From the NCBI GenBank assembly GCA_035650735.1, contig DASRGZ010000058.1, forward strand, positions 1 through 34,116: a stretch of DNA of 34,116 nt, given 5' to 3'. Shown here in pieces: positions 1-34,116 of the stretch (the first letter of the stretch is position 1; every line of letters begins with the position of its first letter). Below the pieces are notes generated by a model. The model was not told the DNA's origin. It did not search any database and was given only the letters and a program-made list of their open reading frames with translations. Position numbers and translations under genes: made by a program. The stretch comes from Chthonomonadaceae bacterium. GTDB taxonomy: Bacteria; Armatimonadota; Chthonomonadetes; Chthonomonadales; Chthonomonadaceae.

Positions 1-174
1 GGTGGCCAGGCCGATCTGCTTGAGGTTGGAGGTGCAGCTAATGGCGCGGGCCTTCTCGCGGGCCTGGGCGAAAACGGGGAAGAGAATGGCGGCCAGGATG
101 GCGATAATGGCGATGACCACGAGCAATTCGATCAGAGTGAACGCAGATCTAGGCGTTGTTGGACGGCTGATCAT
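1..174 (-). CDS. Prepilin-type N-terminal cleavage/methylation domain protein (DUF1559-like); runs off the left edge of the window
   Basis: Hand translation from ATG 174: [68 protein letters not shown] upstream. Missing from the ORF track. Confidence 0.9.
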
Positions 175-259
175 CTGAGTCTCCTTTCTGACGTTACACG
201 GCGTTGTGCAAATCCGGCTCTTGAGAACGCCAATCCTTCTGACAGGCCAGCTTAGCACA

Positions 260-288
260 AGACTAACACAGTTAGGTTGCATTGTCAA
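260..288 (-). promoter_or_regulatory. Sigma70-type promoter for the prepilin-like gene
   Basis: Minus strand TTGACA-N17-TAGTCT; a CTAAC-aca-GTTAG palindrome overlaps the spacer and -10 (possible operator). Confidence 0.55.
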
Positions 289-504
289 GAGGTAGCGCCC
301 TGATAGTCCGCCTGGACGCGCTTGATTCGAGGCAATAGGGAAAAAGCGCTGTGCGATGGCCTGATGATCTTGAGCCGCTATAGGTCGGAATAAATGCGCA
401 GGAGGCGCGCTTGCGGCAGGCGAATTAACAGAACAGTATAGAGGCAGCAGAAAGCAACACTACGGCGCGCTGTCCGCCCGCCGCCTGGCGCAAGGAGGAG
501 CCCG

Positions 505-1770
505 ATGCCCGAAATCAATCCCCAAGAGCCGCTCTCCAGCGAGAGCCGCCTGATCACGGCGGTGCATGAGATTACCCGTGAGCTCTCCTCCACCCTAGAT
601 CTAGATGAGGGATTGCGGCGTACGCTGGAGGTCGCCATGCAGGCGGTAGACGCGACAGGCGGAGCGATCTGGCTGCACGATCCCAAAAATCGTCAGCTTG
701 TCTGCCGTCATGCAGTGGGGGGAAAAGCGGAAGCGCTACGCAACTTTGTCATGGCGGATAACAAGGGCAACGCCGGACAGGTCTACCAAACGGGCCAGCC
801 GGAGCTCGTCAACGATGCCGCATCGGATCCCCACCATGCGCGCGACATAGATGAGTGGCTGAAATATCAAACGCGCAACCTGGTCACCTCGCCCATCCGC
901 TACGCCGGCGGCCAGATTATCGGGGTTATTCAACTGATCAACAAACGCTCCGGCGATTTTATACCCGAAGACTTGCTGGTGCTCAATATTGTCGGCAGCG
1001 TGGCGGCAATGAGCATCCAAAAGATGGACCTGGCTCAGGAGGCTAAGAAGGTCGCCGCGCTTCACTACGTCGGCCACTTTGCCCACGACATCAAGAACGA
1101 TGCGATGGCTGTCGTCGGCGGCGTACCCACTCTGGAGCTTCTGCTGGAGGATCTGCGCCAGCGCTGCAATGCCCCCGCCAACGCGAGTTTGATTGCCAAT
1201 ATCCAGGACATCGTCCACGATATGGATATCTATGGCCATAAGATTCGCCGCACGACCGAGTTTCTTGCCGACTCCATCAAGGGCCGGCCCATCAAGCTAG
1301 AGATTGCCCCCAACGATCTAACTCAAGTCGCCGACGGCATCTTGAAGAAGTTTATCAGCGCCGCCGGCAGGGCTGAGGTCCGGTTGGAGGGCCAGTTTGA
1401 CGGCCCGGTGATTTGTCCCTTCGATAGCCTCCTGATTGAGAGCGCGATCTATAACCTGATCAACAATGCGCTGCCGGAGACGCCGCGCGGGGGGACGGTG
1501 CGGGTGCGCGTCTGGCAAGCCGACGGCGAAGCGGTCGTGGAGGTAGCCGATACGGGGCGGGGCATGCCGCCCTATATCCTACAAAGCATCCTTTCCGGGG
1601 AAGCTATCAGCACCAAGCCGGGCGGCACGGGATTGGGGACGGCCATCGTCAAGCGCGTGGCGGAACTCCATCACGGGCGCTTCGAAGGCGAGAGCACAGA
1701 GGGCGTAGGAACAACGTTCCGCATTCGATTGCCCCTCCAGCAGCCCGGCGAGACGCCAACGCCGGGGTAG
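505..1770 (+). CDS. Cytoplasmic GAF-domain sensor histidine kinase
   Basis: GAF region (..IQLINKRSGDFIPEDL), H-box HDIKN, N-box NLINNA, DTGRG, GTGLG; RBS AAGGAGG. Confidence 0.9.
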   Translation: MPEINPQEPLSSESRLITAVHEITRELSSTLDLDEGLRRTLEVAMQAVDATGGAIWLHDPKNRQLVCRHAVGGKAEALRNFVMADNKGNAGQVYQTGQPELVNDAASDPHHARDIDEWLKYQTRNLVTSPIRYAGGQIIGVIQLINKRSGDFIPEDLLVLNIVGSVAAMSIQKMDLAQEAKKVAALHYVGHFAHDIKNDAMAVVGGVPTLELLLEDLRQRCNAPANASLIANIQDIVHDMDIYGHKIRRTTEFLADSIKGRPIKLEIAPNDLTQVADGILKKFISAAGRAEVRLEGQFDGPVICPFDSLLIESAIYNLINNALPETPRGGTVRVRVWQADGEAVVEVADTGRGMPPYILQSILSGEAISTKPGGTGLGTAIVKRVAELHHGRFEGESTEGVGTTFRIRLPLQQPGETPTPG

Positions 1771-1856
1771 GAGCGCTGCGATCCGGTCGGGAAAGAGGCA
1801 TGGTGTTGCCCTGTTTTCTAGCCGGCAGCGGATTCGACACTCCTTCTAGGCTGAGC

Positions 1857-1886
1857 TTGTCGCCAACGGTGGATGCGTGCTATAAT
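1857..1886 (+). promoter_or_regulatory. Sigma70 promoter with extended -10 for aroF-tyrA
   Basis: TTGTCG-N18-TATAAT with TGn immediately before TATAAT (1881-1886). Confidence 0.6.
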
Positions 1887-1931
1887 AGTCGGCACATTCT
1901 GGCGCATGGCTGTTAGTGAAGGAGAACGGGT

Positions 1932-2954
1932 GTGATTATTATTCTGGAGCCGAGCGCAACGGAGGCGCAGCAGGAGGAGTTGCTGGCCGACCTAAAGGCG
2001 CGAGGCTACGGCATACATCTGTCGGTGGGCGTGGAGCGCACCATTGTCGGCGTGATCGGCACGCCGGAGCGGGACAAAGAGGGGCTGGTCGAGCATTTTG
2101 AGGCGCTGCCTTATGTCGAGCGCGTCGTGCCCATCCTCAAGCCCTACAAGATCGTCGGCAAGCCCTTTAAACCGGAAGGAACGGTTATCCACGTGCGGGG
2201 CGTGCAGATCGGCGGCGGCAAGCTGTGTGTGATGGCCGGGCCGTGCACGGTAGAGTCGCCGGAGATGTTGTTCGAGACGGCCAGGTTCGTCAGGGCGCAG
2301 GGCGCGCACGTCCTGCGCGGCGGCGCGTTCAAGCCCAGCACCTCGCCCTACTCGTTCCATGGCATGGGCGAGGCGGGCCTCAAGCTTCTGGCCGAGGCAC
2401 GGGAGATGACGGGGCTGCCCATCATCACGGAGGTGATGGATACGCGCGACGTGGAGCTGGTCGGCAAATACACCGACATCTTCCAGATCGGTACGCGCAA
2501 CATGACCAACTTCTCGCTGCTTCGGGAGGTAGGTACCGCGCGCAAGCCCGTCATGCTCAAGCGCGGCTGGGCCAGCACCATCGAGGAGTGGCTGCAAGCG
2601 GCGGAGTATATCGCCAGCCAGGGCAACTACGAGATTATCCTCTGCGAGCGGGGCATCCGCACCTTTGAGACCTACACGCGCAACACCTTCGACATCAACG
2701 CGATCCCGGCCATCAAGGAACTGTCGCACCTGCCCATCTTCGCCGACCCCTCCCATGCGACCGGCAAGCGCAGCCTGGTCAACGCGGTGAGCCGGGGCGC
2801 GGTGGCCACGGGCGCGGACGGCCTGATCATCGAGACGCATCCCAACCCGGAAAAGGCGGTCAAGGACGGGCCGCAATCGCTGACGTTCGCGCAATTCGGC
2901 CAGTTGATGCAAGAGATCAAGCCCATCGCGCAGGCTGTTGGAAAGACGCTGTGA
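1932..2954 (+). CDS. aroF: DAHP synthase, class I-beta, with N-terminal ferredoxin-like regulatory domain
   Basis: Motifs AGPC, LRGGAFKP, FQIGTRNM, LKRG, LCERGIRTFE, DPSHATG, HPNP..A..DG; GTG start with AAGGAG RBS. Confidence 0.95.
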   Translation: MIIILEPSATEAQQEELLADLKARGYGIHLSVGVERTIVGVIGTPERDKEGLVEHFEALPYVERVVPILKPYKIVGKPFKPEGTVIHVRGVQIGGGKLCVMAGPCTVESPEMLFETARFVRAQGAHVLRGGAFKPSTSPYSFHGMGEAGLKLLAEAREMTGLPIITEVMDTRDVELVGKYTDIFQIGTRNMTNFSLLREVGTARKPVMLKRGWASTIEEWLQAAEYIASQGNYEIILCERGIRTFETYTRNTFDINAIPAIKELSHLPIFADPSHATGKRSLVNAVSRGAVATGADGLIIETHPNPEKAVKDGPQSLTFAQFGQLMQEIKPIAQAVGKTL

Positions 2955-3880
2955 CCGCTGCCCCTTCCGAGCCGCCCTCGCCCCCATGCTGGCCTCCCTT
3001 TGAGTGCGTGGCCATCATTGGCGTCGGGCTGATGGGCGGCTCGCTGGGCCTGGCGCTGCGGGCGCGTGGGCTGGCGCGGCGCGTCGTCGGCGTGGATCGG
3101 CACGCGGACACATTGGTCGTGGCGGAAGCGCGGGGTGCCATTGATGCGGGCGAAACGGATCTGGCGGCTGCGGTGCGCGCCGCCGATTGCGTTGCCGTGG
3201 CTGCGCCCGTCGGGGCGATACCGGCGCTGCTGGAGGCGCTGTCCCCCCACGTGCGCCCGGAGGCGCTGATCACCGATCTGGGCAGCACGAAGGCGCGTAT
3301 CGCGGAGACGGGCACTCGGCTGTTCGGACCGCGCTTTGTCGGCGGGCACCCGATGGCCGGTTCTGAGTCGAGCGGAATCCAGGCGGCACAGCCCCATCTC
3401 TTCGTCGGGGCGGCCTGGGCCATCGTGCGCCCGGAGCCGTTCGCGCTGGAGGCAGACCCGCCCGCGGCACGCCTGGCGGCGCTGATCGCCGCGCTCGGCG
3501 CGCGCCCGATTCCGCTGGACGCCGTGCAACATGATCGCCTCGTCGCCCTGATCAGCCACCTCCCGCACGTTCTGTCCTTCGCCTTTGCGCGCACGGTTGA
3601 GGCGGACGCAGCGGCGGAGCAGGCGCTGGAGTTGGCGGGCGGCAGCTATCGTGACCTGATCCGCGTTGCCGGCGCCGATCCTGCCCTCTGGCGCGATATC
3701 TTCCTGGAGAACCGCGCCGCCCTGCTCGACGCCCTCGCCGCCTTCGAGACCCACCTTCACGCTCTCAAGCAGGCCATCCGCTCCGCCGAACCTGATACCC
3801 TGCTCACTGCGCTAACCAATTCCGGAAACTCAGATACAATCCGGCCCGAAAAGGGCAGGCTTAGAACCCTGGAACCCTAG
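2951..3880 (+). CDS. tyrA: Prephenate/arogenate dehydrogenase
   Basis: GVGLMGGS Rossmann motif, TDLGSTK, FVGGHPMAGSE, HD..VA.ISHLPH; GTGA overlap with aroF. Confidence 0.92.
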   Translation: MTAAPSEPPSPPCWPPFECVAIIGVGLMGGSLGLALRARGLARRVVGVDRHADTLVVAEARGAIDAGETDLAAAVRAADCVAVAAPVGAIPALLEALSPHVRPEALITDLGSTKARIAETGTRLFGPRFVGGHPMAGSESSGIQAAQPHLFVGAAWAIVRPEPFALEADPPAARLAALIAALGARPIPLDAVQHDRLVALISHLPHVLSFAFARTVEADAAAEQALELAGGSYRDLIRVAGADPALWRDIFLENRAALLDALAAFETHLHALKQAIRSAEPDTLLTALTNSGNSDTIRPEKGRLRTLEP

Positions 3881-3975
3881 CAGCCTGGCACCCTGGAGGC
3901 GGAAACTCGGATATTGTCCGACCCGAAAGGAGCGGAGGCGCAACGTTGCGCCGCAGCAAAGGGAGGGAAAACGCC

Positions 3976-4800
3976 ATGACGACCTTGATCGTTCCGGCCC
4001 ACTATTATCAACAGTTCGACGCCGATTTTAACCGGGATGTGCTGGCGGAGGGCTATGGCGGCTGGAAGCAGGCGGAGATTGAGCTTTCCCGGAAACATAC
4101 TGCCGTCGTGGTGATGCACGCCTGGGACACGGGGACGCGGGAAATCTATCCGGGCTGGCATCGCGCCGTCGAATACTTTCCCCGCGCGGATCATATCCTG
4201 AAAACGGTTTTCCCCCGGCTGCTGGGAGCGGTGCGCGCCTCCGAGCTGAAGCTGTTCCATGTGGTGAGCGGCGGCAACTCCTATAAGGAGTATCCGGGTT
4301 ACAAGCGGGCGGTCGCGCTAGCCGGCCCGGAGCCGGAGCCGCCGGAACAGATACCAGCCGACCCGACCCTGGAGCGCCTGCGCCACTTCCGAGCCGAGCA
4401 TGTCTTCGTCGGGACGCACAACGAGGCGGACGTCCGACGCGGCTTTGAGAATCTAGATTTCCCGCCGGAGGCCCGGCCGCAGGGAGACGAGGGCATTGCC
4501 GAGAACGGCCACCAGCTCTTTGCGCTCTGCAAAGAGGCCGGCGTAAACCATCTGATCTACGCCGGCTTTGCTATCAACTGGTGCCTGCTGCTGTCGCCGG
4601 GAGGCATGGCGGATATGCAGCGGCGGGGCCTAATGTGCTCCGCCTTCCGCCAGGCCGTGACCGCCGTGGAGAACAAAGAGACGGCCCGCCAGGAGCTTTG
4701 CAAGGAGATCGGCCTCTGGCGCGTGGCGCTGGCGTTCGGCTTCGTCTTCGACGCGGATGCGTTTATCGCGGCATTGAAGACCTCACCCCAGCCTGCGTAG
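3976..4800 (+). CDS. Isochorismatase-like cysteine hydrolase family protein
   Basis: TAVVVMHAWD and LIYAGFAINWC motifs; ATG 3976 with GGGAGG RBS. Confidence 0.6.
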   Translation: MTTLIVPAHYYQQFDADFNRDVLAEGYGGWKQAEIELSRKHTAVVVMHAWDTGTREIYPGWHRAVEYFPRADHILKTVFPRLLGAVRASELKLFHVVSGGNSYKEYPGYKRAVALAGPEPEPPEQIPADPTLERLRHFRAEHVFVGTHNEADVRRGFENLDFPPEARPQGDEGIAENGHQLFALCKEAGVNHLIYAGFAINWCLLLSPGGMADMQRRGLMCSAFRQAVTAVENKETARQELCKEIGLWRVALAFGFVFDADAFIAALKTSPQPA

Positions 4801-4814
4801 GGAGAGGGGAGAGA

Positions 4815-4855
4815 CCTCACCCCCTTCCCCTCTCCTTCACAAGGAGAGGGGAGAG
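4815..4855 (+). repeat. REP-like palindrome family 1 (CTCACCCC..CCCTCTCC..GGAGAGGGG), copy 1
   Basis: Hairpin TCCCCTCTCCTT-cac-AAGGAGAGGGGA; related copies at 6261-6304 and 12245-12284. Confidence 0.75.
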
Positions 4856-4899
4856 CAGAAGCTGGGGGGTGCCTCTGCCTGCGTAGGCAGATCATTCCC

Positions 4900-5013
4900 G
4901 CCCACGCAGGTGGGCGAAGGGCCTGGCTAGGCGGAGGCGCGAGCGAGCGCAGCGCCGACCCTTGCAGCGCCCCACAGCGGCAGGGTTTAGCCTGCCGGGC
5001 CGGGGGGTTAGGT
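4900..5013 (-). repeat. Dispersed structured intergenic element, copy 1
   Basis: Reverse complement aligns to 33959-34114 (GGCAGGCTAAACCCTGCCGCTGTGGGG ... CTCCGCCTAGCCAGGCCC ... GCCCACCT(G/A)CGTGGGC). Confidence 0.85.
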
Positions 5014-5024
5014 AAACGGAGAAG

Positions 5025-6089
5025 TCAGGCGCAGCTGGCTCCGTCATCCACGCGCACGATGTAGGGCAGGCCGCCCTCGCGCCGCATGGCTTCCGCAACG
5101 GCCTCTTCACAGCCAGGCGCATAGGCGAACAGACAGCCCCCGCCGCCCGACCCGTTGACCTTGCCGCCCTGCGCCCCCACCGCCATGGCCGCCGAAAGCA
5201 TCCGCTCGATCTTGTCGGTGGAGAGATCCAGGCCGTCGCGCAACTGGGCATGGTGTTCGGTGAGCAGGCGGCCTAACGAGCGCGTATCGCCGGCCAGCAG
5301 CGCGGCGCGCGCCTGTCGGGTCAGATCCCGGTTGACCAGGTTGGCGCGGAGACGCCGCGCGGGATTGGGGGGCAGATGCGGCAGGTGCTCGTCGGCCTCC
5401 GCCAGAGGCGTTGCCGCCAGGTCGAACGAAGGCAGCCGCTCGCGCAGCAGCGTCATACCCTCCGTCACCTCGCGGCGGCAGCGCGCCAGCGTCTCAATCG
5501 TTGCTTTGGGCTGGAGCGAGTGGCCCAGGACGATGCCGGTCAGCGGCAGCGACCAGCGCTCGGCGGCAAAGGGCGGGCGCGTATCAATCCAGAGCACGCC
5601 GCCGAGGGCCGCGCAGTAGTGATCCATCATGCCGCCCGGTTCGCCGAACTCGGCCACCTCGGTCTGATACCCCCAGCGGGCCAGGTCTTCGGGCGTGAAG
5701 GCGCGGCGCGGCGTGCCGGTCTCCAGCAAAAAGCGCAGCCACATGATCACCATCGCTGAGGAACTGCTCACGCCCGCGTTGATGGGAATCTCGCCGCGCA
5801 TGACAATGTGATAGCCCTGCGGCCAGGTCAACCCTTCGCGGCGCAGGACATTGACGGCGGAGCGCAGATAGTCGCGCTTATGGGCATACGTCTGCTCTGT
5901 GTTGGGGTCTATCTCGACGCGCTCCTGAATGTCGGGCATCTCCACCACAAAGCGCCGGTCGGGGTGGGGGGTCGCCTCCACGCCGATGCGCAGGTTGATC
6001 GCCGCGGCGATGACCGGCAGGCCGAGGTAGTCCTGGTGTTCACCGAACAGGCAGATGCGGCCCGGCGCGCTGACTCGTAGGGTATCTAT
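5025..6089 (-). CDS. Galactokinase-like GHMP kinase; probable ATA start at 6089
   Basis: In-frame extension upstream of the track start gives IDTLRVSAPGRICLFGEHQDY (galactokinase N-terminal motif); PINAGVSSSSA, GGMMD and GSGGGG also present. Confidence 0.85.
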   Translation of the reverse strand: MDTLRVSAPGRICLFGEHQDYLGLPVIAAAINLRIGVEATPHPDRRFVVEMPDIQERVEIDPNTEQTYAHKRDYLRSAVNVLRREGLTWPQGYHIVMRGEIPINAGVSSSSAMVIMWLRFLLETGTPRRAFTPEDLARWGYQTEVAEFGEPGGMMDHYCAALGGVLWIDTRPPFAAERWSLPLTGIVLGHSLQPKATIETLARCRREVTEGMTLLRERLPSFDLAATPLAEADEHLPHLPPNPARRLRANLVNRDLTRQARAALLAGDTRSLGRLLTEHHAQLRDGLDLSTDKIERMLSAAMAVGAQGGKVNGSGGGGCLFAYAPGCEEAVAEAMRREGGLPYIVRVDDGASCA

Positions 6090-6201
6090 GGCCGTGTCTC
6101 CTTGATTTAGAATGGGTGGGGGACGCCTGGGCGTGCGTCTGCGGTATTATTACACGCAGGGGCCTGCGCTTCCCTGCATGACCAGAAGCCTGCCGTTTTA
6201 G

Positions 6202-6357
6202 GTAGCGGGCGAATGAATTCGCGGCAACCAAGGCACAAAACCCGCCTGCGCGGGTTCGTTTCTCCCCTCTCCCGGCGCTGCGGGAGAGGGGCCGGGGATG
6301 AGGGCAGTCGCCGTAGGGCGACTTTGTGCCTTGGTTGCTTCGGCTTTAGCCGCCCGG
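6202..6357. repeat. Nested REP-like palindromic cluster
   Basis: Perfect 16-bp inverted repeat GCAACCAAGGCACAAA (6224-6239)/TTTGTGCCTTGGTTGC (6323-6338) enclosing hairpins AACCCGC..GCGGGTT, a family-1 REP (6261-6304) and AGTCGCC..GGCGACT. Confidence 0.7.
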
Positions 6358-6385
6358 AAAGAAAACGCCATCGAAAGGAGATCGT

Positions 6386-6952
6386 ATGCCGCTACCTGCC
6401 CCGTATCGCATTCGCGTCTATCGCCCGGAGGATCTGCCCCGCCTGCAGGACATCACCGCCGACACCTTCGGCCCGGTCTCCATTGACAACAACATGGAGC
6501 GGCGTTTCGGGCCGTTCGGGCAGGGCGATTGGAGGACACGCAAGCGCGCCGCCATCGCCGAGGACTGCCGCTTACAGCCGGATGGCGTGTTCGTCGTCGA
6601 GGACGAGAGCGGAACCGTGGTCGGCTATGTGACGACACGCCTCAGCCCGACGAGCGGCATCGGATGGATCCCCAACCTGGCAGTAGATCCGGCCCACCAG
6701 GGCAAGGGCCTCGGGCGTGCCCTGTTGGAGCACGCGCTGGAGTTCTTCCGCGCGCGCGGCATGGAGATCGCCAGAATCGAGACGCTGGAGCAGAACCCTA
6801 TCGGCCAGTCCCTCTATCCCAGCCTGGGCTTCGCGGAGGTCGCTCGCCAGATCCACTATGCCATGCGCCTGAATAGGGATGCAGACAGCGGTGGCGAAAC
6901 GGAGGGCTGTCTAAATTCATCCCCGAATCCTGAACAAAAAGAAGTCTTTTAG
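6386..6952 (+). CDS. GNAT family N-acetyltransferase
   Basis: LAVDPAHQGKGLG acetyl-CoA motif, LYPSLGF; RBS AAGGAG. Confidence 0.9.
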   Translation: MPLPAPYRIRVYRPEDLPRLQDITADTFGPVSIDNNMERRFGPFGQGDWRTRKRAAIAEDCRLQPDGVFVVEDESGTVVGYVTTRLSPTSGIGWIPNLAVDPAHQGKGLGRALLEHALEFFRARGMEIARIETLEQNPIGQSLYPSLGFAEVARQIHYAMRLNRDADSGGETEGCLNSSPNPEQKEVF

Positions 6953-6990
6953 AAATCCTTTCGGTGCGCCAGAACGCTAAGAAACTCACC

Positions 6991-8076
6991 TTAATTGAGC
7001 CAGAAGCTGATCACCTCGGGGGCATGGGGAGGGTCTGGCTGGGTCAGGTACTCCCCGTGGGCCACGATTCCGGGCCTGCCGCCCACCAGAGTCTCCTGCC
7101 AGTAGTGGCCCTGAGCAAACACGGTCATGCCATAGGCAATCGTAGTCTGTTTGATTCGCTCCGGCATGGCGTACTTGACCCAGGCCTGGTAGGGCGTCAA
7201 CAGGTTGATGTCCCGGCCATCCATATCCTCGGGAACCGGCACGCCGGGCGCCTCGCTATAGCCCGGCCAGACCTGTCCCGACACCAGGGCCGTTGCCGCC
7301 CGGTGCGAGGGACTGACCAGGAGTTGCGCTCCCTTCTGCTGCAGGGTCTGGTAGGTCTGAGGATACCAGCTATCGGCACAGATGGCCACCCCGAGCTTGC
7401 CTTTGGGCGTGGAAAAGACGGGCAAGTCCTCAAGCGCGCCTCCGGCGATGCCCAGAAACTCGGCTTCTTCCTGAATGGGATAGACCTTTTTCACCAGTTC
7501 TGGATAGAGTTGTCCATTGGGCTGGAAGACGGCACAGACGTTGGAGATAGGGCCGGCGACGTCGCATACGAACTGGTCGCCTTGAATAGAGGGCGCCGGC
7601 AAAAAGAGCGAGCCAGCTACCAGGGTGACTTCGTAGCGCTGCGCCAGCCGGGAGAAGACCTGCTGGTAAATCTGGGCCGCTAGAGGCGCTTTGAACTCCA
7701 TGAGCTTGCTGCGGACCAGCCCGGCAAGCTGGCGCTGTTGCTCTGGCGGTAGGCGGGCAGGATCGGCCGGGAGCGGCATCCCGTGAGCCTGGACGATCCG
7801 GTAGGCGGCCTCCCAGAAGGGTTGGGGCGCATAGACCTCCCGTCCCTCCTGGGCTGTTAGCAGATACGTACCGGTCAGTTCGGGAAAAAGGACAATGGTT
7901 TCGGGCCCAATCCAGCCTTTCTGCCTGGCCAGGGCCAGATGGGTCTCTAGTTTCTGAGAGAGGGTCTCCGCAGAACGGTAGTCTTGCAGAGTCAGATACG
8001 GCTGGATGCCAAGCAGATTGCCTTGGCCAGAATTGCTGCCATATTCGTGGGTGGTTTGGGGGCTTGTGTCCATCAT
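6991..8076 (-). CDS. Carbon-nitrogen hydrolase (nitrilase superfamily)
   Basis: Catalytic triad context VLFPE / KKVYP / AICADSWY. Confidence 0.85.
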   Translation of the reverse strand: MMDTSPQTTHEYGSNSGQGNLLGIQPYLTLQDYRSAETLSQKLETHLALARQKGWIGPETIVLFPELTGTYLLTAQEGREVYAPQPFWEAAYRIVQAHGMPLPADPARLPPEQQRQLAGLVRSKLMEFKAPLAAQIYQQVFSRLAQRYEVTLVAGSLFLPAPSIQGDQFVCDVAGPISNVCAVFQPNGQLYPELVKKVYPIQEEAEFLGIAGGALEDLPVFSTPKGKLGVAICADSWYPQTYQTLQQKGAQLLVSPSHRAATALVSGQVWPGYSEAPGVPVPEDMDGRDINLLTPYQAWVKYAMPERIKQTTIAYGMTVFAQGHYWQETLVGGRPGIVAHGEYLTQPDPPHAPEVISFWLN

Positions 8077-8115
8077 CGTGTCATCCAGGGAGAAGCGTTA
8101 AAGAGCAGCCGGGCC

Positions 8116-8214
8116 TTTTTTCAAGGTCGCAGGGACCGCTCTCAACACGAAGTTTCGGGTCGTCCCCAGCAGGAAGCTGGCGATTTTTTCAAGGTCGCAG
8201 GGACCGCTCTCAAC
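8116..8214. repeat. Two identical 31-bp direct repeats separated by a 37-bp spacer (CRISPR-like geometry)
   Basis: TTTTTTCAAGGTCGCAGGGACCGCTCTCAAC at 8116-8146 and 8184-8214. The repeat is certain; CRISPR identity is not. Confidence 0.85.
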
Positions 8215-8289
8215 CCCTATACATCGCTTAACCTCATTAAAAGCCCGCGTGCGTAACAGGAGAGGCCCGGCCCTTGAGGGCCGGACTTT

Positions 8290-9114
8290 TCAAACGCCTT
8301 GCGGCGCTATCGGAACCAACTTCATCCGGCGGTTCTCCCAGGTGCAGATCTGGGTGAGGCCGTTCTCCAGGGCTAGACGCACCGCCATCGGGTAGGCGTG
8401 GCCCAACTGGTCGGGATGATGCGCGTCGGAACCAAAAGAGACCCGTTTGCCGCCGCGTGCGGCATAGAGGGCGACCGTCTCCGCGCAGGGATAGGTCATT
8501 CCGAGGCCCTGATGCAGTCCCGCCGTGTTGATCTCCAGCGGCATCTGCCGCTCGATCAGGCCGTCGAAAATTGCCTCCAGCTCGCTTTGATACTCCCGGG
8601 GATCGTAGGGACCCCAGGCGGCAACGCCGCGCCGGTTGGCATATTCCAGGTGGCCCAGGATGTCGAAGAGGCCGCTGACCACCGAGTCCCGCACCGCCTG
8701 GAAATAGTCGGAGTAAGCCTGGCGCGCGGTGCGCGTCCGGTTGTACTCCGAGGTCATGATCATGATGCGGCTAACATAATGCACGCTGCCGATGACAAAA
8801 TCGAACGAATGCGAATCGAGATAGTTGGCGATCTTGTCCTCGAACCAGTGCTGGTAATCGATCTCGACGCCGGCGCCGATCTTTAATCGGTCGCCCCACT
8901 GATGGCGGGCCATCTCGATCTCCTGCATGTAGGCGTCGTAATCGAAGTAATCCACCGCCGGATCGCCGGGATCGAAGTCCTTATGCTCGGAGAAGCCGAT
9001 CTCGTCTAAACCAATAGCGACGGCCCGCGCGCACTGATCAGCGATGGAAGCCTTACCGTCGTGGGAACGGAAGGAATGCACCTGGCAGTCTACTGCGTAG
9101 AATCCATTAATCAT
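8290..9114 (-). CDS. PHP-family histidinol-phosphatase-like protein (HisJ/HisK family)
   Basis: Motifs DCQVHS, GFSEH, GVEIDY, DFVIGSVH, LEINTAG, GSDAH. Confidence 0.85.
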   Translation of the reverse strand: MINGFYAVDCQVHSFRSHDGKASIADQCARAVAIGLDEIGFSEHKDFDPGDPAVDYFDYDAYMQEIEMARHQWGDRLKIGAGVEIDYQHWFEDKIANYLDSHSFDFVIGSVHYVSRIMIMTSEYNRTRTARQAYSDYFQAVRDSVVSGLFDILGHLEYANRRGVAAWGPYDPREYQSELEAIFDGLIERQMPLEINTAGLHQGLGMTYPCAETVALYAARGGKRVSFGSDAHHPDQLGHAYPMAVRLALENGLTQICTWENRRMKLVPIAPQGV

Positions 9115-9142
9115 AGGCGCTTCATCATGGGCACGGCCCAGA

Positions 9143-9658
9143 TCAATACTCGCCGAAATTGCTCAGGTTGGGGCCGTCCGTGTCTGCCCCGACGATGCGC
9201 CACTCGTGGCCCTGGAACAATCCCCAGAGGCGGGGCACCTCTACGCGGCGCAGTTGCAGGGTTACATGCGATTTCGGATAGGCTTCGGCGAGCATATCGG
9301 CCGTCTGCTGATAGACGACCAGGTCGAACTCCACCGTGGCCTCATCGCCGTGCGGGTGGAAGGCAACGTTGGAGTACTCGGCGCGCAGTTTGCCTGTGCT
9401 GCGGAAGCCGCGTATGAGCATCAGGCGCAGTTGATCCGGATTCACCCCGGCAATGTGAGCTTCGCCGGTGGGCGCGATATGTGCCATAATGGTGTTCACG
9501 TCTTTGCGGGCGACGGCCGCTTTCATTTCGTCGAGCATCTGGACGGTCTGAGTCTGGGTCAGCGTCTCCGGGCCGGGCTGGGAGACGAAATAGGCCATGA
9601 CGAGAAAACCGGCCAGCGCCACGCAAATCGCCAACACGATCCACGATTTTTTTGCCAA
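9143..9658 (-). CDS. Membrane-anchored hypothetical protein, possibly NTF2-like fold
   Basis: TTG start at 9658 with AGGAGG RBS (the track's 9904 start is too long); N-terminal hydrophobic helix followed by a beta-rich domain. Confidence 0.65.
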   Translation of the reverse strand: MAKKSWIVLAICVALAGFLVMAYFVSQPGPETLTQTQTVQMLDEMKAAVARKDVNTIMAHIAPTGEAHIAGVNPDQLRLMLIRGFRSTGKLRAEYSNVAFHPHGDEATVEFDLVVYQQTADMLAEAYPKSHVTLQLRRVEVPRLWGLFQGHEWRIVGADTDGPNLSNFGEY

Positions 9659-9968
9659 TGTCAGATACCTCCTGAGTAGGTAACCGGACCTCCGCTGAGT
9701 CGCTCTTGCATAGGATAGGGCTTCTTCCCGTCGCGTGCGCAGAGGCCGGAGTGGGTTACCCGCTATATATACGTTGAAAACGGAGGCGAGAGCAGCCTGG
9801 CCTGCAATCAGGAACCGGAGAAGCCGCGCGCTCCAGGCGATAAGGGCTGCGTTGCGCTGACAGGCATCTATCCTAACCGGACGCGCCTGATAGGAGTAAC
9901 GCAATTGTACACTGCTGTTGACGTATCGTCAAGGCCAAAGGTAAGGATATGCCGGACGGCAATTTTGT

Positions 9969-9996
9969 TGAACCCGGCGCCCGTACCGCGCAACTA
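9969..9996 (+). promoter_or_regulatory. Possible autoregulatory ECF-sigma promoter
   Basis: TGAACC-N16-CAACTA upstream of the ECF sigma gene; resembles generic ECF -35 (GAAC) spacing. Confidence 0.35.
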
Positions 9997-10069
9997 AACA
10001 GATGGCACGGTCAGCGCCGAAAGTGGGCGGGACAGGACTCTGCTGCGAAAGGGCGAGCGCAAATAGACA

Positions 10070-10636
10070 ATGGCCGCGCGTAACGAACGAGATCTGGTGC
10101 GACGCATCCAGGCGGGCGACCGCCAGGCGTTCGAAGAGTTGCTGGACGCCTACGAAACCCGCGTCTATCGGCTGGCCCTGCGCTTTACCGGGAACGTTCT
10201 CGATGCTGAAGATCTCACCCAGGACGTTTTCCTGGCCGTCTATAAAGGGCTGGCAAACTTTCGCGGGGACTCTGCGCTCGGCACCTGGATCTACCGCATC
10301 GCCATGAACCACTGCCTGGAGTACCGGCGCAAGCGCCGCCTGGACTGTGTTCCTTACGACGCGCAATTGACGCTGGCCAGCGGCGACTGGCGGGAAGACC
10401 CCGTGCAATCCGCCGACCGACAGGAACTGTCGTCGCGTGTGGAGCAGGCCATTAACTGCCTGTCGCCGCTGCATCGGGACGTGGTGGTGCTGCACGAATT
10501 GCAGGGAATGACCTATCAGGAGGTCGCTGCCACGCTGAATGTGCCGGTCGGCACGGTGAAGTCCCGGCTATCGAATGCGTTTCGCCGCCTGCGCGATCTC
10601 TTGGGCGGTTATGCGATGGAAGGAATTACGTCATGA
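10070..10636 (+). CDS. ECF RNA polymerase sigma-70 factor
   Basis: Region 2 DAEDLTQDVF..TWIYRIAMN; region 4 MTYQEVAATLNVPVGTVKSRL. Confidence 0.95.
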   Translation: MAARNERDLVRRIQAGDRQAFEELLDAYETRVYRLALRFTGNVLDAEDLTQDVFLAVYKGLANFRGDSALGTWIYRIAMNHCLEYRRKRRLDCVPYDAQLTLASGDWREDPVQSADRQELSSRVEQAINCLSPLHRDVVVLHELQGMTYQEVAATLNVPVGTVKSRLSNAFRRLRDLLGGYAMEGITS

Positions 10637-11976
10637 ACCATCCCGGCAACAACTCCAACGGAACGGACCGCAGCGAGCGTGGCCCGCAGAGCAGCTTCTG
10701 GGCGCGGCAAGGGCCGTCTCAGGAGGCGCATCTGCGCGCCGACCTGAAAGCCTATCTGGATGGCGAGCTGCCGGCCCTGCGCCGATGGGTGGTGCGCAGG
10801 CATCTGGTGCGCTGCTCGGAGTGCCGAGAGGAGGTGACGTGGTTGAAGCGTCTAGGGGATGAGACGCGGGAGCTGGATAAGGCCGTGCCGCGCCCGGAAC
10901 TGCGCGCGCGCATTCTGGCCAGCCTGCCGGATTTGCCGCCTGCCCATATGGCGGGCACGTCGGAGCCGTTGACGCTGCGTTCCGCGCGCGGGGGCCGGTA
11001 TCGCCTGGCCCTGGGCAGCGCGGTGGCGGCGCTGGCAGTTGTCGGGGCCTTCGCCCTCGCGCACAACGGCCTGCGGCTGTCCCGACAGGCGCCCTCAGAA
11101 GCGGCCACGCATCCGGTGTTGCTGGCCCAGGGGGAACCCGGATCTGGAGCGCCCTCACGAGGGACACCCCAACCTGGGCGTTTCGTCCCTGGCCCCCCTT
11201 TCCCCGCCCGTATAGCTGACGCACCGTCGCATTCGGTGACAGGTCGGCCCGGCAGGAACCCGGAGAACCGGCCGGTGCGCGACCCCTTCCAACCCGGTAG
11301 CGCGGTTGACTCCACTCCGACGCCGCATGTCTCCCATCCTGGCAGCGCGCCATCCGGAAGCTCGGATGGCACGTACGCGGCTGCCGAGAATCTTTTCCAG
11401 CGCCGATGGGCCGAGGAGCAGGCGCGACAGCCATATCAGAATCCAATGCCTGGTGGCAACGGCGAGAAAGCGCCGCAGAAGCTTGCCCACGCCCAGGCTG
11501 CCCCGCCGATTCGCCTGGCTCTGGCGGTGGAGGATGTAGCGGCGGCGCGCGACAGCATTCAATCCCTCGCTCGACAGATGAACGGCAGCGCGGCGTTGAA
11601 CCCACCGGCCAGCATCAGCGCCTGGCAGAGGGGCGCACCGCAGCCAACGGCAGATAAGAATACGCTGGCGCTGCGCGTCCCCGCAGACCGAGCCGCCGCA
11701 CTGCTGCAACAACTGAGTAAAATGGGAGCCTTGAAGGCCGTCCGGCCTGAGCCAAACGGTAAAAATGGCGTTGTCTCCGCGAGTAAGCACGTCATGGCCG
11801 TGCCGGAGGCGGATCGCAGCAAGCAGCCGGAGGAGATGTATCGGCTCCTCTTACGCGGCTATTCCGTTGCCCAGCCTGGAGCGCCGTCTGCCGGAAACCC
11901 AAGATCGCCGGCCTTCGTCACCGTGACCGTTCAGCTACAACCGCGTAAGCGCCCTGCGCCTGAGCCAGGCCGATAA
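10633..11976 (+). CDS. Anti-sigma factor with zinc-binding (zf-HC2/ZAS) domain, one TM helix and a Pro-rich extracytoplasmic region
   Basis: LKAYLDGEL..HLVRCSEC (HxxxCxxC); ATGA overlap with the sigma gene; hydrophobic segment LALGSAVAALAVVGAFAL. Confidence 0.85.
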   Translation: MNHPGNNSNGTDRSERGPQSSFWARQGPSQEAHLRADLKAYLDGELPALRRWVVRRHLVRCSECREEVTWLKRLGDETRELDKAVPRPELRARILASLPDLPPAHMAGTSEPLTLRSARGGRYRLALGSAVAALAVVGAFALAHNGLRLSRQAPSEAATHPVLLAQGEPGSGAPSRGTPQPGRFVPGPPFPARIADAPSHSVTGRPGRNPENRPVRDPFQPGSAVDSTPTPHVSHPGSAPSGSSDGTYAAAENLFQRRWAEEQARQPYQNPMPGGNGEKAPQKLAHAQAAPPIRLALAVEDVAAARDSIQSLARQMNGSAALNPPASISAWQRGAPQPTADKNTLALRVPADRAAALLQQLSKMGALKAVRPEPNGKNGVVSASKHVMAVPEADRSKQPEEMYRLLLRGYSVAQPGAPSAGNPRSPAFVTVTVQLQPRKRPAPEPGR

Positions 11977-11993
11977 GGGCTGGGAACGTTCTG

Positions 11994-12045
11994 TGCCCGG
12001 CCCTAAAGGACCGGGCTGTGGATGGCAAGCCCCCTGAAGGGGGCT
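11994..12045 (+). repeat. REP-like double-hairpin family 2, copy 1
   Basis: GCCCGGCCCTAAAGGACCGGGC-TGTGG..GGCAAGCCCCC..GGGGGCT; copies at 30655-30705 and 30912-30963 (reverse), partial copy near 8265-8287. Confidence 0.8.
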
Positions 12046-12104
12046 AACCTTTACTTTGTGTTCGTCTTCCTCCTCCGATCCCCAGCACAGCAAAAATGTA
12101 ACCA

Positions 12105-12133
12105 TTGACAGCGGCCATCACGTATGTTACGAT
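12105..12133 (+). promoter_or_regulatory. Sigma70 promoter upstream of the vWA gene
   Basis: TTGACA-N17-TACGAT with TGn extension. Confidence 0.6.
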
Positions 12134-12244
12134 AGAACCGCGATTCCCTTTGCGCCGCGCCTTCTCCACGCTTCTGCCTGCGTGCGTTCCTGCCGCCGGC
12201 AGGCGGGCCGATGCTGCAACGGCGCTCCTGAAGTGAAAAGAGCG

Positions 12245-12284
12245 CTCACCCCCGGCCCCTCTCCTTCGCAAGGAGAGGGGAGAG
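12245..12284 (+). repeat. REP-like palindrome family 1, copy 3
   Basis: CTCACCCCCGGCCCCTCTCCTTCGCAAGGAGAGGGGAGAG. Confidence 0.75.
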
Positions 12285-12343
12285 GCGTTTTCATGCTCGG
12301 TGGTGCGCCCCGCGCATGAAAGGTTGTTCTGTAGATAAGAGGC

Positions 12344-15300
12344 TTGCACGTGCCCGTTCAGTTTTCGTATTGGCCCGCCCTGCTCTTGCTGCCGGCCCTG
12401 CTGTCCTTCTTCTGGTGGCAGCATCGGCACAGCGTCACCGATATGTCTGCCCGGCGAAAGCGCCTGGCCCTGCTGCTGCGCTGCCTGCTCGCCACCCTTC
12501 TGGTCCTCATCCTGGCCGGAACCCGACTCGTCAAGAAAGGCGAATCTCTGGCCGTCCTTTTCCTGGTGGACGCCTCCAAAAGCGTCCGCGAGGATCAGAA
12601 GGCCGCGGTAGCCCACTACCTTCAGGAGGCCGGCAAAGGGATGCGCACGGTGGACAAGGTTGGCGTCATTACTTTCGCCCAGGACCCGCACACGCAATCC
12701 TCTCCCGGCCAGCCCCTCGACCCCAACCACCTCCACGATCCCGGCGCGGCCACCGCCACCAACATCGCCCAGGCGCTCCGGCAGGCCAAAAACGAGCTGG
12801 ATACCACCGCCAAAGACAGCGGCAAGCGCATCGTCCTGCTCTCGGACGGCAACGAGAACGTCGGACGGGCGCTCTCGGAGCTGCCGGAATTGACGGCGGA
12901 CCATATCGTGCTGGATACGGTCACGCTGCCGGTCACCTTAAAGCAGGAGGCCCTGATCGAAAAGCTGGTGCTGCCGCCGCGCGTCAAGATTGGCGAGCCG
13001 TTCCCGGTGCGCGTCGTGGTCAGCAGCCTGATTCCGCAGACGGCGACGGTGACGCTGGCGCGCGAGGGCAGGCCGGTCGGGACGAGCAAGCGCGTGGAGC
13101 TGCACGCCGGCAAGAGCGTGGCGGTTTTTGAGCAGAGCGTGGACAAGCCCGGCTTTTATCGCTATAGCGCCACGCTGGAGGCGCCGCAGGATACCATCGC
13201 CGAGAACAACCGGGGCGAAGGGTTCGTCTGGGTCAAGGGCAAGCCGACCGTGCTCTACGTGGCCGACAGCCCCGCGCTGACCGGCTTTTTGCGCAAGTCG
13301 CTCAAAGAGCAGAACATTGAGGTGGAGTACGTGCCGCCCGGAGCGCTGCCGACCTCAGCGGCGGCGCTCCAGCGGTTTGACAGCGTGTTTGTCAGCAACG
13401 TGCGCGCCGACAACCTCTCCCTGGGCCAGATGACGGCCCTGCAGGTGGCCTGTCGGGATTTTGGGGTCGGCTTGGGCATGGTCGGCGGCGAGGACAGCTT
13501 CGGGGCGGGCGGCTGGCGCGGCACGCCTATCGAAGAGACGCTGCCCGTCACCATGGATGTCAAGAAACAGAAGCGCCTGCCCTCCGTCGCTGTCGCTATG
13601 GTCATCGAAGACCTGGAGATCCCTACGACGGTCAATATGTCCATCGAGGCGGCCAAGGCAACGATGGACCTGCTGGAGCCGATTGACCAGGTTGGCGTGC
13701 TCGACTGCAACGGTCCCTTCAGCTTTACCGGCTCCAACACCTCCGCGCCCAGCGGCACCTGGCGCATCCCGATGCAGCACGTCACCGACCGGGAAGCGCT
13801 CAAGGCCCAGATGCAGAAGCTACAGGACATGGGAGACCCGCCCAGCTACGACCCCTATCTGCTGGAGGCGGCGCGCGTCCTCAATACCACGGATGCCAAG
13901 GTCAAGCATATCATCTTCCTGGGCGACGGCGACGCCGTCTATGAAGGCAATCAGAACCAGCTAGCGAACAACATCCAAAAGATCCGCACTCAGGGCATTA
14001 CCATCTCGACGATCACCACGGGCGCGATGTCCCAGCACGACCGGCAGTTCATGGCGCTGATCGCCTATCTGGGCGGCGGGCATAACTATATTGCCGACCG
14101 ACCGGAGGAGCTGCCCCGCCTGCTCCTCAAAGACCAGATGACCATCAGCCAGCCGCCCATCATCGAGGAGCCGTTCCAGCCGCGTCCGGTGGCCGGCGAT
14201 GAGATTCTAAAGGGCATAGACTGGGGTTCCACGCCGCCGCTGCTGGGTTACAACGTCGGCAACGCCAAGGCCAACGCGGAAATTGCCTTGATCACCCACC
14301 GCAACGATCCCCTCTTTGCCGCGTGGCGCTACGGCCTGGGCCGCTCTGTCGCCTTCCTCTCCGACGACCGCGCCAAGTGGGCCGCGCAGTGGCTCGGCTG
14401 GCCCGGCTACGCCAAGTTCTGGGCGCAGGCCGTGCGCTGGACGCTGCGCCCCTTCGCTCCCAGCGACTACGCCACTCAGGTCACTCTGGAGGGCAATCGC
14501 GGCCACGTCGTCGTGGACGCCATTGACGAGCAAGGCCACTACGTCAACAAGCTCCCGCTCAGGGCGCTGATCGCCGGGCCACAGACGGGCGGACTCAAGG
14601 GCAGCCCGGCTCAGGAGGAGCCGCTGCGCCAGACCGCGCCGGGCCACTATGAGGGCTGGTTCGATGCCCCCCAGATCGGCACCTACCTGGTCAACGTCCT
14701 GCAAAAGCGCCCGAACGGCCCCGAGGCCTCCACCGTGGTGGGCCTCTCCACCGCCTACTCGCCGGAATACAAGGACACGCAAGCGAACCGCTACCTGATG
14801 ACCCAGTTGGCGCAGGCGGGCAGCGGCCGTGTGGACCCTCCCGCCAACGCCGCGTTCGGCGGCGAACGTCCGGCGGTATGGGCCGCCGCCGACCTGACGC
14901 CGCTGCTGTTACTGCTGGCGATGATCCTGCTGCCCATAGACATCGCCGTGCGCCGTCTGGCGCTGGATTGGCAGGACGCGCGCCGCGCCGTAGCGTGGGC
15001 CGTGGGCAGAAGTCGGCGCGTCGAGAAGCCCCGCGCGGCCACGCCGGAGCTGGCGCGTCTGCTGGACAGAAAAGAGGCGGTGGTCGCCGGGCGGGAGGGC
15101 GCCCTCCACGCCGCCGATGGAGATGGGGCGGCCCCGGTCACTCCTGCCAGCGCCGCCTCGCCGGTCACGCCTCCCGTTCGGCCCGCCGAAAGCAGCGCGC
15201 CCCGCAGCCCCATTCCCACGCCGCCCGCCGTGCCCACGTCCCGCACGCTGCGCCCAGAGGGGCTGGAAACTCCCGCCGCCGCGCCCGAATCCGCGCCTGC

Positions 15301-15409
15301 GCCCCCTGCCGAGCCGGAACCGGAGCCGCAAGAGGCCGGTTTCTCGCGCCTGATGGCCGCCAAGCGCCGCGCCCAGCAGCGCCAGCAGCAGGACCACGAC
15401 CAAAGCTAA
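12344..15409 (+). CDS. Membrane-anchored vWA-domain protein with glutamine-amidotransferase-like (DUF1355-type) domain
   Basis: N-terminal TM pair, MIDAS DASKS..LLSDGNEN, GLGMVGGEDSFGAGGW, second vWA-like region (IIFLGDG), W.YGLGRS, Pro-rich tail. Confidence 0.85.
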   Translation: MHVPVQFSYWPALLLLPALLSFFWWQHRHSVTDMSARRKRLALLLRCLLATLLVLILAGTRLVKKGESLAVLFLVDASKSVREDQKAAVAHYLQEAGKGMRTVDKVGVITFAQDPHTQSSPGQPLDPNHLHDPGAATATNIAQALRQAKNELDTTAKDSGKRIVLLSDGNENVGRALSELPELTADHIVLDTVTLPVTLKQEALIEKLVLPPRVKIGEPFPVRVVVSSLIPQTATVTLAREGRPVGTSKRVELHAGKSVAVFEQSVDKPGFYRYSATLEAPQDTIAENNRGEGFVWVKGKPTVLYVADSPALTGFLRKSLKEQNIEVEYVPPGALPTSAAALQRFDSVFVSNVRADNLSLGQMTALQVACRDFGVGLGMVGGEDSFGAGGWRGTPIEETLPVTMDVKKQKRLPSVAVAMVIEDLEIPTTVNMSIEAAKATMDLLEPIDQVGVLDCNGPFSFTGSNTSAPSGTWRIPMQHVTDREALKAQMQKLQDMGDPPSYDPYLLEAARVLNTTDAKVKHIIFLGDGDAVYEGNQNQLANNIQKIRTQGITISTITTGAMSQHDRQFMALIAYLGGGHNYIADRPEELPRLLLKDQMTISQPPIIEEPFQPRPVAGDEILKGIDWGSTPPLLGYNVGNAKANAEIALITHRNDPLFAAWRYGLGRSVAFLSDDRAKWAAQWLGWPGYAKFWAQAVRWTLRPFAPSDYATQVTLEGNRGHVVVDAIDEQGHYVNKLPLRALIAGPQTGGLKGSPAQEEPLRQTAPGHYEGWFDAPQIGTYLVNVLQKRPNGPEASTVVGLSTAYSPEYKDTQANRYLMTQLAQAGSGRVDPPANAAFGGERPAVWAAADLTPLLLLLAMILLPIDIAVRRLALDWQDARRAVAWAVGRSRRVEKPRAATPELARLLDRKEAVVAGREGALHAADGDGAAPVTPASAASPVTPPVRPAESSAPRSPIPTPPAVPTSRTLRPEGLETPAAAPESAPAPPAEPEPEPQEAGFSRLMAAKRRAQQRQQQDHDQS

Positions 15410-15419
15410 AGGAGCGATC

Positions 15420-16070
15420 ATGCAAGCGCACAGCAATGACGAACACAACCTGACCCCGGACGCGCTCGCGCCGGAGCTTCTGACGGCAACGGCACGGCTG
15501 CCGTCCGGCGAGACGATGGTGATGCGTCCGCTGCGTTCGGACGATGCCGCGCGCTTTGGCGAATACCTCTGTGGCCTCTCGGAGCAGACGCGCGCGCGTT
15601 ATGGCCCACACCCCTTCGACCAGGCCACGGCGGACGCCATCTGCGCGGCGCTTGACCCGACGGACATCCTGCGCATGGTGGCGACCGTTCCCCGCGACGG
15701 CGGCGAGCGTATCATTGCCTATATCCTGCTCAAGCTGGGGGTTCGCGAGTCGGATGGGCGGCGTTATGCGGCCCTGGGCCTGACGCTCGATCCGGCTACC
15801 GATGCTTCCCTGGCCCCGTCCGTGGCGGACGACTATCAGAACCGGGGCGTCGGCAGCGCGATGATGCGTCACCTGCTTCAGGTTGCCAGAAAGCTTGGCC
15901 GCAAGAGGATCGTGCTCTGGGATGGCGTACAGGCGACGAACGCGCGCGCCGTCCATTTCTACACGAAGTGGGGCTTCCGCAAGGTCGGGGAGTTTTACAC
16001 GGGCATCAACAACTTCGACATGATCCTCGATTTAACCGCAGCCGACGACGCGCTCCCTAACAACGCATAG
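15420..16070 (+). CDS. GNAT family N-acetyltransferase
   Basis: VADDYQNRGVG, N.RAVHFYTKWGF; RBS AAGGAG. Confidence 0.9.
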   Translation: MQAHSNDEHNLTPDALAPELLTATARLPSGETMVMRPLRSDDAARFGEYLCGLSEQTRARYGPHPFDQATADAICAALDPTDILRMVATVPRDGGERIIAYILLKLGVRESDGRRYAALGLTLDPATDASLAPSVADDYQNRGVGSAMMRHLLQVARKLGRKRIVLWDGVQATNARAVHFYTKWGFRKVGEFYTGINNFDMILDLTAADDALPNNA

Positions 16071-16119
16071 TTTTGAGGGAACGGTCCGCGTCCTGATTTG
16101 CGCTAGAAGGCAAAGGCGG

Positions 16120-16956
16120 CTACCACAGGTCCAGGCCCAGCAGCTTGCGGCCCAGCGGTGTCAGTTCGGCGGTAACTCCGTACTTCTGTTCTCGCTGACG
16201 CGGATCGCCCGGAAACGACCGGGGATGTCGGCGCTCACGCCAGCACGCGATCCGTTCCTGGCGATGGGCTTCGTCCTCGGAGGCAGGGTACATCGAGATA
16301 TACTGCGCCAGGCGGGGACGCTGCGAGGTGTTCCGCCCGTTGCCGTGCGCCAGCATCCGGTTCCAGATCAACAAATCGCCCGCCTTGCCTGGAATGGGCG
16401 TGACTTTCATGCCGTCCGGCAGGCTGTTCAGATCGGGCACGCGCGGATTGCGGTCGGGCGGTTGGGCCTTGATCCACTCTTCCAGGTTCTTATGAAAACC
16501 CGGCACGCACTGAAAGCCGCCCTGATCGACCTCGGTATCGGTCAGGTAGAGCACGCCCTGCACGCCAAAGCGAGCCGGCAGCTTGGACGTATCCAGGTCC
16601 CAATGAATGAACCCTTTGTCCTCATGTTCGGGATGGTCTGGGTGATTGGGAGGCTTCATGCAGGCCCGATCCAGGGAGACCCAGAGCTTTTCCGTACCGA
16701 AGATGCCGGCGAAGGCGGCATGCACGCGCGGATACTGGCGCGTGTCCCATAATGCCTGATGCTGATATATCTCCACCATGCCGCCCGGACGGCGTTCGCC
16801 GCGATACCATGTTTCCGGATCGTTCGGGTCCATCTCCAGGAACTCCCAGACGGCAGCAATAACGGCATCCAGGTACTTTTGCGGTACGGCCTCATGCACC
16901 ACCACATACCCGTTCTCTGCAAAGAATTCCAGGTCTTGTGAACTCAACACAGCCAT
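16120..16956 (-). CDS. Phytanoyl-CoA dioxygenase (PhyH) family Fe/2OG oxygenase
   Basis: F..NGYVV, HWD, GVLYLTD..GGF, KAGDLLIW..LAHG...N.S..PR. Confidence 0.9.
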   Translation of the reverse strand: MAVLSSQDLEFFAENGYVVVHEAVPQKYLDAVIAAVWEFLEMDPNDPETWYRGERRPGGMVEIYQHQALWDTRQYPRVHAAFAGIFGTEKLWVSLDRACMKPPNHPDHPEHEDKGFIHWDLDTSKLPARFGVQGVLYLTDTEVDQGGFQCVPGFHKNLEEWIKAQPPDRNPRVPDLNSLPDGMKVTPIPGKAGDLLIWNRMLAHGNGRNTSQRPRLAQYISMYPASEDEAHRQERIACWRERRHPRSFPGDPRQREQKYGVTAELTPLGRKLLGLDLW

Positions 16957-16995
16957 CTCTATCTATCTCCGTTTGGTTATTGCAGCCGAAAAGGA

Positions 16996-17076
16996 GGTAG
17001 ACACCCCCAATCGTGTGGATACATCTCAAAAGCGTGCGCTCCATGAGAAGCGTCAACACGGTTGGGAGGGATTACC
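16996..17076. mobile_element. 81-bp MITE family A, copy 1
   Basis: Imperfect terminal inverted repeats GGTA...TACC; 8-bp target duplication GAAAAGGA (16988-16995 and 17077-17084); identical to 20169-20249. Confidence 0.9.
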
Positions 17077-17187
17077 GAAAAGGAATCCATGCGGGCTATT
17101 TTTCCTTAATCAGTGCGTCGCCGTATTATGCTGCTAACGGTGCCATAGAAAGCCGGTCGCTGGCTCGCCTCTTTTCATTGAGAGGGT

Positions 17188-19839
17188 TTATCGCTTGAGT
17201 CCCGCCTCGATCTCGTACCAGAGGGTCTTGTTGGCCGGGCCGATGGCGAACGTCAGCAGCCCGCCGGAAAGCTTCGAATCGACCGTGCCGATGCGCTTGC
17301 CCGTGCCGTCGAGCGCGTAGACGGTCGCATAGGTGACGACCGTGCGAATGGCGACGGTGGCCGGGACGCCCTCCACCAGCGTCGGGCCGGTGCCCCATCG
17401 GTCACCAACGGAGGTGCGGTCGGCGTTCCACTCCATGCCCGTGTTCTCCACGCTGTCCACCGCCGTCAGCAGCAGCGAATGGGACCGATCCACCGGCTGT
17501 CCATCCATCGCCGTCAGCGTCAGGGCCGCGAAGTTCCGAGGCGTCTCCCCCGCCTGCACCAGCCAGCCCGGCATCTGGACGCTGCGCCCGCCCAGAAACC
17601 CGACCACCAGCTTCGACGAAGGCGAGTCGGCGATAAAGAGCGGCTGATCGGCGGACGGCTGCCAATCAATCGGGCCGCGCCCGCTCGGCTTGTTGATAAA
17701 ATCCTCCTCGTTGCGTGGCTTCGGCGTCGAATCCTGATCGGGCTTCTGGCCCGGCGCAAACGAGACGGAAAGCCGCTGGGTCAGCGACTCCAGGCGGCCA
17801 ATGCCCGCCGAATCCCACTCCGCCGCCACATCCGGCCCGTTTTTGGCGAGCAGCTCGACGACGTTCTCCGGCGGCACGCGCAGGCGCAGTTCGCCGTTGG
17901 CCAGGGGCATATCGTCGCGCAGGAAGAGCATTGCGGCGGCAGGCAGAAAGGCCATCTTCGCCGGGTTGGTGTCCACCGAGAAGAAGCCCTTGATCTTGTC
18001 GCTGTTCCAGGCGTTGCGGTCGCTGTTGTAGTCGAACAGGTAGAGGCCGTCCCAATCCTGTAGGGCGGCGTAGGCGGCCAGCATCAGCACGCACTCGGCC
18101 TGGTAGTCGTTGGGCGCGGGGTGGTTGTATTCGCTCACCGTAAACGGCTTGCCGGCGATGCGATAGCGCGCCAGTTCCGGCAGCGTGCCGCCATTGGAGG
18201 CGCGCGTCATGGAGGTGTTGGGAATGCGCCAGTCCACCGGATCCCAGGGCTTGTGCGGGAAATTCGGGTGCTGCCAGTAGGCGTGCATATCGGTAAAGTC
18301 CATCTGCGACTCGCGCAGCGCGCCGCCCAACCCGCCGTAGCTGGCCTGCGACCCGGCCACGTTCGCGTGGGCTTTCAGGTCGTTTTTGATGTAGTCCCGC
18401 ATCCCCGTCATATAGCGGCGTTCTGTCTCCACCAGGAAGGCGATCCAGTCCTGCCCGGCAGGGTTAGCGACGGGATGGCCGAGCGGCATGTTTCCGGCCT
18501 CCAGGCTGGCCCCCGACGGGAACTCCGTCTCTACGCCGGGCCGCAGCGAGGGGCCCGCCAGGTCCACCGTGCCGAGCGCGTCGCCCAGCACAAAGGTCAG
18601 CCGATTGTGGTCTTTGAGGGTCCGCGCCGCCGTAAACGCGCAGGTGAACTTCTGCCACTGCGGCCCGATGGTCAGGCGTCGGCTCAGGCCGACGTTGTGC
18701 CAATCCGCCTTATCCAGACTGGTATAGACCGAGATCGGACGCTCACGGTCGGCCCTGGCCCAGAAGGTGACGGTGTAAGGCTCGCCCTCGGTCAGGTCCA
18801 GCCCCGGCTGGTGGAACTGAATATGCCAGTTCTGCCCGCCCAACGTCGTGACGCGGATACGGATCACTTTGCCCGCCGCGCCCGGCGGCGCGGTTACGTT
18901 CTCCGGCAGCTCCATCTTTGCGCTGGCCGGGGCGGTATTCATTTCCAGAGTCCAATGCTCCGCGCCGCGTGAAAAGTCCGCATTTTGTAAAAGATTCGGG
19001 CCAAAAGGTTTATCTGCGGCGCTCCAAGCCCGCTTGAGGCTGTCGCTATCTTTGTACTTCTCCTTCAGCCAGGCGTTCCACTGCCGCGCCAGCTCTGCCT
19101 TCGGGAGGGGCGGCAGGTTGTCAATGCCGCCATCCCAGGCCGCGCCGAGCAGCGTGTTCTCGTTGTTGACTTCGACGACGGCAACGCACGGCTCATCCAC
19201 GTAGCGCGTGCGCGTGTAGGGGTTGCGATGGGTCAGGAGGTCATGGGCGTACTGCTTTTGCAATGCGATCATGCGCGGCATGAAGTAGGTAACGACCTTG
19301 CCGTTGTCCGGCAATGTATCGGCTTCCGGAAAACCGTCGGCCTCGGTATAGCGGCGCGAGACGTGGAGGTTGATGTTCACGTAGATGCCGTGCTGTTTCA
19401 ACTGGTAGATGAGGTAGTCCAGCCGGTCGAGCGAGTCGGCGCTGAGGTGCTGGGTATCCGGGAAGGCCGGGTCGAAGATGTTGGGTTTGGCCCAGGGCGC
19501 GTCCATGTGGTGCAGGCGCACCATGTTGACGCCGTACTTGTGCAGGCGCGCGGCGGCCTTCTCCGCGTCGGCCTTATCCGGAAAGGCGGCGCTCGCGACG
19601 ATGTTGACTCCCAGGAACCGGACGCGGTTGCCCTTCTCGTCATAGAAATGGCCGTCTCTGGCGCGGATAAAGCCGTTGACGCCCGCCGGGGTGGGGTTGA
19701 GCGCGCTGACATCCGTAATGGTCTTGCTGGCGTCATCCCAGGGCAGGACGAAAGGGAATTTTGGCGCGTCCTGCGCGCGCGCGGTCGCAAGGATACCGCC
19801 CAGCAGCACAGCAGCGATTAGAAGAACTTTATATTTCAT
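17188..19839 (-). CDS. Secreted clan GH-A glycoside hydrolase (GH148/GH5-like) with inserted CBM4/9-like module
   Basis: Signal peptide MKYKVLLIAAVLLGGILATARA; VRLHHMD, NNEN (acid/base), HAYWQHP, VSEY (nucleophile); CBM-like NLLQNADF..W..YTVTFWARA between them. Confidence 0.8.
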   Translation of the reverse strand: MKYKVLLIAAVLLGGILATARAQDAPKFPFVLPWDDASKTITDVSALNPTPAGVNGFIRARDGHFYDEKGNRVRFLGVNIVASAAFPDKADAEKAAARLHKYGVNMVRLHHMDAPWAKPNIFDPAFPDTQHLSADSLDRLDYLIYQLKQHGIYVNINLHVSRRYTEADGFPEADTLPDNGKVVTYFMPRMIALQKQYAHDLLTHRNPYTRTRYVDEPCVAVVEVNNENTLLGAAWDGGIDNLPPLPKAELARQWNAWLKEKYKDSDSLKRAWSAADKPFGPNLLQNADFSRGAEHWTLEMNTAPASAKMELPENVTAPPGAAGKVIRIRVTTLGGQNWHIQFHQPGLDLTEGEPYTVTFWARADRERPISVYTSLDKADWHNVGLSRRLTIGPQWQKFTCAFTAARTLKDHNRLTFVLGDALGTVDLAGPSLRPGVETEFPSGASLEAGNMPLGHPVANPAGQDWIAFLVETERRYMTGMRDYIKNDLKAHANVAGSQASYGGLGGALRESQMDFTDMHAYWQHPNFPHKPWDPVDWRIPNTSMTRASNGGTLPELARYRIAGKPFTVSEYNHPAPNDYQAECVLMLAAYAALQDWDGLYLFDYNSDRNAWNSDKIKGFFSVDTNPAKMAFLPAAAMLFLRDDMPLANGELRLRVPPENVVELLAKNGPDVAAEWDSAGIGRLESLTQRLSVSFAPGQKPDQDSTPKPRNEEDFINKPSGRGPIDWQPSADQPLFIADSPSSKLVVGFLGGRSVQMPGWLVQAGETPRNFAALTLTAMDGQPVDRSHSLLLTAVDSVENTGMEWNADRTSVGDRWGTGPTLVEGVPATVAIRTVVTYATVYALDGTGKRIGTVDSKLSGGLLTFAIGPANKTLWYEIEAGLKR

Positions 19840-19879
19840 TATTGTGACAGTTAAGGTTCGCCTGGAGCGACCGTTTGGC

Positions 19880-20059
19880 TCACGGGCTTGTGTTTTTCTC
19901 ACCAGCCAGCTTTGCGATGGCTGATAATAGCGCCTCCGAAAGCCAGTATCCATTCTGGCGTATCTGTTCGAGTATAGGAAGAACGTGCGGAAGCAATCCC
20001 GCTTGTTTGGCCTGTATCAAGACCCCGGCTGTACCGAGCATAGGAATACTCAATGCCTG
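19880..20059 (-). pseudogene. C-terminal fragment of a DUF3368 (PIN-like) protein
   Basis: Hand translation QALSIPMLGTAGVLIQAKQAGLLPHVLPILEQIRQNGYWLSEALLSAIAKLAGE..*, matching the DUF3368 pattern GT.GVL..AK..GL...G(F/Y)(W/R)LS...LAGE; an in-frame stop two codons upstream means the N-terminus is absent. Confidence 0.75.
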
Positions 20060-20168
20060 ATTTCACGTAGGAATATTCGCCGTTTGTCATGAAATTCCTG
20101 TGATAACGAATATTATTGAAGGCTCTCCGGTGAATCGTCGAGTCCGGATCGTGGAGGATATGCTATCT

Positions 20169-20249
20169 GGTAGACACCCCCAATCGTGTGGATACATCTC
20201 AAAAGCGTGCGCTCCATGAGAAGCGTCAACACGGTTGGGAGGGATTACC
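20169..20249. mobile_element. 81-bp MITE family A, copy 2
   Basis: Identical to 16996-17076; own 8-bp target duplication TGCTATCT (20161-20168 and 20250-20257). Confidence 0.9.
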
Positions 20250-20258
20250 TGCTATCTA

Positions 20259-20361
20259 ACTCAAGTTGCTACCTTGCCTCTTCGAGAAGGCAAACGGTGA
20301 TGCAAAAGCCGGTTTCCAGAGCGATTCTCTCTCAAACGTGTTCCTAGGTAGCAACTTGGGT
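20259..20361. mobile_element. 103-bp MITE family B (IS982-like ends)
   Basis: Inverted repeats ACTCAAGTTGCTACCT / AGGTAGCAACTTGGGT (15/16 match); 6-bp duplication TATCTA (20253-20258 and 20362-20367). Confidence 0.8.
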
Positions 20362-20422
20362 TATCTAGCGTCGTTAAGGAATCGCCATTTAATCCGAGAG
20401 TTACAGTCCGTTGGCACGACGG

Positions 20423-22303
20423 TCAGGTCCGCGGCGGACAAAGAAGCAGTCGGATCCGAACCGCCGTGCCTTCGCCGACCTTGCTCTCGATTGTCATCCG
20501 GCCCCCGTGGGCCTCGGTGATGCTCCGGCAAATCGCTAGACCCAGACCGGTGCCGCCCGTGCCGGCGGATCGAGCTGCATCGACCCGGTAGAACCGTTCG
20601 CCGAGGTGCGGCAGGTGCTCCGGCGCGATGCCTTCGCCGGTATCCGTCACCGTGACGGTGACGCTCATCGCCTCGACCATCGCGGACACCGTGACCGTCC
20701 CCTCGGGCGGCGTGTGCCGGACTGCGTTCTCCAGCAGGTTGGTAAACAGCCGGGTCAACTCCGAGCCGCTGCCCAGCACCATGAGCGCCGGGGCGATGGA
20801 CTCCAGCCGGATGCAAGGCCGATCCGGCCGCGACACGGCCTCCGCGGCCTCCTCCAGCGCCTCGATCAGACACACCGGTCCCATGTCACGGGCCAACCTG
20901 CCGGCGTCGGCCCGGGCGAGGAAGAGCAACTCCTCCACGATCCGGCTCTGCCGACCGGCGGCGGTGTCGATCGCGGCGAGGAATTCGCGATAACGGTCCT
21001 CGGGCCAGGGGTGTTCGAGGGCCAGGCTGGTGTTGGCCTTGATGATCGACAGGGGCGTACGCAGCTCGTGGGAGGCGTCCGCGGTGAACCGGCGCTGGCG
21101 ATCGAACGCCTCTTCGAGTCGCGCCAGCATCGCGTTGAAGGAGGACGACAGCTCGGAGAATTCATCGCGGCCCGCCACCGGCAGTCGTTCGGAAAGATCG
21201 CTCGCTCCCAGCCGCGCGGCCGTCCCGGCGATCTCTCGAACGGGGCGGAGCGCGCGGCCGGTCAGAAAGGCCCCGCCCAGGCCGGCGGCGAGCAGCCCGA
21301 GCGGCACGAGGGCCAGGAGCGTGGACGTCAGCGCGTCGATCTCCCGCAGAACGCCGTCGAGCGGATAGGCGAGCTGAACCACCTCATCGATCCTGCCCCG
21401 GCGCTCGATCGGCATCGAGAGTATCCGCATCGGCGTGCCGCCATCCCGGACGGTCGAATAGACCGTCCTGCCGGCGAGGGAGCGAGCGAACGCGTGTCGA
21501 TCCCAGGGTTGGTCCCAGTGTTCCCGGCCCGCCCGGTCGCGAGGGAGGATCCGCGGCAGGAGAGGAGGCAGCGCGCGTGGTCTCGACCCGACGAGCGATC
21601 CTTCGGCAGCCGCGACCATCGGATCGAGCACTCTGGGCCGGACGGTGTTCCGCCCGGCGTAGGGAGGTCCGAGCGCATACAGGCGTCCGGCCTCGTGGGC
21701 CCGCTCGGCCAGGGTCCGGTCGACCGCCGCGAACCGGTCGGCCTGCACCTGATACCGCACCACGCCGCCTAAGGCCCCCAGGATGAGGGCCAGCACGGCC
21801 ACGTTCCACAGCGTCATCCGCAGCCGGACCGTGCCCCATCGGCGGAGATGCCAGTTTGTGAGGAGCAAGTATACCAAGTAGCCAAGCATGGCACCGAGCG
21901 TATTGAGCAGGATGTCGTCTACGTCGAATATGCCTGTTCGCAATACGCGTTGCAGGGTTTCTATACACAGACTAAACGCAACCGCGATGCCGAGAACGCC
22001 CTTCCACGAAATCGGCCGGTAGAGCAAAGGCAACAGAAAGCCGAGTGGCATAAACAGGATGATATTCCCCAGTAGATTCTGTATGGCGTCGCTCCATATC
22101 GGGTATCCGCGTAGGTACGGCAATATCGTCTTAAACGGCACGTAGTTGCTATGCACGATTTTAAGCACGCCGGGAACGCCGCCCCCGCCGGGCGGCCCCA
22201 TGCCGGACGGAACGTGGTGCGTGGACACCATAAACGCCAGCAAGACCACGAGATATACTACGAGGAATATGGCGGCAAGCAGAGTTTTAGTATTTGTATT
22301 CAT
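20423..22303 (-). CDS. VanZ-domain::HAMP sensor histidine kinase fusion protein
   Basis: aa ~1-150 VanZ (NYVPF..I, NLLGNIILFMPLG, IETLQ, FDVDDILLNTLG); then TM-periplasmic-TM-HAMP, H-box DASHELRTPL, NLLENAVRH, DTGEGI, GTGLGL. Confidence 0.85.
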   Translation of the reverse strand: MNTNTKTLLAAIFLVVYLVVLLAFMVSTHHVPSGMGPPGGGGVPGVLKIVHSNYVPFKTILPYLRGYPIWSDAIQNLLGNIILFMPLGFLLPLLYRPISWKGVLGIAVAFSLCIETLQRVLRTGIFDVDDILLNTLGAMLGYLVYLLLTNWHLRRWGTVRLRMTLWNVAVLALILGALGGVVRYQVQADRFAAVDRTLAERAHEAGRLYALGPPYAGRNTVRPRVLDPMVAAAEGSLVGSRPRALPPLLPRILPRDRAGREHWDQPWDRHAFARSLAGRTVYSTVRDGGTPMRILSMPIERRGRIDEVVQLAYPLDGVLREIDALTSTLLALVPLGLLAAGLGGAFLTGRALRPVREIAGTAARLGASDLSERLPVAGRDEFSELSSSFNAMLARLEEAFDRQRRFTADASHELRTPLSIIKANTSLALEHPWPEDRYREFLAAIDTAAGRQSRIVEELLFLARADAGRLARDMGPVCLIEALEEAAEAVSRPDRPCIRLESIAPALMVLGSGSELTRLFTNLLENAVRHTPPEGTVTVSAMVEAMSVTVTVTDTGEGIAPEHLPHLGERFYRVDAARSAGTGGTGLGLAICRSITEAHGGRMTIESKVGEGTAVRIRLLLCPPRT

Positions 22304-22306
22304 ATT

Positions 22307-23473
22307 TTATTGCGCAGGAGTTGTGCGCCAGAGTGCCGCACTATGCCGATCTCCTGGAGCGCCTGGAGGAACGCCGCGATGTCGATGACGCCGGTGGCGC
22401 CGGGCATTTCGCGGGGGCTGTCCTTCCTCTCGTCCCTGGGCCGCCCAGCGGGGGCGTCGTTCACGGCCGCCGAAATGCGCGAGCGTTGCCGCCATCAGCT
22501 GGGACACGTCCCTGAAGCGGCCGTTCTTGGTTGAGCCAAGCACGACAACGGCAACTGGATGGTTGGTGCCTGCGTTGACCACGATGACGAGATTGCCGCC
22601 AGCGAGACGGGTGTAGCCGGTTTTCGAAAGTAGCAGGCCGGGATATTTTGTGAAGTAAATGTCCGTATTGACAAATCTATGACGAGTACCTTCGAGCGAC
22701 GTGATGCTTATCGCCGATTGCGTGGTAGCCGCGGCTATCTGAGGGTCTTTTTTGAGCAGTTCGCCTGCAAGCACGGCGACGTCATGCGCGGAGCCGTAGC
22801 TTCCTGCAACCGTTGCGCTTTTATCAAGGCCCGTAGCGTTCAATGCTTGGGTCTGCGCGAGGCCGGCTTGTTGAGCGGCCGTGGAGAGAAGCGAAGTGGT
22901 GTCGGTATTTTCCGCAGAGTCGGCTGCATCGGCGATAGCTTCCGCTCCCACGTTCGACGAAGCTGCAAGCGTGAGACGTGCAATGTCTTCAAAGTTAAAG
23001 GTCTCGCCGTCTCTAAAGCCGACGTCAGCCGCGTTGCCGTTCTGGGCGAGCGCGAACGGCGTCATGGTGACGACGCTGTTCGGCTGGAGCACGTTCGAAG
23101 CGGCGTAGACGGTGAGGAGCTTGGTAATCGAAGCGAGCGGCAATGGTGTGTACGCGTTTTGCGCATAGAGCGTTTGGCCGTTCGTGAGGTCATAGACGAT
23201 AGCAGCGTTGCCGATAAGCGAAATGTTCGCGTAAGCGTTCGGAGCGGCAGGCGTTGTCGACTCGTTCTCCACCGTTGGCGGTTGGATGGCGTTGTTTACC
23301 GCCGCTGAAGCATTGAAAAGATTCGACAGGCTGAGCGAGGTATACGCCTGCGGGATGCAGAACGCGCCTGCGCCGATGATAATACAGTCGGCAAGCACGA
23401 TCAAGGCAAGACGTCGGTGCCCGCGGCGCCTTCGATCACGTTGTATGCGGCGTTTGAGATCGGAGGTCGTCAT
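22307..23473 (-). CDS. Serine D-alanyl-D-alanine carboxypeptidase (peptidase S11 / PBP5-like) with a non-native C-terminal tail
   Basis: SxxK (ASITK), SxN (SSN), KTG (SKTGYT), N-terminal TM segment; RBS AAGGAG. Confidence 0.85.
   Translation of the reverse strand: MTTSDLKRRIQRDRRRRGHRRLALIVLADCIIIGAGAFCIPQAYTSLSLSNLFNASAAVNNAIQPPTVENESTTPAAPNAYANISLIGNAAIVYDLTNGQTLYAQNAYTPLPLASITKLLTVYAASNVLQPNSVVTMTPFALAQNGNAADVGFRDGETFNFEDIARLTLAASSNVGAEAIADAADSAENTDTTSLLSTAAQQAGLAQTQALNATGLDKSATVAGSYGSAHDVAVLAGELLKKDPQIAAATTQSAISITSLEGTRHRFVNTDIYFTKYPGLLLSKTGYTRLAGGNLVIVVNAGTNHPVAVVVLGSTKNGRFRDVSQLMAATLAHFGGRERRPRWAAQGREEGQPPRNARRHRRHRHRGVPPGAPGDRHSAALWRTTPAQ
22345..22464 (-). pseudogene. Fragment of a sugar-phosphate isomerase/epimerase (xylose-isomerase-like TIM barrel) gene
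   Basis: Alternative frame reads VNDAPAGRPRDERKDSPREMPGATGVIDIAAFLQALQEIG, resembling that family's NDAP..R..PG.TGVID...FL.AL..IG(YDGP) motif. Confidence 0.6.
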
Positions 23474-23521
23474 CGTCTCCTTGTCTCCTTGAGCTTGGGC
23501 TGTTAGTCGGAAGGACCGCGA

Positions 23522-24217
23522 TCATCCGGTCGGACGATCCTCGTCGGATTCGGGCGCCCGGAGCACGTACCCCTGCCCGTAGACCGAGTGGATCAGGCGG
23601 ACGGCGTGGCCGTCGTCCACCTTCTGACGGAGCTGCCGGATGCGGACGGCGACCGTGTTCGAATAACTCTCGTCGTCGTTCCAGACCCGCTCCTGGACAT
23701 ACTCGCGCGAGAGCACCCGTCCCTCGTTGCGGGCGAGCGCCTCCAGAAGCGTATACTCCCGCGGCGTGAGCGGGATCTCCCGGCCGGAGCGACTCACGCG
23801 TCGCGCCTCGGTGTCGATCTCCAGATCAGCGATCCGGATGAGCCGCGTCCGGTGGACCGCCGCGCGGCGGATGAGCGCCCGCACCCTAACCCGCAGCTCC
23901 GGCAGCGCGAACGGCTTGGGCAGGTAGTCGTCCGCGCCGATCTCGAACCCGCGGATCCGGTCCTCCAGGGTGCCGCGGGCGGTCAGCATCAGGATCGGCG
24001 TCGGATCGCGGCGGCGCCGGAGCGTCTCGCACACCTCCCAGCCGTCTATGCCGGGGAGCATCAGGTCCAGGATGATGGCGGCATACTCCCGCTCTCGGGC
24101 CAGCGCCAGCGCCTCAACGCCGTCGCGCGCCCAATCGACGGTGTAGCCCGCCTCCTCCAGACTCTCCTGGGTCCGGACGGCGATCGCCGCTTCATCTTCG
24201 ACGAGTAGTAGACGCAT
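23522..24217 (-). CDS. OmpR/PhoB-family response regulator
   Basis: LLVED, LDLMLPG, MLTA, GADDYLPKPF, winged-helix LTPREY..LL..V.GQGY. Confidence 0.95.
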   Translation of the reverse strand: MRLLLVEDEAAIAVRTQESLEEAGYTVDWARDGVEALALAREREYAAIILDLMLPGIDGWEVCETLRRRRDPTPILMLTARGTLEDRIRGFEIGADDYLPKPFALPELRVRVRALIRRAAVHRTRLIRIADLEIDTEARRVSRSGREIPLTPREYTLLEALARNEGRVLSREYVQERVWNDDESYSNTVAVRIRQLRQKVDDGHAVRLIHSVYGQGYVLRAPESDEDRPTG

Positions 24218-24232
24218 CCGGCTTCCCCGCTG

Positions 24233-24427
24233 TTATCCCCCCCCGCCCGGCTCCATCTTTACGCCCTTCGGGGGGGGCGCATGCACCCGGTTGGCAGCCG
24301 CCCGGGCCTGTTCCATGTTGATGTCGTGGTTCGGATCATGGCCGATGCCGGAGAGCGCCCAGAGGAGCGCCCCGAGGAGTAATCCGCCCAGGAGGATCAC
24401 CCCCCCGCGCAACATCCACGCACGCAT
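24233..24427 (-). CDS. Small (64 aa) membrane-anchored hypothetical protein
   Basis: Purine-rich RBS, hydrophobic N-terminus, tight operon spacing between neighbours. Confidence 0.65.
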   Translation of the reverse strand: MRAWMLRGGVILLGGLLLGALLWALSGIGHDPNHDINMEQARAAANRVHAPPPKGVKMEPGGGG

Positions 24428-24445
24428 GATACCCTCTCCTCTCTT

Positions 24446-25171
24446 CTACTTGAACGGGTAGTGCAGGTTGGTCGAGGCGTCGCCCCACGTCTGCGCGAAC
24501 GGCAGCGCCTTGACGTGGCTGTCGAGGAACAGATAGGCGGCGACGTCGCCCACGTAGCGCCGCGGCGAGATCTGGACCGCGACCATCAGGTCGTCGTACG
24601 GACGCGGTAAGTCCGCCGGTCCCCGGTCAAGCGGCGGGTTGCAGAACTTCCACCAGAAGTAGACCTCCGGCGGCTCCTGGGCCGGGCCGATCGTAAGCAC
24701 ATCGAGATCGGTGCGGTCGGTGAGGTAGATCGCATCCGCGGGCCTGCCGATCTCCGACAGAGGCCATCCGGGGGCCAGCTCACCGTTCACAGAGAAGCTG
24801 CTCGGGCCCCGTTTCGACAGGCGGTCTTCGGGGCTGTACCAGACATCCTGGTTCCGGACATACGCCTTCAGGAGCGAGGGAAGATCGCCATCTTCCACCC
24901 TCCAGTAGAACTCCCTGTATCCGTTCCAAATCGGCCACCGATCCGGCAGATGTTCGTCGTAGTCGGCGGTATACATATGCAGGGCGGCGCCGATCTGCTT
25001 GAGGTTGCTCAGGGCGGTCGACTTCCGGGCGTTCGCGCGCGCCTTCGCGAAGACCGGGAAGAGGATGGCGGCCAGGACCGAGAGGATGGCGATCACCACC
25101 AGCAGCTCAATGAGGGTGAACCCGGACGGACGGCGTCGCTGCGTCCGATGCAGTGAAGCCAACGGCAACAT
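24446..25171 (-). CDS. Prepilin-type N-terminal cleavage/methylation (DUF1559-like) protein
   Basis: [34 protein letters not shown]-terminal [11 protein letters not shown] 25171 with AGGAG RBS. Confidence 0.9.
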
Positions 25172-25309
25172 GGTTTTTCTCCTACCGGCGGATCCGGTCA
25201 CAGCGGCCCGCGCTCCTCGCGGCAACATGCCGAGTGCCGAACCGCTGACCTTATGGTACCAGTAGAAAATGACGCAAAAGTGACGAGACGCCGCCTATTT
25301 TCGGGGGAA

Positions 25310-25539
25310 ACCCAACATTGACATTGTTGCCCATTCGGTAGTTGCTCCGCCTGCTCCTTGAGCGCCGCCTGGATCACCGGGAGTTTATTTTCATCGGGGG
25401 AGGGATCGGGCGGGCCGGTAAAATGCAATCGCAACTCTGCATTTCCGGTGAGAAGACGCTGGCGGAATTGCGAGAGGACACTGAAATCGAAGCCGGGATC
25501 GGTCAGTTGCAGTCCCAGAGCGTATTTCCAGTCAATGTG
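25310..25539 (-). pseudogene. Degenerate IS1182-family transposase remnant
   Basis: HIDWKYALGLQLTDPGFDFSVLSQFRQRLL (DUF772-type motif) followed by fragments LPVIQAAL and PNGQQCQCW. Confidence 0.8.
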
Positions 25540-25610
25540 AATGGTTGCCAGGCTGACGCCCTCATTGACCAGGCTAAATCTTCCGGATAGCTTACGACTA
25601 CCTCTTTCAT
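25503..25610 (-). pseudogene. Probable truncated 5' end of a UPF0175-family gene
   Basis: TATAAT (25631-25636), GGGAG RBS, then ATG 25610: MKEVVVSYPEDLAWSM.., which runs into transposase DNA and stops after 35 aa. Confidence 0.45.
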
Positions 25611-25690
25611 AAGTTTAATCTCCCAGCGGGATTATACCAGAAAGCAGCACCTCCCACGGGCAGAGGATAGGACGCGCGAAGGCTGTATTG

Positions 25691-26461
25691 CTACTGCGCA
25701 GTCCAGCCGCCATCAATGAGCAGGGAGGTTCCGGTCACGAACGCAGAGGCAGGGGAGCAGAGGAAGACGATGGCCCCGCCCAACTCCTCCGGCTGGCCCC
25801 AGCGCCCGACCGGAATTTTGGCGAGAAACGCCTGGAACGTCGCCGGGTCGTTCATTAGAACGCGGTTCATCGGCGTCTCGAAGGGGCCGGGGCAGAGGCA
25901 GTTGACGGTGACGCCGTGCGGCCCGCCCTCCAGCGCCAGCGTGCGCGTCAGGCCCAGCAATCCCGCTTTGGCGGAGGCGTAGGGCGCGCGGCCCGGCAGG
26001 GAGATAAAGGAGAGCGTCGAGCCCAGCATGACGATGCGGCCCCACTTGCGCTCCATCATGGCGGGCATGAACGCCTGCGAGCAGAGGAACGAGCCCTTCA
26101 CGCTGATGTCCACGACGGCGTCCCAATCCTCCTCGGCCAGTTCGGACAGGGATTTGCGGATATTGATGCCGGCATTATTGACCAGGATATCGACTTTGCC
26201 GAGCGCCGCCTCGCAGTCCCGCTTTAACTGCGCGACCGAAGCGCGGTCGGTCACATCAGCCTCAAAGCCGACCGCACGCCGTCCTGTCGCCTCCGCGATC
26301 TCGCGGGCCGCCACCTCCGCCTCCTCGCCGTGCCGGCTGCAAAGGGCGATATCCGCGCCCGCCTCCGCCAGCGCCAGCGCCATCGCCCGACCCAGGCCCT
26401 TGCTGCCGCCGGTCACCAGAGCGGCCTTTCCATCCAGCCGAAAACTATCAAACACGCCCAT
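25691..26461 (-). CDS. Short-chain dehydrogenase/reductase (gluconate 5-dehydrogenase/KduD-like)
   Basis: [21 protein letters not shown]. Confidence 0.92.
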
Positions 26462-26486
26462 TGCACGCCTCCTAAAGCCAAAAATC

Positions 26487-26717
26487 TCAACAGGATGAAC
26501 AGGATTTCTCAGGATTTACAGGATTAGGGCTAGAGAGACAGAAGCCTTCCCGTCCACTAAAACAAGAGGCATAGGGGCTTAGTAGTCCATCCAGGTAGAA
26601 CGTTGGCATCGCCTTGAGATAGACGGAATGCTAGGCTTATCTCATTACCCATACAAACTTTCTACCTTGAAGGAGTATTAGTTGGTTGGGTTTTAGAAAT
26701 CCTGTTCATCCTGTTGA
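26487..26717. repeat. CAGGAT-type inverted/tandem repeat element
   Basis: Perfect 23-bp inverted repeat TCAACAGGATGAACAGGATTTCT (26487-26509 and 26695-26717) with extra CAGGATT units on the left. Confidence 0.8.
26582..26678. mobile_element. ~97-bp MITE-like element family D, TA-flanked
   Basis: Imperfect inverted repeats GTAGTCCATCCAGGTAGAACGTTGG versus reverse complement ATACTCCTTCAAGGTAGAAAGTTTG; TA at 26580-26581 and 26679-26680. Confidence 0.55.
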
Positions 26718-26726
26718 AAGGGTTTT

Positions 26727-28679
26727 CTAGCGCAGTGCGATCTGGTCGGCGCTGTCGTCGTGCCCGGCAGCCCTGTCGGTCGGGACAAGATGCACGACGG
26801 TCGGCAGGCCGACGATGCCAAAGGTCTTGAGGAACGGCTTGACCTTCTCGCTGTCAAAATCCTCCAACTGGAGGCGCAGGGCAACGAAATTGCCGGTCGC
26901 CTTTGCCACCTCGGGATCCTGGAACGTTTTCTCGTCCAGCTCCTTGCAGGCGCGGCACCAGGTCGCCCAGAAATCGATCAGGACCTCCTTGTTCTGCGTC
27001 CGGGCCTGCTGAAGACGCGCTTGCAGAGCATCGAAGTCCGTCGTCAGCGTCTCAAAAGCGATGACGCGGCGCTCGCCGCCGGGCGCTGCGTTCGCGGCCT
27101 CCTGCCGGGGAAGGAAGGTCCACAGACCGAGCAGGATGGCGACCGCGCCCACCACACGCTTGAAGATCTGGAACCGAACGGCAGACCGCCCGGCCTTGTC
27201 CAGAAAAATCAGGTAGAGGCCGGAGCCGATGGCGAAGAGCGTGAAGAGAATGCGATAGGCCGTGGGGCCGAGCAAGTCCCGCAGGTAGTAGAGGCCCATG
27301 CCAAACAGGAGCAGGCCGAAGATGTGCTTGACGGCGACCATCCACTCGCCCGCGCGGGGCAGCGCCCGGATGAGCCCGAAGCCAAGCAGCAGGTAGGGAG
27401 TCGCCAGCCCGATGCCGAGCGTGAAGAAGGTCGCCAGGCCGAGCGCGACGTTGCGCGTGGTGCTGACGACCTGGATCAGAGCGACGACGATAGGGCCGAT
27501 GCAGGGCGCCGCCACAATGCCGACCATCAGGCCCATCAGCAGCGCGCCCGCATAGCCGGCGCGGGAGCGCGCCTGGCTGGTCAGGCTGGAAGGCAGCTGA
27601 AGCTCCCAGATCGGGCGCCCGTCCGGGCGGTCGAACATGGAGAGTCCTAATGCGAACATCAGCACGGCAAAGCCCACCAGTACCCACGGATTGTTCAACC
27701 ATGAGCCGAAAACTTTACCAGCCAGCGCCGCGAAGATGCCCAGCGCCGAGTACATCAGCGCCATGCCCAGCGCATAGCTGACCGAGAGCCCGCCGGTTTT
27801 GGCGCCGCTGGCCGCCTGCCGACCGAAATAGCCGATAGTGATGGGAATGAGAGGATAGACGCAGGGAGTGAGATTGAGGGCCAGGCCGAGCAGGTAGATA
27901 ATGGTAAGCGCCGCGCCGAAGTTTTTCACGCCGCCCTGCCGAAGCAGATTCGTTACCACGTCGGCTTTGCCCGCCTGCGAGCCGCCTTTTTGCAGCCAGG
28001 CGATGAAGGGCTTGGGCTCCATGAACTGGGTGATTTTGCTGCCCCGAAAGCCAGGAACCGAGACAGACTGCGCGTCTGTCCCGGTTCCACTGGCGCCTGC
28101 CGGCTGCCTGTCCTGCGCTAAGATCAGCGTCCCGGCGCTAGCGTCCGCCCTTTTTTTTTGTGCGGAGGCAGATCGAGAAGCGCCCACGACCACAGTGGCC
28201 TGCGTGGTGATTTTCGACGGGGGGTAGCAGGTCTTGTCGTTGCAGCCCTGGTACCGGACGGTGACGGGCAGCGTGACCTTGCCCGGCTTGAGGCCCTTGT
28301 TCGGCATCACCGCCGCCTTGATCTGTACCGTGCCTTCGTAGACGGGCAGCCTCTCCCCTAAGAACTGAATCTGCATGGGCTTCGGATAGACGACCTTGCC
28401 GATCTTGAATCCGCTCACCGGGCCGATGTCCACCACCGTGGCGATGTAGTTCTGCTTGGGAGGATTGGCTTGGATGTGGTAGGGCTTATCTACCGTCACG
28501 GTCACGACCACCGTGAACGGCTTACCGGGCGCGACCGTTTTGGGCGCAGTGGCCGACGCTTTGATAAACTTTGGCGCGCCAAATTGGGCTTGCGCCGTTC
28601 CTGCTCCCAGGCCCATCAGGCTCAGCGCCGCGAGGAGGACAGCCGCCGTAAGGCTCCATCCTGTACGCTTCATCTTCAC
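26727..28679 (-). CDS. dsbD: Thiol:disulfide interchange protein DsbD
   Basis: Signal peptide; N-domain GCNDKTCYPP; TM domain TPCVYP/APCIGP; thioredoxin domain WATWCRAC. Confidence 0.9.
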   Translation of the reverse strand: MKMKRTGWSLTAAVLLAALSLMGLGAGTAQAQFGAPKFIKASATAPKTVAPGKPFTVVVTVTVDKPYHIQANPPKQNYIATVVDIGPVSGFKIGKVVYPKPMQIQFLGERLPVYEGTVQIKAAVMPNKGLKPGKVTLPVTVRYQGCNDKTCYPPSKITTQATVVVGASRSASAQKKRADASAGTLILAQDRQPAGASGTGTDAQSVSVPGFRGSKITQFMEPKPFIAWLQKGGSQAGKADVVTNLLRQGGVKNFGAALTIIYLLGLALNLTPCVYPLIPITIGYFGRQAASGAKTGGLSVSYALGMALMYSALGIFAALAGKVFGSWLNNPWVLVGFAVLMFALGLSMFDRPDGRPIWELQLPSSLTSQARSRAGYAGALLMGLMVGIVAAPCIGPIVVALIQVVSTTRNVALGLATFFTLGIGLATPYLLLGFGLIRALPRAGEWMVAVKHIFGLLLFGMGLYYLRDLLGPTAYRILFTLFAIGSGLYLIFLDKAGRSAVRFQIFKRVVGAVAILLGLWTFLPRQEAANAAPGGERRVIAFETLTTDFDALQARLQQARTQNKEVLIDFWATWCRACKELDEKTFQDPEVAKATGNFVALRLQLEDFDSEKVKPFLKTFGIVGLPTVVHLVPTDRAAGHDDSADQIALR

Positions 28680-28965
28680 AGTGCTCCTTTGTCTGCCTTG
28701 CGCCCGGCGCACCCTGTTTTGCCAGGCGTGCCGGGCGTTCCCTCAACACTCGGCTTACAAGGTTCGCGCACGCCGGGCCAGACTCCTGCCTTGCCGTACG
28801 GCGCGTCCTTTTTGGATACGCCTCCCCGCCTGCCTGCGGTTCCTGGCGCGGCGGCATTTTGGGTACTGGCCGGGGATGGGCGACGGGCGCAAAAAAACGC
28901 CGGCCTGGCGGCAGGAATGGACGTGCGCGCGGGAAGGAGGCGGCAAAGCGGTGGCGCAGGCGTGC

Positions 28966-29622
28966 CTACTCGGCGGCAGCGTGCGCGGCAGGCGGCTGTG
29001 TAATTTTCACCGGCTGGATAAAGCCGTAGATGAACCAAATTAACCCGGCAACGCCGATCAGCAGGCTGATGTACCAGACGGGCTTACGTCGGGTCAGCGC
29101 GGCGACGGCAGATAGCGCGATGGCGACCTGGGTGAAGGTGACGCAGTAAGCGAAGATGTGATGGTGGTCCATCAGCGCCTTCGCCTTCTCATTTTCGGCG
29201 TTTCGCTCGGCTTCTAATTCCCGCGCCTTCTGCTGGGGCTCGGTCTGTTCCTCCTTATACCGATCCGCCTCTTTCTTCCATTTGGCAATGGCGGGCGCGG
29301 GCGCGTGGATGGCTTCCAGCATGGCTGCCGTCTGCCTGGCGCCGTTGCCCTTGATGCCTTTGGCCTGGTAGTAGGCCCACTGGTCGGAGGCTTGCGCCTG
29401 ATGGAGCACGGCGTCGTTCTTCTCGTTCAGGGCCTCATTGACGAGCGTGCCCGATTGCAGCGCGGCGACGGCGGCGATAACGGCCAGCAGGGCCGTGCTG
29501 AGAGAGATCCAGCGCGTCCAGGCCGTCTCTCGGGCTTCCCGAGCGCGCTCCTCCCGCTCCTCGCGCATCTCGTCAATGGTCTCTTGCAAGTCTTTCGTCT
29601 CAATCTCGATCTCTTCGGGCAT
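28966..29622 (-). CDS. DUF4337-family membrane protein
   Basis: TA.LAV.AA, ASDQWAYYQAK, QVAIALSAVA pattern; ATG 29622 with GGAG RBS. Confidence 0.8.
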   Translation of the reverse strand: MPEEIEIETKDLQETIDEMREEREERAREARETAWTRWISLSTALLAVIAAVAALQSGTLVNEALNEKNDAVLHQAQASDQWAYYQAKGIKGNGARQTAAMLEAIHAPAPAIAKWKKEADRYKEEQTEPQQKARELEAERNAENEKAKALMDHHHIFAYCVTFTQVAIALSAVAALTRRKPVWYISLLIGVAGLIWFIYGFIQPVKITQPPAAHAAAE

Positions 29623-29747
29623 CTCCTCTCCCTCCAACGAAGACCCGCCGGACGCGCCCTGGCGTGGGCGCGGCGCGGCGGGTCGTGGGCGTCAGAAGTG
29701 GCCTGGCCTGGTTTTCATCCCCATGAGGGGCCATCGCCGTTTGCTAC

Positions 29748-29776
29748 TTGACAAAGCCCTCCTGACCGCTTATAAT
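29748..29776 (+). promoter_or_regulatory. Perfect consensus sigma70 promoter for the Crp/Fnr gene
   Basis: TTGACA (29748-29753)-N17-TATAAT (29771-29776). Confidence 0.8.
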
Positions 29777-29929
29777 CATTGCAAGCTTACGCGCCTTGAT
29801 CGGGCGCTCCGTTCTCTGCGCTGCCTCGCGCGCAGCACCCCGAAATTGCTGTTCAACGGTTTTCCTTGTCGCTGGATATGCCTCTTTTGAAGATAGTCCA
29901 CCCCGGATCCCTTGAGGTCCAAGAAAGCG

Positions 29930-30628
29930 ATGAATCCGATGCCCCTGGATATCAAACAGCTCGCCAACATTGCCCTCTTTGAGAAATTCACCGATGCGCA
30001 GTTGGAGTACGTGGCCGCCCACGCCCGTCAGCGCACCTATCGGGCCGATGAGGCCATCGTTCACCAACTGGATCCGGGCGATAACTTCTATGTCATCCTG
30101 CACGGCACGGTCAAGATTTCGGCCACGCTGCCGGATGGCAACGAGGTCTTTCTGGCGCTGCTGGCGTCCGGCGACACGTTCGGCGAGTTGAGCCTGATCG
30201 ACTCGGGGTACCGCTCCGCCGACGTGATAACCCAGGAGCCTACCACCCTGCTTTCCATTGACCGCTCCACCTTTGACGAGATGCTGGCGACCATTCCGGC
30301 CTTCACCCGCAACCTGCTGCGCCTGCTGGCGCGCCGCTTGCGCCTAGCGAACGTGCGTATCCTGGCGCAATCCACCTTTGATGTCTACGGGCGTGTGGCC
30401 CACCAGCTCATTGAGTTCAGCGATCTCTACGGCCAGCCCCAGCCCAACGGCGACATCCTGATCCCGATACGACTGACGCAGGGCGATATCTCCCAGCTGG
30501 TCGGGGCCTCGCGCGAGCGGGTCAACCAGGTCATGGTCGCCTACCGACAGCGGGGCCTGCTTTCGGTGGATCCCAGTTACCGCATCACCATTCACAAGAG
30601 AGCGGACCTGGAGAAGCGAATGCAATAA
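29930..30628 (+). CDS. Crp/Fnr-family transcriptional regulator
   Basis: cNMP-binding domain FGELSL..RSA; HTH LTQGDISQLVGASRERVN. Confidence 0.93.
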   Translation: MNPMPLDIKQLANIALFEKFTDAQLEYVAAHARQRTYRADEAIVHQLDPGDNFYVILHGTVKISATLPDGNEVFLALLASGDTFGELSLIDSGYRSADVITQEPTTLLSIDRSTFDEMLATIPAFTRNLLRLLARRLRLANVRILAQSTFDVYGRVAHQLIEFSDLYGQPQPNGDILIPIRLTQGDISQLVGASRERVNQVMVAYRQRGLLSVDPSYRITIHKRADLEKRMQ

Positions 30629-30654
30629 ATGCCGGGAAACGGTAATTGCTGGCA

Positions 30655-30963
30655 GCCCACCCCTAAAGGAGTGGACTGCGACGGCAAGCCCCATAAATGG
30701 GGCTACGAGGGGTGGTTAGTCTCCTTCCGGGGCTGCCAGAAGGAAGGTTAGCCCTCTAATGAACCTTGACAAATAAATCCGGTAATCGCAGGGCGGCTAG
30801 GTCCTTAGGTGTATGGCCCTACGAACCAGGGATTACCCGATGAAAAGGTCAAGGTTCATTATGGGGCTGCCAGAGGTGGGGCAGTCTCCTTCAGAGGCTA
30901 TAAGAAGGGAGAGCCCCCTTCCGGGGGCTTGCCGCCCACAGCCCGGTCCTTTAGGGTCGGGCA
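30655..30963. repeat. REP cluster: two inverted family-2 copies bracketing degenerate short AGCCCC..GGGGCT hairpins
   Basis: 30655-30705 (+) and 30912-30963 (-) resemble 11994-12045; AGTCTCCTTC and GGGGCTGCCAGA each occur twice between them. Confidence 0.75.
30759..30859. mobile_element. 101-bp MITE family C, TA-flanked (IS630-like)
   Basis: TA-ATGAACCTTGAC...GTCAAGGTTCAT-TA perfect ends plus inner ATC(C/G)GGTAATC inverted match; excision restores the AGCCC-tctatg-GGGCT hairpin. Confidence 0.75.
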
Positions 30964-30975
30964 TCTTTTCCATCC

Positions 30976-32436
30976 TTATTCGCCTCTCTCCAGCGGCAGC
31001 TTCATCCAGAAGCGTGAGCCGTGCCCTATTTCGCTCTCCACGCCGACCTGGCCGCCGTGCGCGTCCGCCACGCTCTTGACGAAGCGGGTGCCGATGCCCG
31101 TGCCGCCCGGTGTGGTGCTGATAGTCTGATCGGTGAACAGCGAGCTCTTCACGCGCGGGGGAATGCCGGGGCCGTCGTCCTGCACTTCAATCAGGCAGTA
31201 ATTGCCTGCCGGGAAGGCGCCTCCGGTCACGGCGGAGGCGCGCACCCAGATGTTGAAGCCCTCCGGGCGATAAGGCAGCACCTTCTTCTTGACCGCGTCG
31301 TTGATGGCCCCGAGCGCGTTGTTGACCAGGTTGAAAATCGCGCGCCCCAGCAGCCGTCGGTCAAAGGCGAACGGCGGCACCGTCTCCATCCCCTCCAGAT
31401 GCAGGGTCACGCGCCGGTTGCGCGCCACCACGTTCAGACGCCGCAGTCGCTCCTCGATAACCTCCTTGAGATTGCCGGCCTCGATATTGGTCGCCTGCGC
31501 CCCTTTGATGTAATCGGCGATCTCGCTAACCATCTCCCGAATATCGGCGCAGCCATCCTTGACCGCGGTTTCCATCTCCGGATACCATTCCCGCAGGGCG
31601 TCGGTCGCCTGCTGGAGCGTGATAGCCAAGTCGGGGTTGGTCTGCTGCCACTCGGCCAGCAGTTGGTCCAGCTCCGTATACATCGGGGCAATAAAGGAGC
31701 CGATGGTGGTATCTACCATCGTTTCGATGGGCGTCAGGGCGTTCTTGATGTCGTGGCCGAGGTCGCCGACGGCGCGGGCAACGGCGGCCAGTTGCGCCTC
31801 TTCGGCCAAGCGGGCGTTGACGATGGAGGTGGCGGCCAGGCTGCTGACGATCTCCATGAGCTCCAGGTCATCCTGATCGAACTGTCCCGCGCGCTTGTTG
31901 AGCGCCTGCATCACGCCGATGGGCTCGCCGCCCAGGTTCTTGAGCGGCACGGTCAGGATCTTATCGGTATGGTATCCGGTCCGGTCGTCCACGCTCTTGT
32001 TATAGGTCTGGGTGCGTGTATCCGTGATGAGCGATTGGCCGGTGCGATACACCATCGCCGCCTTGGCGTTGGGGTCTTCCGGGTCCAGCTCATAGCCGAT
32101 CAGCGAGGCCGCGCCCCGGTAGACGTGCCGACAGACCAGCTTACGCTTCTCGTCGTCGTAGAGCCAGATCGAGCCAGCGTCGGCGTCCACCGTTTCCAGA
32201 AAGACGCGCAGGGTTTCTCGCAAGAGCGAGTCCAGGCTCGTCTTCGAGAACAGGGCGGCGCTGATCCGATGGACGGCCTCGATCTGCCGGTCTCGCATGG
32301 AGAGACACTGGTTCAGGTGGTGAATATCCTCAATCATAGTTTCTATGTCCGTGGTATCGGGTTGCCCCTCCAGCGGAAGCTTGGCGCGGGCAGCCGCGCA
32401 GATTTCCGCGCGGCGTTGATGCGAGGTAGCGGTCAT
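30976..32436 (-). CDS. Cytoplasmic GAF-domain sensor histidine kinase (paralog of 505-1770)
   Basis: GAF ..QALNKRAGQFDQDDLE, HDIKN, NLVNNA, DDGPG, GTGIG; ATG 32436 with AAGGAG RBS. Confidence 0.9.
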   Translation of the reverse strand: MTATSHQRRAEICAAARAKLPLEGQPDTTDIETMIEDIHHLNQCLSMRDRQIEAVHRISAALFSKTSLDSLLRETLRVFLETVDADAGSIWLYDDEKRKLVCRHVYRGAASLIGYELDPEDPNAKAAMVYRTGQSLITDTRTQTYNKSVDDRTGYHTDKILTVPLKNLGGEPIGVMQALNKRAGQFDQDDLELMEIVSSLAATSIVNARLAEEAQLAAVARAVGDLGHDIKNALTPIETMVDTTIGSFIAPMYTELDQLLAEWQQTNPDLAITLQQATDALREWYPEMETAVKDGCADIREMVSEIADYIKGAQATNIEAGNLKEVIEERLRRLNVVARNRRVTLHLEGMETVPPFAFDRRLLGRAIFNLVNNALGAINDAVKKKVLPYRPEGFNIWVRASAVTGGAFPAGNYCLIEVQDDGPGIPPRVKSSLFTDQTISTTPGGTGIGTRFVKSVADAHGGQVGVESEIGHGSRFWMKLPLERGE

Positions 32437-32595
32437 GGCAGCGTGTCTCCTTCCCATTCCAGGCGCACAAGCGGCGCCTGCGTGGCGGAAGGCAGGGAAA
32501 AGCCCCGCCAGACCTAGTATAACACCGGCTTTTGTTCCCACGCTGTGAAGAAATGCACACCGCGCCCGTGAGCTTTTCCGGGTTTCTATTCTCCT

Positions 32596-33942
32596 CTAAT
32601 CGAGCGCAGCGAGGAGAAGTGGGGGCACCGGCACCGTTCCTTCCAGGAGAATAGTATAGGCGGCGCGCAATTGGGCGGCAAAGGCTTCGGCGCTTTCGGC
32701 GGCGCGCAGGTGCAGAACCGCCAATTCCTCACCCGGCGCTGCCAGATCCCCGACCTTGCGCCGCAGTACGATGCCCACCGCCGGATCGATGGTATCGCCT
32801 TTGACGGCGCGGCCCGCTCCCATCGCCATTGCCAGCCGCCCGACCGCCTCCGCATCCAGACCGGCCACAACGCCGCCGGCCTCCGAGCGCACGGCAAAGC
32901 GTATCGGCGCGACCGGCAACGCCGCCGCAATCGCCTCCAGCCCGCCCGAGGGCCCGCCCTGCGCGGCCACGATCTCGGCAAACTTCTCCGCCGCCGCGCC
33001 GGAGTCGAGCGTGCGTTCGGCCAGCGCGCGCCCCTCCTCCTGATTGGACGCCTTTCCGACCGCCGCCAGCCCATGCGCCGCCAACCCCACGCAGAGCGAC
33101 CGAAACCGGGCGGTAGCGGGCGCCAGGGGGCTCCCTTTCCCGCGCGCCGTCGCGGGCCGCAGCGCCTCCAGGGCTTCCGCTACCTCCAGGGCGTTGCCGA
33201 CGCACGCCCCCAGGGGCTCGTCCATCGCCGTCAGCAGGGCCGAAGTCGGCACGCCCGCGCCATTGCCAATCGCGATCAGCGTCCGGGCCAGCTCCTCGGC
33301 CTGCGCCCGTGTCTTCATGAAGGCGCCGCGCCCGACCTTGACGTCCAGCAGGATTCGGCTTGCGCCTGCCGCCAGCTTCTTGCTCATAATGCTGCTGGCG
33401 ATCAGAGGAACGCTCTCGATAGTGGCCGTGACGTCGCGCAGGGCATAAAGAATCTTATCGGCGGGCGCTAGCTCGTCCGATTGGGCGATGAGCGCGGCCC
33501 CGATGCGGTGCACCTGCGCCTTCGCCTCGGCAATCGTCAGGTAGGTGCGGAAGCCGGGAATGGATTCGAGCTTATCCACCGTGCCGCCGGAAAAGCCCAG
33601 CCCGCGCCCGCTCATCTTCAGTATCGGCACGCCCGCCGCCGCCAGGATCGGCACGACGACCAGCGTGGTCTTATCGCCAACCCCTCCCGTGCTGTGCTTA
33701 TCCAGAGCCGGGCCGTTGGGCAGGTCGGAGAGGTCCACGCGCAGGCCGGAATCGCGCATGGCCAGGGTCAGGTCCAGCGTTTCTCGGGCGCTCATGCCGC
33801 GCAGATAGACGGCCATCAGCCAGGCGCTCGCCTGGTAGTCCGGGATGATCCCGTCCGTGATGCCGCGCACAAAGAAGGCGATCTCTTCCGCTGTCAGTTC
33901 CTTGCCGTCCCGCTTTGCGGCCAGGATGTCGTAGACGTTCAT
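32596..33942 (-). CDS. pdp: Pyrimidine-nucleoside/thymidine phosphorylase
   Basis: DKHSTGGVGDK, MSGRGLG..GGT.DKLE, LYALRDVTAT, SIMSKK, LDVKVG.GAFM. Confidence 0.95.
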   Translation of the reverse strand: MNVYDILAAKRDGKELTAEEIAFFVRGITDGIIPDYQASAWLMAVYLRGMSARETLDLTLAMRDSGLRVDLSDLPNGPALDKHSTGGVGDKTTLVVVPILAAAGVPILKMSGRGLGFSGGTVDKLESIPGFRTYLTIAEAKAQVHRIGAALIAQSDELAPADKILYALRDVTATIESVPLIASSIMSKKLAAGASRILLDVKVGRGAFMKTRAQAEELARTLIAIGNGAGVPTSALLTAMDEPLGACVGNALEVAEALEALRPATARGKGSPLAPATARFRSLCVGLAAHGLAAVGKASNQEEGRALAERTLDSGAAAEKFAEIVAAQGGPSGGLEAIAAALPVAPIRFAVRSEAGGVVAGLDAEAVGRLAMAMGAGRAVKGDTIDPAVGIVLRRKVGDLAAPGEELAVLHLRAAESAEAFAAQLRAAYTILLEGTVPVPPLLLAALD

Positions 33943-33958
33943 AGATAGACCAGCTTGC

Positions 33959-34114
33959 ACCTAACCCCCTATAGTGGCAGGCTAAACCCTGCCGCTGTGG
34001 GGCTCTGCTAGGGTCGGAACTGCGCACGCTCGACTGCCAGGGACGCCGCTCAACGGTTCGCGGCTCTGCCTGGCGATCTCCGCCTAGCCAGGCCCGCTGC
34101 CCACCTACGTGGGC
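33959..34114 (+). repeat. Dispersed structured intergenic element, copy 2, carrying an extra hairpin
   Basis: Homologous to the reverse complement of 4900-5013, with a ~45-nt insert at 34033-34077. Confidence 0.85.
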
Positions 34115-34116
34115 AG

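Follow-up and report, generated by a model that had tools for sequence, protein, structure and literature searches.

The window, that is, the whole stretch of 34,116 nucleotides that was analysed, comes from contig DASRGZ010000058.1 of a Chthonomonadaceae bacterium and carries a two-component operon with unusual cargo (Table 1). As the first-pass annotation had described, an OmpR-family regulator, an S11 peptidase and a 626-aa protein joining VanZ to a HAMP histidine kinase lie co-oriented on the minus strand. The unit reaches further upstream than that annotation had placed it, to about 25304, and thereby gains a 64-aa ORF and a prepilin-type gene; its order is prepilin-type gene, small membrane protein, regulator, variable slot, kinase. 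Pfam places VanZ at 15-148 of the fusion protein, HAMP at 346-398, HisKA at 403-468 and HATPase_c at 514-620; Peptidase_S11 covers 87-314 of the peptidase, and the regulator carries Response_reg and Trans_reg_C. Judging by its sequence, the direct repeat in the leader may be a box for the regulator. Neither leader nor junction DNA had an Rfam match, the leader showed no special fold (z -0.23), and a simple promoter scan called no site in it.

Table 1. Features of the unit and its upstream border
Feature	Position	Strand	Basis or remarks
Fusion ORF, 626-aa VanZ-1 / HAMP histidine kinase	20423..22303	-	Pfam, hydropathy, one bridging X6 contig
Kinase part	20423..21850	-	TM1, alpha/beta extracytoplasmic domain, TM2, HAMP, H-box His412, ATPase boxes
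Fusion junction	21835..21855	-	N-termini of 98 kin kinase rows; leader in G110
VanZ (Lipocone VanZ-1) domain	21860..22261	-	N80, E115xxQ, D127xDDxxxN134; low GC3
VanZ outer-loop segment	22169..22198		Inverted near-copy of 22438-22467 in the isomerase scrap; 27/30 identical
Predicted S11 D-Ala-D-Ala peptidase, membrane-anchored, Patescibacteria-like	22307..23473	-	SxxK/SxN/KTG intact
Xylose-isomerase-like gene scrap forming the out-of-frame S11 tail	22342..22470	-	83% DNA identity to full G110 gene
OmpR-family response regulator	23522..24217	-	Acidic pocket and D52 intact
64-aa ORF, hydrophobic N-terminus	24233..24427	-	Kept in other unit copies; no Pfam match
Prepilin-type N-methylation / DUF1559 gene, first gene of the unit	24446..25228	-	Likely start 25171
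Conserved leader of the unit	25172..25308	-	11-bp-period direct repeat at 25270 and 25281; shared upstream edge near 25304
Transposase scrap (DUF772), just beyond the unit edge	25426..25569	-	Absent beside the edge in other copies read

The VanZ and peptidase DNA had been noted to look lower in GC than the regulator and kinase, and the values agree: GC and GC3 are 0.53 and 0.67 in the VanZ part and 0.58 and 0.66 in the S11 core, against 0.70 and 0.84 in the kinase part and 0.69 and 0.87 in the regulator (genome GC3 median 0.81, 5th percentile 0.64, from 1631 long ORFs). Such a sharp change at the junction, in mosaic surroundings, is what an assembly chimera might look like. However, the junction, which the first-pass annotation had proposed to confirm with reads near 21850, is spanned by a contig from another sequencing run, X6: a single piece of 3333 nt runs gap-free from 20604 to 23936, across all of the joints, and differs at 2 positions. 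X6 was not marked as a possible source and belongs to the same study as three runs that were so marked; four of the 20 listed runs were compared. Moreover, P0264 represents a second allele with 2 residue changes, and six further fused clusters bring the number of distinct ones to seven. An assembly chimera is thus largely refuted and, in our estimate, extremely improbable. The in-frame joining of a VanZ membrane domain and a sensor kinase is real.

Hydropathy predicts six membrane helices in the fusion protein, four from VanZ and two from the kinase, and the predicted structure of VanZ has four long helices. The domain belongs to VanZ-1 (PF04892, 94 bits against a cut-off of 30), whose motifs are defined in PMC12419801 as an Asn in H2, ExxQ in H3 and DxDDxxxN in H4; each of the 7 fused alleles has all three intact. 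Activity of VanZ-1 on lipid head groups is a prediction in that paper as well. The remainder is a HisKA sensor kinase with H, N, G1, F and G2 boxes, HAMP and two membrane helices, and it retains an extracytoplasmic domain of its own; its native leader and start appear to have been removed in frame at the junction. An AlphaFold model of the fusion (mean pLDDT 70.9, pTM 0.45) is too low in confidence to read domain packing, and Foldseek matched it to kinase-family structures only. Heavy-metal pairs (TIGR01386/TIGR01387, CusS/CusR-like) share the domain order and supply the best-scoring models, but the kinase reaches 247.7 against a curated cut-off of 292.55 for TIGR01386 and the regulator 236 against 279. 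These scores, both below cut-off, do not establish a metal as the signal.

Regulator, kinase, DD-peptidase and VanZ occur together in vanA/vanD-type clusters (vanRS-HAX-Y-Z), in gene content the locus looks like their accessory portion, and automatic annotation would call it vanRSYZ. VanZ lowers lipoglycopeptide binding without vanHAX, according to a portion of PMC7146870, and some van loci include a DacC-like VanYD, according to a portion of PMC9689679. The first-pass annotation proposed a vanHAX-free unit of RS-Y-Z type; read as VanR, VanS, a VanY_D-like peptidase and VanZ, it would serve glycopeptide sensing and resistance. Our tests do not support this. VanS models NF033091 and NF033094 gave scores of 101 and 155 against cut-offs of 400 and 720, the VanR model NF033117 gave 149 against 350, and NF000402 gave 143 against 480. 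None of the van-specific peptidase models gave a match at E 1e-10, and vanH, a D-Ala-D-Lac/Ser ligase and vanX had no Pfam match among the 25 window ORFs scanned; the one strong Ddl match of the genome and its two M15 peptidases are encoded elsewhere, on other contigs. Omp85 and LpxC, both encoded by the host, are markers of an outer membrane, which usually excludes glycopeptides. Unlike the van clusters, moreover, this locus has exchangeable cargo, and the cargo found in other copies is unrelated to glycopeptides. We regard a glycopeptide unit as very unlikely and give the locus little weight as a resistance finding.

The exchange of cargo is evident from other genomes. Pieces of the unit at about 80-91% DNA identity were found in 12 of them, from six families, sharing an upstream edge, and G306 and G413 carry the unit at 87-90% identity. 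The leader was matched in 7 of 400 other sampled genomes of the phylum, and the kinase sensor region in 7 of 400 sampled. In the same-genus genome G001 the corresponding site has no unit and the flanking genes, only 77-81% identical, are adjacent; sequencing runs X7 and X8 cover the unit and barely its left flank. The signalling operon therefore likely moves between Armatimonadota. Between regulator and kinase, other copies hold different cargo or none: seven genomes (G110, G306, G120, G363, G060, G085 and G049) carry glyoxalase, methylase with GmrSD/HNH, YCII, RibD and Phd/PIN genes, all on the operon strand, and none showed S11 or VanZ in the slot. Restriction-modification and toxin-antitoxin functions are thus represented among these slot genes. 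Here, the cargo consists of a Patescibacteria-like S11, an out-of-frame scrap of sugar isomerase and VanZ-1. These data support the suggestion that a peptidase and vanZ cassette entered a pre-existing regulator-kinase pair, as does the S11 tree, in which the peptidase nests among Patescibacteria-labelled proteins, far from the two S11 paralogs of the host; its Patescibacteria origin is likely on this evidence. Since its gene sits in a slot that unrelated genes fill elsewhere, the fusion is likely a chimera that arose recently from borrowed cell-wall genes, and it probably does not act as a resistance sensor of the vancomycin type.

The peptidase is a member of S11 (PF00768, 94 bits against 27.6; S115, S172-S-N174 and K284-T-G), and the models that might tell a carboxypeptidase from an endopeptidase (PBP3, PBP7-type endopeptidase, PBP4 and DacD) give it scores of 46-63, far below their cut-offs. 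Its final 54 residues, which the earlier reading had missed, are an out-of-frame xylose-isomerase-like piece with a dN/dS of 0.98 in the S11 frame. This junk tail, the mosaic make-up, numerous deleted variants, broken unit copies in G049, G085, G363, G373 and G413, and dN/dS values above those of the flanking genes (0.15-0.18) could all mean that the cargo is decaying passenger DNA, with VanZ and the fusion useless. In contrast, dN/dS of the S11 core is 0.43 (p 0.0017) between the two tail-bearing copies compared, all full-length close S11 proteins among 55 examined have SxxK, SxN and KTG, and the VanZ motifs are likewise preserved in all fused alleles. S11, regulator (0.21-0.36) and kinase (0.24-0.41) are under purifying selection, and we consider decay of the cargo improbable.

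Across the seven fused clusters, recovered by a search that was biased towards fusions, the VanZ-kinase frame is kept via at least four different linkers, two of which retain a translated kinase leader; the native kinase start is missing in six clusters and retained in P0003. The fused alleles cluster in the VanZ tree (3 changes; 0 of 500 shuffles as low), which indicates that the fusion persisted during allele divergence; in the kinase tree the fused members are dispersed, 6 of 92 rows requiring 5 changes where shuffling gives a mean of 5.9. Maintenance of frame and motifs and the absence of the start in six clusters would suit a VanZ that works as an input, acting on lipid II or a different undecaprenyl-linked precursor by binding or turnover and shifting the kinase via the adjoining helices, as a young envelope-stress sensor feeding back on its own peptidase. 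The even helix count and basic linker place the VanZ end on the side of the kinase start, and VanZ-RDD fused to a derived histidine kinase and VanZ-1 at the sensor position of HAAS/PadR systems provide precedents (PMC12419801). However, 88 of the 98 kin kinase rows lack VanZ, within the 90% cluster to which the window kinase belongs, 9 of 11 members were called as shorter, unfused proteins, and VanZ alleles of the same clade (P0005, P0267, P0268 and P0272) are unfused. At least six kinases (P0008, P0023, P0029, P0036, P0037 and P0046) bear other N-terminal extensions, one from isomerase scrap, so extensions seem tolerated. Considering also the search bias and the retained sensor domain, we find a VanZ input conceivable, though unlikely.

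We favour, as moderately probable, a reading in which VanZ is a tethered, co-expressed cell-wall enzyme in an operon with exchangeable cargo, and the kinase keeps its own sensor. On joining an open kinase leader, VanZ would have lost its last residues and stop, and a later short in-frame deletion would have taken the kinase start; with both lost, translation probably yields the kinase only as part of a six-helix chimera. The phosphorylated regulator would drive the operon from its repeat-bearing leader, so that a peptidase expected to trim stem peptides would be co-expressed with a VanZ whose predicted activity is cleavage of undecaprenyl-linked wall precursors, while the kinase would sense on through its outer domain. 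On the other side, seven in-frame clusters with VanZ motifs are also expected under selection for the fusion, and a sensor role has been proposed for VanZ-1 elsewhere (PMC12419801).

The combination of VanZ with a two-helix HAMP kinase was not found in the literature searched. Nor did a long VanZ-kinase stand out among the best 150 matches of the 130-aa junction to protein representatives, as judged by lengths and matched ranges only. As in the Lipocone signalling fusions of PMC12419801, VanZ-1 with an intact predicted active site is joined or paired to a signalling output; unlike in those, it sits directly on a classical HAMP-HisKA-HATPase kinase with two helices and an outer domain, without RDD. 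The same paper describes neighbourhoods of VanZ with D-Ala-D-Ala peptidases (VanY or PBP5-C-linked). There, too, VanZ-1 adjoins a peptidase with predicted action on wall precursors, but our peptidase is a Patescibacteria-like S11 with a junk tail and no PBP5-C match, within a two-component operon. The biochemical action of VanZ is an open question (PMC12419801, and a portion of PMC7146870), and fused and unfused alleles of a near-identical kinase make it possible to ask directly whether VanZ binds lipid II or turns it over, and whether it can relay this as a signal. The locus is of interest in two further ways: a wall enzyme of Patescibacteria has likely passed into a different phylum, and a two-component operon is found across families with varying cargo.

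Because the unit lacks an integrase and an intact transposase, it would most likely have spread by recombination anchored in the regulator, kinase and cargo DNA that copies have in common, with joints at short homologies. Pfam found no integrase or transposase among its five ORFs, the DUF772 scrap lying outside the edge. By eye, the slot junctions show short shared sequence and cut genes, and the same DNA has given rise to further chimeras (prepilin-S11, kinase-S11, S11-VanZ, scrap-kinase and S11 tail-unit edge). Joints at short shared sequence and co-oriented, exchangeable stress or defence genes behind one promoter recall homology-facilitated illegitimate recombination and integron-like slots, as far as a portion of PMC6382021 describes them; unlike integron-like slots, the unit has no integrase, its cargo ends are imprecise and genes are cut. 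A bolder reading, improbable in our view, is that the mobile operon is an integrase-free gene-capture platform common to Armatimonadota, with a fixed upstream end and a head-to-tail or circular form, its slot sampling stress, defence and Patescibacteria genes, and that within one cargo lineage it has produced and repeatedly tightened a sensor in which VanZ informs a classical histidine kinase about wall precursors.

Several further observations concern the movement and expression of the unit. That the upstream edge is fixed is more readily explained by an end-specific mobile element than by random recombination; the edge motif, with 2 strict matches, is no genome-wide repeat. ComEC is present in the host, which is weak support for transformation since the same search matches 10 of 14 controls. 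RNA run X15 yielded pieces of the kinase, regulator and prepilin genes and no S11/VanZ depth, as contigs that cannot show expression. Neither S11 relatives nor the edge motif occurred in viral contigs, and 0 of 523 matching plasmid records cover 80% of the unit. An S11 scan of metagenome contigs gave 2 loci, of which L096 is identical over 15,164 nt and was not counted as independent. A VanZ scan of genome contigs gave 73 loci that were set aside, all being distant (33-64% over partial segments).

The three ORFs of the locus (regulator, S11 peptidase and 626-aa VanZ-kinase fusion) were found just as the first-pass annotation had stated, and the fusion is present as genuine DNA. A lone contig of sequencing run X6 bridges 20604-23936 with only two differences, which leaves a misassembly at the junction scarcely credible. 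The kinase boxes are preserved, as are residue D52 of the regulator and the motifs of S11. Because the fusion has six hydropathy segments (8-26, 77-95, 103-121, 131-149, 161-179 and 329-347) and a linker (150-164) with four basic and no acidic residues, its VanZ and kinase halves fit one topology. The lower GC content remarked on for the VanZ and S11 DNA is borne out by GC3, which is 0.67 for VanZ and 0.66 for S11, against 0.84 for the kinase and 0.87 for the regulator (genome median 0.81). In run X8, a VanZ piece (21851-22055) is 96% identical to the window, its first 15 letters being unaligned at the junction; this one short contig weakly hints at another downstream join.

Features of the window, and slot contents (between regulator and kinase, or directly beside one of them) in other genomes (G numbers)
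Feature	Location	Coordinates
OmpR regulator	window, minus strand	23522-24217
S11 peptidase	window, minus strand	22307-23473
626-aa fusion	window, minus strand	20423-22303
VanZ, then HAMP, HisKA, HATPase	626-aa fusion	VanZ, residues 15-148
Isomerase-like scrap (S11 tail)	window	22342-22470
107-bp element	window	20256-20362
82-bp repeat	window	20168-20249; 16996-17076
Glyoxalase	slot of G110, G306, G120, G363	
EcoRI-type methylase, GmrSD/HNH	slot of G060, partly G363	
YCII, glyoxalase, RibD	slot of G085	
Phd and PIN with glyoxalase scrap	slot of G049	
Direct regulator-kinase join, no cargo	second locus of G049	

The fusion is rare among its kin, and is the product of a locus that makes many chimeras. 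With fusion residues 1-200 as the query there were 120 hits in 3584 candidates, and four of these (database proteins P0001-P0004) share the architecture. Further proteins came from cluster look-ups and a search with VanZ: P0240, which is P0004 in its full form, P0264, and two partial ones, P0266 and P0277. Among 98 proteins with the motif of TM1, the first kinase helix, VanZ stands in front in 10 rows (seven clusters) and is missing from 88, of which 26 were called from the TM1 methionine, calls that leave out the DNA upstream. Another database protein, P0048, joins VanZ to the C-terminal part of citrate synthase and is probably an unrelated chimera.

Stand-alone kinases mostly start with (M/V)QGFA, about 19 residues before TM1, and the kinase leader of G110 is open in translation (RETGGNVQGFA). 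The P0002 linker matches this leader except for an altered start codon, and P0003 keeps a methionine at the native start position. In the window type, in P0001 and in P0240 the native start is absent and the linkers differ. VanZ would have run into the kinase leader first, the kinase start being lost later. In the VanZ tree (41 rows) the seven fused alleles fall into two groups with 3 changes, as low a number as none of 500 shuffles gave, and a single clade of them has 0% bootstrap support (200 trees). Fused kinases are scattered in the kinase tree, with 5 changes against a shuffled mean of 5.9; that tree has 92 rows, from which P0256 (a duplicate of the window's kinase), the shorter call of P0004 and all partial proteins were left out. 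The two trees fit recombination between copies and do not fix the number of fusion origins. The VanZ outer loop (22169-22198) is an inverted near-copy (27/30) of 22438-22467 in the adjoining isomerase scrap, and P0266 repeats the loop motif; this suggests local template switching.

The fusion and the mobile operon with its cargo slot count equally as findings here. In the same-genus genome G001 the two flanking genes are adjacent (77-81% identity to the window flanks). Among 67 other class genomes, with four candidates scored in each, the prepilin-type gene, 64-aa ORF and regulator that open the unit were found at 90% in G306, of another family, at 87% in G413, and as a fragment in G221. Of 400 other genomes sampled from the phylum, seven match the non-coding leader, in each case ending at 25299-25308; the kinase sensor region has matches in 7 of 400, and pieces of the unit occur in 12 other genomes from six families. 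The phylum label, Armatimonadota, is taken from names carried by kinase relatives. The unit is also covered by runs X7, from soil, and X8, from air, where the left flank has a depth of 0-2.6. Several copies are broken, and the unit holds no integrase. Short stretches of sequence are shared at its joints, much as homology-facilitated illegitimate recombination would leave them (PMC6382021); the fixed upstream edge suggests a more specific transfer route. In seven S11-tail proteins of two clusters (P0124, P0243, P0244, P0252-P0255) the C-terminal end is translated from 25301-25254, at the upstream edge of the unit; this protein-level evidence suggests a head-to-tail or circular form.

Slot genes all lie on the operon strand, and neither S11 nor VanZ showed up at this place in any of the seven tabulated genomes. 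At E 1e-30 the S11 protein had no match in 400 other phylum genomes, and the insert DNA, queried directly in five genomes, matched only the isomerase gene. Short 5' pieces of the kinase turn up repeatedly among toxin-antitoxin, Fic, nucleotidyltransferase/HepT and restriction genes (loci L150, G373:C442; L151, G049:C292; L152, G363:C6), a pattern that would fit the kinase start serving as an insertion point for defence modules. Glyoxalase and YCII genes are shared between families at 73-89% DNA identity, in varying order around the operon (L118, L134, L136, L138, L149, L152).

Among the best 120 S11 relatives, eight of the nine with taxon names are Patescibacteria; the ninth copy is labelled Chloroflexi, and its contig also bears a kinase of this type. 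A FastTree of 62 rows groups the 17 tail-bearing copies in a single starred branch next to a Patescibacteria protein, far from the host's two S11 paralogs. Where VanZ came from is less certain, its nearest relatives carrying no taxon names. The tail of S11 derives from a xylose-isomerase-like gene, of which it is a scrap; a full gene in G110 shares 83% identity with it. Chimeras of the types prepilin-S11, kinase-S11 and S11-VanZ occur among the close relatives of S11. At locus L097, unrelated DNA surrounds nothing but S11, the scrap and 45 nt of vanZ. Going by contigs of equal length, S11 accompanies the fused P0002, and likewise three unfused kinases (P0130/P0023, P0131/P0109, P0136/P0043); tail-less S11 P0138 and the close stand-alone VanZ P0274, whose contigs both measure 10,660, are on this ground possibly a donor-type pair.

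Selection on the regulator (dN/dS 0.21-0.36), kinase (0.24-0.41) and S11 is weaker than on flanking genes (0.15-0.18), close sequence pairs tending toward higher ratios. The scrap tail evolves neutrally in the S11 frame, and the S11 core gives 0.43 (p 0.0017, one pair); neutral decay of the cargo is quite unlikely. The regulator would bind an 11-bp-period repeat in the leader and drive the whole operon, S11 would trim stem peptides, and VanZ, in line with the family prediction in PMC12419801, would act on undecaprenyl-linked precursors. We lean towards VanZ as a tethered, co-expressed enzyme. That VanZ is a real kinase input, as first proposed, seems doubtful; the kinase here would sense through its own well-modelled alpha/beta domain. 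VanZ-1 is described as a sensor in HAAS/PadR systems (PMC12419801). The fusion is a useful natural test of VanZ.

The proposal of a van-type RS-Y-Z unit did not hold up. Unlike van clusters, the locus lacks vanHAX, its kinase and regulator score far below the VanS/VanR cut-offs, and the host encodes Omp85 and LpxC. A glycopeptide unit is very improbable. VanZ-1 adjoining D-Ala-D-Ala peptidases and a VanZ-RDD protein fused to a derived kinase have already been described, and the network data list no HisKin among C-terminal partners of VanZ-1, with another supplement possibly listing such fusions (PMC12419801). Literature searches, mostly without subscription papers, returned no account of this VanZ-kinase architecture or of this operon, and this domain architecture is apparently undescribed so far.

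Two repeats lie near the locus. The 107-bp element is bounded by inverted repeats of 18 bp and has 68 genome copies at 95% identity or more; it is likely an active miniature transposon, and no full-size partner was found among end pairs 600-3500 bp apart. The 82-bp repeat also has inverted ends, with 15 copies at at least 95% and 132 at at least 74% identity.
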